Positions 1 to 64,000 of a DNA stretch of 64,000 nt are shown here, in pieces. The notes under the pieces were generated by a model. The model saw only the letters and a list, made by a program, of their open reading frames with translations. It was not told where the DNA came from and ran no database searches. A program made the position numbers and the translations under genes. How positions within the stretch are numbered: position 1 is the first letter of the stretch; each line of letters starts with the position of its first letter. The stretch comes from Escherichia phage adrianh. The stretch lies in sequence record MN850614.1. One strand, 5' to 3'.

Positions 1-154
1 GGATGACTCATGGGTTGCTGGTATCTCTTACATCTCTACAGCAGATGGTAAAATCTACGCAAGACCTTATGAGATGTTCAATGAAGAAAATTGGGAAGTT
101 TTAGACAGAAAACAAGCCTTAGAAATGATAAAGAAAGGAGAAATCACACTATGA
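1..154 (+). CDS. 3' end of upstream gene (partial, hypothetical)
   Basis: Open frame running in from window start, stop TGA at 152-154 overlapping next ATG (ATGA). Confidence 0.3.
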   Translation, partial: DDSWVAGISYISTADGKIYARPYEMFNEENWEVLDRKQALEMIKKGEITL

Positions 155-1224
155 TTAACCAGCACCCAATCTTTTTAGGTGGTGAGAGAAAAACTTTTGA
201 CTCACTTAATAAGCACTACCCAAAAATCTTTGAACTTTATAAACAACAAAAAGCACAAGACTGGTCAGAAGATGAGTTCCCTTTTGAGCAATCACGTCTT
301 GATTTTGAGAGTGTGCCAGCATCAATGTCAGGTGTAATGCTTGAGATTCTTAAGTGGCAGTGGGAAGCAGATACCCAAGTTGCTAAGAGCTTGGCATTCG
401 CCTTTGCACCATTCATCTCTGATGATATTTATGCAACTGCAATTATGAAGCAGTCTGAGATTGAAAACCTACATGCTCTAACTTACTCGGAGATTGTAAG
501 GCAATGTATTAAAAATCCTGAAACAATCTTAGATGAGATTAACCAGAATGTTGCTGTGCAAGACCGATTAAAAACTGTGAATCGTGTTCTTGAAGAATTA
601 CTGGATGAAGGTATAAACTATCGTCTGAGTTATGTGCGTGACTCACTTCTGGACAAAGACCCTTTACACTTCCATAAAGTGATTCTGAAAGGTCTATTTG
701 CAGTGACTGCACTGGAAGGAATATCTTTTATGGCATCCTTTGCATGTACTTTTGCACTTGATGCTCAAGATAAATTTCAAGGTATTGCTCAAGCTGTCCA
801 GAAAATTATGCTTGACGAAATCCTTCACACTAAAATTGATATTGAAGTTTTAAAAGAAACTTTAAGAGATGATGAGTGGCAAAAAGCTTTCCAACAAATT
901 CTTCCAGAGATTAAAGTAATCTTAGATGAAGTAGTTGAAAGTGAAGAGAAATGGTCGTATTATATCTTCTCCGAAGGACGTGCTGTAGTTGGGTTAAATA
1001 CAAAGCTTCTTCATGAGTGGGTTTACTATAATGCTGCCCCACTGTATGATATGTTTGGCATTCCCAGAGATTTTGTAGCTCCTAAAGAACCACCTTTGAA
1101 GTATATGATTAAGAAGATGGAAATTGATAAAGAGCAGAATGCTAATCAGGAGCAACAGAACGGTGCGTACCTGTTGAATACTGTTGTAGACGATTTGAAT
1201 AGTGGATTTTTAGAGGTTCCTTAA
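151..1224 (+). CDS. nrdB: Ribonucleotide reductase small subunit (class I beta, R2-like)
   Basis: GGAG RBS before ATG 151; two ExxH motifs (EIENLHALTYSEI, LDEILHTKIDIE) typical of di-iron R2 fold; track ORF 91..1224 trimmed. Confidence 0.7.
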   Translation: MINQHPIFLGGERKTFDSLNKHYPKIFELYKQQKAQDWSEDEFPFEQSRLDFESVPASMSGVMLEILKWQWEADTQVAKSLAFAFAPFISDDIYATAIMKQSEIENLHALTYSEIVRQCIKNPETILDEINQNVAVQDRLKTVNRVLEELLDEGINYRLSYVRDSLLDKDPLHFHKVILKGLFAVTALEGISFMASFACTFALDAQDKFQGIAQAVQKIMLDEILHTKIDIEVLKETLRDDEWQKAFQQILPEIKVILDEVVESEEKWSYYIFSEGRAVVGLNTKLLHEWVYYNAAPLYDMFGIPRDFVAPKEPPLKYMIKKMEIDKEQNANQEQQNGAYLLNTVVDDLNSGFLEVP

Positions 1225-1466
1225 TGACTTATGTAATTTACTCCAAAACTGGATGCCCTCAGTGTGAGACTGCAAAGAATTTTGCAAAAGCTCGTGGTAT
1301 TGACCACGTTGTGAGAATGTTAGGGCAGGATTATGAGCTATCAGACCTGATGGATATTGCACAGATGCCAGTTCGTCAGATGCCATTCATCATGAAAACT
1401 GATGGACAAAACCTAAAACCTGTTGGTACGCTACAGAATTTTATGGCAGAGGTGAATAATGCTTAA
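1224..1466 (+). CDS. Glutaredoxin/NrdH-like thioredoxin-fold redoxin
   Basis: 80 aa, CPQC active-site motif near N-terminus, sits between RNR genes. Confidence 0.7.
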   Translation: MTYVIYSKTGCPQCETAKNFAKARGIDHVVRMLGQDYELSDLMDIAQMPVRQMPFIMKTDGQNLKPVGTLQNFMAEVNNA

Positions 1467-1665
1467 ACGCCTTTGGGAAGGTTTGGTTGTTGATGCACCA
1501 GCTATTGTGATTGGTATGCTTATTGTTAACCTATTTACTGACTTTGAACAAGGTTCATTGTTTGGAGCCATGTTACTATGGGTTATCTTTGAAATATTAG
1601 AGATACAGTTAGGTATCACTGAAAAACTAAGAGAACTCTTTGCGAAGTTTTCTAAAAAGATTTAA
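1459..1665 (+). CDS. Small hydrophobic protein (hypothetical)
   Basis: 68 aa ORF, hydrophobic core, overlaps stop of upstream gene. Confidence 0.35.
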   Translation: MLKRLWEGLVVDAPAIVIGMLIVNLFTDFEQGSLFGAMLLWVIFEILEIQLGITEKLRELFAKFSKKI

Positions 1666-1713
1666 AATGAAAGGGTCTCTTCGGAGACCTTTTTAGCATG
1701 TAAAGGGGCAATA

Positions 1714-3858
1714 ATGAACAAAGTACAGATTATTAAAAAGAATGGCTCACTCGAAGAACCTGATATCAAAAAAGTTTTAGCAGCAGTCACAAAGTCAGCT
1801 AATAGGGTTGGGTATAAAGAACTTCCACCAGATGTTACCCAAGCTCTTGAGTCAGCATTTATGAGGATTCTGGTAAAATCTACTAAGCAGAATAATTTAC
1901 TCATTTCAGTAAATGATATTCACAGTATTGTTGAAGGTGCTTTGGCAGAAGTCAATCACGAGATTTATGAGTCTTACTCAACATATAGAAATTACCGTAA
2001 AGAGGTTGCTCAAAATTGGGATGAACTCTACCAGAAGACCAAAGATACACTCTTCTTAGGTGACCGAGAAAACGCTAATTTTGACAGCAGTTTAATTTCT
2101 ACAAAAGGCTCAATTATTCGTGGTTACCTGACTAAAGAAATCTTTAAACAGTACCACCTAACACCAGAGGAACTTGAAGCCATTGAAAAAGGGTTTATCT
2201 ATATCCATGATTTAAGAGACCTGATTTTTGGTGGTATCAACTGTTGCTTGTTTGACATTGGTAAAGTGCTGAAAGGTGGCTTTGAAATGTCTGGCATTGA
2301 ATACTGTGAACCGAAGTCTGTACTGTCAGCCTTACAGGTTATTGGTGATGTAGTTCTTTCAGCAACTGCACAGCAATTTGGTGGCTTTACTTTAGCAGAG
2401 ATTGATAAGGTACTTGTACCGTATGCTAAGAAGTCTCTACGTTACCATGCTGAAAAAGCAACAGCTTATGGTATTCCTAAAGAACATTACCACAACTATG
2501 TCATGGAGCAGCTACAGATTGAATTAACTCAAGGTTTTCAGTCTCTTGAAATGAAGCTCAATACTGTGCCTTGTAGCCGTGGTGATTTTGCATTCACAAC
2601 TTTGACATTCGGGTTACTTGACTCAGATATGTCTAATGAAGATAACCGACTGCAATACATGATTGCAAGCACTCTCCTAGATGTTCGTATGAATGGACAA
2701 GGTAAGAGCAAGAAGCCTGTTGTATTCCCTAAACTGGTTTATATTTATGACCAGAAGAGACATAATGAGAATATCTGTCAAGGCCACCTGTACAGTAAAG
2801 CTATTGAGTGTTGCTCTAAAGCAATGTATCCAGATTTCTTAAGTGTGTCTGGTCATGGTGCTGTAGCTGAAGCTTTTGAGCGTTCTGGTAAGGTAATTTC
2901 CCCGATGGGTTGTAGAGCCTTCTTATCACCATATCTTAACGAGAATGGGGAAGAGTTCTATGTAGGTCGTGCTAACATTGGTGCTGTGTCTTTGAACTTA
3001 CCAATGATTTACCAGTATTCTAAAGAGAATGGTTTAGATTTCTGGAAAGAGCTTGATAAGTACCTAGAGATGATTCGCAGCTTCCACAAGAAACGCTACG
3101 AAATGATTGCTAATATGCCAGCAAGTTCTAACCCTCTTGCATTCACACAAGGTGGTCTGTACAAAGGAACTAAGAAACCTACTGACAAGGTTGGTTGGGA
3201 TATCGTGAAGTCCTTCACAGCTTCTTTTGGGGTTACTGCTCTTGATGAGCTGTCTGTTCTTGCTGAAGGTAAACGACTTCATGAAGTTGGAAGCTATAGT
3301 TTTGCATACGATGTTCTGGCATACATTAACATGAAAACTGAAGAGTTTAAGAATGAAGATGGCTTCTTGTATGCGGTATATGGCACTCCAGCAGAGTCAT
3401 TATGTGGAACTCAGCTAAAACAATTCAGAGATATGTTTGGCGTTATCAAAGGTGTCTCTGACAAGGAATACTTTACAAACAGTTTCCATATGAATGTTGC
3501 AGCAGACATCTCACCATTTGAGAAGCAGGACTTAGAAGAGCCATTCTTCCATATCTGTAGAGGTGGTAGAATCCAGTATGTCAGAGTAGCTAACCCAGAA
3601 AACTTACCAGCACTTAAAAGCTGTATTACAAGAGGGATGTTGAAAGGTTTCTATCAGGGACTTAACTTTGACTTAGCAATCTGTGAACATTGTGGTAACA
3701 GACCAAAGGCTGATGTTGAAGAATGTGAGGTTTGCCATTCACATGACATCTCTGTGATTAACAGGGTGTGCGGATATCTGGGATGGACTAAGATTAAAGG
3801 TGAATCCCGAATGAATGATGCAAAAATCGCTGAGATTCGTGACAGGATTTCTATGTAA
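1714..3858 (+). CDS. nrdD: Anaerobic ribonucleoside-triphosphate reductase (class III)
   Basis: 714 aa; C-terminal Cys cluster CEHCGN..CEVCHSH and glycyl-radical motif RVCGYLG. Confidence 0.9.
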   Translation: MNKVQIIKKNGSLEEPDIKKVLAAVTKSANRVGYKELPPDVTQALESAFMRILVKSTKQNNLLISVNDIHSIVEGALAEVNHEIYESYSTYRNYRKEVAQNWDELYQKTKDTLFLGDRENANFDSSLISTKGSIIRGYLTKEIFKQYHLTPEELEAIEKGFIYIHDLRDLIFGGINCCLFDIGKVLKGGFEMSGIEYCEPKSVLSALQVIGDVVLSATAQQFGGFTLAEIDKVLVPYAKKSLRYHAEKATAYGIPKEHYHNYVMEQLQIELTQGFQSLEMKLNTVPCSRGDFAFTTLTFGLLDSDMSNEDNRLQYMIASTLLDVRMNGQGKSKKPVVFPKLVYIYDQKRHNENICQGHLYSKAIECCSKAMYPDFLSVSGHGAVAEAFERSGKVISPMGCRAFLSPYLNENGEEFYVGRANIGAVSLNLPMIYQYSKENGLDFWKELDKYLEMIRSFHKKRYEMIANMPASSNPLAFTQGGLYKGTKKPTDKVGWDIVKSFTASFGVTALDELSVLAEGKRLHEVGSYSFAYDVLAYINMKTEEFKNEDGFLYAVYGTPAESLCGTQLKQFRDMFGVIKGVSDKEYFTNSFHMNVAADISPFEKQDLEEPFFHICRGGRIQYVRVANPENLPALKSCITRGMLKGFYQGLNFDLAICEHCGNRPKADVEECEVCHSHDISVINRVCGYLGWTKIKGESRMNDAKIAEIRDRISM

Positions 3859-3867
3859 AACTTGACA

Positions 3868-3906
3868 AGGTGATGTGGGTCTTGATAGGCTTACATCACC
3901 TTTTTT
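3868..3906 (+). terminator. Rho-independent terminator after nrdD
   Basis: Stem AGGTGATGT / ACATCACC followed by TTTTTT. Confidence 0.6.
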
Positions 3907-4012
3907 ATTGGATGTCAGACATGGCAGAGAGTATTATCGGTTTGTTCATAGGTTCTGTCTTACTAGGATTCTTTTTAGGACTTTCTTATTGTGAATTGAG
4001 AGATAAGTTAAA

Positions 4013-4213
4013 ATGTTTAAAATATCAAAAACGTTGATATACATACTCCACATTCTAATCTTCTTCTTTGGGGTTAGTGTTATGGTATGGGGTTTTTCAG
4101 ACCCACAATGGAGTTTATCATATCACGGACAAATGGATTTATGGTCATGCTTCAAACCATTTTTAGGGTTAGCTATAGCATTCAGTGCATTACCAACTAG
4201 GGTGAAATTATGA
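4013..4213 (+). CDS. Small membrane protein (hypothetical)
   Basis: 66 aa ORF with hydrophobic N-terminal segment; alternative 39-codon ORF at 3921-4040 also possible. Confidence 0.3.
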   Translation: MFKISKTLIYILHILIFFFGVSVMVWGFSDPQWSLSYHGQMDLWSCFKPFLGLAIAFSALPTRVKL

Positions 4214-4605
4214 TTAAGTTGAACCAAAAACAGTTAGAGTGGGTTAAAGACTACGCCTCAGAGTGTGGCTCTTGCGAAAAGAATCACGTAAAATACTCAA
4301 CATTCCATACAGTCTTCACATTGTACATCAGCGACAATGTTCTAAGCGACTCCGTAGAAGACGGTGTAGCGTTGCCTAATGAGTTACTTGATAAATTAGC
4401 TGTAGTCACTGGAACTTGGTCTGAAGAAGATGGTCATGAATTATCTGATGATGTTGTCTTCTACACCCTTGAAAACATCATGAATCCAGAGTACATTATG
4501 CTAATGACTTGCGCGCAAGACTGTGTTCCATTACAAGACTTTATTAAAGAACACTGTGAAGAGTTTATTACTAAACAGGTTCCTTGTGAGGTGGTGTTTG
4601 AATGA
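4210..4605 (+). CDS. Hypothetical protein
   Basis: 131 aa ORF, start overlaps upstream stop. Confidence 0.45.
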   Translation: MIKLNQKQLEWVKDYASECGSCEKNHVKYSTFHTVFTLYISDNVLSDSVEDGVALPNELLDKLAVVTGTWSEEDGHELSDDVVFYTLENIMNPEYIMLMTCAQDCVPLQDFIKEHCEEFITKQVPCEVVFE

Positions 4606-4664
4606 GTAAAACAATTCGAAGAAAAGGTTTAAAGAACATTTATATTTATTGGTGAGGTAAATAG

Positions 4665-5150
4665 ATGAATTACATGGAGATTAGACCATTTGACACAGCT
4701 AATGGTGAAGGGGTTCGTGTAAGCCTCTTCGTAGCTGGTTGTAAGCATCACTGTGAAGGCTGCTTTAACAGGGAGTCTTGGAAGTTTAATGCTGGTAAAG
4801 AGTTTACCTATGCAAACCTCTACGGCATCATTAAGTTAATGGATGATAATGCTATCAGTGGGCTGTCAATACTTGGTGGGGAGCCTCTGGATGACAGAAA
4901 CATTCAAGAGGTCACCAACATATGCAAGCGTATTAAAACTGTTTATCCAGAAAAGTCTATATGGCTTTGGACAGGTTTTCAACTGCACGAAAAAATCCAC
5001 TTAGATGTGATGAAATATGTTGACGTGGTGATTGATGGTAAGTATGATTCGTCTAAACCAACAGTTAAACCATATCGTGGTTCTGATAACCAAAACCTCT
5101 GGAGAAAAGAGTATGGGTGGCAAGGCGATTGTCAATGGCGAGCAGAATGA
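4665..5150 (+). CDS. nrdG: Anaerobic RNR activating protein (radical SAM)
   Basis: 161 aa; radical-SAM cluster motif CKHHCEGCF near N-terminus; follows nrdD. Confidence 0.85.
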   Translation: MNYMEIRPFDTANGEGVRVSLFVAGCKHHCEGCFNRESWKFNAGKEFTYANLYGIIKLMDDNAISGLSILGGEPLDDRNIQEVTNICKRIKTVYPEKSIWLWTGFQLHEKIHLDVMKYVDVVIDGKYDSSKPTVKPYRGSDNQNLWRKEYGWQGDCQWRAE

Positions 5151-5388
5151 TTATTCTGGCAAGTGGACTTATGACATCAACAAGTTAGATGCCTGGATTA
5201 TTTATACAAGAGAAAAATTTGGTGCACATCCATTATGTGCTCTTGCAACGATTGTAAAGAATGTCACCTTTGCCATACACGAGTCAGATAAATTTGGAGA
5301 CTTCTACAGGATTCAAAACATCAGAGAAGGTGTAACTCCAATCGGTATCACTGAAGAAGAACTCCATAAGTTCTGTATTAAACTTTAA
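5111..5388 (+). CDS. Hypothetical protein
   Basis: Track ORF 5032..5388; internal ATG at 5111 with upstream purine-rich stretch. Confidence 0.35.
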
Positions 5389-5403
5389 TGAGAGAGACTA
5401 AAA

Positions 5404-5670
5404 ATGGGAATTTTAGGTAATATGAAGGCTGGCTTCTTGAAGGCACTGGCAAAAGCAGCAGCAATCATTTCTATGACTGGAAAGCAGGTCGGTGTAGATG
5501 CTTCAGCGGTTGCACAGGTTCTTACAAGCCAAATTGAACAGCAGCCTTACATCTACGTAGGACGTGGTAAAGGTGGTAAGAAACAAGCTCACCACCAGTC
5601 TGGTGCAGCAGCTATTAAACGAGCAGCTAAGAAAGCTCGTAACCGTAAACGTAATAAGAAGGTTAAATAA
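5404..5670 (+). CDS. Small highly basic protein (hypothetical)
   Basis: 88 aa, Lys/Arg-rich C-terminus (KRAAKKARNRKRNKKVK). Confidence 0.5.
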   Translation: MGILGNMKAGFLKALAKAAAIISMTGKQVGVDASAVAQVLTSQIEQQPYIYVGRGKGGKKQAHHQSGAAAIKRAAKKARNRKRNKKVK

Positions 5671-5672
5671 TC

Positions 5673-5993
5673 ATGAGCAAAGTATATAACACTCGCAAAT
5701 TACAGATTTTCGTACTGTGCCAGTTTATGGCTAAAGAATATAACTTCTACTATTGCGGCACAGGTTTTATTAGCGATGATGATGGTTCATACCTACCATT
5801 TAAAGAAGCTGTGAAGCTCTTTAATGAAGAGAAAAACTCTAAGAAAGATATTGAAAAGGTCAAGCTAACCTATAGCAAGAAAGATAAGAAGATTATCTGC
5901 CTAGATAACTTTGTAAAAGTTACTGGAGAAGCAAAAGAGTTTATGGATGAGAGTGAGATTTCATTCACAAGCATCTTGAAAGTAGCTCAGTAA
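5673..5993 (+). CDS. Hypothetical protein
   Basis: 106 aa ORF. Confidence 0.45.
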   Translation: MSKVYNTRKLQIFVLCQFMAKEYNFYYCGTGFISDDDGSYLPFKEAVKLFNEEKNSKKDIEKVKLTYSKKDKKIICLDNFVKVTGEAKEFMDESEISFTSILKVAQ

Positions 5994-6006
5994 ACAGATA
6001 CTATAA

Positions 6007-6031
6007 GGGAACCTTTACAGTTCCCTTTTTA
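6007..6031 (+). terminator. Rho-independent terminator
   Basis: Stem GGGAAC / GTTCCC then TTTTT. Confidence 0.6.
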
Positions 6032-6044
6032 TTTTGGAGATGAT

Positions 6045-6560
6045 ATGTATCTGTCAAACCTAAAACGTTCTGCTGCAATGTCAGTGTTAAGACTTAGCTT
6101 TGAGGAACGTCAAGAGTTCATTGACTCCCACCAATACGACCCCTCAAACTCCAATCACATGATTCTCTGGAATCGTGAAAGTACTCGTGAAAGAGTACTA
6201 TTCCGTTATTACCCACACTACACTATAGATAACCTGTATGAATGTTTTGTTGTGAAGAACACCATTGCAGTGCTCAATAAGCTTTGTAGATACACAGGTA
6301 GTCAATCCTTCACATTAGGCCACCACAAACCTGTTACAAAGGGTGGTGAGCATCACTGTGCAAACTGGTTTATCCAAACTAAATCTGATAATCAGAAGCA
6401 AGGAGATAGCCTTCTAAACATCCCTAAGATGACCTATGAAGAGCAAGAGAAATATATCAAAAATAATATGCCAGATGTGCTTGACAACAACTATACAGAT
6501 TTGGCAATATCTCTCCTGTTAAAGTTTGAGACAGTTTATAGGGCAACTTACAATGGCTAA
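6045..6560 (+). CDS. Hypothetical protein, possible HNH-type endonuclease
   Basis: 171 aa; GHHKPVTKGGEHHCANW resembles an HNH core; weak. Confidence 0.35.
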   Translation: MYLSNLKRSAAMSVLRLSFEERQEFIDSHQYDPSNSNHMILWNRESTRERVLFRYYPHYTIDNLYECFVVKNTIAVLNKLCRYTGSQSFTLGHHKPVTKGGEHHCANWFIQTKSDNQKQGDSLLNIPKMTYEEQEKYIKNNMPDVLDNNYTDLAISLLLKFETVYRATYNG

Positions 6561-6831
6561 AGAGAAGTGGGAGATTTTACCACTAGTCAGTGAGGGTGGT
6601 AATGGCTGTGAAATGTACATGATACGTGGGCATGTTCCAGAACCAATTGCACTTGAGATGGTAAACAATTTTACAGATGGCTCTTACAAAGATTTAGGAG
6701 AACCAACTGTCAAGCAACAATGGGTTAAACCTGTACCAGACAGCACAGGTAACTGTAGTGTACTTTATCACGTTGTAGACCCTGCAAAATGCAAATCTGC
6801 AATGGCAGTAACAAACGTAACTTTTGATTGA
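6553..6831 (+). CDS. Hypothetical protein
   Basis: Track ORF 6526..6831, first ATG at 6553. Confidence 0.4.
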   Translation: MAKEKWEILPLVSEGGNGCEMYMIRGHVPEPIALEMVNNFTDGSYKDLGEPTVKQQWVKPVPDSTGNCSVLYHVVDPAKCKSAMAVTNVTFD

Positions 6832-6841
6832 GAGAAAAACT

Positions 6842-7723
6842 ATGAAGACATCTATTCGTGTTATAATTCATTCACCGACAAAAGGGTCTCATGAAGAAGA
6901 GTTTAACATCATCCAGTTCCCTTCTGGTGAGATTGGTGGACACTTTTCACAAGAGCTTGTTGATTTTACTGCTTATGCAGCATCATCTATCAACAATGTG
7001 ATTATGATTGTAAAAGGTTATGATAAGGACACATTGTTTGCTGTGGCACTCGCTAAAGAAGCAATTGATGATTTAATTCCTCATGATTATGCCTTAAAGA
7101 CTGTCATCTTTTACTACTTACCAAATGCACGATATGACCGTCACATGTTTAAAGGTGATGCAGCAGCTTTGAAGGTTTTTGCTAAACAGGTTAATGCAAT
7201 GGGGTTTGGTGCAGTATGTGCAGTTGACCCTCACAGCTATGTACCAGATAACCTGTTTGACTGCTTCCAAAGTATTCCTCAAAATGAAATTGCAGTCCAC
7301 TATGCAAATGACCCACTGGTTGATTACTTAGTAGCCCCAGATGCAGGTGCTGCTAAGAAGATTGCAGAGACTGCTAAAGAGGTGGATAAACCATATATCA
7401 CAATGTCTAAGGTGCGCAACCTTAAAACTGGTGAAATTACTGGTATGCGAATCCTTGATGATGTTGATTTGACCGATAAAACTGTTATGATTCTCGACGA
7501 CATCTGTGATGGCGGTCGAACCTTCATAGAAGCAGCTAAACATCTTCGTGAAGCAGGTGCAAAACGTGTGGAACTCTATGTAACACATGGTATCTTCTCT
7601 AAAGGGGTTGAAAACCTTCTTGACAATGGTATTGACCACATCTACACTACAAACTCTTTAGGGGAAGCTAAAGACCGTGGTTTAACACATTATGGTCAAG
7701 TTACTGTAGCAAACCTTGATTAA
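6842..7723 (+). CDS. Prs-family pyrophosphokinase (PRPP synthetase homologue; candidate ADP-ribose pyrophosphokinase)
   Basis: YLPNARYDR, AVDPHS and MILDDICDGGRT motifs align with bacterial Prs; ATG 6842 (track used TTG 6824). Confidence 0.85.
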   Translation: MKTSIRVIIHSPTKGSHEEEFNIIQFPSGEIGGHFSQELVDFTAYAASSINNVIMIVKGYDKDTLFAVALAKEAIDDLIPHDYALKTVIFYYLPNARYDRHMFKGDAAALKVFAKQVNAMGFGAVCAVDPHSYVPDNLFDCFQSIPQNEIAVHYANDPLVDYLVAPDAGAAKKIAETAKEVDKPYITMSKVRNLKTGEITGMRILDDVDLTDKTVMILDDICDGGRTFIEAAKHLREAGAKRVELYVTHGIFSKGVENLLDNGIDHIYTTNSLGEAKDRGLTHYGQVTVANLD

Positions 7724-7732
7724 AACTTTATA

Positions 7733-7755
7733 GGGGGCTTTCAAGCCCCATTTTG
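7733..7755 (+). terminator. Hairpin between Prs-like and NAMPT-like genes
   Basis: GGGGGCTT / AAGCCCC stem followed by ATTTTG. Confidence 0.4.
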
Positions 7756-7769
7756 AGAGAGATTAAAAG

Positions 7770-9551
7770 ATGACTAAATCACTTTATGCAGTACCAGCAG
7801 GTTTAAACGCAGATGCTTACAAATCTGGTCATGTTTACCAGTACCCTAGTGCAACAGATTACTTGATGTTTAACCTGACACCACGTAGTGATAAATGGTT
7901 TAACAGCCCTTTAGCAATTGATGGTGTAGTGGCTTTTGGTATTCAACGTTTTGTTAAAGATTACTTAATAGACCACTGGAACGCCACCTTCTTTGAACGT
8001 GACAAAAAAGAAGCAATTGATGAAATCTTAGAAGTCATGAACGGTGTTCTGGGTAAAGATGCTATTGGTCGAGAACATTGGGAAGCACTTCACGACTTAG
8101 GTTATCTACCAGTTGAAGTATACGCTGTAGAAGAAGGTACAGTTGTCCCTATGCGTGTTCCAATGATTGTATTCCAGAACACTGTTTCAGGTTTCCATTG
8201 GGTAGCGGGATATCTGGAAGATGCTTTCTCTGCTGAGATTTGGAAGGCTTGTACCATTGCAACTATTGCATTGCACTACAAACGTATCTGTAAGAAGTGG
8301 TCTGACCTTACTTGTGACAACGACTTGCATTTACCTTATCAGTGCCATGACTTTGCTATGCGTGGTATGTCCGGCTTTACCGATGACGCATTTAACGCTG
8401 TAGGTCACTTAACCAGCTTTAAAGGGACTGATAGCTTCCCTGCTGTGTATACAGCTAAACGCATCTATGGGCAGTCCTATCCAATTTCCGATATTGGTGG
8501 TTCTGTACCAGCCACTGAACACTCTGTCATGTGTGCAAACATTGCTTGGGAAGGTGGGAATGAGTTAATTGAAGAAGAAAGACGCTTTAAAGGTGAGTTA
8601 CAAACCTTCCGTCGTTTCTTAACAGAAACTTACCCAACTGGTATTGTAAGTATTGTTTCAGACACTTATAATTTCTGGAGAACTGTATCAGTGATACTCC
8701 CAGAACTCCGTAAAGAGATTATGGAACGTGATGGCAAACTGGTAATTCGTCCTGACTCTGGCGACCCTGTACATATTGTCACAGGTTATAAAGCAATCCA
8801 CTTAGAGTGTGCTAAAAAGGCTTATTACGAACACCTAAGCAAGCTTGAAGCCAGCGACACAATGTTGAATACTGTTCTGAACATGAAGCTTGAAAACATC
8901 AACTACGGCATTGCTGGGTGGCTACTGTCAGAAGGTTACGAAATGGTTGTTGACAGAGAAGACTTTGAAGTTGCTGATACAGTGATGTTGAAAAATGCTT
9001 ATATGGTTGGTTCTGCAAACGTTGTAACACGTCCTGTAGCAGAGATTGATGGAGCTATCAAGACACTGTATAACATCTTTGGGGGAACTATCAACTCTAA
9101 AGGTTTTAAAGTACTGGATGAGCACATCGGACTTATTTATGGTGACTCTATCACGTTGGAACGTGCAAACGAAATCTTGAAGCGTTTGTATGAAATGGGT
9201 TTTGCAAGCTCTAACGTAGTGTTTGGTGTAGGCTCTTACACTTACCAGTACATGACTCGTGACACCTTTGCATTTGCTGTCAAAGCAACTCTTGCAAGCA
9301 TTGGTGGTAAAGAGATTATGCTTGCAAAAGACCCTAAAACAGATAGTGGTGTTAAGAAATCTGCCTTTGGTGGTGTAGCACCTATGTGGGATGGTGATAA
9401 GCTGAAAGCTGTAGATGGCTATGGATTCCAGAGTTTTGCAGATGTACTTGACCACCAAGCTTGTGCTTTACGTTTAGTCTTTAGCGACTCTGAGCAGTTC
9501 GGTTATACAACTCTTGGAGATATTCGAAATAATATTGACAAGCAGCTTTAA
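7770..9551 (+). CDS. Nicotinamide phosphoribosyltransferase family protein (NAMPT/NadV-like; candidate Namat)
   Basis: 593 aa; HDFAMRG, FKGTDS, SVPATEHS, IVSDTYN, IRPDSGDP and IYGDS blocks match NAMPT as recalled. Confidence 0.85.
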   Translation: MTKSLYAVPAGLNADAYKSGHVYQYPSATDYLMFNLTPRSDKWFNSPLAIDGVVAFGIQRFVKDYLIDHWNATFFERDKKEAIDEILEVMNGVLGKDAIGREHWEALHDLGYLPVEVYAVEEGTVVPMRVPMIVFQNTVSGFHWVAGYLEDAFSAEIWKACTIATIALHYKRICKKWSDLTCDNDLHLPYQCHDFAMRGMSGFTDDAFNAVGHLTSFKGTDSFPAVYTAKRIYGQSYPISDIGGSVPATEHSVMCANIAWEGGNELIEEERRFKGELQTFRRFLTETYPTGIVSIVSDTYNFWRTVSVILPELRKEIMERDGKLVIRPDSGDPVHIVTGYKAIHLECAKKAYYEHLSKLEASDTMLNTVLNMKLENINYGIAGWLLSEGYEMVVDREDFEVADTVMLKNAYMVGSANVVTRPVAEIDGAIKTLYNIFGGTINSKGFKVLDEHIGLIYGDSITLERANEILKRLYEMGFASSNVVFGVGSYTYQYMTRDTFAFAVKATLASIGGKEIMLAKDPKTDSGVKKSAFGGVAPMWDGDKLKAVDGYGFQSFADVLDHQACALRLVFSDSEQFGYTTLGDIRNNIDKQL

Positions 9552-9565
9552 AAGTATATGATAAG

Positions 9566-9588
9566 AGGCTCCTACGGGAGCCTTTTTA
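9566..9588 (+). terminator. Rho-independent terminator
   Basis: AGGCTCC / GGAGCCT stem then TTTTT. Confidence 0.6.
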
Positions 9589-9604
9589 ATTTCTGGAGAA
9601 TGCT

Positions 9605-9949
9605 ATGGACAACCTTTCCATATGGTTTAACAAGAAACCTGTACAACCGAAATACTTACAAGTTGCCTATACAGACATCCTTGAAGTTCTCGGTAAAGAA
9701 AAGTTTGAAAAGTTTTGTGAAGGCATCTACAATCATCACTGCCAATTTGCTACAAAAGAATGTATGTTTGTCATAGAACAGTTCTTTGGCAGAGACCCAG
9801 ATGACTACGAAGAGATTAGCTTTGTAATGAAATACATGATAGAGTATATTGAAAATCGTGGATTCGAAGTTAATCCTGAATTTTATGAGCACGAGGGTGT
9901 ACCTTTAGCAAAAGGTTTTGATGGAATACTTGTTAGCTGGACTTGGTGA
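9605..9949 (+). CDS. Hypothetical protein
   Basis: 114 aa ORF. Confidence 0.45.
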   Translation: MDNLSIWFNKKPVQPKYLQVAYTDILEVLGKEKFEKFCEGIYNHHCQFATKECMFVIEQFFGRDPDDYEEISFVMKYMIEYIENRGFEVNPEFYEHEGVPLAKGFDGILVSWTW

Positions 9950-10290
9950 AAATTATGAAAATCAAAGAAATGAACATCAATATTGTCTTAGAAGAACGCT
10001 GGGAGAACATCAAGAAGCCTGAAAATGGTCATAAGTTCCTCAACAAAATCTTAGTAGCAGCTAAAGAGGAACTGACTGGCAAGGTTGCAGCGGCAATCAC
10101 AATAAAGGTGTGTGTGAAAGGTCTTCCAGACAATCACCAATTTGCACTTGACGAGTTTAAAGAAAGCTTCTACAATCCAAACAAACAGATGCTTGAAAGT
10201 AACTTTGCAGTATCTACAAGTATCGTCCATGACAGAAGCTTTATCCTTTACAAGAATATGAGAGGTGAGTTATGCAAGCATATTGGATAG
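9943..10290 (+). CDS. Hypothetical protein
   Basis: 115 aa ORF. Confidence 0.45.
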   Translation: MVKIMKIKEMNINIVLEERWENIKKPENGHKFLNKILVAAKEELTGKVAAAITIKVCVKGLPDNHQFALDEFKESFYNPNKQMLESNFAVSTSIVHDRSFILYKNMRGELCKHIG

Positions 10291-10448
10291 AAATTTTACT
10301 GTCACTTGGTAGTGTAGCAGTGTTCGTATACCTTCTTTGCAAGTACTACGCAGAGCACAAAAAATGTGACTTCTGTAATGGGGAAGGTTATACAAGAGTA
10401 GGCTGTTGCCCTATATGTGGTGGTTCTGGTAAAATGTTTAATAAGTAA
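10272..10448 (+). CDS. Small membrane protein with CxxCxGxG zinc-ribbon (hypothetical)
   Basis: 58-codon ORF below track cutoff; GAGGTGAG RBS; hydrophobic N-term then CDFCNGEG..CPICGGSG. Confidence 0.45.
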   Translation: MQAYWIEILLSLGSVAVFVYLLCKYYAEHKKCDFCNGEGYTRVGCCPICGGSGKMFNK

Positions 10449-10476
10449 TTTAACAGCAAACTAAGAGGAAAGTATT

Positions 10477-12843
10477 ATGCGCATGGTAAATGACCACGCA
10501 GAAGTGATTAAGAGTTCAACTTCTTTAGAGACGTCTCAAGCACAGATTACAATGACACCCGAAATGTTCAGCCTTTTGAGTTCTGGTGTATACACCTTTA
10601 AAGAAAGGGCAGTTATTCGTGAACTGTCATGTAACGCAGTAGATGCTCAGAAAGAGGCTGGAAAAGAGAACATTCCGTTCCATGTGCATTTACCTACTCG
10701 TTTTGAGCCTTACTTTGAAGTTCGTGATTTTGGAACTGGATTGACTCATGATAAAGTTATGAGTTTGTATCTAAACTACGGGGCTTCTACGAAGAATGAC
10801 TCTAATGACTACATTGGTGCAATGGGTATCGGCTCAAAATCCCCATTTGCAATTGCTCAGTCATTCACAGTGTCCAGTTATGTTGATGGTGTTGTTAATA
10901 AGTACTCTGTTTATCTTGAGAATGGTATTCCTCAAGTAACTAAGCTGACCACCAACCCAACAAAAGAACCTAATGGTTTAGCTGTACGTGTAGCAGTTGC
11001 TGACCATCGTATCTCAAAGTTCTTTGAAGAGGCTGGTCACGTATACTCATACTTTGCTGTAAAACCGGAAAGTAATATCGAGTATGACGATGTATTGTCA
11101 GATATGAACGTCATTGCCCGTGAAGAAGGTGTTTATGATGCCATGATTCATAAGCAAAGCTGGCGTTCTAGTGGTAACAGGACAGAGTTTAATGTAGTGA
11201 TGGGTAACATTGCCTACCCTGTTAACATGGAAGCATTACTTGGTGATGATTTCTTCAAAGTCTTGCCAGAATTTTTCCGTAGGAGCGTAGACCTTGTAAA
11301 CATCTATATGCCTATTGGTTCAGTTGCTATTGCAGCTTCTCGTGAAGCATTGCAGATGAATGATACAACAAAAAATGTTATCATTGAGGCTACTAAAAAG
11401 ATAACTGAAGCAATTACAAAGGATGTTATCAAGAAAGTTAACAACCAACCTACACTCATGGATGCTGCACAGGCTTATGCTGAGTTACGTTTGAACTCAC
11501 GAGAGATGTTTAATGCTGTGTGTCCAAAGCTAGAGTGGGGAGGCATTAAGCTTGATTCTCTGGAAGAAGAATTACTAAACATTCGTCGTGGGATTATCTA
11601 CGCAGAAGACGGCTCAGTCATTTATGAACGTGACGGTAAAGGTAATATCAAGGTTGATAGGAACGGGAACAATATCCCTAAAGTGGATTATCTTTATAAT
11701 CCAGTTGCTTATGTCAAGTTCAACTCTTTAGAGAGTAAGATTCGTGCAACAGCACTTTCCTACACTCAAGAGGCAAGTATGTTCAATATCTTTGGTGCAA
11801 TGCGTAAAAGCCAAATTGAACAGTTTTTGTTCGTGATTAATGACCGTCGTAATAAAAATGGCACTGAGAAGACTGTAGGCCGCAATCAGATTCTGCGTGG
11901 TGCATGTCGAGACTACGCTAACGAGTCAAGCCTGTTCCACAGATACAATGGTATTGTGTTTGTATTCTCGACTGAAAAAGAGTTAGATGATTTAATCAAT
12001 CTACACAAGCTTGATAAAAGTTTGTTAAAGATTGTGAAGATGTCTGATAAGGAACACCATTATCAGCGTAAAGAAGCTGTGAGGGGTGTTGTAAAACTCT
12101 GGAAAGCTGTTCCATCAGAAACTAAAGCTTCATACACAGAGGTGTCAGAAGACCTAGATACAATTGAAGAACCCCAGCTTTATATCAAGGCAGTAGGCGA
12201 CACAGTTGATGGTGAATGTTTTTGCTCATCCCCAGAAGATGTAGCTAAAACAATTGCTAATGTTATAGGAAAAACAGTCTATGTTTTCCGAAAAGCAAAT
12301 TGGAAAAAGATACCAGAAGACTGGATTGAAGTAGATGAGAAGCTATTGAATGACAGCTTAACTGATGTTCACTGGATTAATCATAACAGGTATATGACAC
12401 GTATCTATATGAATGGTGTCCTTGACCTTACAAGTAGTTGGATTATTGCCAGAAACTTTACGTTTAATAACAAGAAGATTTCTCGCGGGTATTGCTATTC
12501 ACGAGATACAAACAAAACCATCTTCTTAGAAGGTAATGAGAATGCTGTTGAGGCAATGTTTGGTAAGATTCAGTATGTGGCTGCACCGTTTGCATACACT
12601 TACACTATCAGTGTTCTTCAGGATTTGAAGTCATGCCTTGACAATGATACAAAACTGTACAAAAAGATTAAGAAAGCGGGTGACCGCATGGTTATCAAAC
12701 TGACAAACTATCTTTCAAAAAGAAAACAAGAAAACTTCTTGCTTTCTCATTTAGATTGGAATAAAGTGTCACCCATCGAAGTGAGTAAGTTCTTAGGTTT
12801 TGATGTGAAGTGTGTTCCAGAAGGAACTACAATTTACGATTAA
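10477..12843 (+). CDS. rIIA: GHKL-ATPase protein, rIIA-like
   Basis: 788 aa; N-box ELSCNAVDA, G1 box DFGTGL, G2 box GAMGIGSKS; large size and position before rIIB-like gene. Confidence 0.55.
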   Translation: MRMVNDHAEVIKSSTSLETSQAQITMTPEMFSLLSSGVYTFKERAVIRELSCNAVDAQKEAGKENIPFHVHLPTRFEPYFEVRDFGTGLTHDKVMSLYLNYGASTKNDSNDYIGAMGIGSKSPFAIAQSFTVSSYVDGVVNKYSVYLENGIPQVTKLTTNPTKEPNGLAVRVAVADHRISKFFEEAGHVYSYFAVKPESNIEYDDVLSDMNVIAREEGVYDAMIHKQSWRSSGNRTEFNVVMGNIAYPVNMEALLGDDFFKVLPEFFRRSVDLVNIYMPIGSVAIAASREALQMNDTTKNVIIEATKKITEAITKDVIKKVNNQPTLMDAAQAYAELRLNSREMFNAVCPKLEWGGIKLDSLEEELLNIRRGIIYAEDGSVIYERDGKGNIKVDRNGNNIPKVDYLYNPVAYVKFNSLESKIRATALSYTQEASMFNIFGAMRKSQIEQFLFVINDRRNKNGTEKTVGRNQILRGACRDYANESSLFHRYNGIVFVFSTEKELDDLINLHKLDKSLLKIVKMSDKEHHYQRKEAVRGVVKLWKAVPSETKASYTEVSEDLDTIEEPQLYIKAVGDTVDGECFCSSPEDVAKTIANVIGKTVYVFRKANWKKIPEDWIEVDEKLLNDSLTDVHWINHNRYMTRIYMNGVLDLTSSWIIARNFTFNNKKISRGYCYSRDTNKTIFLEGNENAVEAMFGKIQYVAAPFAYTYTISVLQDLKSCLDNDTKLYKKIKKAGDRMVIKLTNYLSKRKQENFLLSHLDWNKVSPIEVSKFLGFDVKCVPEGTTIYD

Positions 12844-12848
12844 AGTGT

Positions 12849-12878
12849 TTGACAAGGGGCTTCGAAGCCCCTTAGAAT
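12849..12878 (+). promoter_or_regulatory. Sigma70-like promoter with hairpin in spacer
   Basis: TTGACA, 18 nt spacer containing AGGGGCTTCGAAGCCCCT hairpin, then TAGAAT. Confidence 0.45.
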
Positions 12879-12922
12879 AGCCTTACAAAATGATTTATTA
12901 ACTAACAAGAGAGAGTAATAAG

Positions 12923-14032
12923 ATGACTACTAAAACTAAAGCACAGATTGACGCAGAAATTTACGAACTGGTTAAAGAAGGTAAGCTGACTAAAACAGCT
13001 ATTGCACAGAAGTTCAATACTTCAACCCGTTCAGTTGGTCGTGCTGTAGAGCGTCATGAAGCAACCTTAAAAGGTAAGAAAAAGGTAGCTTCTAAACCAG
13101 CTACGAAGACTTTGAAGCAAGTTGCTAAATCAGTTAAAAAGAAAGCTGACAAACCAGTTGAAAAGGTTGTTAAAGAGCCTGTACAGAAAGCTCCGGTAAA
13201 TAAACTGCATGAAGCTATGCAGAATGGCAACCAGATTGAGTACATGATTACTGGCGACTCTGTTATCATGACTTTCGGTGCAGATTCTGAAATCGTTGAA
13301 TCTACCCATCCGAACTACAAAGAAATCGTGATGGCTGTTGTATCCGGTGAGTATAAGAAAGCTTTCGAACTGATGAACATTCGTAAGTCTATCGAAAACT
13401 TCACTCAGGGTGCTATCACCATCAAAGGTGACAAGTTATTCTATGGTGCTGTTGAGATGCGTTCTACTCTGGTTGACCGTATTCTTCACATGATGAAGAC
13501 TGGAGATAAGGGTTTTGAACGCCTTGTGATGTTCTTCGAAAAACTGATGGAAAACCCATCTAAAGACTCTGTAGAACAACTTTGGGGATTCGTATCTCAC
13601 CTTGATGTTGAAATTGATGAAGAAGGCTACATCATTGGTTGGAAGAAAGTCTCTACTCATGAAGGCAAGCTGGTTGACTCCCACACCTACAGAGTACCTA
13701 ATGATTTGGGTAACATTGTAGAAATGCCACGTTGGATGGTTGATAATAACCGTAACGTGACTTGCTCTCAGGGTCTTCACGTTGGTGCTTGGGATTATGT
13801 TCGTTGCTTCTCAGGTGATACAATCCTGAAGGTTCGTGTCCATCCACGAGATGTTGTATCTGTTCCAACTGATTACAACGATATGAAGATGCGTTCGTCT
13901 CGTTATGAAGTTGCAGCAATCGTTGATAATCAACGTAAAGTGCTGAAAGAATGGGATGGCAAGACTGAAGCTTTGCATGTCATCGTTGGCACTGCTGGTG
14001 AACTAATCTCCCAACGTAAACGTGAAATCTAA
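12923..14032 (+). CDS. rIIB: rIIB-like protein (by synteny)
   Basis: 369 aa, directly downstream of rIIA-like gene; Lys-rich linker; no diagnostic motif. Confidence 0.35.
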   Translation: MTTKTKAQIDAEIYELVKEGKLTKTAIAQKFNTSTRSVGRAVERHEATLKGKKKVASKPATKTLKQVAKSVKKKADKPVEKVVKEPVQKAPVNKLHEAMQNGNQIEYMITGDSVIMTFGADSEIVESTHPNYKEIVMAVVSGEYKKAFELMNIRKSIENFTQGAITIKGDKLFYGAVEMRSTLVDRILHMMKTGDKGFERLVMFFEKLMENPSKDSVEQLWGFVSHLDVEIDEEGYIIGWKKVSTHEGKLVDSHTYRVPNDLGNIVEMPRWMVDNNRNVTCSQGLHVGAWDYVRCFSGDTILKVRVHPRDVVSVPTDYNDMKMRSSRYEVAAIVDNQRKVLKEWDGKTEALHVIVGTAGELISQRKREI

Positions 14033-14047
14033 TAAGTAATTTCTTAA

Positions 14048-14072
14048 AAGGCTGCTTCGGCGGCCTTTTTTA
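14048..14072 (+). terminator. Rho-independent terminator (UUCG tetraloop)
   Basis: GGCTGC TTCG GCGGCC then TTTTTT. Confidence 0.6.
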
Positions 14073-14132
14073 TTTGTATTTTGTGCAGAGTGCTGTATAA
14101 TTGTTGTCACGATAAACTAAACAGGAGAACCA

Positions 14133-14681
14133 ATGAAGAAATTGATTCTAGGTTTGTGCTTAATGTTTACAGCACACTTATCTTATGCAGTTGACTGCCC
14201 AGAGCTATCAATTAGCCAAAAAGTAAACATGTTAAAAGCTTACCAGTATGGTGAGAATAACATGGGTAAAGGTTGGGGTATCACTCTAGCTGCTATAGCC
14301 TTACAAGAGTCAGAGTTAGGTCTGAAGGTAGAGAATAAAAAGACACATGATTATGGTATCTTCCAGAATCACTTGAAGACTGTTGTAAAGCGTAACAAAA
14401 TCAGTCCTAATGTGGCTAAAAAGAAACTCTTAAAAGACTTTGACTATGCTGCTAAGGAAACTCACAAAGAGCTTGAGTTTTGGACAAAGGTGCATGGTCA
14501 GCCAAAGTCAAAGAAGACTTTACAAAAAGTCTTAGCATCATATAATGCTGGGTATTCGTACAGAATCCCTAAAGCTAAGAAATATTCTCAAGATGTTTAT
14601 AACAATATGAAAGTAATTGCTCAATGTGAATTTGCAACAAACATTTCTAAGGTAAACCATGAAAAAATTAAGAAAGTCTGA
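14133..14681 (+). CDS. Secreted lytic transglycosylase (SLT domain)
   Basis: Signal-peptide-like N-terminus; SLT motifs LQESELG, GIFQ, SYNAGY. Confidence 0.55.
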   Translation: MKKLILGLCLMFTAHLSYAVDCPELSISQKVNMLKAYQYGENNMGKGWGITLAAIALQESELGLKVENKKTHDYGIFQNHLKTVVKRNKISPNVAKKKLLKDFDYAAKETHKELEFWTKVHGQPKSKKTLQKVLASYNAGYSYRIPKAKKYSQDVYNNMKVIAQCEFATNISKVNHEKIKKV

Positions 14682-15354
14682 TGAAGTATTGTGCCATGCT
14701 TATGACTTACATCCTCATGAGTTAGTTCTTGATTCCTGTGTATGGACTCCAGAACAGTGCAGGGATTTTGAAGACACCGCAAGAGAAGTTGTATGTTCAC
14801 TTGAAGAGTTCCACACATCAGAGCCAATTGTGAATGTTGTAGATAAAGAGACTGGACAAACTATAGGTGTAAGTCGTGATAGCTTAGTCATAGTCAATAA
14901 AGACCTTGTAGAAAAAGGTAACCTCATCTTAGCAGATATTGATGGTGTTCTTACAAATTTTAATCACGAAGATTGCTCAACGGAATTGACTGATGGGTCA
15001 TTCTCACAGTACACTAATCTTCTTGACTCTGTAAGAGCAAAACCAACGTATGTCTTTAGTATTATTGATGCAATTGCTAATCATGCTGCCATTGGACTCT
15101 TGACAGCGAGAGGTGAATCTCAGAGAATACCTACTGAGATGTTTTTAAGGCACAATATAGAGCATGATTACTTGCTTTTTATGCGTGGTTTTGGAACTAA
15201 CTCTATAAGTGCAGAAAGTTTGAAAGTGAGGATGATTCAGTCTTGCATTCTTCCTTACTTTAATATAGTATGTTTTATAGAAGATACAGAGAAGAATGTT
15301 CAGAAGGTAAACAGAATCCTTCCACACATTAAAACCATGTTAGTTAAACACTGA
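14659..15354 (+). CDS. HAD-like hydrolase (hypothetical)
   Basis: 231 aa; LILADIDGVLT resembles HAD motif I (DxDG[TV]). Confidence 0.4.
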   Translation: MKKLRKSDEVLCHAYDLHPHELVLDSCVWTPEQCRDFEDTAREVVCSLEEFHTSEPIVNVVDKETGQTIGVSRDSLVIVNKDLVEKGNLILADIDGVLTNFNHEDCSTELTDGSFSQYTNLLDSVRAKPTYVFSIIDAIANHAAIGLLTARGESQRIPTEMFLRHNIEHDYLLFMRGFGTNSISAESLKVRMIQSCILPYFNIVCFIEDTEKNVQKVNRILPHIKTMLVKH

Positions 15355-15363
15355 GAGAAACTT

Positions 15364-15828
15364 ATGAACAATATCATTACGGTAGCACTGGACGTTACAG
15401 CAAACAAATCTGAAGTAGTTCGTAACATTATCAAGAGCAACTTTGAAGGTAAAATCTTCCGTGCTGTCAATGTAAAAGCAGACGGTAACATCCGGGAGTA
15501 TCGTGCTCTTCTGAATGTTAAGAAACACGTAAAAGGTGCTGGTTCAACGACTGCACACAAAGAAAACCTGATGACTATCTATGATATGGGTATGGCTTCA
15601 GAGTTAGGTACTGAAGGTATCGTTAAAGAAGGTGCTCCGTATCGCTCTTTCAATCTGGAAACTGCTCTTATGCTTTCCTTTACAAGTGGTTCTAAAACAA
15701 CTACTTATCTCTTTACTGATGCTGCAACGGTATCTGCTATCAAGGATAGCACTGTCAAAGCTGGGGTAGCTGCTGCTGCAAAAGCTTCTTCGATGGCTGC
15801 AAATGTCCTTGCTAAAGTCCTCGGTTAA
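15364..15828 (+). CDS. Hypothetical protein
   Basis: 154 aa ORF, Ala-rich C-terminus. Confidence 0.45.
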   Translation: MNNIITVALDVTANKSEVVRNIIKSNFEGKIFRAVNVKADGNIREYRALLNVKKHVKGAGSTTAHKENLMTIYDMGMASELGTEGIVKEGAPYRSFNLETALMLSFTSGSKTTTYLFTDAATVSAIKDSTVKAGVAAAAKASSMAANVLAKVLG

Positions 15829-15839
15829 GGTTAAGATAC

Positions 15840-15862
15840 AGGCTCCTTCGGGAGCCTTTTTC
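15840..15862 (+). terminator. Rho-independent terminator (UUCG tetraloop)
   Basis: AGGCTCC TTCG GGAGCCT then TTTTT. Confidence 0.6.
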
Positions 15863-15880
15863 ATTTCAGGAGATTGTTAA

Positions 15881-16228
15881 ATGACATTTAAAGAGTTCTG
15901 TCAAGCTACTTTCATAATTGTTTTCTTAGTTGGGGCAGGTGTCTGGGGAGGATACTCTTACAGAGACTATCAAGTTGCTGAAGCTGAGCTAAATAATGAG
16001 AAACTAATAAGTGTTGCCAAAGATGCTTATCAGGAAGGTTTAGCCACACTGAGCACCAATTACAAAAATGATTTGAAAGATGTGCTTGCTAAGAATAAGC
16101 ATACAAAAGAGGTACTAACGTATGAAAAGACTAAGCCAGAGTTTTATAATGTTTGTGTTACTGATAATTATGTCAGGGTGTTCAACGAACAAAGTGAGCA
16201 GTACATTCAAAAACTCCCAAGTAAGTGA
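15881..16228 (+). CDS. i-spanin-like protein (N-terminal TM, coiled-coil)
   Basis: 115 aa; hydrophobic N-terminus then charged helical region; overlaps next lipoprotein ORF. Confidence 0.4.
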   Translation: MTFKEFCQATFIIVFLVGAGVWGGYSYRDYQVAEAELNNEKLISVAKDAYQEGLATLSTNYKNDLKDVLAKNKHTKEVLTYEKTKPEFYNVCVTDNYVRVFNEQSEQYIQKLPSK

Positions 16229-16391
16229 GAGTGATAAGTACACTCAAGAAGAATCACGGTATATCATCAAAGGCAACACAGGTAGTGATGTAGCAGCAGC
16301 ACTTGAGTTCTACCGTGACGGATTTTACCAGTGTACAATCAAAGCTAATAACCTTATTGACATGATTTTATTAGGGAATAAGCAGCAATGA
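16122..16391 (+). CDS. o-spanin-like lipoprotein
   Basis: 89 aa; signal peptide with lipobox-like IIMSGC; start embedded in upstream ORF in another frame. Confidence 0.4.
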   Translation: MKRLSQSFIMFVLLIIMSGCSTNKVSSTFKNSQVSESDKYTQEESRYIIKGNTGSDVAAALEFYRDGFYQCTIKANNLIDMILLGNKQQ

Positions 16392-16657
16392 CAGAGAACG
16401 AAGATACTTTCTATGTAGAAGGGTACTTACTGCTACCACGACCAAAAGAAACTTATATGCGGGTTGATTTCTCACCAACCATTATGGATAACGTGATGTG
16501 TCATATCTTTATGCAAGGTGTCACAGCACAACTTAAGCATGTTGGTAAAGAGTGCAAAATAAAGGTTGACACTCATCCAGAAATCAAAGAGAATCACTAC
16601 ACATGGTTCTTACCAGACTCTAAAGAAATCTTAGCAGTTCTTAAAACGAGGAAGTAG
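16388..16657 (+). CDS. Hypothetical protein
   Basis: 89 aa ORF. Confidence 0.4.
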   Translation: MTENEDTFYVEGYLLLPRPKETYMRVDFSPTIMDNVMCHIFMQGVTAQLKHVGKECKIKVDTHPEIKENHYTWFLPDSKEILAVLKTRK

Positions 16658-16659
16658 CT

Positions 16660-16986
16660 ATGCAGATTAATGGAAGAGACTTTGTAGCCGTTTACTATGA
16701 TAACGATAAAGAAGTTGGTGTAGCACAGGTAACCTATGGCAATGGTAAGTGGCTATATGGAACAATCGCAGTAGTAGGAACAAGAAGTGATACAAAAACT
16801 TTTAAAGATTGTGTTGACCTTCTTGAAGAATCCATCCACAATCATTGGTGTCTGATATGGATGACTGACAATGAAGTGATGGAACGTTTCAAAAAGATTG
16901 ATATCAACATAGACAGCATTGAGCATGTTGACTTGTATGAACTGACTGAGAAGGTAAATTATGAAAGTAATTCTAGCCAGAGATAA
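16660..16986 (+). CDS. Hypothetical protein
   Basis: 108 aa ORF. Confidence 0.4.
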   Translation: MQINGRDFVAVYYDNDKEVGVAQVTYGNGKWLYGTIAVVGTRSDTKTFKDCVDLLEESIHNHWCLIWMTDNEVMERFKKIDINIDSIEHVDLYELTEKVNYESNSSQR

Positions 16987-17188
16987 AAAGACACGGAAAA
17001 TTATCCGGTCAGCAGTATTTATTGGAAGAAATGAAGTGATTCCTTTTACAGCAAATGATGTGATAGTCTACAGGAAAAAATTAGCATTCAGTTATTGCTT
17101 ACGTGGCTTTATCTCCCAGCCATTAGAAGATTTTAAAAATCGTTGTGGTAAAGGCATCATCATTCAAGAGGCAATTATTCATGGCTGA
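16961..17188 (+). CDS. Hypothetical protein
   Basis: 75 aa ORF. Confidence 0.3.
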   Translation: MKVILARDKKTRKIIRSAVFIGRNEVIPFTANDVIVYRKKLAFSYCLRGFISQPLEDFKNRCGKGIIIQEAIIHG

Positions 17189-17381
17189 CTTCTGCAAAGA
17201 CTGTGCTATCGAGATGTTTGGACGTGATACAGGTGATTTAAAAGGTCTTATCACTGAAGATGACTTTAAAGCTGGCTATGCAATGCCAGTAATCTGTGAA
17301 GGTTGTGGATGTATCTGGGTAGACCACGAAGGACAGCGTGTAAAACCTTCAGAAGATAAAGAATCTTGGGAGAGATGCTAA
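17181..17381 (+). CDS. Small Cys-rich protein (CxxC..CxxC)
   Basis: Track ORF 17145..17381; ATG at 17181; CKDC and CEGCGC motifs. Confidence 0.4.
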   Translation: MADFCKDCAIEMFGRDTGDLKGLITEDDFKAGYAMPVICEGCGCIWVDHEGQRVKPSEDKESWERC

Positions 17382-18167
17382 ATGGGTATTGTAAAAATCA
17401 TCAATGGTGATATCTTTGCAGCATTTGATAAAGGTAAGTTTGATGTCATCGGTCACGGTTGCAACTGTATGAACTTAATGGGCGCAGGTATCGCTGACAA
17501 GATTTCCAAACTTTACCCAAAAGCATATGAGACCGACACAGAAGTTTATATGTATGCAGGTGGTATAGGACACAAACCCTGTGAAAATTTACTGGGTAAT
17601 TTCTCTGTAGCACGTTTAAAACAAGGTCGTATAGCTAACCTTTACACTCAGCTTAAGACTGGTAAAGATGCCCGATACAGTGCTTTAGAGTCATCTTTGA
17701 AGCAGCTTAACAGATACTGTGAAGTCAATCAGTTGAAGAAAGTAGGGTTACCTATGATTGGTGCAGGTATCGGTGGGCTAGACCCTCAAGCCGTCACAGT
17801 TATCATTAATCAGGTGATGAAGAGTGTAGATGTGTATCTATATGTCTATGAAGGAGAGATGTACCACAAGTTATGCTCAGGTTGGAAGAACTACTGTGAA
17901 CCAGAATACTTTGCAGGTGTAGCAGTGTTCACGGATAATGCAGTTACCCTCTTCAGACGAAGAAAGGGTAAGATACATCAAAGTAACCCTCCGGTTGAAA
18001 AGATGTCTCTAAGTAACGCTCTAGTTACCCACCTGTCGAAGAGCAATCACAGAATTGCAGTAACATTTGGCAGTGATGCAGATGCTTATATCTATGCAAG
18101 AACTGATGAGGATATCGAGTTAATCTTCTCTTCACCAGAGCTTACCTTCTTAGACGCAAAGAACTAA
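17382..18167 (+). CDS. Macro-domain protein (ADP-ribose binding/processing)
   Basis: 261 aa; N-terminal GDI..GHGCNCMNLMGAGIA and later GAGIGG resemble macro-domain glycine loops. Confidence 0.55.
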   Translation: MGIVKIINGDIFAAFDKGKFDVIGHGCNCMNLMGAGIADKISKLYPKAYETDTEVYMYAGGIGHKPCENLLGNFSVARLKQGRIANLYTQLKTGKDARYSALESSLKQLNRYCEVNQLKKVGLPMIGAGIGGLDPQAVTVIINQVMKSVDVYLYVYEGEMYHKLCSGWKNYCEPEYFAGVAVFTDNAVTLFRRRKGKIHQSNPPVEKMSLSNALVTHLSKSNHRIAVTFGSDADAYIYARTDEDIELIFSSPELTFLDAKN

Positions 18168-18235
18168 GAAACTTCGTAGTATATTCACAATAGACTAAGC
18201 CTTTCTTATCTGGTAAATTTTTCAGGTAAGGAGGG

Positions 18236-18421
18236 TTTTTTCATTTCAGATTTGTGCAGGTAGAGTTCTGTAGAGAAATCTATAGAGAAAATTTTGAACT
18301 CCAAAGAGAAAATTCATTTTCAAACTGTGCAGGTAATCTCCAAAGGGTTTTTTTCATTTTCAAAACGTGCAGAGAAAAATCAGGTCGGGCAAGAAAAATC
18401 ATTTTAGAATTGTGCAGGTAG
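18236..18421. repeat. Four tandem copies of a CATTTTCAAA-N2-GTGCAG(GTA) element
   Basis: Copies at about 18236, 18310, 18347 and 18393; related copy near 14066-14092. Confidence 0.6.
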
Positions 18422-18597
18422 GTGGGTACATGTGGGGATGTCGCCATTTCTCACAAGGCTACCACATCTAAAAATAAAAGTCAACAGAAAAATTTGTAGC
18501 GGATTGAAAAATAATTCTTGATTGTAGTTCTGTTTTGTGGTAGTCGCGCGCACCCGTTTCATTACAATCTTTGCAAAAAATATTTTTAAAATTCCTA

Positions 18598-18626
18598 TTG
18601 ACTCTTTGAGTATGGTTATCTAATAT
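18598..18626 (+). promoter_or_regulatory. Sigma70-like promoter
   Basis: TTGACT, 17 nt spacer, TAATAT. Confidence 0.5.
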
Positions 18627-18676
18627 TTGCATCAGACGGGCAATCAAGCCCACTTCCTAAACTGGAGAATCTAAAA

Positions 18677-18883
18677 ATGCTTTACAGTCGCGAATTGATG
18701 GTTACAACTAACATTAACACAAAGGCAAAACGTTTTTACATGCAAATCTGTGGCGTATGGTCTAGAATATCAGAGACTGACTATTGCAACTATGTAGAAA
18801 CGGCTATAAACTCTAATTGCTACCTTACAAGAAATACAAGAAAGTACATAAGACAGACAGCAATTTATTACTACGATAAATAA
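18677..18883 (+). CDS. Hypothetical protein
   Basis: 68 aa ORF downstream of promoter at 18598. Confidence 0.4.
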   Translation: MLYSRELMVTTNINTKAKRFYMQICGVWSRISETDYCNYVETAINSNCYLTRNTRKYIRQTAIYYYDK

Positions 18884-18971
18884 AGTACTTTACAAGGGGC
18901 TTATAGTTCGATAAAGTAAGCCCCAGATAAAGAGCTTTACCAAATTAACCCTTAAACTAGGAGATTCAAAA
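18881..18971 (+). promoter_or_regulatory. Cassette A copy 1 (TTTACA, GGGGCTT..AAGCCCC stem-loop, AGATAAAG, RBS)
   Basis: About 90 bp unit repeated 6 times; includes upstream stop codon and downstream GGAGA RBS. Confidence 0.6.
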
Positions 18972-19355
18972 ATGGCATATCGTGCACCGAAATTCATCAA
19001 CAAAGACAACTTTCGCAAAGTACTGGAGAAGTCACTTGATGAGAATTTTAAAGGCAACATTATTGTTGTTCACGCATTCAATTTTAAGTATGATGTAAAC
19101 GGGAATAGAATCAACCATTACACGGCAACCATGTTAGACGGTACACTATCAAGTGAAAAAGCCGTACTGAATGCACTAGCAGGACGCGGAAAAGTATTAG
19201 TAAGATGTGATAAGCGACGTTATCAGGGTGGCGCATATGGTTATGATGATGCTGTTTATCATCTTGAAAATATGGGCTATAAAGTAGAAAAAGCTGGAGT
19301 ATCGCAAATCATCGGGAGCGATGGTTATGTAACAATCTTCAAAATTAACGAATAA
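18972..19355 (+). CDS. Hypothetical protein
   Basis: 127 aa ORF between cassette copies. Confidence 0.5.
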   Translation: MAYRAPKFINKDNFRKVLEKSLDENFKGNIIVVHAFNFKYDVNGNRINHYTATMLDGTLSSEKAVLNALAGRGKVLVRCDKRRYQGGAYGYDDAVYHLENMGYKVEKAGVSQIIGSDGYVTIFKINE

Positions 19356-19441
19356 AGTACTTTACAAGGGGCTTATAGTTCGATAAAGTAAGCCCCAGAT
19401 AAAGAGCTTTACCACTAAATCCTAAATTGGAGAACTTAAAA
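19353..19441 (+). promoter_or_regulatory. Cassette A copy 2
   Basis: Near-identical to copy 1. Confidence 0.6.
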
Positions 19442-19675
19442 ATGGCTATTATCAAAAACGTTGTAATTGCTGCAAAAACTCGTGATGACGCTCGCGTTAT
19501 GGCTAAAAAGTTATGCGGGAAAGTGGTTGACAATGGGAAAAAATCTGCTGTAAGATGGGGCGTAAAGGTTGATAAACATTTAACCTTAAAACGTAGTTCA
19601 AACAACCTTTTTAAAGGTGTAAAATCACTCGGTAAAGTGAATGTTTTCACTAAAAAGGTTATAAAATGCACTTAG
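19442..19675 (+). CDS. Hypothetical protein
   Basis: ATG 19442 (track start is TTG inside the cassette); 77 aa. Confidence 0.45.
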   Translation: MAIIKNVVIAAKTRDDARVMAKKLCGKVVDNGKKSAVRWGVKVDKHLTLKRSSNNLFKGVKSLGKVNVFTKKVIKCT

Positions 19676-19696
19676 CATTAACTGGAAATTTAATCT

Positions 19697-19786
19697 GATA
19701 AAGTACTTTACATGGGGTTTAAAAGTTGATATCTTAAGCCCCAGATAAAGAGCTTTACCACTCAATCCTAAACTGGAGATTCAAAA
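19697..19786 (+). promoter_or_regulatory. Cassette A copy 3 (diverged stem)
   Basis: TTTACA then GGGGTTT..AAGCCCC stem, AGATAAAG. Confidence 0.55.
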
Positions 19787-20299
19787 ATGAAAACTGTAGA
19801 CGCTACTTTTGAAGTTGTAAAAGAAAAATTCACCATTATCTATGAAGCGGTAAATTGCTTTGAAGCAAGCCATAATCTTGATAATTGGAAGTTTACAGAT
19901 GACCATCAAGGCGGTGTGACTATTAAAAATCCTAACTGTCAGCGTAACGATTTTAAATATGCAATTCCTTTAAATTATAGCCTTAAGCAGCTTTCTAGTG
20001 ACTATGCAAAACAAGGCCGGGAAAACCCATCAAAAGAGGCTTATATCAGCTTACAGGAAGAACTAGAAAGAGATTTAGAGGCTTCAGAGTACAACCTTGC
20101 CGCGAAAGTTGTGGATGCAAACGGTAACACGGTTTTAGAAAGTTTTTATCTTGGTTATGCTTTCGATTGGTGCTATCGTGACGGCGATGATTTAGAGGAT
20201 AGACTAAAAGAAGAGGTGAGCAATTCAGACGCAGAAACTGAAGTATTAGAACGTTTGGAATCGTTGAAAGACTCAGTGATGAATATCTTTAAGAACTAA
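19787..20299 (+). CDS. Hypothetical protein
   Basis: 170 aa ORF. Confidence 0.5.
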   Translation: MKTVDATFEVVKEKFTIIYEAVNCFEASHNLDNWKFTDDHQGGVTIKNPNCQRNDFKYAIPLNYSLKQLSSDYAKQGRENPSKEAYISLQEELERDLEASEYNLAAKVVDANGNTVLESFYLGYAFDWCYRDGDDLEDRLKEEVSNSDAETEVLERLESLKDSVMNIFKN

Positions 20300-20391
20300 A
20301 TAGATTTCTTTACACGGGGCTAACAAGCTGATATGATAGCCCCAGATAAAGAGATTTATCAAATAAAGCCCTTAAACTAGGAGATTCTAAA
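20300..20391 (+). promoter_or_regulatory. Cassette A copy 4 (diverged)
   Basis: TTTACA then GGGGCTA..TAGCCCC stem, AGATAAAG. Confidence 0.55.
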
Positions 20392-20688
20392 ATGAAATTA
20401 TCGAATAAAGTTCGTGAAAATCTGAGCAAATTACTCAACAAAATTGATTTCATTGAAACATCAAGAAATAGTCATGATGTTATGGAATGGTTACACGGCA
20501 AAATAAAAGGCCGTCGTGTAGTGATTTGTTTATGGAATAGTTGCAGGGAGTATAAAAAACCTGTATTGCAAGTAAATATTTATGATGATACTTTTAAAAG
20601 TCCTGTAAAGTCTAAAAGTGATTTATTAGAATCCTATGAGATAACTTTAAATGGCAAAGTATCACGTAAAGAGGAAACACCATGTTAA
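20392..20688 (+). CDS. Hypothetical protein
   Basis: 98 aa ORF. Confidence 0.45.
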   Translation: MKLSNKVRENLSKLLNKIDFIETSRNSHDVMEWLHGKIKGRRVVICLWNSCREYKKPVLQVNIYDDTFKSPVKSKSDLLESYEITLNGKVSRKEETPC

Positions 20689-21014
20689 TGACTGGTATCA
20701 CTGCAATCATTGCCATTTTCGCGCTATATAAGGCATATAAAGCCTATAATCTAGCAAATAAGGCAATCACACAGCAGGTTAGCAATAACCTTGTAGAAAG
20801 CTTTCTAGGGCGCCTCAGTGATGAGCAAATAAAGCGGCTAGAGATGAGCTTCAGATATAAAGCGAAAACCTATCAGATAAGTGACATCTTCAAAGATGAT
20901 TTTCAGTTAGTGGATGATTATAACTCTCTGATAAATGCTTTAAATATTAGTGACTTAAAAGACTATTACGCTGTAATTGTCCAAGAATTGAACAAACGAA
21001 AAAATTCCTCTTGA
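20682..21014 (+). CDS. Hypothetical membrane protein
   Basis: 110 aa, hydrophobic N-terminal segment. Confidence 0.45.
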   Translation: MLMTGITAIIAIFALYKAYKAYNLANKAITQQVSNNLVESFLGRLSDEQIKRLEMSFRYKAKTYQISDIFKDDFQLVDDYNSLINALNISDLKDYYAVIVQELNKRKNSS

Positions 21015-21102
21015 TTTTGGTTTTTAAAACAAGTAAATTACTAATCAACGGGAGGTAATAACCTCCCCACTAAGTAAAATCCTTAAACTAGGAGCTTTTA
21101 AA
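21008..21102 (+). promoter_or_regulatory. Cassette B copy 1 (TAAATTACTAATCAAC, GGGAGG..CCTCCC stem-loop, RBS)
   Basis: Second repeat family, 6 copies; stems conserved with variable loops. Confidence 0.6.
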
Positions 21103-21375
21103 ATGTACACTACTAACAACGGTCGCACCTTAAACGTAACCCTACGCCACTACATGAACGGCGTAATGCACTTCGAGGATTTACAAGCCGAACAACATAT
21201 CTTAGATTGGCAACTTGCAGGACTACAAAAAACTGCTACAGGATACGGGAAAAAGATTCCAACCAGTTGGAAAGTATACTACGAAGGCCGTTTGCGCAGA
21301 ATTTATCAGGATGTGCAAAGCAATAGCGCATTGAGTTACATCATAGTAAAAGGTAAAAAGCTGCATTTAGTATAA
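21103..21375 (+). CDS. Hypothetical protein
   Basis: 90 aa ORF. Confidence 0.45.
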   Translation: MYTTNNGRTLNVTLRHYMNGVMHFEDLQAEQHILDWQLAGLQKTATGYGKKIPTSWKVYYEGRLRRIYQDVQSNSALSYIIVKGKKLHLV

Positions 21376-21461
21376 AGTACTTTACAAGGGGCTTATAGTT
21401 CGATAAAGTAAGCCCCAGATAAAGAGCTTTACCACTAAATCCTAAATTGGAGAACTTAAAA
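21373..21461 (+). promoter_or_regulatory. Cassette A copy 5
   Basis: Identical to copy 2 through the start codon. Confidence 0.6.
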
Positions 21462-21866
21462 ATGGCTATTAATAATCGCGAGTTATCAATCTTAAAAGCA
21501 CGTTTGACCGTTAACCGGATTAATGTTATTACGTCATCAGCACCGGACGAAACATTGCACAACATTATTGGGAAGATTCAAAGCGTTATCTTAGACGTTG
21601 AAAACGTAAAAAACTCATTGGCTGACGTTGCAGCAGGTATCACGCTAGACGGTGCACAATATGAAATGACCGACATGTTAGGCAAATCTAAGGTAATGAA
21701 TAAAGAGCTTGATTTGAAAATGTTTCGGTTTGCTGTTAAAGTGTGGCTATCTGTCGAGTATGACGCTAACTTTGCAATCGCTGACTTTTTCGCCACTTGG
21801 TTACAACGTAATTTGACAAATCATGATTTTCGTGGTATCTGTGATGCAATTTATGCAGAACTCTAA
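21462..21866 (+). CDS. Hypothetical protein
   Basis: ATG 21462; N-terminus MAI shared with 19442 gene via cassette. Confidence 0.45.
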   Translation: MAINNRELSILKARLTVNRINVITSSAPDETLHNIIGKIQSVILDVENVKNSLADVAAGITLDGAQYEMTDMLGKSKVMNKELDLKMFRFAVKVWLSVEYDANFAIADFFATWLQRNLTNHDFRGICDAIYAEL

Positions 21867-21873
21867 AAATTTA

Positions 21874-21967
21874 TCTTGATTTTGGTTTTTAAAACAAGTA
21901 AATTACTAATCAACGGGAGGTAATAGCCTCCCCACTAAACAAAGTCCTTAAACTAGGAGATTCAAAA
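21874..21967 (+). promoter_or_regulatory. Cassette B copy 2
   Basis: Includes upstream CTTGATTTTGGTTTTTAAAAC extension shared with copy 1. Confidence 0.6.
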
Positions 21968-22171
21968 ATGGCTATTATTAACGGTTTAACCATTGAAACT
22001 ACACACATCAAAGATATTAAAGTCGGTGATGTAGTTCTCTTTCACGGCGTAGAAAAAACCGTCACGGCGAAAGATATTACAGAGGACTCCTTCATGGGTA
22101 GGTCACTCTTCGGTGATTCTTATTGCTTAGGTTACCGTGCAGTTTTAAAAGTTGTAAAAAATAACCGATAA
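21968..22171 (+). CDS. Hypothetical protein
   Basis: 67 aa ORF. Confidence 0.4.
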   Translation: MAIINGLTIETTHIKDIKVGDVVLFHGVEKTVTAKDITEDSFMGRSLFGDSYCLGYRAVLKVVKNNR

Positions 22172-22256
22172 AGTACTTTACAAGGGGCTTATAGTTCGAT
22201 AAAGTAAGCCCCAGATAAAGAGCTTTACCACTAAATCCTAAATTGGAGATTCTAAA
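22167..22256 (+). promoter_or_regulatory. Cassette A copy 6
   Basis: Near-identical to copies 1, 2 and 5. Confidence 0.6.
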
Positions 22257-22799
22257 ATGAAATGCTTTCACGGTACTACCCAAGAAAATTTCCTCAACCT
22301 GATTAATAACGGTGACAAGCCATCAGGTGCATGGAATTGTTCGGATATGGACGGCAATTTTTACGTGTACCCAGAAAATAAAATCTATGGCGACGATGAG
22401 GAAGAGATAATCTCTGAAGGTATCCAGCAAGCGTTAGGTAATGCCACTATTACGGCCGCTTTCCAGATGAAAACCCAAAATATTGTTATCTTAGAACTTG
22501 ATATCCCAGAGGATGACCTAAATGACGATTATTCTTGTGATAATATGTCTGGCGTAGCAAGTTTTACAGAATACTTCGATTTAAATTGGATTAAAAAGGT
22601 TTACGTAACAGAGTTTAACGCTATGTATTCGCCTTTTTGTCTTCCTTCATTGGATAACCCAAATTTAAATTATCTTGATGAGTCTCTGGAGCTTCTTGCT
22701 AAAAGTGTCCAACAGTCGGACAGTATTCAGGTTTTTTGTGACATCATGGACACACTAACGGGAAACATCGCAGAAGAGGATTTAAAGAGCTTTTTCTAA
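22257..22799 (+). CDS. Hypothetical protein
   Basis: 180 aa acidic ORF. Confidence 0.5.
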   Translation: MKCFHGTTQENFLNLINNGDKPSGAWNCSDMDGNFYVYPENKIYGDDEEEIISEGIQQALGNATITAAFQMKTQNIVILELDIPEDDLNDDYSCDNMSGVASFTEYFDLNWIKKVYVTEFNAMYSPFCLPSLDNPNLNYLDESLELLAKSVQQSDSIQVFCDIMDTLTGNIAEEDLKSFF

Positions 22800-22831
22800 A
22801 AACCTATGCAATCACCTTATAAACACTGATT

Positions 22832-22852
22832 AGCCCCTCACAGGGGCTTTTA
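22832..22852 (+). terminator. Hairpin, weak terminator
   Basis: AGCCCCT CACA GGGGCT then TTT. Confidence 0.35.
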
Positions 22853-22865
22853 AGAGGCTTAAATC

Positions 22866-23099
22866 ATGCTTACAACCGTTTATCTTATCCTTTCTATTTG
22901 TAATGGTCATTCATGTGATTTTAAAGGGCTTGAGGAGTTTACAGGAAGTAAAGAAAATGCTGTTCAGGTCTGTCAGATAGCAAGGCAAGACTACCCCGCC
23001 AGTGATGACATACAATGTTACTTTAAGACAGAAGATGAAGATGGTATCTATTTCGATAGTGTAGACGGTCAATATGAAATAATTATAGAAAAAGACTAG
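22866..23099 (+). CDS. Hypothetical protein
   Basis: 77 aa ORF. Confidence 0.4.
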   Translation: MLTTVYLILSICNGHSCDFKGLEEFTGSKENAVQVCQIARQDYPASDDIQCYFKTEDEDGIYFDSVDGQYEIIIEKD

Positions 23100-23115
23100 A
23101 CAAGCCTGATAAAAA

Positions 23116-23189
23116 TCTGTAAATTACTAATCAACGGGGAGGGAATGACCTTCCCCACTAAACAAAATCCTAAACTGGAGATTCAAAAA
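23116..23189 (+). promoter_or_regulatory. Cassette B copy 3 (variant stem GGGGAGGG..CCTTCCCC)
   Basis: Stem retained through compensatory substitutions. Confidence 0.55.
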
Positions 23190-23531
23190 ATGGCTTATGT
23201 AACCGTAATTACTGATAAAGAGGGTTCATCTTGGTCAACTCAGGTTAGTGATAAGATGTCGCCTATGCAGTGCCTAAAATACTTTGAACAGTGGAACAAA
23301 GGCGAGGACACAAGCCCCTTTCAAGTGATGCAGATTATCCATGTAGACAATGAAGGGAAGAAAACGACTTTAAACAGCGAGTTCTATGCAACCCGATTTG
23401 AAACGAGATGTAAAACGATGAAGTTATTACGTGAATCCGGTTATGCCCATATCGCCGCGTTAATCTGGGATGACCTGCTAAAAAGTCAGCGTATCAGCTA
23501 TGTAAAACCTGAAAAAATATTCATCAGTTAA
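23190..23531 (+). CDS. Hypothetical protein
   Basis: Track ORF 23145..23531 trimmed to ATG 23190 after cassette RBS. Confidence 0.45.
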   Translation: MAYVTVITDKEGSSWSTQVSDKMSPMQCLKYFEQWNKGEDTSPFQVMQIIHVDNEGKKTTLNSEFYATRFETRCKTMKLLRESGYAHIAALIWDDLLKSQRISYVKPEKIFIS

Positions 23532-23687
23532 TCAATAACTTACAAAAAACTTTCAAAAAAGTATTGACAACGCCCCTTGACATTGGTAGATTTGTTCGAG
23601 GGGGTTTATCTAAAAGGGATTAACTTAAAAGATTCTTTATAGATAAACTTAAAAAATTGCTTGCAATCAGATATCAAAACAAGTAAA

Positions 23688-23752
23688 TTACTAATCAACG
23701 GGAGGTAATAGCCTCCCCACTAAACAAAGTCCTTAAACTAGGAGATTCAAAA
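23688..23752 (+). promoter_or_regulatory. Cassette B copy 4
   Basis: Identical core to copy 2. Confidence 0.6.
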
Positions 23753-24283
23753 ATGAACAAATTTCAAGCTATCAACTACATTCGCTCAAATGCTGTAATG
23801 TCTAAGCCTGTTAAAGATACCTATGAATTTCGCTGCAATGGGGTACACTTTGCAACCATCACTAAATCAGAAAACGGGGCTTATTACGTTCATCGTCGTA
23901 ATGTTGCAACCGTTGTAGTCTCTCACTTTATGCAAGCTGTAGCAGAGTTATTACCGCTATTCTTAGGGATTTACTTGGATGAGTGTAAAAACGTTCACAA
24001 CCACGTTAAAAACCTTTTAAACGGTTATAAAATGGCTTATGAACGTTCTATCAAGTCCTTAAACAAGTTCTATAAAGCCCCTGTAAATACTGTTTCAATG
24101 GCCTACGCTGCAAATGGTGAAAGAGTAAACCTATCCGATGTGGAAGATATCGAGCTTTACGACCATCGGCCTAACGGTTACTCTCAGACACTCGGTGAAG
24201 GTTTAACGTTCAATATCAAGAACTTAGAAAAAACTTTAAAAGATATTGAAAAAGATATTGACGAGACAATCAAAAATCTGTAA
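23753..24283 (+). CDS. Hypothetical protein
   Basis: 176 aa ORF. Confidence 0.5.
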   Translation: MNKFQAINYIRSNAVMSKPVKDTYEFRCNGVHFATITKSENGAYYVHRRNVATVVVSHFMQAVAELLPLFLGIYLDECKNVHNHVKNLLNGYKMAYERSIKSLNKFYKAPVNTVSMAYAANGERVNLSDVEDIELYDHRPNGYSQTLGEGLTFNIKNLEKTLKDIEKDIDETIKNL

Positions 24284-24347
24284 ATTACTAATCAACGGGA
24301 GGTAATAGCCTCCCCACTAAACAAAGTCCTAAACTGGAGTTATCAAG
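24279..24347 (+). promoter_or_regulatory. Cassette B copy 5
   Basis: Begins at the upstream gene stop codon (CTG TAA ATTACTAATC). Confidence 0.6.
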
Positions 24348-24611
24348 ATGGAAAACGTAGAATTAACCACACTTTTACAAATTGCAACCGACAAAGAAGA
24401 TGTAGCATTATTCCACCGTATCGAAAGTGATTTGTTCAATGGTGAAATCATCAAAGAATCTTATGAAGTTGTCGGATTCAAAGATGGTAAAGCGTTTGGC
24501 TTTTTTGACCTCGACAAAGGCAACGCGGTTGCAAAATATGATGTTTTATCTTGTGAGATTCTTACAAAATACAACGAAAAAAGGCTTGCAACATACGCCA
24601 ACATGCAGTAA
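24348..24611 (+). CDS. Hypothetical protein
   Basis: 87 aa ORF. Confidence 0.45.
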   Translation: MENVELTTLLQIATDKEDVALFHRIESDLFNGEIIKESYEVVGFKDGKAFGFFDLDKGNAVAKYDVLSCEILTKYNEKRLATYANMQ

Positions 24612-24677
24612 ATTACTAATCAACGGGAGGCGACAACCTCCCCACTAAATAAAACCCTTAAACTAGGAGATTCAAAA
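24608..24677 (+). promoter_or_regulatory. Cassette B copy 6 (variant loop GCGACAA)
   Basis: GGGAGG..CCTCCCC stem retained, loop differs. Confidence 0.55.
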
Positions 24678-24926
24678 ATGGCAACTATCCGCGCTACTGT
24701 TAACGAGTTCGGTTTTTCCTCTCTGGATGTTAAATTTGACATTGTAGGCACTGATAACGCCTTTGAAATGGTGAAAGGTCTTATCAGTCAGACCATCAAA
24801 GGCTATAATCCTTCTAAGGAGTTCTGGGAGGAAACAAAACAGGAAGTTCTTAAGGATGGTTACACTTATCACTATTGGGGAGAAAAAATCGTCTCCCTGT
24901 ACTACGACAAACAAGATTATAACTAA
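24678..24926 (+). CDS. Hypothetical protein
   Basis: 82 aa ORF. Confidence 0.45.
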   Translation: MATIRATVNEFGFSSLDVKFDIVGTDNAFEMVKGLISQTIKGYNPSKEFWEETKQEVLKDGYTYHYWGEKIVSLYYDKQDYN

Positions 24927-24964
24927 TCGGCGCAGCGGGGCTAAATAGCCCCAGATACCTTTAC

Positions 24965-24992
24965 AGCCCCTTTCCCATAGGGGCTTTTTTAC
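24965..24992 (+). terminator. Rho-independent terminator closing the plus-strand small-gene block
   Basis: AGCCCCT..AGGGGCT hairpin then TTTTTT; second hairpin just upstream at about 24937-24952. Confidence 0.6.
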
Positions 24993-25419
24993 GTCTATCC
25001 AATCCTCATACAACCCCTTTCCCTTTCCTTTCCAGAATCTTATCAGACCTTAAAAAGCAATAACTTTACAGCCTTTTACTAAGTCAATTAATTGGCCTTA
25101 TTAATAAGCCCTTAAACATAAGCCAATAACCCCAGAAAGGGGGCAACCCATTTAAACGCCATATAAAGCCCTATAACGGCCTTTTTAACCTAACTTAAGG
25201 GATTGCATTACCTCACCCTTAAAAGCCCTTTATAAAGCTTCACAGAGCCTTAAAAGAATCTTATAAGGGTGTAAGCTTTATTATCTCGTTAGCTATCTTG
25301 TGAACTACTAAACAACCCCCTTGATAGTAACTGAAAAGTATGTTATAGGGGCTTTAAAGTTACTTTGAAGTATCTTAAGAGTTACGTAAATGCTAGCCCC
25401 CTTAACATTCTCTTAACAA

Positions 25420-26520
25420 TTTCTTAACAATCCCTACATAGTTATGCTTTTAAGGCACTTGTTAGCAACTTGTTAGCCCCTTGTTAAATCTCTGTTAAGA
25501 CCACGTAAAAGCCTTGTAAGAGTCTTTGACATAGCCTTTAAAGCTTCTGTAAAGCCTTATAAAGAGGTGTCTGTACAGTTGGGGTGTAACTACTAGTGAG
25601 AGACTTAAAAGAGCTTACAAGGAGCTATAGAGAGCTTTTAAGAGGTATGTTTAAGGAATCACTAAGAAAGGAAAGGGAACGATAAGAAAAGAGTAGTGAC
25701 CATGTTAATAGCTTGTTAAAAAGATTAAACACTTGTTAGAAACTTGTTAATTATCTTAACAAAATAACTCTTTAAAATTAACTTGTTAGCTCTTGTTAGT
25801 CATCTGTTAAGCCTCTGTAAAGACTATTCAGCACTTGTTAATTGGTATTGTTACCAATCCCTAGAAAACTGTTAAGCCCTTGTCAGTTCTGTTAAGAAAC
25901 TGTTAAGACCTTTGAAGAGTTGTTAAGAAGATGTGAGAACTGTTAAGAGATTGTTAAGGATATTTTAAAATTTTGCAAAGGGGATGTTACAGGGATGTTA
26001 AGGGCTACCAAGCAGATATACATCCTCTACAGATATTTTTCAGTTCCTTCAAAGACCCTAAAAAAAAAATGACTTGACAGTCTTATTTTATAAAAATTTT
26101 AAAATTCTGAATAATTACCTAGACAGTCTTTTAAAAATACAGGTAGAAACAGGCTTATAAGATACCTTGTTAGTACCGTGTTAGACCTTGTGAGATAAGG
26201 TCTGTGAAGATATTCCTGTTAAGTTTGTTAAAACAGCCTATATAGAGGCTTAGTAATACCTAGTGAACACCTATAGAGGGTAACATAGCTAACCTAGAGA
26301 TTAAGAGGTGTATAGGAGCTTCTAAGAGTGTGTAGAGAGATGGTTAAGGTGATTGTATAGGTTGTTAAGAAGGCTTGTTAGAAGAGTGTTTAGAAGGCTT
26401 GTTAGAGGGCTAGTTAGAAGGGTTATACAGAGGGGCTATTAAGACCACTAGATAGTTACTAAGATACTATATAGTACTATATAACTATATATAGAGAGTA
26501 AGATTAAGAAGGTTGTTAAG
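25420..26520. repeat. Dense array of short TGTTAAG / TTGTTAG-type repeats in a coding desert
   Basis: No track ORF between 25013 and 26629; more than 30 copies of TGTTAAG-like heptamers at 8-20 bp spacing. Confidence 0.7.
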
Positions 26521-26592
26521 AAGGGTAGATATTTTATTCACATATGATGGTGACCCAGAGGTTGGGACAACCGATAAAATTTTATAAAAATT

Positions 26593-26617
26593 AAAAAGCC
26601 CCCCAATTAAGGAGGCT
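26593..26617 (-). terminator. Rho-independent terminator for the minus-strand block
   Basis: On minus strand AGCCTCC..GGGGGGCT hairpin followed by TTTTT. Confidence 0.5.
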
Positions 26618-26628
26618 CTTAAGATATT

Positions 26629-27234
26629 TTAAATGAGTGTTTCCAGAACTGTCTTCAGTGATGACTTGGTTGTCTGATAAAAATGAGTGAAGCCATTGTT
26701 GTTATCAAACACCTGCATCATGATACCATCTCCCTTGATTGGGTACACTCGGATATCATAGTGAAACCCATTAAAGACAGCAGAACCACTACAGAATGAA
26801 CTAAAATCATCTACTGAGATGTACTCTTCATGACCTGTGATTTTTATACAAACACCTTTACTCGGTCTCTTAGGGTTGATATCTTCCATCACAGACATAT
26901 TCTGTCCACCAAGAGATACCATAGTGACCACTTTACGGTTCTTCTGTCTGAAGTACATTTTAACTTTCTGCAAGGTGTCTTCATAGAACGGATAAGACTT
27001 CTCTACAAAGATTCCTTCAAGTGGCTCTTTACCGTTTACAATACCTCTGGTATGTCGTACTGAGAAGATAAGTTGCTCTAGCAGGTCAAGGCTTTCTTCG
27101 GATAGTGCTTCCCTAATATCATTCCAATCAAGTACTAGGTAGTTACCTTCAACATCTTTTAAGTTATCTTTTTCCATATCTATCACACCATTATCGTAAA
27201 ACTTGGTAAGCTGGGACTGCAAACTTGTTGCCAT
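26629..27234 (-). CDS. Hypothetical protein
   Basis: 201 aa ORF. Confidence 0.5.
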   Translation of the reverse strand: MATSLQSQLTKFYDNGVIDMEKDNLKDVEGNYLVLDWNDIREALSEESLDLLEQLIFSVRHTRGIVNGKEPLEGIFVEKSYPFYEDTLQKVKMYFRQKNRKVVTMVSLGGQNMSVMEDINPKRPSKGVCIKITGHEEYISVDDFSSFCSGSAVFNGFHYDIRVYPIKGDGIMMQVFDNNNGFTHFYQTTKSSLKTVLETLI

Positions 27235-43108: not shown

Positions 43109-44575
43109 ATGGCAGATATTACAGAAACACAAGAAAGCTTACCACCATTTAGAATGGGTGAAGTAGGTTCTTTGGGTCTGAAGGTTAAGAATGGAAGAAT
43201 CTATGAAGAACCTCGTCAGGCACTAAGGTTCCCTGAAAGTATTAAAACTTTCCAATTAATGATGCGTGACCCTGCTGTAGCAGCATCTGTAAATATTATT
43301 AAGATGTTTGTCAGAAAAGTCAACTGGAGATTCGTACCTCCAAAGGGAAAAGAGCAAGACCCTAAAATGCTTGAAAGAGCAGACTTCTTTAATTCTTTAA
43401 TGGATGACATGGAGCATGATTGGGCAGATTTTATTAACTCTGTAATGTCATTCTGCACTTATGGGTTCTGTGTTAACGAAAAGGTTTATAAGAAACGTCA
43501 GGGTAAAAAAGGAAAGTACCAGTCGAAATTTGATGATGGTCTAATTGGGTGGGCTAAATTACCAATCAGAAACCAGTCAACACTTGATAAATGGTATTTT
43601 GACGAAGACTTTAGAAAAGTTACTGGTGTTAGACAGAATCTGAGAAATGTTTCACATATTGCTGGAGCAATTAATCTTGGAGAAAGACCTCTAACAAGAA
43701 AGCTTCCACGAGCTAAATTCATGCTGTTTAAGTATGACGATGAATATGGAAATCCAGAAGGTCGTTCACCATTACTTAATGCTTATGTACCGTGGAAATA
43801 TAAAGTACAGATTGAAGAGTATGAGGCTGTTGGCGTTTCAAGAGACTTAGTAGGTATGCCAAAGATTGGTTTACCACCAGACTATCTAGATGAGAATGCA
43901 GAACCTGAAAAGAAAGCTTTCGTACAATACTGCAAAACTGTTGTTAATGATATGATTGCTAATGACAGAGCAGGTTTAATCTGGCCTAGATATATCGACC
44001 CAGATACTAAAGAGGATATCTTTGAGTTCTCATTAGTCTCTAGACAGGGTGCTAAAGCATATGATACAGGTTCTATCATTGACAGATATTCCAAGCAAAT
44101 TATGATGGCATTTATGTCAGATGTTCTTGCTATGGGTCAGTCAAAATATGGTTCATTCTCTCTTGCAGATTCTAAGACAAGCTTATTAGCAATGTCAGTA
44201 GATATTTTGCTGAAGCAAATTAAGAACGTAATTAACCGTGATTTAGTTGCACAGACTTATGCTCTTAATATGTGGGATGATGAAGAACATGTACAAATCA
44301 CATATGATGATATCGAAACTCCAGACCTTGAAGCAATTGGTTCTTATATTCAGAAGACTGTTGCAGTAGGTGCTTTGGAAGTTGACAAAGAGCTATCTAA
44401 CAAACTTAGAGAGCATATTGGTCTTCCTCCTGCTGATGAGTCTCAACCAGTATCTGAAAAGCTTTCTCCAAATAGCCAAAGCCGCTCAGGAGATGGTTAT
44501 AAGACCGCTGGAGAAGGTACTGCAAAGACACCTTCAGCGAAAGACCCAAGCACAGCAAATAAGGCAAATAAATAA
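43109..44575 (+). CDS. Portal protein (by position and size)
   Basis: About 489 aa directly after terminase; ATG 43109 (track start GTG 43100). Confidence 0.55.
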   Translation: MADITETQESLPPFRMGEVGSLGLKVKNGRIYEEPRQALRFPESIKTFQLMMRDPAVAASVNIIKMFVRKVNWRFVPPKGKEQDPKMLERADFFNSLMDDMEHDWADFINSVMSFCTYGFCVNEKVYKKRQGKKGKYQSKFDDGLIGWAKLPIRNQSTLDKWYFDEDFRKVTGVRQNLRNVSHIAGAINLGERPLTRKLPRAKFMLFKYDDEYGNPEGRSPLLNAYVPWKYKVQIEEYEAVGVSRDLVGMPKIGLPPDYLDENAEPEKKAFVQYCKTVVNDMIANDRAGLIWPRYIDPDTKEDIFEFSLVSRQGAKAYDTGSIIDRYSKQIMMAFMSDVLAMGQSKYGSFSLADSKTSLLAMSVDILLKQIKNVINRDLVAQTYALNMWDDEEHVQITYDDIETPDLEAIGSYIQKTVAVGALEVDKELSNKLREHIGLPPADESQPVSEKLSPNSQSRSGDGYKTAGEGTAKTPSAKDPSTANKANK

Positions 44576-45075
44576 TGGCTGAAGTTATCTCTATTTCAAA
44601 TGCTACACGAGTGCATTCGTATAGGGGTGTCCTTATCATTACTGATAAGTTATCTGTAGAGGCTGGCTCAAGGGTCAGCCTTTCAGGTTATGTTAGTGAT
44701 GGTGGAATCTCTGACGTTTTCACTATTTGCAGGTTACTTGATGCACCAATGAGTGGAAAACCGTTTATTTCAGGAAATTGTAGTGAAATTGTTAAAATTC
44801 CATTTGACAGTTCATGCCTTTTGGGTGTAAAGTTATATAACTGCGAGAATAAACGTATCAATGTTAATAGCATTGAAGCCGCTTTCATTACCCTCGATAC
44901 TGCATTTCAATCTCCAATGACAGTTAATAAAGAAACAAACAGACTTGAATACATTTTTTCACAAAATGATTACAAAGTACTTGTCAAAGGTAAAGTATAT
45001 GATATGATTGTAAATGTGGTAGATGAATCTGGTAACCATTCAACAGTCCTTAAACAAAAAGTAAGGTTTAATTAA
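44575..45075 (+). CDS. Hypothetical head-module protein
   Basis: 166 aa ORF. Confidence 0.4.
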   Translation: MAEVISISNATRVHSYRGVLIITDKLSVEAGSRVSLSGYVSDGGISDVFTICRLLDAPMSGKPFISGNCSEIVKIPFDSSCLLGVKLYNCENKRINVNSIEAAFITLDTAFQSPMTVNKETNRLEYIFSQNDYKVLVKGKVYDMIVNVVDESGNHSTVLKQKVRFN

Positions 45076-45407
45076 TGGGAACATTAACTATTGATGGTAA
45101 GAATAAAATCCTCGCCACGCTAACCCCAACGACTATTATTTTACACAATGTAGACCCAACGGCAGACCCTACAGCAAATAAGGTTACTCAGCCAGTGGCT
45201 ATTTATTTTTCTGAACCGGATAATGGCTTAATTGCCTCAGAAGACACAGTTAATATTACTGTCCCAGCTTCTGCAACGGTCTCACACTATAGCTTGTGGG
45301 ATGCTAACGATAAATGCGTGGCAACTGGTGCTCTTAGCAAACCTCAATTCTTTGCTGAAGAAGGTATCTATGTTATCTCTTCAGTCTCTGTAGATTTAAA
45401 CAAATAG
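45075..45407 (+). CDS. Hypothetical head-module protein
   Basis: 110 aa ORF. Confidence 0.4.
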   Translation: MGTLTIDGKNKILATLTPTTIILHNVDPTADPTANKVTQPVAIYFSEPDNGLIASEDTVNITVPASATVSHYSLWDANDKCVATGALSKPQFFAEEGIYVISSVSVDLNK

Positions 45408-45418
45408 GGTGAGTAAAA

Positions 45419-46765
45419 ATGAGTTCGAATATCTTCAGACTTGCTGATAGATTATTCAACCAACCTTTACTAGCCACTGAATCATTAGCTCACTCAGCAG
45501 CAACTTATGTGAATAACAGATTGCTGGGTGATGTCCAAGCAGCAGTAAACTTTGATAAACCTAAAGGTGAAGCAAGAAGTCTTTTAAAAGTAAAAGATGA
45601 TATTGCTATTATCCCTATTATGGGTGGCTTAACCCATCGTATGACATTCATTGATGCAATGTGCACAGGTGGTTTAAGTTCTTATGAAGGTTTACGCAGA
45701 GGCTTTGACGAAGCTTTAGCAGATGAGTCAATTAAGACTATTGTTCTGCACATTGATTCTGGTGGTGGTGAAGCTTCAGGTTGCTTTGAATTAGCACGTC
45801 ACATTATGGCTTCAAGAGGCCAAAAGAAAATTATTGCTTATGTAGATGAGTTCGCTTGTTCCGCTGCATATGCTCTTGCATCTTCTGCTGAAGAAATTAT
45901 TGCATCACCAGATGCAGATGTTGGTTCTATTGGTGTAATCATGGTTCATCAGGAATTAACTAAGGCATTTGAAAAGAATGGCGTAACAATTAACGTCATC
46001 AAAGCTGGTGAGTTTAAAGGTATGGGTTCACCATTCCAAGCACTTTCAGAAGAAAGCAAAGAAAGACTTCAAAAGAGGATTAATGATACCTACGCAACCT
46101 TTACAGGTTTTGTAGCTGAATCTCGTAATCTCTCTGAAGAAGCTGTAAAGAATACTGAGGCGAATGTTTATTCTGCTCAGGAAGCTCTTGAACTTGGTTT
46201 AATTAATTCAATCATGTCTCAAGATGATTTCTTAAATTACTTACAAGGTTCTGAAGAGGCTCCTGTAAGTTTAAACGTTAACAATTCAGGTGAAGAAATG
46301 ACTGAACAAGAAAAGCAAGAACTAGAAGCTTTGCGTCTTCAGGTTGCTCAAATGAAAGCTAAAGAACAGGAAGCTGCTTTGTCAGATTTGACTAATAAGA
46401 TTTCTGCTTCTGCTGAAGCTTTTGGATTTGATGCAAAAGAAGCTGCAACGACTATTTTAGGTGCTGGTCTTGATAACCCTCTGAGTGTTCTGTTTATGAA
46501 TGCTATGGAAGGTGCTAACCAGAAACTTAATGAAACTATCGCGTCCCATGCTTCTGCAATGGAAGAAAAAGAATCAGAAATTACCAAGCTGAAAGAAACT
46601 GCTGGTGCTGTTCTTGAACATTCCAACGCTATGGAAGAAATGGGTAATGACGGCGAAGCTGATTTGGTTGAAGAAGAAAAAGAACCAGCTAAGAATGCTT
46701 CCGAAGACACCGCTGAACAACGCAAACTGGCTCTCCAGAATGCTCTAAAATCTCTTATCAAATAA
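45419..46765 (+). CDS. Prohead protease (S49/ClpP-like) with C-terminal scaffold-like region
   Basis: 448 aa; IDSGGGEASG and neighbouring protease-like blocks; C-terminal coiled-coil Glu/Ala/Lys-rich segment. Confidence 0.6.
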   Translation: MSSNIFRLADRLFNQPLLATESLAHSAATYVNNRLLGDVQAAVNFDKPKGEARSLLKVKDDIAIIPIMGGLTHRMTFIDAMCTGGLSSYEGLRRGFDEALADESIKTIVLHIDSGGGEASGCFELARHIMASRGQKKIIAYVDEFACSAAYALASSAEEIIASPDADVGSIGVIMVHQELTKAFEKNGVTINVIKAGEFKGMGSPFQALSEESKERLQKRINDTYATFTGFVAESRNLSEEAVKNTEANVYSAQEALELGLINSIMSQDDFLNYLQGSEEAPVSLNVNNSGEEMTEQEKQELEALRLQVAQMKAKEQEAALSDLTNKISASAEAFGFDAKEAATTILGAGLDNPLSVLFMNAMEGANQKLNETIASHASAMEEKESEITKLKETAGAVLEHSNAMEEMGNDGEADLVEEEKEPAKNASEDTAEQRKLALQNALKSLIK

Positions 46766-46776
46766 GGAACACAATA

Positions 46777-47154
46777 ATGGCATATCAAGGTTTTACTAAG
46801 TTAGGTAAAAGAGAACCTCTGAATGATATCATTCTTTGGGAACAGGTTACCCCAACAGGCCACTCTCGTAAAGAGTACACTCCACAGGCATCTACAGAAT
46901 ATCGTGTAGGTGAAGTTCTGAAGGAAGACGGTACTAAAGTCGCAGCAGGGGAAGAAGCTCAGGCTGATTCTGTATGTATCGTTAACTTTTATTCAGACCT
47001 GCAACTGTCTTACCACGGTCAGTTGAAAGTTGTTGGTATTTACCGTGACGCAGAACTGAAAGACATGCTTACTCTTGAGTCTGGTGTTAATGCTGAGAAC
47101 GTCAAGAAAGCTCTGGCTGCTAAAGGTATTGATTTCGTACCAACTGGCCTGTAA
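46777..47154 (+). CDS. Possible head decoration protein
   Basis: 125 aa ORF between protease and major capsid genes. Confidence 0.35.
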   Translation: MAYQGFTKLGKREPLNDIILWEQVTPTGHSRKEYTPQASTEYRVGEVLKEDGTKVAAGEEAQADSVCIVNFYSDLQLSYHGQLKVVGIYRDAELKDMLTLESGVNAENVKKALAAKGIDFVPTGL

Positions 47155-47187
47155 TAACAATAATAAGACATTCTGGAGAATTTTACA

Positions 47188-48291
47188 ATGTTGACTAATT
47201 CTGAAAAAAGCAGATTTTTCCTTGCTGACCTGACTGGTGAAGTCCAGTCTATCCCAAATACTTATGGGTATATTTCCAACTTAGGTCTGTTCCGTTCAGC
47301 ACCAATCACCCAAACTACTTTCCTTATGGACTTGACTGATTGGGATGTTAGCTTGCTTGATGCGGTAGACCGTGATAGCCGTAAAGCAGAGACTAGCGCA
47401 CCTGAGCGTGTTCGTCAAATCAGCTTCCCAATGATGTACTTCAAAGAAGTTGAAAGCATCACTCCTGATGAAATTCAGGGTGTACGTCAGCCAGGCACTG
47501 CAAACGAACTGACTACTGAAGCTGTAGTACGTGCTAAGAAGCTGATGAAGATTCGTACCAAGTTCGATATTACTCGTGAGTTCCTGTTTATGCAAGCTCT
47601 GAAGGGTAAAGTTGTTGATGCTCGTGGTACTCTGTATGCTGACCTGTACAAGCAGTTCGACGTTGAGAAGAAAACTGTTTACTTCGACCTTGACAACCCT
47701 AATGCTGACATCGACGCTTCTATTGAAGAACTGCGTATGCACATGGAAGACGAAGCTAAGACTGGCACTGTAATCAACGGTGAAGAAATTCACGTAGTTG
47801 TTGACCGTGTATTCTTCAGCAAACTGGTTAAGCATCCTAAGATTCGTGACGCTTATCTTGCACAGCAGACTCCGCTGGCTTGGCAACAGATTACTGGTTC
47901 TCTGAGAACTGGTGGTACTGACGGCGTTCAGGCTCACATGAACACCTTCTACTACGGTGGTGTTAAGTTTGTCCAGTACAACGGTAAGTTCAAAGACAAG
48001 CGTGGTAAGGTTCATACTCTGGTGAGCATTGATGGTGCTGGTGCAGAGGTTGGTGTAGGACACGCTTTCCCTAACGTTTCTATGCTTGGTGAAGCAAACA
48101 ACATCTTCGAAGTGGCTTATGGTCCATGTCCTAAGATGGGTTACGCAAATACACTTGGTCAGGAACTGTACGTATTCGAATATGAAAAAGACCGTGACGA
48201 AGGTATTGACTTCGAAGCTCACTCTTACATGCTGCCATACTGTACTCGTCCTCAGTTGCTGGTAGATGTTCGTGCTGACGCTAAAGACTAA
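47188..48291 (+). CDS. Major capsid protein (by position)
   Basis: 367 aa after protease/scaffold; strong RBS; size fits HK97-type capsid proteins. Confidence 0.55.
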   Translation: MLTNSEKSRFFLADLTGEVQSIPNTYGYISNLGLFRSAPITQTTFLMDLTDWDVSLLDAVDRDSRKAETSAPERVRQISFPMMYFKEVESITPDEIQGVRQPGTANELTTEAVVRAKKLMKIRTKFDITREFLFMQALKGKVVDARGTLYADLYKQFDVEKKTVYFDLDNPNADIDASIEELRMHMEDEAKTGTVINGEEIHVVVDRVFFSKLVKHPKIRDAYLAQQTPLAWQQITGSLRTGGTDGVQAHMNTFYYGGVKFVQYNGKFKDKRGKVHTLVSIDGAGAEVGVGHAFPNVSMLGEANNIFEVAYGPCPKMGYANTLGQELYVFEYEKDRDEGIDFEAHSYMLPYCTRPQLLVDVRADAKD

Positions 48292-48312
48292 TATTCTTAA
48301 GGAGGGTTATGA

Positions 48313-48762
48313 ATGTGTTATACAGGCGACCCAGCCAATAACCCTCTTGATAGAGTAAGAATCCTCTGCACAGACACCAATAATGATGAAATTCTTATTG
48401 AACAGTCTGTGCTAGAGTGGTTCTATCTAGAATCTGGAAAGGATGAAAAGAAAGCAGCCATCAAAGCTCTTAAATATTTACTCTTTCAAGTAGCCAAGAT
48501 GGGAGATGAGAAGGTTGGTGGTGTTTATTTACGTAACTCTTCCAGATTCAAATCTCTGAAAGCTGTTTATGACGACCTTGTTAAAAGCTCTGTTTCAGGA
48601 CTACCCTATGCAGGTGGTATTAATCAGTGTGACATTGATATGCGTCGTCAGAATCCTTGCTCTGTCAAGAAATACACAGAATATGGTGATGCTGCCAGAT
48701 ACGAAGGCAGAGATTACTGCAACCGTGTTAATGGCGTATTTATTATCGAGCGAGATGAATAA
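48313..48762 (+). CDS. Head-tail connector/completion protein (hypothetical)
   Basis: 149 aa ORF after capsid gene. Confidence 0.35.
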   Translation: MCYTGDPANNPLDRVRILCTDTNNDEILIEQSVLEWFYLESGKDEKKAAIKALKYLLFQVAKMGDEKVGGVYLRNSSRFKSLKAVYDDLVKSSVSGLPYAGGINQCDIDMRRQNPCSVKKYTEYGDAARYEGRDYCNRVNGVFIIERDE

Positions 48763-49244
48763 TGGTTAAAAGGGTTATTCACCCCGCTAGAGCAAAATTA
48801 GTCGGGGCTATGAAGAACTTGCAAACGGCTAATGCTCAAGTTGGGTATTTTCAAGAACAAGGTCAACATAGCTCTGGTTTTTCTTATCCTGCTTTAATGT
48901 ATTTACAAGAAGTTATTGGGGTTCCTTCAGCTTCTGGTAAAGTATATCGTAGGTTGTTTGAAATCACTATGATGCTAAACAGACAGACCTTGTTAGAGCA
49001 GACTAAGAAGAATCTATATAAGCAACTTAGCAGTCTCAACGTAGACCCCTCAGATACCTTAGAAGCATTTGCAAAGAATGCTCAAAAGGCAATTAAAAGA
49101 GGTTTTGGTAATTCTGCTATCCTCCCTCCTAACGCACCTTCCACAGTCAAGAAAAAAGGCTTTAATGCACCTCTTGTTGAGACAGGTGACTTAAGGGATA
49201 ACCTTGCTTATAAAATTTCTACTAAGAAGGGTATTAAGAAATGA
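48762..49244 (+). CDS. Head-tail connector/completion protein (hypothetical)
   Basis: 160 aa ORF. Confidence 0.35.
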   Translation: MVKRVIHPARAKLVGAMKNLQTANAQVGYFQEQGQHSSGFSYPALMYLQEVIGVPSASGKVYRRLFEITMMLNRQTLLEQTKKNLYKQLSSLNVDPSDTLEAFAKNAQKAIKRGFGNSAILPPNAPSTVKKKGFNAPLVETGDLRDNLAYKISTKKGIKK

Positions 49245-49642
49245 GACTCTTAAACAGACACAGCTTTGTAGTAAAGCGTAAAGTCTCTGAAGACGGTTAT
49301 TATAATGATGATGGTGATTGGGTAGCTTCACAAGATATTGTAGAGGTTAACTGTAAAGGTAATATCCAGCCATATATCAAAGGTTCTGTAAAGAATGGTA
49401 CACAGATTGCTTTACCGGAAGGTATCAGGCTTACCGATACAAGAATCCTGTATACCACATATAGACTTAGAACTTCAGATGATGTAGAGTGGAATGAGTC
49501 TGATATTGTTATGATTGATGGTCATGAGTATGAAGTATTTATGACTATGGATTGGTCACAGCAATTAGCCCATACATCCCATTATGAATATATCATTATT
49601 AGAAGGGATAAAATGAATGCAGTTAGAAACAGCAGAACTTGA
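49241..49642 (+). CDS. Head-tail connector/completion protein (hypothetical)
   Basis: 133 aa ORF. Confidence 0.35.
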   Translation: MRLLNRHSFVVKRKVSEDGYYNDDGDWVASQDIVEVNCKGNIQPYIKGSVKNGTQIALPEGIRLTDTRILYTTYRLRTSDDVEWNESDIVMIDGHEYEVFMTMDWSQQLAHTSHYEYIIIRRDKMNAVRNSRT

Positions 49643-50216
49643 AAAAGGTCTAGTTAGAACCTTAGTGGGTGTTATTGGTCACAGACTAGCTCGTGATAAA
49701 AATAATAGACCAAATGTAATTAGAGCTTACCCTTCTGATAACTCAAATGACAAAGGTTTAAAACCTGACCAGCCATTTATTACCGTATATTGTCAAGATG
49801 CTGCAACACCTTATGGTTGGGTTCTTGATAAGTTTGTTGAGGATGATGTAGTTTGCTACAGAATTGCTTTTCAGATTCCAGTATTAATTACGGTGAATGG
49901 TAAAGGTGCTCACAGTATTATGCTTGAGCTTAAACAACGATTAGAGATGAGTTCAGTCAGAGATTTAATCCTTGAAGAAACAGGAGCTACAGTACTAGAC
50001 ACTGGAGCTATCCCGAATGACTATACTTATCTCAATACAGATTTCGAAAATTCTGCACCTCTTGTTGTAACTCTTGTAAAAAACTCAGTCCTGAAGGATG
50101 AACGTGGAAGTATTATTGAGCGTGTCATTGTTGATGGTGAGTTGGTTTATGAAGAAGGGCAAGAGCCACCAGAATATACTATCCATCTAGAAGTAGACTC
50201 CAAAGGGGTAAAATAA
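49617..50216 (+). CDS. Tail completion protein (hypothetical)
   Basis: 199 aa ORF. Confidence 0.35.
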   Translation: MQLETAELEKGLVRTLVGVIGHRLARDKNNRPNVIRAYPSDNSNDKGLKPDQPFITVYCQDAATPYGWVLDKFVEDDVVCYRIAFQIPVLITVNGKGAHSIMLELKQRLEMSSVRDLILEETGATVLDTGAIPNDYTYLNTDFENSAPLVVTLVKNSVLKDERGSIIERVIVDGELVYEEGQEPPEYTIHLEVDSKGVK

Positions 50217-51569
50217 ATGTGGAATCCAATTGTTAATGTAGATATTACATTGAACACCGCAGGAACTACAAGAGAAGGTTTTGGTTTGCCACTATTCTTA
50301 GCTTCAACAGATAACTTTGAAGAAAGAGTACGTGGTTACACTTCCTTAACTGAAGTTGCTGAAGATTTCGATGAGAATACTGCTGCATATAAGGCTGCTA
50401 AACAACTTTGGAGTCAGACTCCTAAAGTAACTCAGCTTTATATCGGTAGACGCGCTATGCAGTACACTGTATCAATTCCTGATGCCGTTACCGAAAGTAC
50501 AGACTACTCAATTACTGTAGCTGTTGGCGGTGGAATTTCTCAACCATACCAGTACACAGCACAAGATTCAGACACTGCTGAGGTAGTGTTGCAACAGTTT
50601 AAAACACAGATTGAAGCTGACCCAACAATCAAAGATAAGGTTTCTGTGAATGTAACTGGTAGCAATGGCTCTGCCACAATGATTATTACCAAAGCTGGTG
50701 ATAATGACTTTGTGAAAGTAACAACCACAGCACAGACTGTATATATTGCAAGTACAACTGCTGATACAGCAGCAACTGCTCTGGCAGCTATCGAAGCTTA
50801 CTCTACTGACTGGTATTTCATTGCAGCAGAAGACAGAACTCAACAGTTTGTCTTAGCAATGGCTTCTGAGATTCAGGCTCGTAAGAAAATCTTCTTTACG
50901 GCTAACTCCGATGTAACAGCCCTACAAGGTACAGAATTAGCCAGTGCAAATGATGTTCCAGCACAGCTTGCTAAGAATATGTACACTCGCACAGTTTGCT
51001 TGTGGCATCACGCAGCAGCAGAAGATTATCCAGAGATGGCATACATTGCTTATGGTGCTCCATATGATGCAGGCTCAATTGCTTGGGGTAATGCTCAGCT
51101 AACTGGCGTAGTAGCTTCTCTACAACCATCTAATCAGAGACCTCTGACAAGTATTCAGAAGTCTGCTTTAGATGTTCGTCACTGTAACTTTATTGACCTT
51201 GATGGTGGTGTTCCAGTGGTTCGTAGAGGGATTACTTCTGGTGGGGAATGGATTGATATCGTCCGTGGTGTTGACTGGTTAGAATCAGACCTGAAAACTT
51301 CTCTGAGAGACTTGCTAATTAACCAGAAGGGTGGTAAGATTACTTATGATGATACTGGTATTACCCGTATTCGTCAAGTCATTGAAACCTCTCTGCAAAG
51401 AGCAGTCAACAGAAACTTCCTGTCATCTTACACAGTTAATGTTCCTAAAGCCTCTCAAGTTGCTTTAGCAGACAAGAAAGCACGTATCCTGAAAGATGTT
51501 ACCTTCGCAGGTATCTTAGCAGGGGCTATCTTGGATGTTGACTTGAAAGGTACAGTGGCTTACGAATAA
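50217..51569 (+). CDS. Tail sheath protein (by position)
   Basis: 450 aa, directly upstream of tube-sized gene and chaperone/tape-measure set. Confidence 0.5.
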   Translation: MWNPIVNVDITLNTAGTTREGFGLPLFLASTDNFEERVRGYTSLTEVAEDFDENTAAYKAAKQLWSQTPKVTQLYIGRRAMQYTVSIPDAVTESTDYSITVAVGGGISQPYQYTAQDSDTAEVVLQQFKTQIEADPTIKDKVSVNVTGSNGSATMIITKAGDNDFVKVTTTAQTVYIASTTADTAATALAAIEAYSTDWYFIAAEDRTQQFVLAMASEIQARKKIFFTANSDVTALQGTELASANDVPAQLAKNMYTRTVCLWHHAAAEDYPEMAYIAYGAPYDAGSIAWGNAQLTGVVASLQPSNQRPLTSIQKSALDVRHCNFIDLDGGVPVVRRGITSGGEWIDIVRGVDWLESDLKTSLRDLLINQKGGKITYDDTGITRIRQVIETSLQRAVNRNFLSSYTVNVPKASQVALADKKARILKDVTFAGILAGAILDVDLKGTVAYE

Positions 51570-51584
51570 TAGAGGTAAATTGGA

Positions 51585-52031
51585 ATGGCTATGTATCAGC
51601 AATATTCCCCTAAAGACGTTGTATGTAGCTGGAACGGCATTGCTATTGAAGGCTTTGCTCCAGACTCATTCTTGCGTCTACAGAGAACATCACCACTTGT
51701 GACACCAGTTGTTGGTGCAGGTGGTCAGGTTGCTCTGACACGAAATGCAGACAAGACAGGTACTATTGAGATTGAGCTAATGCAGACTTCTCTCTCTAAC
51801 CAGATGCTTTCTGCAATTCAAGCTAAACAAGACAATATGGAACTTGAAGAAGATATCTCTTCTAACTTCGTAATCTACGACCCATCAGGCTCTGTTCTGG
51901 CAACTGGTATTAACGCTTGGTTGCAGGAGTTACCACAGATTGAACTTGGTCGTGACCAGAACTCTAAAACTTGGATTTTTGGTTGTGAGAAGTTAGACTA
52001 CACTTCTACAATTCCAGCGTCAAGTGTTTAA
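51585..52031 (+). CDS. Tail tube protein (by position)
   Basis: 148 aa followed by a strong terminator. Confidence 0.5.
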   Translation: MAMYQQYSPKDVVCSWNGIAIEGFAPDSFLRLQRTSPLVTPVVGAGGQVALTRNADKTGTIEIELMQTSLSNQMLSAIQAKQDNMELEEDISSNFVIYDPSGSVLATGINAWLQELPQIELGRDQNSKTWIFGCEKLDYTSTIPASSV

Positions 52032-52043
52032 TAAATCCTATAA

Positions 52044-52076
52044 GGGGGAGACTTTAAAAGGTCTTCCCCTTTTTTG
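52044..52076 (+). terminator. Rho-independent terminator after tube gene
   Basis: GGGGGAGAC..GTCTTCCCC hairpin then TTTTTT. Confidence 0.6.
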
Positions 52077-52103
52077 TTTCTTTTAAAGTATTAAGGAATC
52101 ACA

Positions 52104-52502
52104 ATGAAAACAGAATCTAGAGTAATTAATGGTAAGAAAGTAAATATCGTTCTGCTTGGGGCAAGAGATGGTATTAAGATGTCTATGAAGTTGGGTAAGA
52201 TTGTTGTCCCAACCTTTGCACAGATGCTATCAAGTCTGACTGACAAGGGTAAGAAAGAAGCTCCAATGGTTCCATTTAAAGAACTTGTTGAAGCTTGTTT
52301 TGACAGAATTGAAGAAATTAACCTTGAAGAGATGGCTACCCTGCTGTTTCAAGGGGCAACTGTTGATGACTTCCCACTTAATATTGATACGTACTTCCAA
52401 GCAAACTACGGTGAGTTTATTGATTACTTAGCATTTGCGCTGGAGGCAAACTTCGGAAGTTTTTTCGAAGCAAGCATTTTCAAAAGCCTAACTTCTCAGT
52501 AA
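52104..52502 (+). CDS. Tail assembly chaperone (by position)
   Basis: 132 aa acidic protein before tape measure. Confidence 0.4.
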   Translation: MKTESRVINGKKVNIVLLGARDGIKMSMKLGKIVVPTFAQMLSSLTDKGKKEAPMVPFKELVEACFDRIEEINLEEMATLLFQGATVDDFPLNIDTYFQANYGEFIDYLAFALEANFGSFFEASIFKSLTSQ

Positions 52503-52504
52503 AC

Positions 52505-52743
52505 ATGGGTAACACTCTACAGACACCACTAACTGATGCTGCTGTAGAGGCAACCTATGAAGAAGCAGACGAGATGAAATTTGTGCTTGCTATTTATGGT
52601 ATGGAAGGGTGTAAAGAAACACTTGACCAACTCTTTGCTATGACATTCTCTGATTTATTATCATTGAGACAATTTCTTGAGATTCAGAGGTCGTATAAAG
52701 AGGAAATTGCTTACAACGAACTTAGAAGAGCAGGAAAAATGTA

Positions 52744-52744
<1 letters not shown>
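52505..52744 (+). CDS. Tail assembly protein (hypothetical)
   Basis: 79 aa ORF between chaperone and tape measure. Confidence 0.35.
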
Positions 52745-60760
<8,016 letters not shown>

Positions 60761-60762
60761 TA

Positions 60763-61911
60763 ATGGCAGTAGGTGAAATTCAAATTAGTGCCTTGCCTCA
60801 AGCAGCCTTACCAATTGACCTTAGTGATATCTTCCATCTTAAACAGGGTATCGATGATAAGAGATGCACTCTTGAGCAATTACTTGCTCCACACTCAAGC
60901 CTAAGAAATAACCCTCATGGTGTTACTAAGACACAAATTGGTTTAGATAACGTTATTAATGCTCTCCAGTTAGTTGCTGAAAATAACTTATCAGACATTG
61001 TTAATGTAGCTGAGGCAAGAGCAAATCTACAGATTATGTCTTCAGAAGAGGTTAATAATCTTATTCAACAACATATTGATGATAAGAGCAACCCACACAA
61101 TACCACTAAGGCACAGGTTGGGTTAAGTAATGTTCAGAACTGGGTGACATCTAACCTTTATAACGAGGATGCAGATAAGTATGCTACAGCAAGAGCAGTA
61201 AATAACTTGTACAAGGCTGTTCAGGCTTCTTATCCAGTAGGTACTATCCATCTCTCTATGAATCCTGCAAACCCTTCTACATATTTAATTTGTGGAGGTA
61301 CTTGGGAGTTAGTTTCAAAAGGAAGAGCACTTGTAGGTTATGATAGTGCTTCTAGGCCAGTTGGCTCAACGTTTGGTTCGCAGACTACTGCACTGACAGT
61401 TAACAACATTCCTGCACATACTCACTCAGTATACGTCACTGGTGGTGGTCACACACACGGTGCAACGGCCTCTGTCAGTGCTTTTGACTACGGTACTAAA
61501 GGGACTACAACGTTTGACTATGGAACAAAGACTGTATCTACTTATGACTATGGTAACAGAACAACCAGTGCTGCTGGTTTAACACAAACAACATTCATTA
61601 ATCGTGGTTATGCTGATGGTGGTTGGAGAGGTTTATCAGTTGAGGGGGCAAGCTATGACCCAAGAGCTACGCTGACAACAGCTAACAACCACACTCACTC
61701 TGTAGCAATTGGTGCGCATAATCACACAGTTGGTATTGGTGCTCACAGTCATTCTGTTGCAATTGGCTCCCACAACCACTCAGCAACAGTAACAGTAACC
61801 GGAGCAGGTGAGCATTCGCACTCTGGCACAACTGGCACAACTGGTTCTGGTCAAGCATTTAGCGTTGAACAGCCATCCTTCGTATTGTATGTATGGCAGA
61901 GAACAGCTTAA
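60763..61911 (+). CDS. Tail fibre protein with HxH repeats
   Basis: 382 aa; repeated HTHS/HNHT/HSHS motifs and FDYGTK repeats in C-terminal half. Confidence 0.55.
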   Translation: MAVGEIQISALPQAALPIDLSDIFHLKQGIDDKRCTLEQLLAPHSSLRNNPHGVTKTQIGLDNVINALQLVAENNLSDIVNVAEARANLQIMSSEEVNNLIQQHIDDKSNPHNTTKAQVGLSNVQNWVTSNLYNEDADKYATARAVNNLYKAVQASYPVGTIHLSMNPANPSTYLICGGTWELVSKGRALVGYDSASRPVGSTFGSQTTALTVNNIPAHTHSVYVTGGGHTHGATASVSAFDYGTKGTTTFDYGTKTVSTYDYGNRTTSAAGLTQTTFINRGYADGGWRGLSVEGASYDPRATLTTANNHTHSVAIGAHNHTVGIGAHSHSVAIGSHNHSATVTVTGAGEHSHSGTTGTTGSGQAFSVEQPSFVLYVWQRTA

Positions 61912-61920
61912 TTTCTTTAC

Positions 61921-61942
61921 AGGGGCTGTATAGCCCCTTTTA
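61921..61942 (+). terminator. Rho-independent terminator
   Basis: AGGGGCT GTAT AGCCCCT then TTT. Confidence 0.5.
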
Positions 61943-61957
61943 AGAGGAAAATTTATA

Positions 61958-64000
61958 ATGGCAGATTACAAGTTGAGTGAATTAAACTCAATTGATACAA
62001 TTCGTTCAGACGACCTCCTTCATATCAGGGTTAAAAAGAGACCTGAAATGCTGGGTGATGAAGACCGTCGAATGACCTATCAAGATTTCTTAGCATCTTT
62101 TAAACTAGAAAGGTTTGTTCAGATTGCTGGTAGCACTATGACTGGTGACTTAGGGATTGTTAAGTTACTTTATGGTGGTAAGGCAGTATTTGACCCAACA
62201 GGCTCTTCTGAGATTACTATTGGGGATGTTTTAAAGACTTTTAAAATCAACGCAAATGGCCTTAAACTAACTATTGCAGATGCTTCAAGGTCGGCAACTG
62301 TTTATCATACTCTGAATAAGCCAAGTCCTAATGAACTTGGGATGAGAACTAATGAAGAGAATGATGCAAGATACTCAAGATTAGCTGCAAATAACACCTT
62401 TAGAGGTACTCAAGCTATTCTCTCTGACAATGAAGCCCTCATTGTTAAGAATATTACACAAGGGATGCCACTCTATATTCGTGGTCAAGATGCAGATGGC
62501 ACTAACAGATGGTATCTAGGCAATGATAATAAAGGCACAGACAACCTTGTTTTAAAAAACGTTAAATCTGGTGCATACGTAGCGATTTTAGCTAACCTAA
62601 TCTCTGTGAATAAATCAATTCAAATCACTGGTCAAGTTCAACCTTCTGATTGGGCTAACTTAGATGCTAGATACTTTACTCAGACAGCAGCTAATCAGAG
62701 ATTTGCGCAGTTAGCTGGTAATAACACATTTAGTGGTTTAAACACATTCAACCAACTAAGTGTTTTCAAAAAAGATGGTGAAGCAATTAGGCTACAGAAT
62801 GCCAATGCTGCACAACCATTGTACATTAAGGCGATTGATAGCACAGGTGTCAACAGATGGTACATTGGTAATAGTAACGAAGGTGATAACGTAGCTCTAG
62901 AAAACTACAAAACTAGTGGCAAGATTACTGTAGGGACAAGTGTTAATATCAATAAAACACTAACTGTAACTGGTCAAGTTCAACCTTCTGACTGGACTAA
63001 CATTGACTCTCGTTATGTTCTTATCGGTTCATACGCAAATCTTGCTAAGAAGAATGAAGCTAACACATTCACTTTACAGCAGAATATTCAATCTGATGGT
63101 GAAGCATTAAGAATCTACAGCAAGGCTCAGAATAATTCTTCTTACATTGTTGGTAAGAATACTGATAACACAAATAAGTGGTTTATCGGTTGTGGTACTA
63201 ATGGTTCTGGTACGGCATCATTCCATAACTACTTGACTGGTGCAAGACTCGATTTAGCTGACGAAGTTCTTCTGTCTAAATCTCTACAGATTACTGGACA
63301 GGTAAAACCTTCTGATTGGTCTAACTTAGATGCTAGATACTTCACTCAGTCAGCAGCTAATCAGAGATTCATGGTTGCAGGTTCTACAGGAGAAGCTACA
63401 GAGCAGAATGCAGATGGTGTGGCATGGAACGCTAAAACAGGCTTATATAATGTAACCTCAACAAATGCTGATTACACAGCACTTGTGTTTCAAATGTATC
63501 AGGGGGTGACCTCATCTACTGCCTGTGCGCAATTAAAGTTCCAGTATAAAAACGGTGGAATGTGGTACAGAACATCTGTAGATAGTAAAGGCTTTGAAGC
63601 TAAGTGGTCTAAGATTTACACAGAGGCTCAGAAACCAACCCCTTCAGATATTGGTGCATATACTAAAACTGAGACTGACCAGAAGATTGCGCAGGCGGTA
63701 AGTGACTCTACAGACCTTAACAAAATCTATCCAGTAGGTATTGTGACATGGTTTAACAGCAATGTTAACCCTAATACAGCACTGCCTGGTCTAACTTGGA
63801 CGTATCTGAACAACGGTGTTGGTAGAACTATCAGGGTTGCAGCAGCTAACGGTTCAGATGTTGCTACAACAGGTGGTTCAGATTCTGTGACGTTAGCTGT
63901 TGGTAACTTACCATCACACACTCACAGTTTTTCTGCTACCACTTCATCTTTTGACTACGGAACAAAAAACACTAACACGACTGGTGCTCACACCCACTCT
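61958..64000 (+). CDS. Long tail fibre protein (3' truncated by window end)
   Basis: Open frame from ATG 61958 to window end; internal QPSDWxNxDxRY repeats; HTHS and FDYGTK motifs near end; absent from track because incomplete. Confidence 0.5.
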   Translation, partial: MADYKLSELNSIDTIRSDDLLHIRVKKRPEMLGDEDRRMTYQDFLASFKLERFVQIAGSTMTGDLGIVKLLYGGKAVFDPTGSSEITIGDVLKTFKINANGLKLTIADASRSATVYHTLNKPSPNELGMRTNEENDARYSRLAANNTFRGTQAILSDNEALIVKNITQGMPLYIRGQDADGTNRWYLGNDNKGTDNLVLKNVKSGAYVAILANLISVNKSIQITGQVQPSDWANLDARYFTQTAANQRFAQLAGNNTFSGLNTFNQLSVFKKDGEAIRLQNANAAQPLYIKAIDSTGVNRWYIGNSNEGDNVALENYKTSGKITVGTSVNINKTLTVTGQVQPSDWTNIDSRYVLIGSYANLAKKNEANTFTLQQNIQSDGEALRIYSKAQNNSSYIVGKNTDNTNKWFIGCGTNGSGTASFHNYLTGARLDLADEVLLSKSLQITGQVKPSDWSNLDARYFTQSAANQRFMVAGSTGEATEQNADGVAWNAKTGLYNVTSTNADYTALVFQMYQGVTSSTACAQLKFQYKNGGMWYRTSVDSKGFEAKWSKIYTEAQKPTPSDIGAYTKTETDQKIAQAVSDSTDLNKIYPVGIVTWFNSNVNPNTALPGLTWTYLNNGVGRTIRVAAANGSDVATTGGSDSVTLAVGNLPSHTHSFSATTSSFDYGTKNTNTTGAHTHS

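What the first reader, a model, noticed from the sequence alone, without database searches (positions are those of the whole stretch)
18236..18421. Four tandem copies of a CATTTTCAAA-N2-GTGCAG element upstream of the small-gene region
Within 190 bp the unit (A/T-run)CATTT(T)CA(G/A)A-NN-GTGCAG(GTA) occurs four times at 35-75 bp spacing, and a related copy follows the terminator at about 14066-14092. The position, downstream of the macro-domain gene and upstream of the first cassette-driven genes, and the phased repetition suggest a binding-site array for a transcription factor or phage regulator, or a cluster of non-canonical promoters.
Basis: seen in the sequence. Interest (0 to 1): 0.55.

Follow-up and report, generated by a model that had tools for sequence, protein, structure and literature searches.

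The report
Conserved four-repeat DNA array in Felix O1-like phages
A real, strongly conserved array of four same-direction DNA repeats sits just after a terminator, at the entrance to the end-of-genome block of small early genes in Felix O1-type phages; it is most likely a docking site for a DNA-binding protein, not a set of promoters, and its role has never been tested.

Summary
CATTT-N7-GTGCAG occurs four times on the + strand, at 18242, 18315, 18355 and 18400 (spacing 73/40/45). It lies in a 509-bp gap between a macro-domain gene with its terminator and the first promoter-driven small gene.

The window is a Felixounavirus (about 96% identical to phage Barry). A weight-matrix scan of the whole genome finds only these four sites (29-40 bits). 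The "related copy" near 14066 is a borderline fifth site; it keeps every invariant base and overlaps a sigma-70-type promoter. So this is not a genome-wide promoter class.

The array is kept at the same position in all four Ounavirinae genera (nearly always four copies), although the neighbouring macro protein is only about 33% identical. The left half of the unit recurs as 3-4-copy arrays in Erwinia phage Hena1 and in a 147-kb metagenomic phage.

It is not coding, not a structured RNA, not in the terminal repeat and not a DnaA-box cluster. T5 and A5 tracts interchange between units, which points to recognition at the DNA level.

Best reading: a protein-binding array acting as operator or insulator at the head of the terminal early-gene module (about 8-9% of the genome from one physical end). 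An iteron-type origin is the main rival. The function is untested.

The parts
17382..18167 (+). Macro-domain (Tk.4-like 'phosphatase') gene, last gene of the upstream operon
   Evidence: Pfam Macro, E = 7e-8. The array follows this gene in all four Ounavirinae genera.
18197..18240 (+). Intrinsic terminator; its T-run is also the T-tract of repeat unit 1
   Evidence: 17-pair stem followed by a T-run. Phage phiWec174 has a different terminator sequence but keeps the same fusion to unit 1.
18234..18262 (+). Repeat unit 1 (T-tract type): GGTTTTTTCATTTCAGATTTGTGCAGGTA
   Evidence: (40.3 bits). It is followed by a TAnnnT-like hexamer (TAGAGT, TATAGT, TATATT, TATTAT) in most variants.
18275..18293 (+). 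Orphan copy of the left (purine-rich) block, GAAATCTATAGAGAAAATT, with no core attached
   Evidence: the repeat finder family D2, 84% identical to 18296-18314.
18296..18335 (+). Repeat unit 2 (A-tract type): GAACTCCAAAGAG-AAAAT-TCATTTTCAAACTGTGCAGGTA
   Evidence: (37.6 bits).
18336..18375 (+). Repeat unit 3 (T-tract type): ATCTCCAAAGGG-T7-CATTTTCAAAACGTGCAGAGA
   Evidence: (29.0 bits).
18378..18420 (+). Repeat unit 4 (A-tract type): TCAGGTCGGGCAAG-AAAAA-TCATTTTAGAATTGTGCAGGTA
   Evidence: (35.4 bits). This unit and its neighbours are the only part of the gap that BLAST aligns with Erwinia phages (H70-H75).
18476..18525 (+). Conserved AT-rich block (AAAGTCAACAGAAAAATTTGTAG...TTGATTG) between the array and the promoter
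   Evidence: At least 80% column conservation across Felixounavirus, Suspvirus and Mooglevirus. My reading: a similar GTCAAGAGAAA-TTTTTTGT string occurs in PVP-SE1.
18598..18626 (+). Sigma-70-type promoter (TTGACT-N17-TAATAT with an AT-rich upstream region) of the first small gene, 18677-18883
   Evidence: conserved across genera.
14066..14089 (+). Solitary, weaker fifth site, TTTTTTATTTGTATTTTGTGCAGA. It starts in the tail of terminator 14046-14069 and covers the -35 and spacer region in front of TATAAT (14096-14101).
   Evidence: Syntenic sites score 21 bits in Mooglevirus/Suspvirus-type contigs, where TTGAAA-N16-TATAAT is a good promoter and GTGCAG is kept although the flanks differ. Absent from phiEa21-4.
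25396..26009 (.). Context: the stretch homologous to the direct terminal repeat, i.e. the physical genome ends. The array lies about 7-7.8 kb from it.
   Evidence: The NBSal004 record carries an identical 694-bp repeat at both ends, and it maps here. Short terminal repeats of 608, 581 and 439 bp are reported for related phages and were verified for SPARTY.

Best explanation
The four repeats form a cis-acting array of protein-recognition sites read on double-stranded DNA. Each unit is about 40 bp and asymmetric. It has a purine-rich left block, an A5 or T5 tract (a narrow minor groove and a bend), and two short conserved blocks about one helical turn apart (TCATTT and GTGCA). That layout suits a protein that contacts two successive major grooves plus the minor groove. 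Four units in the same orientation, placed almost end to end, would load four protomers into one nucleoprotein complex.

The complex would sit directly behind the terminator of the rIIA-to-macro operon and 180-360 bp in front of the first promoter of the terminal block of about 15 small, individually promoted early genes. I infer that it controls transcription at this boundary, acting as an operator or insulator, or as a nucleation site for switching the early module. A single weaker site covers positions -37 to -20 of another terminator-proximal promoter at 14.07 kb.

Shown: the array exists, is unique in the genome, is conserved, and is neither coding nor a structured RNA. Inferred: that a protein binds it, which protein, and that the output is transcriptional.
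For: - Uniqueness: the weight-matrix and invariant-pattern scans of the whole genome find only this locus plus one borderline site.
- Conservation: nearly all of 33 distinct Ounavirinae loci carry exactly four copies at the same syntenic position, in Felixounavirus, Suspvirus, Mooglevirus and Kolesnikvirus. Between the window and Kolesnikvirus the macro protein is about 33% identical and its gene 59% identical, yet the 24-nt cores are 68-74% identical, with TCATTT and GTGCA nearly invariant. The array is the only part of the gap that BLAST aligns with Erwinia phages.
- Selection on the core: phiWec174 has a different macro allele and a different terminator, yet keeps TTTTTCATTTTCAATTTGTGCAGGTA fused to the T-run.
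- DNA-level reading: T5 and A4-5T tracts interchange between units and between genera. They are equivalent as A-tract DNA but not as RNA.
- Lineage-wide change: all four copies read GTGCAG in three genera and GTGCAT in Kolesnikvirus. This fits co-evolution with a phage factor, or gene conversion.
- Link to transcription: the fifth site overlaps a promoter's -35 and spacer region, and GTGCAG is kept there while the flanks diverge.
- Wider family: the left half of the unit recurs as 3-4-copy arrays, with alternating T-tract and A-tract units, in the large non-coding region heading the homologous small-gene module of Hena1 and of contig L159.
Against: - No binding protein has been identified. The only annotated regulator, a 99-aa HTH_3 protein, has no detectable homologue in Kolesnikvirus, which does carry the array. 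Neighbouring genes have no Pfam domains.
- The array lies 180-360 bp upstream of the nearest good promoter, which is far for a classical operator, and it could not directly control the other roughly 14 promoters of the module.
- Spacing differs between genera and is not helically phased.
- Very high core identity across hosts could instead point to an unidentified host factor.
- Natural variants with three copies exist, and the flanking genes are dispensable in Bas63, so the element may not be essential.
- There are no expression, binding or replication data for this locus in any paper searched.
Confidence: 0.4

Rival explanations
1. Iteron-type origin of replication. The four direct repeats bind an initiator (phage or host), bend the DNA through the A-tracts, and open the adjacent AT-rich stretch (about 18470-18600). 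Nearby early transcription could supply the primer, as proposed for phage T4 oriE.
For: - The array consists of four asymmetric direct repeats in one orientation, unique in the genome, each with an A-tract, and it lies next to AT-rich DNA and early promoters.
- Conservation exceeds that of the flanking genes.
- No origin is known for this family; the Felix O1 genome paper names none.
Against: - The primase-helicase is of the T7 gp4 type (Toprim plus DnaB_C), a type that from general knowledge needs no iteron-binding initiator.
- No Rep-like gene lies nearby, and the replication genes are 25-35 kb away.
- Spacing is irregular, unlike the roughly 22-bp spacing typical of iterons.
- GC skew shows no inflection at the locus.
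- The window holds only six consensus DnaA boxes (11.4 expected by chance) and none lies at the array.
- Other repeat-dense non-coding regions (the terminal-repeat region and the divergent DNA-polymerase intergenic region) are at least as plausible as origins.
Confidence: 0.25
2. Four tandem non-canonical promoters (or one real promoter at unit 1), recognised by host RNA polymerase with a phage-encoded specificity factor, firing into the early module.
For: - All units point in the direction of the downstream genes.
- The conserved span of about 23 bp is promoter-sized.
- Unit 1 reads TTTTCA-N17-TAGAGT, and across relatives the hexamer after GTGCAGG varies while mostly keeping TAnnnT (TATAGT, TATATT, TATTAT, TAGATT).
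- The fifth site lies inside a promoter.
Against: - The consensus scan finds no sigma-70-type site within 18236-18421.
- Units 2-4 have no -10-like hexamer at a fixed distance, and the A-tract units have no -35.
- The position of the motif relative to the -10 element differs by 6 nt between unit 1 and the fifth site.
- The motif is not found upstream of any other gene.
- No phage RNA polymerase, sigma factor or MotA/AsiA-like factor is annotated.
Confidence: 0.1
3. A checkpoint for DNA entry, analogous to the injection stop signal of phage T5. The array marks the inner edge of the genome segment that enters the cell first, and it pauses DNA transfer until the terminal early genes have been expressed.
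For: - In three independently oriented records the array lies 7.5-8.2 kb from one physical end, which is 8.5-9.5% of the genome.
- The interval between the end and the array is filled with 15-17 small genes, all pointing toward that end. Each has its own promoter in the window, and 8 of the 15 window genes have homologues in phage SPARTY.
- The T5 stop signal is likewise a conserved, repeat-rich non-coding region; first-step transfer covers 7.9% of that genome.
Against: - None of the papers searched or read here reports two-step injection in Felix O1-like phages.
- The defining sequence features described for T5 (paired DnaA boxes, large inverted repeats, palindromes) are absent here.
- It is unknown which genome end enters first.
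- A fixed distance from the end follows trivially from conserved module content.
Confidence: 0.05
4. A small protein gene, or a functional RNA, lies across the repeats (wV8 gp13, Mordin gp014 and 3HA14 AC3HA14_1215 are annotated there).
For: - A 55-codon GTG-initiated ORF spans 18254-18421 on the + strand.
- Several GenBank records annotate ORFs on one strand or the other.
- On the - strand every unit begins ATG AAA AA or ATG AAT TT (my reading).
Against: - The repeats fall in different reading frames, no frame is open in all genera, and the 37/37/39 against 73/40/45 spacing breaks any common frame.
- There is no Shine-Dalgarno sequence ahead of the - strand ATGs (my reading).
- The RNA fold is no more stable than shuffled sequence (z = +0.86).
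- There is no Rfam match.
- U5 and A5 would not be interchangeable in an RNA element.
Confidence: 0.03

Closest known systems
Iterons of phage and plasmid origins (lambda ori with four O-protein sites and A-tract bends; phage T4 oriE repeats). This comparison rests on my own knowledge, not on a paper read here.
   Same: A small number (four) of asymmetric direct repeats in one orientation, unique in the genome, associated with A-tracts and neighbouring AT-rich DNA, and conserved as a block.
   Different: The units are about 40 bp rather than 17-22 bp. Spacing is irregular and differs between genera. No cognate initiator gene is adjacent. The replisome is T7 gp4-like. No replication data exist.
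Operator arrays of phage regulators that read asymmetric sites (for example the 17-bp C1 operators of phage P1, or two-subsite monomer sites of the MarA/SoxS type). This comparison rests on my own knowledge.
   Same: A non-palindromic bipartite site with two conserved blocks about 12 bp apart. One solitary site overlaps a promoter's -35 and spacer region. The sites sit at terminator-promoter junctions.
   Different: Four of the five sites are clustered well upstream of any good promoter. No regulator is assigned. The one annotated helix-turn-helix protein is missing from Kolesnikvirus. The marbox consensus does not fit when compared by hand, because the spacing is wrong.
The injection-stop-signal region of phage T5 (Davison, bioRxiv 10.1101/866236)
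   Same: A conserved, repeat-rich non-coding region that bounds a terminal block of early genes at about 8-9% of the genome from one end, and that is better conserved than many neighbouring ORFs.
   Different: T5's region is about 1.2 kb, with inverted repeats, palindromes and paired DnaA boxes, and lies mostly inside a 10-kb terminal repeat. Here there are 190 bp of direct repeats only, no DnaA boxes, a terminal repeat of only 0.4-0.7 kb located 7 kb away, and no report of two-step transfer in the papers searched.
Tandem centromere-like repeats such as F-plasmid sopC (twelve 43-bp units). This comparison rests on my own knowledge.
   Same: Head-to-tail units of about 40 bp, each offering one site to a DNA-binding protein that could nucleate a larger complex or silence nearby genes.
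   Different: No ParA/ParB-type genes are annotated. The phage is strictly lytic. The units contain no inverted repeat.

Membership tests
Sigma-70-type promoters (tandem promoter cluster) | -35 and -10 hexamers 16-18 bp apart in each unit | tested here: not met
   The consensus scan finds no site within 18236-18421. Only unit 1 gives a weak TTTTCA-N17-TAGAGT. Units 2-4 have no -10 element at a fixed distance.
Phage-specific promoter class | The motif recurs upstream of many genes across the genome | tested here: not met
   Whole-genome scans with the weight matrix and the invariant pattern find four clustered sites and one borderline site only.
Iteron-type replication origin | At least three direct repeats in the same orientation, unique in the genome | tested here: met
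Iteron-type replication origin | Regular spacing of about two helical turns, or at least helical phasing | tested here: not met
   Spacing is 73/40/45 bp here and 37/37/39 bp in Kolesnikvirus.
Iteron-type replication origin | A cognate initiator gene next to the repeats | tested here: not met
   Twenty neighbouring and replication-region proteins were scanned. Apart from Macro, HTH_3 and the Toprim/DnaB-type helicase-primase hits there are no domains, and no Rep-like protein.
Iteron-type replication origin | An adjacent AT-rich region where the DNA unwinds | tested here: inconclusive
   AT-rich stretches at 18470-18525 and 18575-18600 are present, but they coincide with the upstream regions of promoters.
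Iteron-type replication origin | Replication initiates at the site | not testable with these tools
   This needs marker-frequency analysis or 2D gels. GC skew is uninformative, because it follows the direction of transcription.
DnaA-box cluster | Matches to TTWTNCACA | tested here: not met
   The window holds six consensus boxes against 11.4 expected, none at the array. Comparing by hand, the window units match 5 of 8 specified positions (ACCTGCACA), while Kolesnikvirus units match 7 of 8 (CTATGCACA, TTATGCACG; sequences).
T5-type injection stop signal | Lies at the inner boundary of a terminal early-gene block, about 8% from a physical end | tested here: met
   7.5-8.2 kb from the end, which is 8.5-9.5% of the genome.
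T5-type injection stop signal | Inverted repeats, palindromes and paired DnaA boxes | tested here: not met
   The repeat scan of 18100-18700 finds one weak overlapping-arm palindrome, at 18557-18590, downstream of the array, and no DnaA boxes lie there.
T5-type injection stop signal | Two-step DNA transfer shown experimentally | not testable with these tools
   No report was found in the papers searched.
Terminal repeat or packaging (pac) site | Lies within or next to the direct terminal repeat | tested here: not met
   The terminal repeat maps to about 25396-26009, some 7 kb away. In SPARTY the 439-bp repeat is at the record ends and the array at 8029-8173.
Protein-coding gene (wV8 gp13 and similar annotations) | An open reading frame conserved among relatives | tested here: not met
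   The open frames differ between genera and strands, and the repeats lie in different frames.
Structured non-coding RNA | An Rfam match, or a fold more stable than shuffled sequence | tested here: not met
   No match came near a family's gathering score, and the fold z-score is +0.86.
IHF binding site | WATCAANNNNTTR, with the conserved bases at conserved positions | tested here: not met
   Compared by hand. The TCAA-like segment falls in the variable N7 part of the unit (CAGA, TCAA, TTAG, TCGA, TGAA).

The most novel reading that the evidence does not exclude
The array is a cis-acting checkpoint for genome entry, functionally analogous to the injection stop signal of phage T5. The approximately 7-8-kb terminal block of small, self-promoted genes would enter and act first, and the protein-bound array at its inner edge would hold back the rest of the genome. 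If so, stepwise DNA delivery would extend from T5-like siphoviruses to Felix O1-like myoviruses, and perhaps to some rV5-like ones.
Probability: 0.05. Interest if true: 0.85.

Novelty: new variant of a known kind. Interest (0 to 1): 0.5.

Why it matters
Felix O1-type phages are classic Salmonella typing and biocontrol phages and are now models for functional genomics (Bas63). Even so, how their transcription is timed and where their DNA replication starts are not known. This array is the most sharply conserved non-coding element near the early region, and it marks the boundary of the terminal block of early genes.

Finding what binds it would give a direct handle on the early-to-middle switch, on the origin, or on DNA entry. 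It would also identify a safe or unsafe site for engineering these phages. Practically, it also shows that the ORFs annotated across the repeats in several GenBank records are probably spurious.

Tried and rejected
- Genome-wide promoter class: rejected by weight-matrix and invariant-pattern scans of the window plus the rest of the genome, taken from phage Barry.
- Location in the terminal repeat or packaging site: rejected by mapping the NBSal004 and SPARTY terminal repeats.
- Coding ORF on either strand, including the - strand ATG-AAA-AA mini-ORFs: no conserved frame and no Shine-Dalgarno sequence.
- Structured RNA or Rfam family: none.
- DnaA boxes: no consensus box lies at the array. The near-matches occur in Erwinia phages only.
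- Compared by hand and not fitting: IHF, Fis, CRP, sigma-54, sigma-E, the marbox and the RfaH ops element.
- GC skew as an origin marker: it follows the direction of transcription only.
- Presence in bacterial genomes, E. coli genomes or plasmids (satellites, decoys): none found. The 32 hits in GTDB genomes are unrelated tandem repeats.
- The HTH_3 regulator as the binder: its homologues are absent from Kolesnikvirus, which has the array.
- The gene immediately downstream (68 aa) as a coupled factor: it is not conserved in Kolesnikvirus.
- PhageMaP data for Bas63: there are no intergenic measurements, only that the flanking genes 95 and 96 are dispensable.
- Literature searches for the motif strings, for Felix O1 promoters or transcriptomes, and for wV8 direct repeats found no description of this array.
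- Phapecoctavirus ESCO5 and PVP-SE1: no comparable array.

Full report
**Identity of the window and the locus.** The region 17300-19400 is 96% identical to Escherichia phage Barry and 92-95% identical to many other Felixounavirus genomes. The finding lies in a 509-bp ORF-poor gap, 18168-18676. Upstream is a 261-aa Macro-domain gene at 17382-18167 (Pfam Macro). An intrinsic terminator follows at 18197-18240. Downstream, a sigma-70-type promoter (TTGACT-N17-TAATAT, 18598-18626) drives a 68-aa gene at 18677-18883. This is the first of about 15 small + strand genes that run to 25013.

CATTT-N7-GTGCAG occurs exactly at 18242, 18315, 18355 and 18400, all on the + strand. The repeat finder returns one four-member family with spacing 73/40/45. 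A 32-nt weight matrix built from relatives scores these sites 29-40 bits. Nothing else in the window, or in the remaining 24 kb of the genome (taken from Barry), exceeds 12.6 bits, which is the level that shuffled sequence reaches.

It has a purine-rich left block (GAACTCCAAAGAG, ATCTCCAAAGGG or CAGGTCGGGCAAG), then a T5-7 or A4-5T tract, then TCATTT, six variable AT-rich bases, and GTGCAGGTA. T-tract and A-tract units alternate (T, A, T, A). The repeats are not helically phased.

**The 'related copy'.** The site at 14066-14089 scores only 12-15 bits, but it carries every invariant base. The invariants-only pattern occurs five times in 87.6 kb, against 0.12 expected: the four array units and this site. 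It starts in the T-tail of terminator 14046-14069 and lies in front of a perfect TATAAT at 14096-14101. The motif therefore covers about -37 to -20 of a promoter (my reading; the consensus scanner did not call this promoter because the -35 hexamer TTGTAT is weak).

In Mooglevirus/Suspvirus-type contigs the syntenic site scores 21 bits, and the promoter there is TTGAAA-N16-TATAAT. GTGCAG is retained although the surrounding bases differ. The site is absent from phiEa21-4. I treat it as probably related.

**Conservation.** In 33 distinct loci from GenBank and IMG/VR, the array follows the macro gene in Felixounavirus, Suspvirus, Mooglevirus and Kolesnikvirus.
- Nearly every locus has exactly four copies. 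Spacing is 73-77/39-41/43-45 bp in the first three genera and 37/37/39 bp in Kolesnikvirus.
- A few natural variants have three copies.
- Between the window and Kolesnikvirus the macro protein is about 33% identical over its full length (45% in the best local match). The 24-nt cores are 68-74% identical, with TCATTT and GTGCA essentially invariant.
- BLAST aligns only the array part of the gap with Erwinia phages.
- phiWec174 has a different macro allele and a different terminator, yet keeps TTTTTCATTTTCAATTTGTGCAGGTA fused to the T-run.
- All four copies read GTGCAG in three genera and GTGCAT in Kolesnikvirus.

**A wider family.** I searched metagenomes with the conserved 170-aa protein encoded 1.4 kb downstream (19787-20299, the Felix01p032 family). 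This found a 146.8-kb phage contig (L159). About 1.6 kb upstream of its homologue it carries four copies of GGGTCTCGATAGCTTTTTCAWWW, spaced 75/34/29. Erwinia phage Hena1 (Vequintavirinae) has three GGAGACTTGAGGGGTTTTTCAAAT units alternating with A-tract units, in the 820-bp non-coding region in front of its homologue.

An alignment of 18 units shows a shared left half: GGTCT or GACT, a purine-rich block, T5, then CA. The right half (TTGTGCA) is specific to Ounavirinae. PVP-SE1 has the gene and a long non-coding region but no array. Phapecoctavirus ESCO5 has neither.

**What it is not.**
- *Not coding.* The 55-codon ORF at 18254-18421 (annotated as gp13 in wV8) and the - strand ORFs annotated in Mordin and 3HA14 are not conserved in frame or in extent, and the repeats fall in different frames.
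- *Not a structured RNA.* The fold z-score is +0.86 and there is no Rfam match. Interchangeable U5 and A5 tracts would be hard to explain in an RNA.
- *Not a promoter class.* The motif is confined to this locus. Units 2-4 have no -10 element at a fixed distance, and the A-tract units have no -35. Unit 1 alone reads TTTTCA-N17-TAGAGT, and its hexamer varies among relatives while usually keeping TAnnnT. One weak promoter at unit 1 therefore remains possible.
- *Not in the terminal repeat.* The NBSal004 record carries an identical 694-bp repeat at both ends, and it maps to window 25396-26009. SPARTY's 439-bp repeat is at its record ends, with the array at 8029-8173. Short terminal repeats of 608, 581 and 439 bp are reported for this subfamily.
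- *Not a DnaA-box cluster.* No consensus box lies at the array. Comparing by hand, the window units match 5 of 8 positions and the Kolesnikvirus units 7 of 8.
- *Not found elsewhere.* There is no match in E. coli genomes, in plasmids, or in species-representative bacterial genomes.

**Position in the genome.** In three independently oriented records the array lies 7.5-8.2 kb from one physical end, which is 8.5-9.5% of the genome (NBSal004-based mapping, pEP20 and SeKF_63, and SPARTY). The stretch between the end and the array holds 15-17 small genes, all pointing toward that end, and 8 of the 15 window genes have homologues in SPARTY. The array therefore marks the inner boundary of a terminal block of early genes.

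**Mechanism.** The evidence best supports a DNA-level array of protein-binding sites. Each site is asymmetric and bipartite, with two conserved blocks about 12 bp apart plus an A-tract. There are four in one orientation, almost abutting, unique in the genome and under strong purifying selection.

Its place behind a terminator and ahead of the early-module promoters, together with the single weaker site lying over a promoter, makes control of transcription at this boundary the most likely output. It could act as an operator, an insulator, or a nucleation site for a switch. My confidence in this reading is about 0.4.

The main rival is an iteron-type origin (about 0.25). The repeat architecture and the lack of any known origin favour it. 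Against it stand several observations. The helicase-primase is T7 gp4-like and there is no adjacent initiator. Spacing is irregular. Two other repeat-dense non-coding regions are at least as plausible as origins.

The binder is unknown. The only annotated regulator (HTH_3, which appears important for fitness in Bas63) has no homologue in Kolesnikvirus, so it cannot be the universal reader. The very high core identity across phages of Escherichia, Salmonella, Citrobacter and Erwinia leaves a host factor possible. The GTGCAG-to-GTGCAT change across a whole lineage argues for a phage factor, or for gene conversion.

**Comparison with known systems and novelty.** The array works most like iterons or operator arrays, but it does not meet the defining tests of any named family (see the membership table). 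Its resemblance to the T5 injection stop signal is in position only.

No paper found describes this element. The Felix O1 genome paper lists other direct repeats and states that temporal regulation is unknown. The wV8 record annotates a nearby 'DR_6' and an ORF across the repeats. Searches for the motif strings returned nothing relevant.

I rate it a new variant of a known kind (a direct-repeat protein-binding array) and of moderate interest. It is real, ancient and unexplained, but arrays of this general type are common in phage control regions.

Noticed in passing
window 25013-26629: This 1.6-kb ORF-free region contains the direct terminal repeat (about 25396-26009). It is packed with dozens of copies of a short motif, CTTGTTAAG or CTGTTAAGA, in both orientations, including runs with 11-nt spacing at 25447-25490. 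These are candidate terminase, replication or regulator sites.
   Followed up: partly
L009:15350-15700 (Barry 65.35-65.7 kb, between the DNA polymerase gene and gene 95; outside the window): The divergent intergenic region next to the replication genes carries repeated CTTAAAAG and GTTACTTAACAG motifs and a 27-nt near-palindrome. The motif resembles the one in the terminal-repeat region, and the region is an alternative candidate for the origin.
   Followed up: no
L163:2772-2979 (Erwinia phage Hena1) and L159:2199-2360 (146.8-kb metagenomic contig): These loci hold homologous left-half arrays (GACTTGAGGGGTTTTTCAAAT and GGGTCTCGATAGCTTTTTCAWWW) of 3-4 copies. Further A-tract sequences lie between or beside them; they alternate regularly in Hena1. 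The arrays sit upstream of the Felix01p032-family gene that heads a similar small-gene module.
   Followed up: partly
L163:3036-3110 and L162:2834-2905; partly L159:2450-2500: A non-coding element conserved among Hena1, PVP-SE1 and L159 begins TTGAATGAGAATCATTCTCATTTGCAGAATAGCRGGCAGG and includes a perfect GAGAAT-C-ATTCTC palindrome. It has no Rfam match, and no counterpart was seen in the window.
   Followed up: partly
window 18421-18470: The stretch just after unit 4 is G-rich here (GGTGGGTACATGTGGGGATG). In Suspvirus, Mooglevirus and Kolesnikvirus the same position is C-rich on the same strand (CCCACCACCCTCTTACTCCCC, GCCCACCCTCCCCTCTACC). This could be an inversion or a replacement; its meaning is unknown.
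   Followed up: no
window 18254-18421 (+) and 18280-18447 (-): GenBank records annotate ORFs across the repeats (wV8 gp13; Mordin FDI02_gp014; 3HA14 AC3HA14_1215; 'hypothetical protein' in several others). They are not conserved between genera and are probably artefacts of the low stop-codon content of the repeats.
   Followed up: yes
window 14046-14101 and L009:6751-7050: The solitary fifth site and the 99-aa HTH_3 regulator have the same taxonomic distribution: both are present in Felixounavirus, Suspvirus and Mooglevirus and absent from Kolesnikvirus. This may be coincidence, or a hint that this regulator reads the single promoter-overlapping site.
   Followed up: partly
window about 18660-18677: Two draft assemblies of Salmonella phages (FSL SP-010, KC139526; FSL SP-107, KC139638) have contig ends at or close to this point, just before the first small gene. 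The breaks are probably caused by the repeated promoter cassettes.
   Followed up: no
window 18677-25013: About 15 small + strand genes make up this block. Those examined have their own strong sigma-70-type promoter, and the intergenic cassettes are annotated as direct repeats in wV8. Eight of the 15 have homologues in the Kolesnikvirus SPARTY. The block looks like a host-takeover module next to a genome end.
   Followed up: partly
window 36148-41046: A cluster of 24 tRNA genes on the + strand, as expected for Felix O1-like phages.
   Followed up: no

What the first reader, a model, noticed from the sequence alone, without database searches (positions are those of the whole stretch)
18881..24677. 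Two families of repeated stem-loop/RBS cassettes punctuating about 15 small genes
Cassette A (6 copies: TTTACA, GGGGCTT...AAGCCCC stem-loop, AGATAAAG, GGAGA RBS) and cassette B (6 copies: TAAATTACTAATCAAC, GGGAGG...CCTCCC stem-loop, RBS) each sit immediately upstream of a small ORF and often include the stop codon of the previous gene and the first codons of the next, so unrelated genes share start context (the MAI N-termini at 19442 and 21462). Stems are preserved by compensatory changes while loops vary, which argues for a functional RNA or DNA structure. This resembles the promoter/stem-loop cassettes described in T4-type phages as vehicles for modular gene shuffling, and the small ORFs are plausible host-takeover or anti-defence cargo.
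Basis: partly seen in the sequence, partly recalled or inferred. Interest (0 to 1): 0.7.

Follow-up and report, generated by a model that had tools for sequence, protein, structure and literature searches.

The report
Promoter–hairpin cassettes that shuffle phage genes
Twelve near-identical promoter, hairpin and ribosome-site cassettes separate the small early genes of this Felix O1-type phage, and related phages gain, lose and reorder genes exactly at these cassettes, as described before only for T4-type phages.

Summary
Six A and six B cassettes lie at the stated coordinates (chance expectation about 0.01 copies) in the early region of a Felixounavirus.

Cassette A is a host-type promoter, TTTACA-N17-TAnnnT. 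Its -10 box sits in the loop of the GGGGCTTA/TAAGCCCC hairpin. [quoted passage not shown]

Cassette B is a full promoter (-35 at exactly 17 nt, -10 TAAATT) followed by a 6-8 bp G/C hairpin at the 5' end of its own transcript. Both types end in the same A-rich GGAG leader.

Covariation, including G-C to U-A changes in Erwinia phage phiEa21-4, and frequent G·U pairs show that the sense strand folds.

Across 18 related genomes, 9 of about 20 structural differences are clean A×A or B×B events that leave one cassette. Four more lie in the shared leader. Only 2 have an end inside a gene.

The architecture and behaviour match the PeSL cassettes of T4-like phages, here found in an unrelated subfamily (Ounavirinae). 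The 2010 Felix O1 paper listed the repeats without interpreting them.

Promoter use, the role of the hairpin and the functions of the genes remain untested.

The parts
18881..18971 (+). Cassette A copy 1. Upstream stop TAA at 18881-18883. -35 TTTACA 18889-18894. -10 TAAAGT 18912-18917. Hairpin arms 18896-18903 and 18917-18924. Extended palindrome 18881-18939. SD GGAG 18960-18963. ATG 18972.
19353..19441 (+). Cassette A copy 2. -35 at 19361-19366. -10 TAAAGT 19384-19389. Arms 19368-19375 and 19389-19396. SD 19429-19432. ATG 19442.
19699..19786 (+). Cassette A copy 3. -35 at 19707-19712. -10 TATCTT 19730-19735, with TG upstream. Arms GGGGTTTA 19714-19721 and TAAGCCCC 19735-19742, with one U·G pair. 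SD 19775-19778. ATG 19787.
20301..20391 (+). Cassette A copy 4, the diverged 'short' lineage. -35 at 20309-20314. -10 TATGAT 20332-20337. Arms GGGGCTA and TAGCCCC at 20316-20343. The outer stem is 13 bp. SD 20380-20383. ATG 20392.
21373..21461 (+). Cassette A copy 5, identical to copy 2 through the first codons. -35 at 21381-21386. -10 at 21404-21409. Arms 21388-21395 and 21409-21416. ATG 21462.
22169..22256 (+). Cassette A copy 6. -35 at 22177-22182. -10 at 22200-22205. Arms 22184-22191 and 22205-22212. ATG 22257.
21011..21102 (+). Cassette B copy 1. -35 TTGATT 21011-21016. -10 TAAATT 21034-21039. Hairpin 21050-21068. SD 21091-21094. ATG 21103.
21876..21967 (+). Cassette B copy 2. -35 TTGATT 21876-21881. 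-10 at 21899-21904. Hairpin 21915-21933. ATG 21968.
23097..23189 (+). Cassette B copy 3. -35 TAGACA 23097-23102. -10 at 23120-23125. Hairpin GGGGAGGG/CCTTCCCC 23136-23156, with one G·U pair. ATG 23190.
23661..23752 (+). Cassette B copy 4. -35 TTGCAA 23661-23666. -10 at 23684-23689. Hairpin 23700-23718. ATG 23753.
24258..24347 (+). Cassette B copy 5. -35 TTGACG 24258-24263, inside the upstream ORF. -10 TAAATT 24281-24286, whose TAA is the upstream stop codon. Hairpin 24297-24315. ATG 24348.
24586..24677 (+). Cassette B copy 6. -35 TTGCAA 24586-24591, inside the upstream ORF. -10 at 24609-24614, which contains the upstream stop codon. Hairpin GGGAGG/CCTCCC 24625-24643. ATG 24678.
18598..18676 (+). 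TTGACT 18598-18603, N17, TAATAT 18621-18626. Small hairpin GGGC-AATCAA-GCCC 18638-18651. Same leader and SD (GGAG 18664-18667). ATG 18677.
18677..24926 (+). Array of 16 small + strand ORFs (67-180 aa) of unknown function. This is the cargo between the cassettes.
24939..24958 (+). Degenerate remnant of the A hairpin (GGGGCTAAATAGCCCCAGATA) after the last gene. It is the right-hand breakpoint of a deletion in phage SP4 (L017).
22832..22853 (+). Ordinary terminator-like hairpin AGCCCC-TCACA-GGGGCT followed by TTTT, between the genes at 22257 and 22866. This junction carries no A or B cassette.
24965..24991 (+). Canonical intrinsic terminator (hairpin plus T-run) that closes the rightward gene array.

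Best explanation
These are PeSL-type composite cassettes (early promoter, stem-loop and ribosome site) of the early hyperplastic region of a Felix O1-like phage (Ounavirinae).

Each cassette starts at or near the stop codon of the upstream gene. It contains a promoter for the host sigma-70 RNA polymerase, a G/C-rich hairpin, and a standard A-rich leader (CCACTAAA..CCT(T)AAACT(A)GGAGATTCAAAAATG).

In cassette A the promoter is TTTACA-N17-TAnnnT. The hairpin spans the spacer, the -10 box and the discriminator. [quoted passage not shown] The hairpin can therefore form only in sense RNA read through from upstream, or in single-stranded sense DNA.

In cassette B the promoter is an A-tract, a TTGACA-like -35, N17 and TAAATT. 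The hairpin starts 10 nt after the -10 box, so it lies near the 5' end of its own mRNA and just 3' of the upstream gene's stop codon.

The proposed working has three parts.
(1) Each small gene gets autonomous early expression and a uniform, strong translation start. This is inferred from conservation patterns and from early RT-PCR timing in Felix O1.
(2) The hairpins fold in sense-strand RNA and punctuate transcripts between modules. They could attenuate read-through, form a 3'-end or processing structure for the upstream message, or, in B, form a 5' stabiliser. Folding of the sense strand is shown by covariation. Which of these activities applies is not shown.
(3) Because the cassettes are 60-110-nt near-identical direct repeats, homologous recombination between them deletes, inserts, swaps and reorders the genes they flank while always regenerating one working cassette. 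This is shown by comparing genomes.
For: Identity of the window. It is a Felixounavirus: 254 phage records match, the best at about 90-94% identity.

Promoter in A. All 95 A copies in 19 genomes keep TTTACA and a 17-nt spacer. The -10 box varies (TAAAGT, TATCTT, TATGAT, TAAGAT, TAGGAT, TAGTAT and others), but T1 and A2 are invariant and T6 is at least 90% conserved.

Promoter in B. In 61 of 65 distinct upstream contexts a hexamer matching TTGACA at 4 or more of 6 positions lies exactly 17 nt upstream of TAAATT. The background rate is 5.7%. This includes non-homologous hexamers inside the coding ends of different upstream genes.

Expression timing. Felix O1 ORFs 16, 20, 21 and 22, which lie behind A and B cassettes, peak at 5 min by RT-PCR.

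Structure. A folds at -24 to -27 kcal/mol with z-scores of -2.9 to -5.1. The B intergenic sequences fold at about -14 to -22.5 kcal/mol in all, with z-scores of -1.9 to -3.5. The 20-pair A structure is 93.8% paired against at most 55% for slid controls. Pair 22-46 is GC in 44 and UA in 4 sequences. Pair 9-59 is GC in 33 and UA in 9. Wobble pairs are abundant (U·G in 19, 44 and 10 sequences at three pairs). Wobbles would be A·C mismatches on the other strand. None of 500 shuffles reaches the covariation score.

Recombination. Gene-order strings and BLAST breakpoints show 9 clean same-type events, in which the flanking alignments overlap by one cassette (59-105 nt). One is a 3.2-kb A×A deletion of 8 genes in LF82P5. 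Four more events lie in the shared leader.

Position swapping. Cassette variants move between positions and become alike within genomes.

Conservation. Cassette A is 82% identical in Erwinia phage phiEa21-4, while the flanked proteins are only 29-52% identical and their order differs.

Match to the published family. The architecture agrees with the PeSL description.
Against: No transcript mapping exists for any Felix O1-like phage. Promoter use, start sites and any termination or processing are therefore inferred.

Neither hairpin is followed by a U-run. A is followed by AGATAAAGAG and B by ACTAAAYAAA, so neither is a canonical intrinsic terminator.

The A hairpin is not contained in the transcript started at its own promoter, so its role depends on read-through or on DNA structure.

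The sequences in the covariation test are related and recombine. The shuffle control therefore overstates independence. The UA state at pair 22-46 is a single lineage (phiEa21-4).

Selection for viable genomes would by itself enrich intergenic breakpoints, although it would not explain the in-register, scarless junctions.

Two events have an end inside an ORF. Several insertions sit at cassette edges rather than between two cassettes.
Confidence: 0.75

Rival explanations
1. The repeats are ordinary early promoters and ribosome sites and nothing more. They look alike because of functional constraint and recent local duplication. The hairpins are incidental, and recombination at the repeats is a passive by-product with no role in how the region evolves.
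For: The promoter and SD signals explain much of the conservation. The cassettes occupy one 6-kb region only. GenBank annotators treated some of them simply as promoters.
Against: Stem positions that no promoter needs are conserved or covary. Spacer and leader positions are identical over about 100 nt, including the first codons of unrelated genes. The cassette is far better conserved between genera than the genes are. Thirteen of about 20 rearrangements use the cassettes or their leaders.
Confidence: 0.12
2. The A palindrome is mainly an RNA processing site. Read-through transcripts form a ~20-bp interrupted duplex that host RNase III cuts, as at the intercistronic sites of the phage T7 early region. 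This separates the messages and leaves a protective 3' hairpin. Transcripts started inside the palindrome would escape cleavage.
For: The helix is 6 + 5 + 9 bp with a mismatch and a 3×3 internal loop, at -24 to -27 kcal/mol. There is covariation in both the outer and inner helices, and the wobble pairs are specific to the sense strand. There is no U-run for termination. The similarity to T7 RNase III sites rests on my own knowledge and was not tested.
Against: Cassette B occupies equivalent positions and can replace A in front of the same gene, yet it has only a 6-8 bp stem. That is too short for RNase III. No cleavage data exist.
Confidence: 0.15
3. The inverted repeats act in DNA. One version is an operator for a dimeric phage regulator that shuts off early promoters. 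The other is a cruciform that presents the -10 box as single-stranded DNA in its loop.
For: The A repeat is centred on the -10 box and covers -35 to +17. Bas63 encodes a putative transcriptional regulator. PeSL stem-loops were shown to form in single-stranded DNA during sequencing reactions.
Against: B stems differ widely in sequence (37 variants: GGGAGG, GGGGAGGG, GGGGG, GGGC, GGGA) while keeping the ability to pair, which does not suit a sequence-specific operator. One-sided C-to-T changes are tolerated only in the direction that gives G·U on the sense strand. The commonest state of one A pair is U·G, which would be an A·C mismatch in the complementary hairpin of a cruciform.
Confidence: 0.08
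4. The cassettes are site-specific recombination sites like integron attC: folded imperfect palindromes that flank mobile gene cassettes and are recognised by a dedicated recombinase.
For: This is an array of small ORFs separated by ~60-nt imperfect palindromes. PeSL mini-circles in RB49/phi1 resemble circular integron cassettes.
Against: No integrase or recombinase gene is annotated in the complete Bas63 genome. No attC core motifs are evident in the sequence. Junctions carry crossovers at different points along 60-110 nt of homology, including the leader, which suits homologous rather than site-specific exchange. Each cassette carries its own promoter, unlike integron cassettes.
Confidence: 0.03

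Closest known systems
PeSLs (promoter-early stem-loops) of T4-like phages RB49/phi1, PST/T4 and nt-1/KVP40 (Arbiol et al. 2010, PMC2839356; Comeau et al. 2014, PMC4122927)
   Same: A sigma-70-type early promoter with N17 spacing, where the T4/PST consensus TTTACW-N17-TAYWAT is nearly that of cassette A. AT-rich DNA upstream of -35. A G(n)-loop-C(n) stem-loop between -35 and -10 or overlapping -10. An SD and start codon at the 3' end. About 100 nt of conservation. Clustering in a hyperplastic region of small orphan ORFs. Indels between close relatives bounded by the motifs.
   Different: The host lineage is Ounavirinae (Felix O1-like, ~87 kb), which is unrelated to T4-like phages. There are two or three discrete, interchangeable cassette types rather than one loose family. 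In type B the hairpin lies downstream of the start site. In type A it is extended to a ~20-bp covarying helix that includes the -35 box and the first ~17 transcribed nucleotides. The cassettes are confined to a single 6-kb region. Promoter activity, terminator activity and mini-circles have not been tested here.
RNase III processing sites between early genes of phage T7 (own knowledge)
   Same: Interrupted ~20-bp hairpins placed between early cistrons transcribed by host RNA polymerase.
   Different: T7 early genes share upstream promoters and have no promoter inside the hairpin. Cassette B is too short for this role. No cleavage evidence exists here.
Morons of lambdoid phages (discussed in PMC2839356)
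   Same: Single accessory genes with their own promoter and terminator, inserted between other genes.
   Different: Morons lack conserved flanking repeats and are thought to arrive by illegitimate recombination. Here the flanking regulatory repeats are themselves the crossover sites.
Integron attC sites and gene cassettes (own knowledge)
   Same: An array of small ORFs separated by folded imperfect palindromes, with possible circular intermediates.
   Different: No integrase, no attC core sites, each unit has its own promoter, and crossovers are spread over the homology.

Membership tests
PeSL (promoter-early stem-loop cassette) | Sigma-70-like early promoter with -35 and -10 boxes about 17 nt apart | tested here: met
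   A: 95 of 95 copies have TTTACA-N17-TAnnnT with T1 and A2 invariant. B: 61 of 65 contexts have a -35 match of at least 4/6 at exactly 17 nt, against a 5.7% background. Promoter activity itself was not measured.
PeSL (promoter-early stem-loop cassette) | AT-rich tract upstream of the -35 box | tested here: met
   B contexts carry A-tracts (AAAAAATT, GAAAAAGA, CGAAAAAAGG) directly upstream of -35. A has ATAAAGTAC upstream. This was judged by eye and not scored statistically.
PeSL (promoter-early stem-loop cassette) | Stable stem-loop, often G-run/C-run, within or next to the promoter | tested here: met
   A: GGGGCTTA/TAAGCCCC spans the spacer and the -10 box. B: GGGAGG/CCTCCC lies 10 nt after -10.
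PeSL (promoter-early stem-loop cassette) | Shine-Dalgarno sequence and start codon of the downstream gene at the 3' end | tested here: met
   GGAG lies 7-9 nt before ATG (end of GGAG to ATG) in all 12 copies.
PeSL (promoter-early stem-loop cassette) | Located in a hyperplastic region of small orphan genes, with indels between relatives bounded by the motifs | tested here: met
   Coverage of the region in relatives ranges from 100% down to under 40%. There are 9 clean same-type events and 4 leader events out of about 20. The ORFs have no known function.
PeSL (promoter-early stem-loop cassette) | Stem-loop acts as a transcription terminator or attenuator (shown by reporter assay in RB49) | not testable with these tools
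   No U-run follows either hairpin. No transcript data were found.
PeSL (promoter-early stem-loop cassette) | Recombination between nearby copies yields encapsidated mini-circles | not testable with these tools
   This needs inverse PCR on phage lysates.
Canonical intrinsic (Rho-independent) terminator | G/C-rich hairpin directly followed by a U-run | tested here: not met
   The consensus scan lists none of the 12 hairpins. It finds only 24965-24985 inside the region, plus sites outside the array such as 18197-18238. The tails are AGATAAAGAG (A) and ACTAAAYAAA (B).
Known RNA families (Rfam 15) | Match to a curated covariance model | tested here: not met
   The only match is a chance hit to a microRNA model, at E = 0.93 and 20.8 bits against a gathering score of 47.
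Integron attC site | Associated tyrosine-recombinase integrase and conserved core sites | tested here: not met
   No integrase is annotated in the complete Bas63 genome. No core motifs were seen when reading the sequence. No profile search for recombinases was run.

The most novel reading that the evidence does not exclude
The ~20-bp covarying A helix has the -35 box in its stem, the -10 box in its loop and the first 17 transcribed bases in its 3' arm. It could be a switch that couples upstream read-through to the downstream module. Read-through RNA would fold and be cut or terminated, while the same sequence in DNA fires a fresh transcript that cannot fold. Alternatively it could be a structure recognised by a phage factor that makes the gene cassettes actively mobile. 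Either would be a conserved, structured RNA/DNA element found across Ounavirinae, rather than a passive repeat.
Probability: 0.12. Interest if true: 0.8.

Novelty: new member of a known kind. Interest (0 to 1): 0.5.

Why it matters
PeSL-type shuffling has been documented only in T4-like phages. Finding the same design in the unrelated Felix O1 subfamily suggests it is a general, perhaps convergent, way for virulent phages to keep a plug-and-play toolbox of early accessory genes. The design here is a promoter, hairpin and ribosome-site repeat that is better conserved than the genes it flanks, with scarless cassette-to-cassette gene gain and loss.

Felix O1-like phages are widely used for Salmonella and E. 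coli biocontrol, and they include the tractable BASEL phage Bas63. The cassettes predict where these genomes will lose or swap genes. They offer natural landing pads for engineering. They also give a compact system for testing what the hairpin does.

Tried and rejected
(1) A second, upstream promoter in cassette A, using the TAAAGT that overlaps the stop codon as a -10 box, so that the hairpin would lie in A's own transcript as in B. I rejected this because the upstream hexamer is not conserved as TAnnnT (AAAAGT, GAGATT and TAGACC occur) and -35 matches 16-18 nt upstream are mostly 1-3 of 6.

(2) The hairpins as minus-strand terminators, as annotated in the KhF1 record. There is no U-run on that strand either, and the G·U pairs would become A·C mismatches there.

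(3) A register-based pair count for B stems. It was confounded by an extra 3' C and by indels. I relied on per-copy folding instead.

(4) Rfam, Pfam and PHROGs gave nothing informative.

(5) Literature searches for a transcriptome of a Felix O1-like phage found none. One search was badly framed and wasted. One search found nothing relevant.

(6) N4-type hairpin promoters for a virion RNA polymerase. The Felix O1 paper states that the phage encodes no RNA polymerase, and the loops here are 11-14 nt long.

(7) My first tally of '13 of 15' cassette-bounded events was too generous. Recounting one search gives about 20 differences: 9 clean same-type, 4 in the leader, about 5 at cassette edges or in spacers, and 2 with an end inside an ORF.

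Full report
WHAT IS THERE

Reading 18500-25200 and listing ORFs shows 16 small + strand ORFs (67-180 aa) between 18677 and 24926. Most are separated by 64-111-nt spacers.

All are on the + strand. The chance expectation is 0.01 and 0.00 copies. None occurs elsewhere in the 64-kb window.

The window is a Felix O1-like myovirus (Felixounavirus, Ounavirinae). 254 phage records match the region, the best at about 90-94% identity. In the complete 87.1-kb genome of the close relative Bas63, the cassettes are likewise confined to one ~6-kb stretch at the end of the rightward early gene block.

ANATOMY

Cassette A reads TAAAGTAC-TTTACA-N-GGGGCTTA-(11-nt loop)-TAAGCCCC-AGATAAAGAGCTTTACC-leader-GGAG-N7-9-ATG.

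- TTTACA and a TAnnnT hexamer are exactly 17 nt apart.
Across 95 copies from 19 genomes it varies freely at its inner positions (TAAAGT, TATCTT, TATGAT, TAAGAT, TAGGAT, TAGTAT and others). T1 and A2 are invariant and T6 is at least 90% conserved. That is the signature of a sigma-70 -10 box.
- Cassette A is therefore a promoter whose -10 box sits in the loop of the hairpin.

Cassette B is also a complete promoter.

- TAAATT is the -10 box.
- In 61 of 65 distinct upstream contexts, a hexamer matching TTGACA at 4-6 positions lies exactly 17 nt upstream, against a background of 5.7%. An A-tract precedes it.
- Several of these -35 boxes are non-homologous sequences inside the 3' coding ends of different genes (TTGACG at 24258, TTGCAA at 24586).
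- In those copies the stop codon of the upstream gene is the TAA of TAAATT.
- The GGGAGG/CCTCCC hairpin begins 10 nt after the -10 box, so it lies at about the 5' end of B's own transcript.

Both types end in one shared leader, CCACTAAA..CCT(T)AAACT(A)GGAGATTCAAAAATG. A third, B-like cassette that was not reported precedes the first gene (TTGACT-N17-TAATAT, small GGGC/GCCC hairpin, same leader; 18598-18676).

STRUCTURE

[quoted passage not shown] The whole stretch from the stop codon to about +17 pairs as 6 + 5 + 9 bp, with one mismatch and a 3×3 internal loop. The energy is -24 to -27 kcal/mol, with z-scores of -2.9 to -5.1. The -35 box lies in the 5' arm, and the first transcribed bases (AGATAAAG) lie in the 3' arm.

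I tested this 20-pair structure on 48 distinct copies from Felixounavirus, Mooglevirus and the Erwinia phage phiEa21-4 (Kolesnikvirus).

- 93.8% of cells pair, against at most 55% when the partners are slid.
- Four pairs show changes on both sides. Pair 22-46 is G-C in 44 copies and U-A in all four phiEa21-4 copies. Pair 9-59 is G-C in 33 and U-A in 9.
- None of 500 shuffles reaches the covariation score.
- G·U pairs are common (U·G in 19, 44 and 10 sequences at three pairs). On the complementary strand these would be A·C mismatches, so the sense strand is the one that folds.

Two caveats apply. The copies are related and recombine, so events are few. The phiEa21-4 state is one lineage.

B hairpins come in 37 distinct sequences among 95 copies (GGGAGG, GGGGAGGG, GGGGG, GGGC, GGGA and GGTGAGG stems). 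Nearly all fold at -7 to -17 kcal/mol at the same position. The commonest form contains a G·U pair.

No hairpin is followed by a U-run, and the terminator scan lists none of them. Rfam has no match.

RELATED GENOMES

I fetched the homologous region from 18 relatives. I called and clustered ORFs and typed each spacer. I then mapped alignment breakpoints onto the window.

Gene content varies greatly. Coverage of this region by other Felixounaviruses runs from 100% down to under 40%.

Of about 20 structural differences:

- Nine are clean exchanges between two cassettes of the same type. The two flanking alignments overlap by one cassette (59-105 nt), so exactly one intact cassette remains. There are six A×A events: loss of the genes at 18972 and 19442 in Felix O1; loss of three genes in Alf5; loss of the gene at 19787 in Barry; loss of the gene at 19442 in SP4; a 3.2-kb loss of eight genes in LF82P5; and an extra gene inserted before 22257 in KhF1, vB_SflM_004 and ASO1A. 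There are three B×B events: loss of 21968-22866 in Felix O1 and Si3; loss of 24348 in Bas63, allfine, UAB_Phi87, Felix O1 and Alf5; and loss of 23753-24348 in Si3.
- Four lie in the shared leader. Two of these join the promoter part of one cassette type to the leader of another.
- About five sit at cassette edges or in long spacers.
- Only two have an end inside an ORF.

Junction cassettes are hybrids. Hairpin variants move between positions and become uniform within genomes. For example, one variant sits at three positions in SP4, and all Mooglevirus copies carry the U·G form.

In phiEa21-4 the flanked proteins are 29-52% identical to those of the window and stand in a different order. Cassette A is 82% identical at the DNA level there. 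A further cassette type in that phage again puts a G(n)/C(n) hairpin over the -10 box. The cassette is therefore under stronger constraint than its cargo.

WHAT IT MOST LIKELY IS

The architecture matches the published description of PeSLs in T4-like phages. That description is a near-consensus early promoter with N17 spacing, AT-rich DNA upstream, a G(n)-loop-C(n) stem-loop between the boxes or over the -10 box, an SD and start codon at the 3' end, about 100 nt of conservation, clustering among orphan ORFs, and indels bounded by the motifs. The T4/PST consensus TTTACW-N17-TAYWAT is almost that of cassette A.

I conclude that these are PeSL-type cassettes in an unrelated phage subfamily.

- Shown: the repeats, the promoter-like conservation pattern, folding of the sense strand, and cassette-bounded rearrangement.
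- Inferred: that host RNA polymerase starts at them. This is consistent with Felix O1 ORFs 16, 20, 21 and 22 peaking at 5 min by RT-PCR.
- Also inferred: that the hairpins punctuate transcripts.
- Open: what the hairpin does. Options are attenuation, a 3'-end or processing structure for the upstream message, a 5' stabiliser in B, an RNase III site in A, or a DNA-level role.

PRIOR KNOWLEDGE

The 2010 Felix O1 genome paper listed a 57-bp repeat (cassette A) and a 39-bp repeat (the B promoter) merely as direct repeats. It did not include them among its promoters or terminators. Some GenBank records annotate B as a promoter plus a predicted terminator, or as a minus-strand terminator. Full-text searches found PeSLs discussed only for T4-like phages.

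CARGO

There are no Pfam hits. All ten proteins tested fall in PHROG families of unknown function. The Bas63 orthologue of the 180-aa protein at 22257 (gp107) was reported as conditionally important on one host, with slight structural similarity to the NAD-binding domain of RNA 2'-phosphotransferase. An anti-defence or host-takeover role remains a guess.

VERDICT

This is a new member of a known kind, with variant features worth testing: two or three interchangeable cassette types, and a ~20-bp covarying helix that encloses the promoter. Interest is moderate.

Noticed in passing
window 25000-26620: A 1.6-kb stretch with no ORFs follows the gene array. It is packed with about 31 copies of TGTTA(A/G), of which 27 are on the + strand, often 10-11 nt apart, with a few inverted copies at 25407-25429. 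It looks like an iteron array, such as a replication origin or another protein-binding region. Relatives keep a similar gap, and the allfine record annotates repeat regions there.
   Followed up: partly
window 23532-23752: A long 221-nt spacer contains an extra strong promoter-like site (TTGACA 23564-N17-TAGATT 23592). It is flanked by a C-run/G-run inverted repeat (CGCCCC ... GGGGG) in the opposite polarity to cassette A. LF82P5 and SP4 carry a small extra gene at this position.
   Followed up: partly
all cassette leaders, e.g. window 18950-18963: The shared leader exists in two forms, CCTAAACTGGAG and CCTTAAACTAGGAG. An inserted T on the 5' side goes together with an inserted A on the 3' side. 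Both forms keep a weak CC(U)/(A)GG hairpin that pairs part of the Shine-Dalgarno sequence. phiEa21-4 has the analogous CCTTATAAAGGA.
   Followed up: no
window 22257-22799: The Bas63 orthologue (gp107) of this 180-aa protein is reported as more important on E. coli S17-1, with slight structural similarity to the NAD-binding domain of RNA 2'-phosphotransferase (bioRxiv 10.1101/2024.10.10.617714).
   Followed up: no
window 36000-41100: A cluster of phage tRNA genes, seen as families of T-arm repeats in the repeat finder. About 25 tRNAs are annotated in the corresponding Bas63 region.
   Followed up: no
window 18168-18597: A ~500-nt spacer follows the macro-domain 'phosphatase' gene (17382-18167). 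It contains a terminator-like hairpin at 18197-18238. Relatives annotate two tiny minus-strand ORFs there, or carry different small + strand genes, so this is another variable spot.
   Followed up: no
L010 (phage Barry) 2447-2711: A tandem duplication of about 130 nt covers the 3' end of the orthologue of the gene at 21103 plus an A cassette. The record annotates it as Repeat_01. It looks like a slippage or unequal-crossover product with one end in a cassette.
   Followed up: partly

What the first reader, a model, noticed from the sequence alone, without database searches (positions are those of the whole stretch)
25013..26629. 1.6 kb coding desert filled with TGTTAAG-type iterons between converging transcription units
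No ORF of 60 codons or more exists on either strand, which is exceptional for a phage genome this densely packed. The region carries more than 30 copies of TGTTAAG / TTGTTAG / CTGTTAAG heptamers at short irregular spacing, plus local direct repeats (GACAGTCTT...TTTTA at about 26050-26110) and an ACTATATA-rich patch near 26460-26500. It lies exactly where plus-strand early genes stop and the minus-strand block ends. Such iteron arrays are typical of replication origins, packaging (pac) sites, partition-like sites or binding arrays for a phage DNA-binding protein; a non-coding RNA locus is also possible.
Basis: seen in the sequence. Interest (0 to 1): 0.75.

Follow-up and report, generated by a model that had tools for sequence, protein, structure and literature searches.

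The report
Phage genome ends packed with heptamers
The gene-free 1.7 kb stretch is the place where the linear genome of a Felix O1-like phage begins and ends (its roughly 600-bp terminal repeat plus both non-coding end flanks), and it carries a real, helically phased array of TGTTAAG motifs whose binding protein is still unknown.

Summary
Window 24927-26628 has no ORF of 60 codons or more and no small ORF conserved in relatives. It carries 35 TGTTA cores, against about 6 in shuffles.

The spacing is regular, not irregular: 11 bp, or multiples of about 10.5 bp.

The window is a Felixounavirus. Six related GenBank records begin exactly at the homologue of window 25396. Three of them carry exact terminal duplications of 580-651 bp that end at the homologue of 26009. 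The published DTR of UAB_Phi87, mapped by Bal31 digestion and run-off sequencing, is the same stretch.

So the desert is one collapsed copy of the direct terminal repeat (25396-26009) plus the two unique non-coding end flanks. Terminators bound it on both sides.

- 25 of the 35 cores lie in the DTR. Three inverted copies sit at the left end; the rest are forward, so motifs face outward at both termini.
- A 10-bp terminal inverted repeat is present (CCCTTAACAT / ATGTTAAGGG).
- The two boundary blocks are among the most conserved sequence in the gap.
- The motif persists in Suspvirus, Mooglevirus and Kolesnikvirus.

The best reading is a protein-binding array for DNA maturation and packaging, comparable to the CCTAAAG arrays at T7's ends. 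The binding protein is not identified.

The DTR is already known; the array has not been described. Interest is modest.

The parts
24927..26628 (.). Gene-free terminal region between convergent gene blocks. In a collapsed assembly it reads: right-end flank, one DTR copy, left-end flank.
   Evidence: no ORF of 60 aa or more; no conserved small ORF in 13 genomes; the same gap exists in Suspvirus and Mooglevirus.
24965..24992 (+). Intrinsic-terminator-like hairpin plus T-run that closes the + strand gene block.
24993..25395 (.). Unique non-coding flank of the right genome end. The top strand is C-rich (G-C skew -0.24). It carries CCTTAAA / CTTAAAAG / CTTATAAG-type octamers but no TGTTAR.
25384..25403 (.). 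Conserved left-boundary block ACGTAAATGCTA|GCCCCCTT. The left terminus is inferred at 25396.
   Evidence: 98% column conservation in 13 genomes. Six records start exactly here.
25396..26009 (.). Homologue of the direct terminal repeat (614 bp), present once in this window.
   Evidence: Exact terminal duplications in ZX4221 (591 bp), vB_EcoM_E9 (580 bp) and NBEco005 (651 bp) share these end sequences. The experimental UAB_Phi87 DTR sequence matches. Mapped onto the window.
25399..25408 (.). Left arm of the 10-bp terminal inverted repeat, CCCTTAACAT.
   Evidence: pair I17.
25401..25429 (-). Three inverted heptamers (CTTAACA at 25401, 25412, 25423) at 11-bp spacing, 6-34 nt inside the left terminus.
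25457..25499 (+). Four forward copies (cores at 25460, 25471, 25482, 25493) at exact 11-bp spacing.
25500..25700 (.). Central DTR segment without TGTTA cores. It holds CTNNNNAG octamers (CTTTAAAG, CTGTAAAG, CTTAAAAG, CTATAGAG and others) and a purine-rich stretch.
25703..26002 (+). Main forward array: 17 TGTTA cores (plus one inverted copy at 25757), spaced 10-11, 20-21 or 31-33 bp.
25995..26004 (.). Right arm of the terminal inverted repeat, ATGTTAAGGG.
26003..26022 (.). Right-boundary block GGCTACC|AAGCAGATATACA, the most conserved 20-mer of the whole gap. The right terminus is inferred at 26009 (26011 by the UAB_Phi87 run-off data).
   Evidence: 100% conserved in 13 genomes of three genera. 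A recognisable version is present in Erwinia phage M7..
26010..26628 (.). Unique non-coding flank of the left genome end. The top strand is G-rich (skew +0.27) and carries 8 more forward TGTTA cores.
26058..26117 (.). 85% A+T block containing the conserved TTGACAGTCTTATTTTATAAAAATTT. GACAGTCTT is repeated at 26076 and 26122.
26362..26421 (+). Tandem array with a 12-bp period, TTGTTAGAAGGC x4.9.
26464..26493 (.). ACTATATAG tandem patch.
26594..26620 (-). Intrinsic-terminator-like hairpin that closes the - strand gene block.

Best explanation
The window comes from a Felix O1-like myophage (Felixounavirus) whose virion DNA is linear with short, exact direct terminal repeats. The 'desert' is the concatemer junction as it appears in a collapsed assembly. 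It consists of the non-coding right-end flank (24993-25395), one copy of the DTR (25396-26009) and the non-coding left-end flank (26010-26628). Both flanking gene blocks are transcribed towards the termini and stop at terminators.

The TGTTAAG-type heptamers are oriented binding sites for a sequence-specific DNA-binding protein. They are phased by the DNA helix, repeating every 11 bp or a multiple of about 10.5 bp, so they lie on one face of the duplex. The binding protein is not identified. The most likely candidate is the recognition component of the DNA maturation and packaging machinery.

Proposed mechanism. The protein coats one face of the DTR. The outermost, outward-facing copies sit in the terminal inverted repeat CCCTTAACA..11 bp..TAACA. 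These copies position the nuclease cuts a few base pairs outside them at both DTR boundaries. One junction copy of the DTR is then duplicated during packaging, as in T7-type phages.

What is shown:
- the identity of the locus as DTR plus flanks;
- the reality, phasing, orientation and cross-genus conservation of the array.

What is inferred:
- that a protein binds the array;
- that this protein belongs to the terminase system;
- that the cuts are measured from the outermost sites.

My confidence is about 0.9 for the locus identity and about 0.45 for the packaging-recognition role of the array.
For: Taxonomic identity. 256 phage records match the region, nearly all Felixounavirus, best 93%.

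Termini.
- Six records start exactly at the homologue of 25396: ZX4221, vB_EcoM_E9, NBEco005, Ro111lw, vB_EcoM_D4 and Citrobacter vB_CbrM_HP1.
- Three of them carry exact terminal duplications of 580-651 bp with zero mismatches. These start GCCCCCTTAACAT and end GTTAAGGGCTACC.
- HP1 annotates a repeat_region at 1-570.
- UAB_Phi87 has an experimentally mapped 608-bp DTR (Bal31 plus run-off sequencing). The published sequence is the same stretch to within 2-8 nt (PMC4837284).
- PhageTerm DTRs of 581 and 613 bp are reported for two other Felixounaviruses (PMC8303462; PMC6454146).

Array.
- 25 of the 35 cores lie in the DTR. Enrichment is far above shuffles.
- The 11-bp phasing is shown.
- The first three copies are inverted, at +8, +19 and +30 from the left end. 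The last forward copy ends 9 nt before the right end. This layout is identical in Felixounavirus and Mooglevirus.
- The terminal inverted repeat is shown.

Conservation.
- The boundary blocks are among the most conserved 20-mers of the gap.
- Motif-core columns are more conserved than other DTR columns: 0.92 versus 0.82.
- Erwinia phage M7 (Kolesnikvirus) has an exact 444-bp DTR. Only about 115 nt of it align with the query, yet its terminal non-coding region (DTR plus both flanks) carries GTTAAGA x16. Copies in the left half of the DTR are inverted; those in the right half are forward.

Specificity. Phased pairs of the motif occur nowhere else in the 64 kb. In a scan of viral contigs, dense arrays were found only in Ounavirinae-sized contigs.
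Against: - No binding protein is identified. All ten flanking genes have unknown function.
- No small terminase is recognisable next to TerL.
- The termini of this particular phage are inferred by homology, not measured.
- PhageTerm-type ends and run-off ends differ by 2-8 nt, so the cut geometry is uncertain.
- Eight cores lie outside the DTR in the left-end flank. The flanks also hold other repeat families (CTNNNNAG octamers, ACTATATA) that a pure cut-site model does not need.
- The related DTR myophage PAK_P1 manages without any such array, and its DTR holds a gene.
- As far as I recall, the analogous T7 arrays have never been shown to be required for packaging.
Confidence: 0.55

Rival explanations
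1. Replication origin. The heptamer array acts as iterons for an initiator, and the adjacent A+T-rich block (26058-26117) is the unwinding element. Replication would start at or near the genome ends.
For: - The array is adjacent to an 85% A+T block that is conserved across three genera.
- There is one DnaA-box match at 26534.
- The G-C skew changes sign inside the gap.
- In T7, the promoters phiOL and phiOR lie close to the ends (phiOL is annotated at 405). That they act as secondary origins is from memory.
Against: - The units are heptamers at 11-bp spacing, not the 17-22-bp iterons of Rep-type origins.
- No initiator-like gene flanks the gap.
- The array is centred on the DTR and organised symmetrically with respect to the two cut sites, which an origin does not require.
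- The skew switch coincides with the switch in motif and gene orientation, so it is not independent evidence.
- No sigma-70 promoter with a proper -10 follows the conserved TTGACA.
Confidence: 0.15
2. An end-organising nucleoprotein unrelated to terminase. A phage or host protein coats the DTR and does one of three things: protects the entering ends from exonucleases, pauses DNA entry, or pairs DTRs for recombination into concatemers.
For: - Phased, one-face binding sites extend over about 1.1 kb, beyond what a cut-site signal needs.
- Copies continue into the left-end flank.
- The single-stranded DTR folds far better than shuffles (z = -5.75 on the - strand), because the inverted end copies pair with the forward array. 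This could matter after exonucleolytic resection.
- T5 has a repeat-rich non-coding zone in its terminal repeat that is discussed as an injection stop signal (from memory).
Against: - No candidate protein is known.
- There is no evidence of two-step DNA entry in Felix O1-like phages.
- The tight, conserved relation of the outermost copies to both termini favours a role in making the ends.
Confidence: 0.2
3. A non-coding RNA locus is transcribed from the gap.
For: - The gap is 1.7 kb without genes.
- Folding energy is below that of shuffles.
Against: - No Rfam match even at E<=1.
- The only terminator-like hairpins belong to the flanking genes, and promoter-like hits are weak 9/12 matches generated by the TTAACA motif itself.
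- The folding signal is explained by inverted copies of the repeat.
- The sequence duplicated at both genome ends is defined by DNA cuts, not by transcript ends.
Confidence: 0.05
4. Chance or compositional low complexity: the motif density simply follows from A+T-rich non-coding DNA.
For: The gap has 35% G+C against 39% for the window.
Against: - 30 forward cores versus 3.3 +/- 1.8 in 2000 dinucleotide shuffles (maximum 10).
- 11 phased pairs versus 0.01.
- The motif is retained across genera whose DTRs barely align.
Confidence: 0.01

Closest known systems
Direct terminal repeats of Felix O1-like phages (UAB_Phi87 608 bp, Pr103Blw 581 bp, Ro111lw 613 bp; M7 444 bp in its record)
   Same: It is the same locus. 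The window's 25396-26009 is homologous end to end with the published or deposited DTRs.
   Different: In the papers I could search and read, only the length or sequence of the DTR is reported. The heptamer array, its phasing and orientation, the terminal inverted repeat and the 1.7-kb gene-free setting are not discussed.
Heptamer arrays at the ends of phage T7 DNA (called SRL/SRR by Dunn and Studier 1983; the name and their unknown function are from memory)
   Same: T7 also has a short exact DTR. A strand-biased heptamer sits inside and next to the repeat at a regular spacing: CCTAAAG x3 in the 160-bp repeat and x8 just after it, with TAAAG cores on a 13-bp period. Both phages use a T7-like replication module; the Felix O1 record annotates T7-like polymerase, primase/helicase and exonuclease.
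   Different: The heptamer, the period (11 versus 13 bp) and the placement differ. The array is mostly inside the DTR here and mostly outside it in T7. There is no nucleotide homology. T7 has promoters in the flank, whereas here both flanks are downstream of converging genes.
pac site of phage P1: hexamer clusters (TGATCA/G) on both sides of the cleavage point (from memory)
   Same: Clusters of a short oriented motif flank the terminase cut and are needed to position it.
   Different: P1 packages by the headful mechanism from one pac cut and gives permuted ends. Here there are two fixed cuts about 600 bp apart. P1's motif carries GATC and is Dam-regulated, whereas this window has no GATC at all.
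Iteron-type replication origins (lambda ori, plasmid oriV)
   Same: Direct repeats lie next to an A+T-rich block.
   Different: The units are 7 bp rather than about 17-22 bp. There is no adjacent initiator gene. The array is organised around genome termini.
DTR of Pseudomonas phage PAK_P1 (Pakpunavirus, once grouped with Felix O1)
   Same: It is a myophage of similar size with a short DTR defined by read coverage (PMC4309531).
   Different: Its 1170-bp repeat contains a 200-aa gene and shows no enriched heptamer. The array is therefore a trait of Ounavirinae, not of DTR myophages in general.

Membership tests
Short exact direct terminal repeat (T7-type genome ends) | The same sequence is present at both ends of the linear virion DNA, with fixed, non-permuted termini. 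| tested here: met
   Relatives ZX4221, E9, NBEco005 and M7 have exact duplications at both record ends. UAB_Phi87 was mapped experimentally by Bal31 plus run-off sequencing.
Short exact direct terminal repeat (T7-type genome ends) | The window carries the homologous boundary sequences in the same order and distance. | tested here: met
   GCCCCCTTAACATT is at 25396 and GTTAAGGGCTACC ends at 26009, giving 614 bp. The boundary blocks are 98-100% conserved.
Short exact direct terminal repeat (T7-type genome ends) | Termini measured on the virion DNA of this very phage. | not testable with these tools
   No reads or virion DNA are available. The window holds a single collapsed copy.
Terminase recognition (pac/cos-type) site | Repeated short elements adjoin the cleavage positions. 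| tested here: met
   Inverted copies lie at +8, +19 and +30 from the left end. Forward copies end 9 and 20 nt before the right end. The layout is conserved across genera.
Terminase recognition (pac/cos-type) site | The elements are bound by a small terminase or other recognition subunit. | not testable with these tools
   No small terminase is recognisable in the window. TerL at 41476-43092 has only a 66-aa acidic ORF of unknown function upstream.
Headful pac site | Circularly permuted, terminally redundant DNA arising from a single initiation cut. | tested here: not met
   Independent records and the experimental data give the same two fixed ends.
Iteron-type replication origin | Iterons of about 17-22 bp with the cognate initiator gene next to them. 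| tested here: not met
   The units are heptamers at an 11-bp period. The ten flanking genes have no Pfam domain, and their PHROG matches are to families of unknown function.
Iteron-type replication origin | An A+T-rich unwinding element, with or without DnaA boxes, adjacent to the repeats. | tested here: inconclusive
   An 85% A+T block lies at 26058-26117. A single DnaA-box match is at 26534, about 500 bp from the DTR.
T7-type terminal heptamer arrays | A strand-biased heptamer at regular spacing in or next to the terminal repeat. | tested here: met
   T7 ends were read directly and compared with the window.
T7-type terminal heptamer arrays | Sequence homology of the arrays. | tested here: not met
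   The heptamers differ (CCTAAAG versus TGTTAAG). T7-like phages were not among the blastn matches.
Known non-coding RNA family (Rfam) | A match to a covariance model. | tested here: not met
   There are no matches in 24800-26800 at E<=1. At gathering score, only tRNAs are found, and they lie elsewhere.
Partition (parS-like) centromere | Repeats next to parA/parB-type genes. | tested here: not met
   The flanking genes carry no such domains. The remaining ~23 kb of the genome, outside the window, was not examined.

The most novel reading that the evidence does not exclude
The TGTTAAG array may be a 'terminus code' shared by the whole subfamily Ounavirinae. An as yet unidentified phage protein, in a lineage with no recognisable small terminase, would polymerise along one face of the DTR in a fixed orientation. 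It would define both cut sites through the outward-facing terminal copies, and possibly hold the single junction copy in a panhandle or synapsed form while it is duplicated. This would be a mode of DTR recognition not described for any model phage, and it would give a defined packaging signal for engineering Felix O1-type phages.
Probability: 0.3. Interest if true: 0.55.

Novelty: new member of a known kind. Interest (0 to 1): 0.35.

Why it matters
Felix O1-like phages are widely used for Salmonella and E. coli typing, biocontrol and therapy. Most deposited genomes are opened at arbitrary points, and their ends are not annotated.

Knowing that this gene-free stretch is the terminal repeat helps in three ways:
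- It gives precise, conserved boundary sequences.
- It lets such genomes be oriented and annotated correctly.
- It explains why assemblies break or collapse here.

The phased heptamer array is a concrete, testable candidate for the packaging and maturation signal of the subfamily. The recognition protein for that signal is unknown. Identifying it would allow packaging-signal plasmids, transducing particles and rational genome engineering. It might also clarify the old, unresolved question of what the similar arrays at T7's ends do.

Tried and rejected
- **Conserved small genes.** The three small ORFs of the window are broken by stops or frameshifts in relatives. Rejected.
- **Rfam.** Nothing in the gap at gathering score or at E<=1.
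- **Sigma-70 promoters.** Only weak 9/12 matches were found, mostly created by TTAACA resembling a -35 box. The conserved TTGACA at 26074 has no -10 at a usable distance.
- **Host-factor sites.** There is no IHF consensus and one DnaA box.
- **Flanking genes as candidate binders.** Ten proteins were scanned against PHROGs and Pfam. All are of unknown function.
- **Small terminase near TerL.** None was recognised.
- **The same phased array outside Ounavirinae.** Dense arrays occurred only in contigs of Ounavirinae size. Two other dense loci (L047, L118) have different, longer iterons and no similarity to the window.
- **Related DTR myophage PAK_P1.** Its DTR holds a gene and no heptamer array.
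- **UAB_Phi87 GenBank record.** The copy held is an older version that is not opened at the ends. The DTR sequence was taken from the paper's supplement instead.
- **Literature.** One search was poorly framed and returned nothing useful. I found no paper that discusses the heptamers, but subscription journals are not covered.
- **Relaxed weight-matrix scan for orientation in the left flank.** The result was noisy and only suggestive.
Full report
**1. What is in the sequence**

The + strand gene block ends at 24926 and the - strand block ends at 26629. Between them the longest ORFs are 35, 34 and 30 aa. The real gap is therefore 24927-26628 (1702 bp). Terminator-like hairpins close both blocks, at 24965-24985 (+) and 26620-26594 (-).

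The gap holds these motif counts:
- TGTTAAG: 12
- TGTTAG: 9
- forward TGTTAR: 27
- inverted YTAACA: 4
- TGTTA cores on both strands: 35

In 2000 dinucleotide-preserving shuffles, forward TGTTA averages 3.3 +/- 1.8 (maximum 10) against 30 observed. Pairs 10-11 bp apart average 0.01 against 11 observed. The densest 600 bp of the whole window starts at 25401 with 23 copies; elsewhere the maximum is 5. Every phased pair in the 64 kb lies in the gap.

The spacing is regular, not irregular. TRF finds arrays with periods of 10-12 bp. Pooled over nine related repeats, successive forward cores are 11 bp apart 83 times, 20 bp 29 times, and 31 or 33 bp 14 times. These are multiples of the helical repeat.

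A looser family, CTNNNNAG, occurs 61 times against about 17 expected from its density in the whole window. It includes CTTAAAAG, CTTTAAAG, CTTATAAG and CTATAGAG. The GACAGTCTT pair (26076, 26122) and the ACTATATA patch (26466-26491) are also present.

**2. What the locus is**

The region matches 256 phage records, almost all Felixounavirus, best 93%. The window is therefore a Felix O1-like myophage.

Six records begin exactly at the homologue of window 25396: ZX4221, vB_EcoM_E9, NBEco005, Ro111lw, vB_EcoM_D4 and Citrobacter vB_CbrM_HP1. For three of them I fetched both record ends. Each carries an exact terminal duplication (591, 580 and 651 bp, no mismatches) that starts GCCCCCTTAACAT and ends GTTAAGGGCTACC. 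HP1 annotates 1-570 as a repeat region.

In the window these sequences lie at 25396 and 26009, giving 614 bp.

Independent experimental support comes from UAB_Phi87. Its ends were mapped by Bal31 digestion and run-off sequencing. The published 608-bp repeat (AACATTTTCTTAACAA ... GGGATGTTAAGGGCTACCAA) is the same stretch to within 2-8 nt (PMC4837284). PhageTerm repeats of 581 and 613 bp are reported for Pr103Blw and Ro111lw.

The desert is therefore the concatemer junction as a collapsed assembly shows it: right-end flank, one DTR copy, left-end flank. Both neighbouring gene blocks read towards the termini.

**3. Anatomy of the array relative to the ends**

Of the 35 cores, 25 lie in the DTR, 9 in the left-end flank and 1 in the right-end flank.

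The first three copies are inverted (CTTAACA at 25401, 25412, 25423). Nearly all the others are forward. At each terminus the motif therefore points outward.

Read inward, both ends share CCCTTAACA followed 11 bp later by TAACA. In the window this is a perfect 10-bp terminal inverted repeat: CCCTTAACAT at 25399-25408 and ATGTTAAGGG at 25995-26004.

The offsets are identical in Felixounavirus and Mooglevirus:
- cores at +8, +19 and +30 from the left end;
- the last core ending 9 nt before the right end.

The G-C skew changes from -0.24 in the right-end flank to +0.13 in the DTR and +0.27 in the left-end flank. This matches the change in motif orientation. A relaxed weight-matrix scan suggests weak inverted copies in the right-end flank, but it is noisy.

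**4. Conservation**

Thirteen genomes from Felixounavirus, Suspvirus and Mooglevirus were aligned; identity to the window is 76-96%.
- The most conserved 20-mer of the whole gap spans the right boundary: GGCTACC|AAGCAGATATACA, 100% conserved.
- The left boundary block, ACGTAAATGCTA|GCCCCCTT, scores 98%.
- Within the DTR, core columns are more conserved than other columns: 0.92 versus 0.82.

The same gene-free gap of about 1.7 kb, bounded by terminators, exists in phiSUSP1 and Moogle.

Erwinia phage M7 (Kolesnikvirus) is the strongest case. Only about 115 nt of its repeat align with the query. Its exact DTR is 444 bp, yet its terminal non-coding region (DTR plus both flanks) carries GTTAAGA 16 times and TGTTAAG 12 times. 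Copies in the left half of the DTR are inverted and those in the right half are forward. Its right boundary, GGCCACTAA|GTAGATATACA, is recognisably the same.

Selection therefore acts on the heptamer, its phase and its orientation rather than on the sequence between copies. That pattern is the signature of a protein-binding array.

None of the small ORFs is conserved.

**5. Mechanism**

The best-supported reading is that a sequence-specific protein binds one face of the DTR. The terminal, outward-facing copies would position the two cuts that generate the ends. The single junction copy would then be duplicated during packaging, as in T7-type phages.

That the locus is the DTR is shown. That the array is a binding array is a strong inference. 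That the binder belongs to the terminase system is a weaker inference.

Evidence against, or missing:
- All ten flanking genes are of unknown function.
- TerL (41476-43092, Terminase_6N/6C) has no recognisable small subunit beside it.
- Copies extend beyond the DTR.
- Other repeat families remain unexplained.
- The related DTR myophage PAK_P1 has a gene in its repeat and no heptamer array.

Rivals:
- **Origin.** An 85% A+T conserved block sits at 26058-26117 next to the array, and one DnaA box is present. But there are no long iterons, no initiator gene and no usable promoter.
- **End-organising or protective nucleoprotein.** The single-stranded DTR folds with z = -5.75 because the inverted end copies pair with the forward array.
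- **Non-coding RNA.** There is no Rfam match at E<=1 and no transcription signals of its own.
- **Chance.** Refuted by the shuffles.

**6. Comparison with what is known**

The DTR of this genus is already published. The array is visible in the published sequence but is not discussed in the papers I could read.

The closest functional analogue is T7. Its ends, read directly here, carry CCTAAAG three times inside the 160-bp repeat and eight times just after it, with TAAAG cores on a 13-bp period. The names SRL and SRR, and their unresolved function, are from memory.

The P1 pac hexamer clusters are a looser analogue, also from memory.

A scan of viral contigs for three phased TGTTAR copies found dense arrays only in contigs of Ounavirinae size. 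Two other dense loci carry unrelated iterons.

**7. Verdict**

The locus itself is a known feature of the genus, the direct terminal repeat and its flanks. What has not been described is the phased, outward-oriented heptamer array conserved across the subfamily, and its unknown binding protein. This is a worthwhile but modest lead.

Noticed in passing
window 1-64000: The tetranucleotide GATC is completely absent from both strands of the 64-kb window: 0 observed against 177 +/- 13 in dinucleotide shuffles. This is total avoidance of the Dam/MboI/Sau3AI site.
   Followed up: partly
window 36148-41046: A cluster of 24 tRNA genes lies on the + strand, about 10 kb from the terminal region and just upstream of the terminase gene.
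   Followed up: no
window 41269-43092: TerL (Terminase_6N/6C) has no recognisable small terminase next to it. The only ORF directly upstream is an acidic 66-aa ORF (phrog_4397, unknown function). The PHROG TerL profile match starts at profile position 82, so some family members have a longer N-terminus.
   Followed up: partly
window 24672-25013 (-): A 113-aa TTG ORF runs antisense to the real gene 24678-24926.
   Followed up: yes
window 25396-26009, either strand taken as a single strand: The DTR folds much better than shuffles (z = -2.3 on + and -5.75 on -). The three inverted copies at the left end pair with forward copies near the right end (arms 25402-25439 and 25931-25968), giving a panhandle. 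This may be relevant after exonuclease resection of the ends.
   Followed up: partly
GU169904.1 (Staphylococcus phage SA1, 147 kb), 135842-137150; also MG969406.1 (109 kb): A record labelled as a Staphylococcus phage contains 1.3 kb that is 89% identical to this Felixounavirus terminal region. An oversized Salmonella phage record matches twice. Both look like chimeric or contaminated assemblies.
   Followed up: no
L017 2100-2450 (Erwinia phage M7, right-end flank): In M7 the flank upstream of the DTR carries its own repeat family, (G)TCTTCTAA(G), in at least 8 copies. Felixounavirus has CCTTAAA/CTTAAAAG-type octamers in the same position. The flank repeats thus differ between genera, while the DTR heptamer is shared.
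   Followed up: partly
L047 13950-14200 and L118 6700-6960: Two unrelated viral contigs carry dense iteron arrays built on GTTAA/TTAACAC cores (for example AATTAACATGTTAAAATTCACGTTAAATTCACGTTAA repeated). They show no similarity to the window and are probably origin or operator arrays of other phages.
   Followed up: partly
L147 (PAK_P1 67966-69139): The coverage-defined DTR of Pseudomonas phage PAK_P1 contains a 200-aa gene and no enriched short motif, unlike the gene-free, heptamer-laden DTR of Ounavirinae.
   Followed up: yes

What the first reader, a model, noticed from the sequence alone, without database searches (positions are those of the whole stretch)
60763..64000. Two tail fibre genes with HxH repeat motifs and FDYGTK repeats; the distal one has internal QPSDWxNxDxRY repeats
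Both fibre genes end in regions rich in HTHS/HNHT/HSHS and (F/Y)DYG(T/N)(K/R) repeats. HxH repeats coordinate metal ions in the receptor-binding needle of T4-type long tail fibres. The longer fibre also contains at least four internal repeats of a QPSDW(A/S/T)N(L/I)D(A/S)RY unit, suggesting a modular, recombinogenic shaft. Two paralogous fibre tips may indicate dual receptor specificity.
Basis: partly seen in the sequence, partly recalled or inferred. Interest (0 to 1): 0.45.

Follow-up and report, generated by a model that had tools for sequence, protein, structure and literature searches.

The report
Felix O1-type short and long tail fibres
These are the short and long tail fibre genes of a Felix O1-like E. 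coli phage, both ending in a T4-style histidine-studded receptor-binding needle; this arrangement was already described by cryo-EM in 2025 for a phage whose short fibre is 98% identical, so the finding is correct but ordinary.

Summary
The window comes from a Felixounavirus (Felix O1-like myophage of E. coli).

- **Gene 1** (60763-61911, 382 aa) is 98% identical to the short tail fibre gp26 of phage Bas63.
- **Gene 2** (starts at 61958, cut by the window end after 681 of about 783 aa) is the long tail fibre, 66% identical to Bas63 gp27.
- **Tips:** both C-termini match the crystal structure of the T4 gp37 receptor-binding tip (2XGF; E 2.6e-14 and 1.5e-17). They are 31% identical to each other.

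The observation needs three corrections.
- Gene 1 has 7 HxH and 3 (F/Y)DYG units. Gene 2 shows only 2 HxH and 1 FDYGTK inside the window, because its needle is cut off; near-identical full-length relatives have 6 HxH.
- The QPSDWxNxDxRY motif occurs three times, not four or more.
- The motif marks conserved linkers between variable shaft domains.

Across 120 homologues the shaft domain cores are as variable as the receptor-binding head (42-51% versus 46% mean identity).

The fibre architecture, the HxH needles and the variable shaft were published in 2025 for Bas63 (Sci Adv) and Sf14 (Commun Biol). Which receptor each tip binds is still untested. Verdict: real, correctly read, already known, low interest.

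The parts
60458..60760 (+). Context: LTF-platform protein (Bas63 gp25 homologue, 100 aa), the baseplate attachment point for the long fibre
   Evidence: PDB 9NDY chain S 'LTF platform protein (gp025)', E 2.5e-64 over 1-100; role as described in PMC12609058
60763..61911 (+). Short tail fibre (STF) gene, 382 aa; homologue of Bas63 gp26 and Sf14 gp52
   Evidence: 373/382 identical to Bas63 gp26; phrog_2097 tail fiber, E 5e-126; Pfam Gp10_C at aa 154-259
60763..61221 (+). STF N-terminal baseplate-binding domain and stalk (aa 1-153), including a duplicated NNPHxxTKxQ(I/V)GLxNV motif at aa 49-66 and 109-126
   Evidence: Nearly invariant across nine Ounavirinae STFs. [quoted passage not shown]
61222..61416 (+). 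STF collar domain (aa 154-218)
   Evidence: Pfam Gp10_C; aligns to the collar of T4 gp37 (2XGF) and of T4 gp10 (2FKK, 5HX2)
61417..61557 (+). STF needle, descending strand (aa 219-265): HTH at 219 and 230, then three (F/Y)DYG units at 241, 251 and 261
   Evidence: Motif positions; aligned to T4 gp37 'SSFDYGTKGT'; DNA pattern matches
61558..61689 (+). STF head: the hypervariable turn-around segment (aa about 266-309) and putative receptor contact
   Evidence: The only poorly conserved block in the nine-sequence STF alignment, full of indels. The tip was reported as the variable part across the genus
61690..61908 (+). STF needle, ascending strand (five HxH at aa 310, 319, 328, 337 and 351, mostly 9 residues apart) and conserved C-terminal return to the collar (GQAFSVEQPSFVLYVWQRTA)
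   Evidence: aligned to T4 gp37 '[22 protein letters not shown]'
61958..64000 (+). Long tail fibre (LTF) gene, truncated by the window end (681 of about 783 aa); homologue of Bas63 gp27 and Sf14 gp53
   Evidence: 66% identical to Bas63 gp27; 99% (674/681) to the full-length 783-aa P0001; phrog_4277, E 0
61958..62377 (+). LTF N-terminal baseplate-binding domain and first shaft domain D0 (aa 1-140), ending in the degenerate linker KPSPNELGMRTNEENDARY
   Evidence: Mean pairwise identity 0.96 among 120 homologues
62378..62617 (+). LTF shaft domain D1 core (aa 141-220), hypervariable
   Evidence: Pfam gp37_trimer; mean pairwise identity 0.51, 22 alleles; AF2 pLDDT about 80-85
62618..62743 (+). Linker 1 (aa 221-262) with ITGQVQPSDWANLDARY
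   Evidence: 65-nt direct repeat copy at 62609-62673; mean pairwise identity 0.84
62744..62959 (+). LTF shaft domain D2 core (aa 263-334), hypervariable
   Evidence: Mean pairwise identity 0.42; 98.6% nucleotide identity to Alf5 while D1 and D3 are about 50%
62960..63073 (+). Linker 2 (aa 335-372) with VTGQVQPSDWTNIDSRY
   Evidence: Repeat copy at 62951-63015; the identity switch to Alf5 lies here
63074..63283 (+). LTF shaft domain D3 core (aa 373-442), hypervariable
   Evidence: Mean pairwise identity 0.43, 30 alleles; 82% nucleotide identity to PC79-13 while D1 and D2 are 44%
63284..63367 (+). Linker 3 (aa 443-470) with ITGQVKPSDWSNLDARY
   Evidence: Repeat copy at 63275-63339
63368..63622 (+). 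LTF domain D4 (aa 471-555), resembling part of the Mu tail fibre S (Pfam gp37_C)
   Evidence: PDB 8JU3, E 9e-17; Pfam PF12604, E 1e-18; replaced by a different, longer module in HY02, SPJ41 and HP1
63623..63922 (+). LTF linker 4 (KPTPSDIGAY...) and collar domain (aa 556-655)
   Evidence: Pfam Gp10_C at aa 588-666; mean pairwise identity 0.95; aligns to the 2XGF collar
63923..64000 (+). Start of the LTF needle (aa 656-681): ends HTH-654, includes FDYGTK-665 and HTH-678; the rest of the needle and the head lie beyond the window
   Evidence: completed from relatives ekra, P0001 and L016

Best explanation
The region encodes the two host-recognition fibres of a Felix O1-like (Felixounavirus) myophage.

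**The two fibres.** Gene 1 makes the trimeric short tail fibre. Gene 2 makes the trimeric long tail fibre. Each has an N-terminal domain that plugs into the baseplate: the short fibre on a wedge protein, the long fibre on the small platform protein encoded just upstream.

**The shared tip.** Each fibre ends in the same kind of tip as the T4 long fibre protein gp37. The tip has three parts:
- a collar domain;
- a six-stranded needle, made because each of the three chains runs down and then back up;
- a small head at the turn.

In the needle, each HxH motif from the three chains gives six histidines around one metal ion (iron in T4). The motif counts therefore predict seven sites in the short fibre and six in the long one. 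The (F/Y)DYG(T/N)(K/R) units lie on the descending strand and probably supply aromatic core residues where there is no metal site. The head, which is the most variable segment, contacts the receptor, most likely a lipopolysaccharide core structure.

**The long-fibre shaft.** The shaft is a chain of small beta-rich domains joined by conserved TGQVxPSDWxNxDxRY linkers. The linkers serve as structural joints. They are also stretches of DNA homology at which whole domains are exchanged between phages.

**Shown versus inferred.**
- Shown here: gene identity, homology to the T4 tip, motif counts, the conservation pattern and domain reassortment.
- Shown by others on near-identical or related proteins: fibre lengths, attachment points, presence in the virion and LPS-core dependence.
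- Inferred: metal binding, which receptor each fibre binds, the order in which the fibres act, and the role of the DYG units.
For: - Taxonomy: 96-99% nucleotide identity to Felixounavirus genomes.
- Short fibre: 373/382 identical to Bas63 gp26.
- Long fibre: 66% identical to Bas63 gp27, with a near-identical N-terminus and collar.
- Synteny: the upstream genes match PDB 9NDY wedge protein 1 and LTF platform protein.
- Published structure: Bas63 cryo-EM shows 430 A and 630 A fibres, gp37-like tips, 7 and 6 HxH, and five repeat domains in the long fibre (PMC12609058). Both Sf14 fibres were found in virions by mass spectrometry (PMC11821841).
- T4 tip homology: 2XGF at E 2.6e-14 and 1.5e-17; 51% identity to T4 gp37 over 106 aa.
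- T4 needle biology: seven iron sites, and the iron-binding histidines are essential (PMC6957217).
- Motif statistics.
- Conservation: conserved arms flank a hypervariable head.
- Domain reassortment.
- Fold search: the confident shaft domains hit the Mu fibre, T7 gp17 and T4 gp34.
- Receptor: Bas63 depends wholly on an intact LPS core (PMC8594841).
Against: - No fibre chain of this family is deposited in the PDB. The published fibre models are AlphaFold predictions fitted into low-resolution density.
- My monomer prediction gave pLDDT below 50 for both termini, including the whole tip, so the needle fold rests on sequence homology.
- Metal content has not been measured for any Ounavirinae fibre.
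- T4 gp37 needs the chaperones gp38 and gp57A. No gp38-like gene follows the long fibre gene in relatives, and the Sf14 authors found no chaperone homologues. Folding may therefore differ from T4.
- The last ~102 residues of gene 2, including its head, are outside the window and lie in the most variable part.
- The 120 homologues used for the reassortment analysis are the best matches to this query, not an unbiased sample.
Confidence: 0.9

Rival explanations
1. Gene 1 is not a free fibre but a baseplate structural protein of the T4 gp10 type. Its histidine-rich tail would then be an internal baseplate element.
For: The only Pfam hit of gene 1 is Gp10_C. PDB hits include T4 gp10 (2FKK, 5HX2).
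Against: The gp10 match covers only the collar (aa 144-222), a domain shared by T4 gp10, gp11, gp12 and gp37. The longer and stronger match is to the gp37 tip (aa 146-352). A 98% identical protein is seen as a 430 A fibre in Bas63.
Confidence: 0.03
2. The two fibres are alternative host-range determinants. Each alone would suffice on a different host or receptor (true dual specificity, as with Mu S/S' or phages carrying two receptor-binding proteins), rather than the two being sequential parts of one adsorption pathway.
For: The head segments of the two tips are unrelated in sequence. Both fibres are present together on virions. Both tips vary strongly and independently across the genus. [quoted passage not shown]
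Against: There are no binding or knockout data for either fibre. Bas63 shows a single dependence on the LPS core. The different lengths and attachment sites resemble the T4 division of labour between long and short fibres.
Confidence: 0.3
3. The variation of the shaft domains is neutral drift in a structurally tolerant spacer. The apparent modular exchange would be a by-product of recombination aimed at the tip, and the shaft would have no role in specificity.
For: The number and length of domains are conserved: three linkers in 98 of 120 homologues and none with more. The Bas63 authors ascribe the variation to sequence divergence without architectural change.
Against: The cores are as divergent as the receptor-binding head (0.42-0.51 versus 0.46 mean identity), while the flanking N-terminus and collar stay at 0.95-0.96. 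Single cores are exchanged without their neighbours or the tip. This pattern is typical of diversifying selection.
Confidence: 0.4

Closest known systems
Bas63 (Escherichia phage JohannRWettstein) STF gp26 and LTF gp27; Sci Adv 2025, PMC12609058
   Same: Same genus and same gene order (wedge 1, LTF platform, STF, LTF). The STF is 98% identical with the same 7 HxH. The LTF has the same length class and domain plan, with a near-identical N-terminus and collar.
   Different: The LTF shaft domains D1-D4 are a different set of alleles (66% identity overall; cores about 47-55% nucleotide identity). The tip of the window's LTF is not in the window.
Shigella phage Sf14 (Mooglevirus) gp52 and gp53; Commun Biol 2025, PMC11821841
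   Same: Same two-fibre arrangement, with 430 A and 630 A fibres. Both are found in virions, and there is no separate chaperone gene.
   Different: STF 67% and LTF 54% identical in the multiple alignments. The Sf14 STF has 9 HxH and 2 DYG units, against 7 and 3 here.
T4 gp37 receptor-binding tip (PDB 2XGF)
   Same: Collar, HxH needle and FDYGTK motif are homologous. There are seven HxH in both T4 gp37 and this STF.
   Different: In T4 this tip sits on one fibre only, at the end of a four-protein long fibre, and it needs gp38 and gp57A. Here it caps two single-protein fibres, and no gp38-like gene follows the LTF gene. The head sequences are unrelated.
T4 gp12 short tail fibre
   Same: Likely functional analogue of the STF. 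It is a shorter, baseplate-bound fibre with the same collar fold and is thought to bind the LPS core (my own knowledge of T4).
   Different: No gp12 chain was among the PDB sequence matches of the STF at E <= 0.01, and no direct comparison with gp12 was run. The STF tip is of the gp37 needle type. In Bas63 the STF lies retracted along the sheath rather than folded under the baseplate.
Mu tail fibre S (PDB 8JU3, 5YVQ), T7 gp17 (4A0T) and T4 gp34 rod (5NXH)
   Same: The shaft domains resemble these. D4 matches Mu S by sequence (E 9e-17). D3 matches T7 gp17 weakly (E 1e-3). Foldseek on the model hits all three.
   Different: There is no significant sequence similarity to T4 gp34. TM-scores are low because the model is a monomer of a trimeric fibre.
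'His-box' recombination in T-even gp37/gp38 adhesins (Tetart, Krisch and co-workers, 1990s; recalled from memory, not retrieved)
   Same: Conserved short motifs flank variable segments and serve as crossover points for swapping specificity modules.
   Different: Here the best-documented crossover motifs are the TGQVxPSDWxNxDxRY shaft linkers rather than the GxHxH boxes.

Membership tests
Ounavirinae STF/LTF pair (Bas63 gp26/gp27, Sf14 gp52/gp53) | Sequence homology over the full length to the reference proteins | tested here: met
   STF 373/382 identical to gp26. LTF 448/683 identical to gp27 over all 681 residues available.
Ounavirinae STF/LTF pair (Bas63 gp26/gp27, Sf14 gp52/gp53) | Position directly downstream of the wedge and LTF-platform genes of the baseplate module | tested here: met
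   The upstream ORFs match 9NDY wedge protein 1 (E 6e-185) and LTF platform (E 2.5e-64). The gene order is the same in Bas63, ekra, Sf14, HY02 and Alf5.
Ounavirinae STF/LTF pair (Bas63 gp26/gp27, Sf14 gp52/gp53) | The products form two sets of fibres on the virion | not testable with these tools
   Published for Bas63 (cryo-EM) and Sf14 (cryo-EM and mass spectrometry). Inferred here from 98% and 66% identity.
T4 gp37-type receptor-binding tip (collar, needle, head; PDB 2XGF) | Significant sequence similarity to the solved tip, spanning collar and needle | tested here: met
   STF aa 146-352 versus 2XGF 18-229, E 2.6e-14. LTF relative aa 585-762 versus 23-218, E 1.5e-17. T4 gp37 51% identical over 106 aa.
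T4 gp37-type receptor-binding tip (collar, needle, head; PDB 2XGF) | Several HxH motifs on both the descending and the ascending strand | tested here: met
   STF: 2 descending and 5 ascending. LTF: 2 in the window, 3 + 3 in full-length relatives, and 6 in 117 of 120 homologues.
T4 gp37-type receptor-binding tip (collar, needle, head; PDB 2XGF) | The chain reverses at a distal head, so the C-terminus returns to the collar | tested here: inconclusive
   The conservation pattern fits: conserved arms and C-terminal peptide flank a hypervariable middle. However, the AF2 monomer gave pLDDT below 50 for the tip. The fold-back is reported for Bas63 from fitted predictions.
T4 gp37-type receptor-binding tip (collar, needle, head; PDB 2XGF) | Octahedral coordination of iron by the HxH triplets | not testable with these tools
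   Known for T4. No metal analysis exists for Ounavirinae fibres.
T4 gp37-type receptor-binding tip (collar, needle, head; PDB 2XGF) | Dedicated folding chaperone encoded next to the fibre gene (gp38 in T4) | tested here: not met
   In ekra, Sf14, HY02, Alf5, Bas63 and L016 the LTF gene is followed by a 64-aa membrane protein and a holin-like gene. The Sf14 authors found no chaperone homologues. A gp57A-like gene elsewhere in the genome was not searched for.
[quoted passage not shown] | Sequence similarity to T4 gp34 | tested here: not met
   The best BLASTP segment has E 0.022 and covers only the 'P(S/T)xxDIGA' peptide. The shaft repeats score E > 0.5.
[quoted passage not shown] | Structural similarity of the repeat domains | tested here: inconclusive
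   Foldseek hits 5NXH and 5NXF at E 2e-4, but with TM 0.10-0.14. The Mu fibre and T7 gp17 score better. The model is confident only in the D1-D4 cores. The similarity is claimed for Bas63.
Pfam PF20744 (gp37_trimer) and PF12604 (gp37_C) | Score above the curated gathering threshold | tested here: met
   gp37_trimer scores 207 bits (cut-off 21.7) in three stretches. gp37_C scores 67.6 bits (cut-off 22.5). T4 gp37 itself does not match these models, so the family name refers to another phage's gp37.

The most novel reading that the evidence does not exclude
The hypervariable shaft domains D1-D3 (and D4) of the long fibre may not be passive spacers. They could be additional host-interacting modules, for example lateral glycan or O-antigen binding sites, or determinants of fibre retraction on the sheath. 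On this reading they are under diversifying selection and are exchanged as cassettes by recombination at the conserved TGQVxPSDWxNxDxRY linkers. A single fibre would then carry four or five independently swappable specificity determinants.
Probability: 0.2. Interest if true: 0.5.

Novelty: already known. Interest (0 to 1): 0.15.

Why it matters
Felix O1-like phages are widely used in Salmonella and E. coli diagnostics, biocontrol and therapy, and their host range is set by these two fibres. It helps host-range prediction and engineering to know which segments are fixed scaffold and which are swappable.

- **Fixed scaffold:** N-terminus, collar, HxH arms and linkers.
- **Swappable:** the two heads, shaft cores D1-D3 and D4.

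For this window the result adds no new biology. It places the genes firmly within a fibre system published in 2025. It adds a quantitative description of domain reassortment in the long-fibre shaft, which the published work noted only as unexpected sequence variation.

Tried and rejected
- **Start of gene 2.** My first coordinates (61960) were out of frame. The ATG is at 61958.
- **Fibre chains in the PDB.** The Bas63 baseplate entry 9NDY is in the PDB copy, but no STF or LTF chain turned up in the searches.
- **Missing literature.** No supplementary tables of the Bas63 paper are held. The T4 tip paper by Bartual et al. 2010 is not held, so I cited Islam et al. 2019 for the T4 facts instead.
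- **Bas63 accession.** I found it by stepping through neighbouring BASEL accessions.
- **T4 gp34.** A sequence comparison with the shaft repeats gave no significant match.
- **Structure prediction.** An AlphaFold2 monomer of the full-length proxy P0001 gave mean pLDDT 55. Only the D1-D4 cores were confident, and the N-terminus and whole tip were unusable. The fold search is therefore only supportive, and I ran no further search on the STF.
- **HxH by chance.** I considered and rejected HxH enrichment by composition alone: 0 of 5000 shuffles reach 7.
- **Gene 1 as a gp10-like baseplate protein.** I considered and rejected this reading (see rivals).
- **Intergenic hairpin.** I checked whether the hairpin between the two genes is a terminator. 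The consensus scan did not call it, and it folds only modestly better than shuffles.
- **Exact source genome.** The closest contig found (L016) is 99.14% identical, not the same genome. The missing C-terminus can therefore only be approximated.


Full report
**What is in the sequence**

The region holds two + strand genes. Gene 1 runs from 60763 to 61911 and encodes 382 aa. Gene 2 starts at the ATG at 61958, preceded by a ribosome-binding site (AAGAGGAAA), and runs off the window end after 681 codons.

The 3.5 kb around them is 96-99% identical to many Felixounavirus genomes, that is, Felix O1-like myophages of E. coli, Salmonella and Shigella. In those genomes the second gene is 777-795 aa long. 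About 102 residues are therefore missing from the window.

**Checking the observation**

- *HxH in gene 1.* There are seven motifs, at aa 219, 230, 310, 319, 328, 337 and 351. Shuffles of the protein give a mean of 1.0 and never reach seven in 5000 trials. No other ORF of at least 100 aa in the window has more than two.
- *DYG units.* Gene 1 has three (F/Y)DYG(T/N)(K/R) units exactly ten residues apart. The degenerate coding pattern occurs four times in the 64 kb, all in these two genes, against 0.03 expected.
- *Gene 2 in the window.* It shows only two HxH and one FDYGTK, because the window stops at the beginning of its needle. The statement that it 'ends' in such a region is true only of full-length relatives. 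They have six HxH in 117 of 120 homologues and always a single DYG unit.
- *The QPSDW motif.* It occurs three times (aa 228, 342 and 450; the third has K for Q), not four or more. At DNA level there are three copies of a 65-nt direct repeat, 75-82% identical and spaced 342 and 324 nt. The coding pattern matches three times against zero expected. No homologue has more than three. Two more linkers (aa 121 and 559) are only remote variants.
- *The two C-termini.* They are homologous: 36% identity over 96 aa inside the window (E 2e-10), and 31% over 235 aa when a full-length relative stands in for gene 2 (E 2e-14).

**What the genes are**

The two ORFs upstream match chains of PDB 9NDY, the baseplate of phage Bas63. 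Window 59601-60458 is wedge protein 1 (E 6e-185) and 60458-60760 is the 'LTF platform protein' (E 2.5e-64). In the Bas63 genome the next two genes are bas63_0026 and bas63_0027. Gene 1 is 373/382 identical to the former. Gene 2 is 66% identical to the latter, with the N-terminal 170 residues and the collar nearly identical and the middle divergent.

The Bas63 cryo-EM paper (PMC12609058) identifies gp26 as a 430 A short tail fibre bound to wedge 2A. It identifies gp27 as a 630 A long tail fibre bound to the platform trimer. The paper states the following:
- Both fibres have a structurally conserved N-terminal baseplate-binding domain.
- Both have a C-terminal tip like that of T4 gp37, with a collar, a six-stranded needle carrying HxH motifs, and a head.
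- The short fibre has seven HxH motifs and the long one six.
- The tips, and unexpectedly the repeat domains, are the variable parts across the genus.

The Sf14 paper (PMC11821841) describes the same pair, gp52 and gp53. It detects both in virions by mass spectrometry and finds no chaperone homologues.

**Independent support from the tools**

- *Homology to the T4 tip.* Both C-termini match the crystal structure of the T4 gp37 tip. STF aa 146-352 matches 2XGF at E 2.6e-14. The LTF relative, aa 585-762, matches at E 1.5e-17. The alignments include the FDYGTK and GxHxH stretches. T4 gp37 is 51% identical to the LTF needle over 106 aa.
- *The collar.* It hits Pfam Gp10_C and T4 gp10 structures. 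This fits the collar fold shared by gp10, gp11, gp12 and gp37 (PMC6957217). The same paper confirms seven iron sites in the T4 needle. It also shows that the iron-binding histidines are essential and that the tip binds LPS and OmpC.
- *Conservation in the STF.* In an alignment of nine Ounavirinae STFs, residues 1-235 and the ascending HxH arm with the C-terminal peptide are conserved. Residues of about 255-310 are hypervariable and full of indels. This is the pattern expected if the chain turns around at a receptor-binding head.
- *Variation in unit number.* The number of DYG units (0-4) and of HxH motifs (6-9) varies between STF alleles.

**The long-fibre shaft**

Pfam finds three gp37_trimer domains and one gp37_C domain. 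T4 gp37 does not match these models, so their name refers to another phage's gp37. D4 matches the Mu tail fibre S (8JU3, E 9e-17) and D3 weakly matches T7 gp17.

An AlphaFold2 monomer of the full-length proxy P0001 (674/681 identical to the window's gene 2) was confident only in four five-stranded domain cores (pLDDT 78-92). It was unusable for the termini. A Foldseek search of the PDB gave the Mu fibre, T7 gp17 and T4 gp34 as the only hits below E 1e-3, all with low TM-scores. T4 gp34 shows no significant sequence similarity.

With the N-terminal domain D0 this makes five domain-plus-linker units, which probably correspond to the five repeat domains reported for Bas63. The QPSDW motif therefore lies in the conserved linker, not in the domain itself.

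**Is the shaft recombinogenic?**

Nucleotide identity between this window and phage Alf5 changes domain by domain:

| Segment | Identity to Alf5 |
|---|---|
| N-terminus | 95% |
| D1 core | 50% |
| D2 core | 98.6% |
| D3 core | 48% |
| Collar | 89% |

The switches fall in linkers 1 and 2. Against PC79-13, only D3 is similar (82%, against 44% for D1 and D2).

Mean pairwise amino-acid identity among the 120 best homologues shows the same contrast:

| Segment | Mean pairwise identity |
|---|---|
| N-terminus + D0 | 0.96 |
| D1 core | 0.51 |
| D2 core | 0.42 |
| D3 core | 0.43 |
| D4 | 0.59 |
| Linkers | 0.73-0.84 |
| Collar | 0.95 |
| Head | 0.46 |

Every pair of the segments D1, D2, D3, D4 and head shows allele quartets in which all four combinations occur. 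There are 90 distinct five-segment combinations among the 120 proteins. The sample is biased towards relatives of this query, and no formal breakpoint test was run.

**Mechanism**

- *Best supported.* Two trimeric fibres share one tip design, stabilised by a row of metal sites. Each presents a different head to the cell surface.
- *Receptor.* Published phenotypes show that Bas63 depends wholly on an intact LPS core (PMC8594841). Felixounaviruses are generally taken to recognise LPS or O-polysaccharide moieties.
- *Untested points.* Which fibre binds what, and in what order, is not known. By analogy with T4, the long fibre would scan reversibly and the short fibre would lock on. This is inference.
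- *A real difference from T4.* The gp37-type tip caps both fibres here. Each fibre is a single protein, and no gp38-like chaperone gene follows the long fibre gene.

**Verdict**

Two counts in the observation need correcting. Everything of substance was published in 2025 for a phage whose short fibre is 98% identical. The only addition here is a quantitative picture of cassette-like exchange of shaft domains at the conserved linkers. It leaves open the possibility that these domains contribute to specificity.

Novelty: already known. Interest: low.

Noticed in passing
window 36148-41046: A cluster of 24 tRNA genes on the + strand, with the tRNA-Met, Lys, Ser and Gln genes present twice and tRNA-Leu three times. 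My recollection, not checked here, is that Felix O1-like genomes typically carry such a cluster.
   Followed up: no
window 60907-60960 and 61087-61140: The short fibre stalk contains a duplicated motif, NNPHGVTKTQIGLDNVIN and SNPHNTTKAQVGLSNVQN (aa 49-66 and 109-126). It is invariant across Ounavirinae. It probably corresponds to the 'triple alpha helix and turn' joints described for Bas63.
   Followed up: partly
window 61921-61942: A G+C-rich hairpin (AGGGGCU-GUAU-AGCCCCU) followed by UUUU lies between the short fibre stop codon and the long fibre ribosome-binding site. It folds at -15.9 kcal/mol (z -2.0). The terminator scan did not call it. It could be a leaky terminator that sets the ratio of the two fibres.
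   Followed up: partly
L004:5223-7763, L008:5132-7567, L005:5255-7777 (HY02, SPJ41, HP1): In these relatives the Mu-S-like domain D4 of the long fibre is replaced by a different module about 60 aa longer. This is a second, non-homologous cassette at the same position.
   Followed up: no
Alignment A1 (STF of nine Ounavirinae): The needle differs in unit number between alleles: 0-4 DYG units and 6-9 HxH motifs. The Erwinia phage phiEa104 has no DYG unit at all. Needle length therefore seems to be adjustable.
   Followed up: partly
L014:19499-20647 (Bas63 GenBank record MZ501086): The GenBank record labels gp26 'long tail fiber protein', although cryo-EM shows it is the short fibre. Most relatives label both genes simply 'tail fiber protein'.
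   Followed up: yes
L001:9932-10498 and L016:6432-6992 (downstream of the long fibre gene in relatives): The long fibre gene is followed by a 64-aa membrane protein (Pfam Phage_PM2_Gpl) and a holin-like gene. There is no tail fibre assembly or chaperone gene, unlike T4 (gp38), Mu (U) or lambda (Tfa).
   Followed up: partly
Pfam PF20744 and PF12604: The families named 'gp37_trimer' and 'gp37_C' are not matched by T4 gp37 itself. The names can therefore mislead readers into assuming homology to the T4 gp37 shaft.
   Followed up: yes
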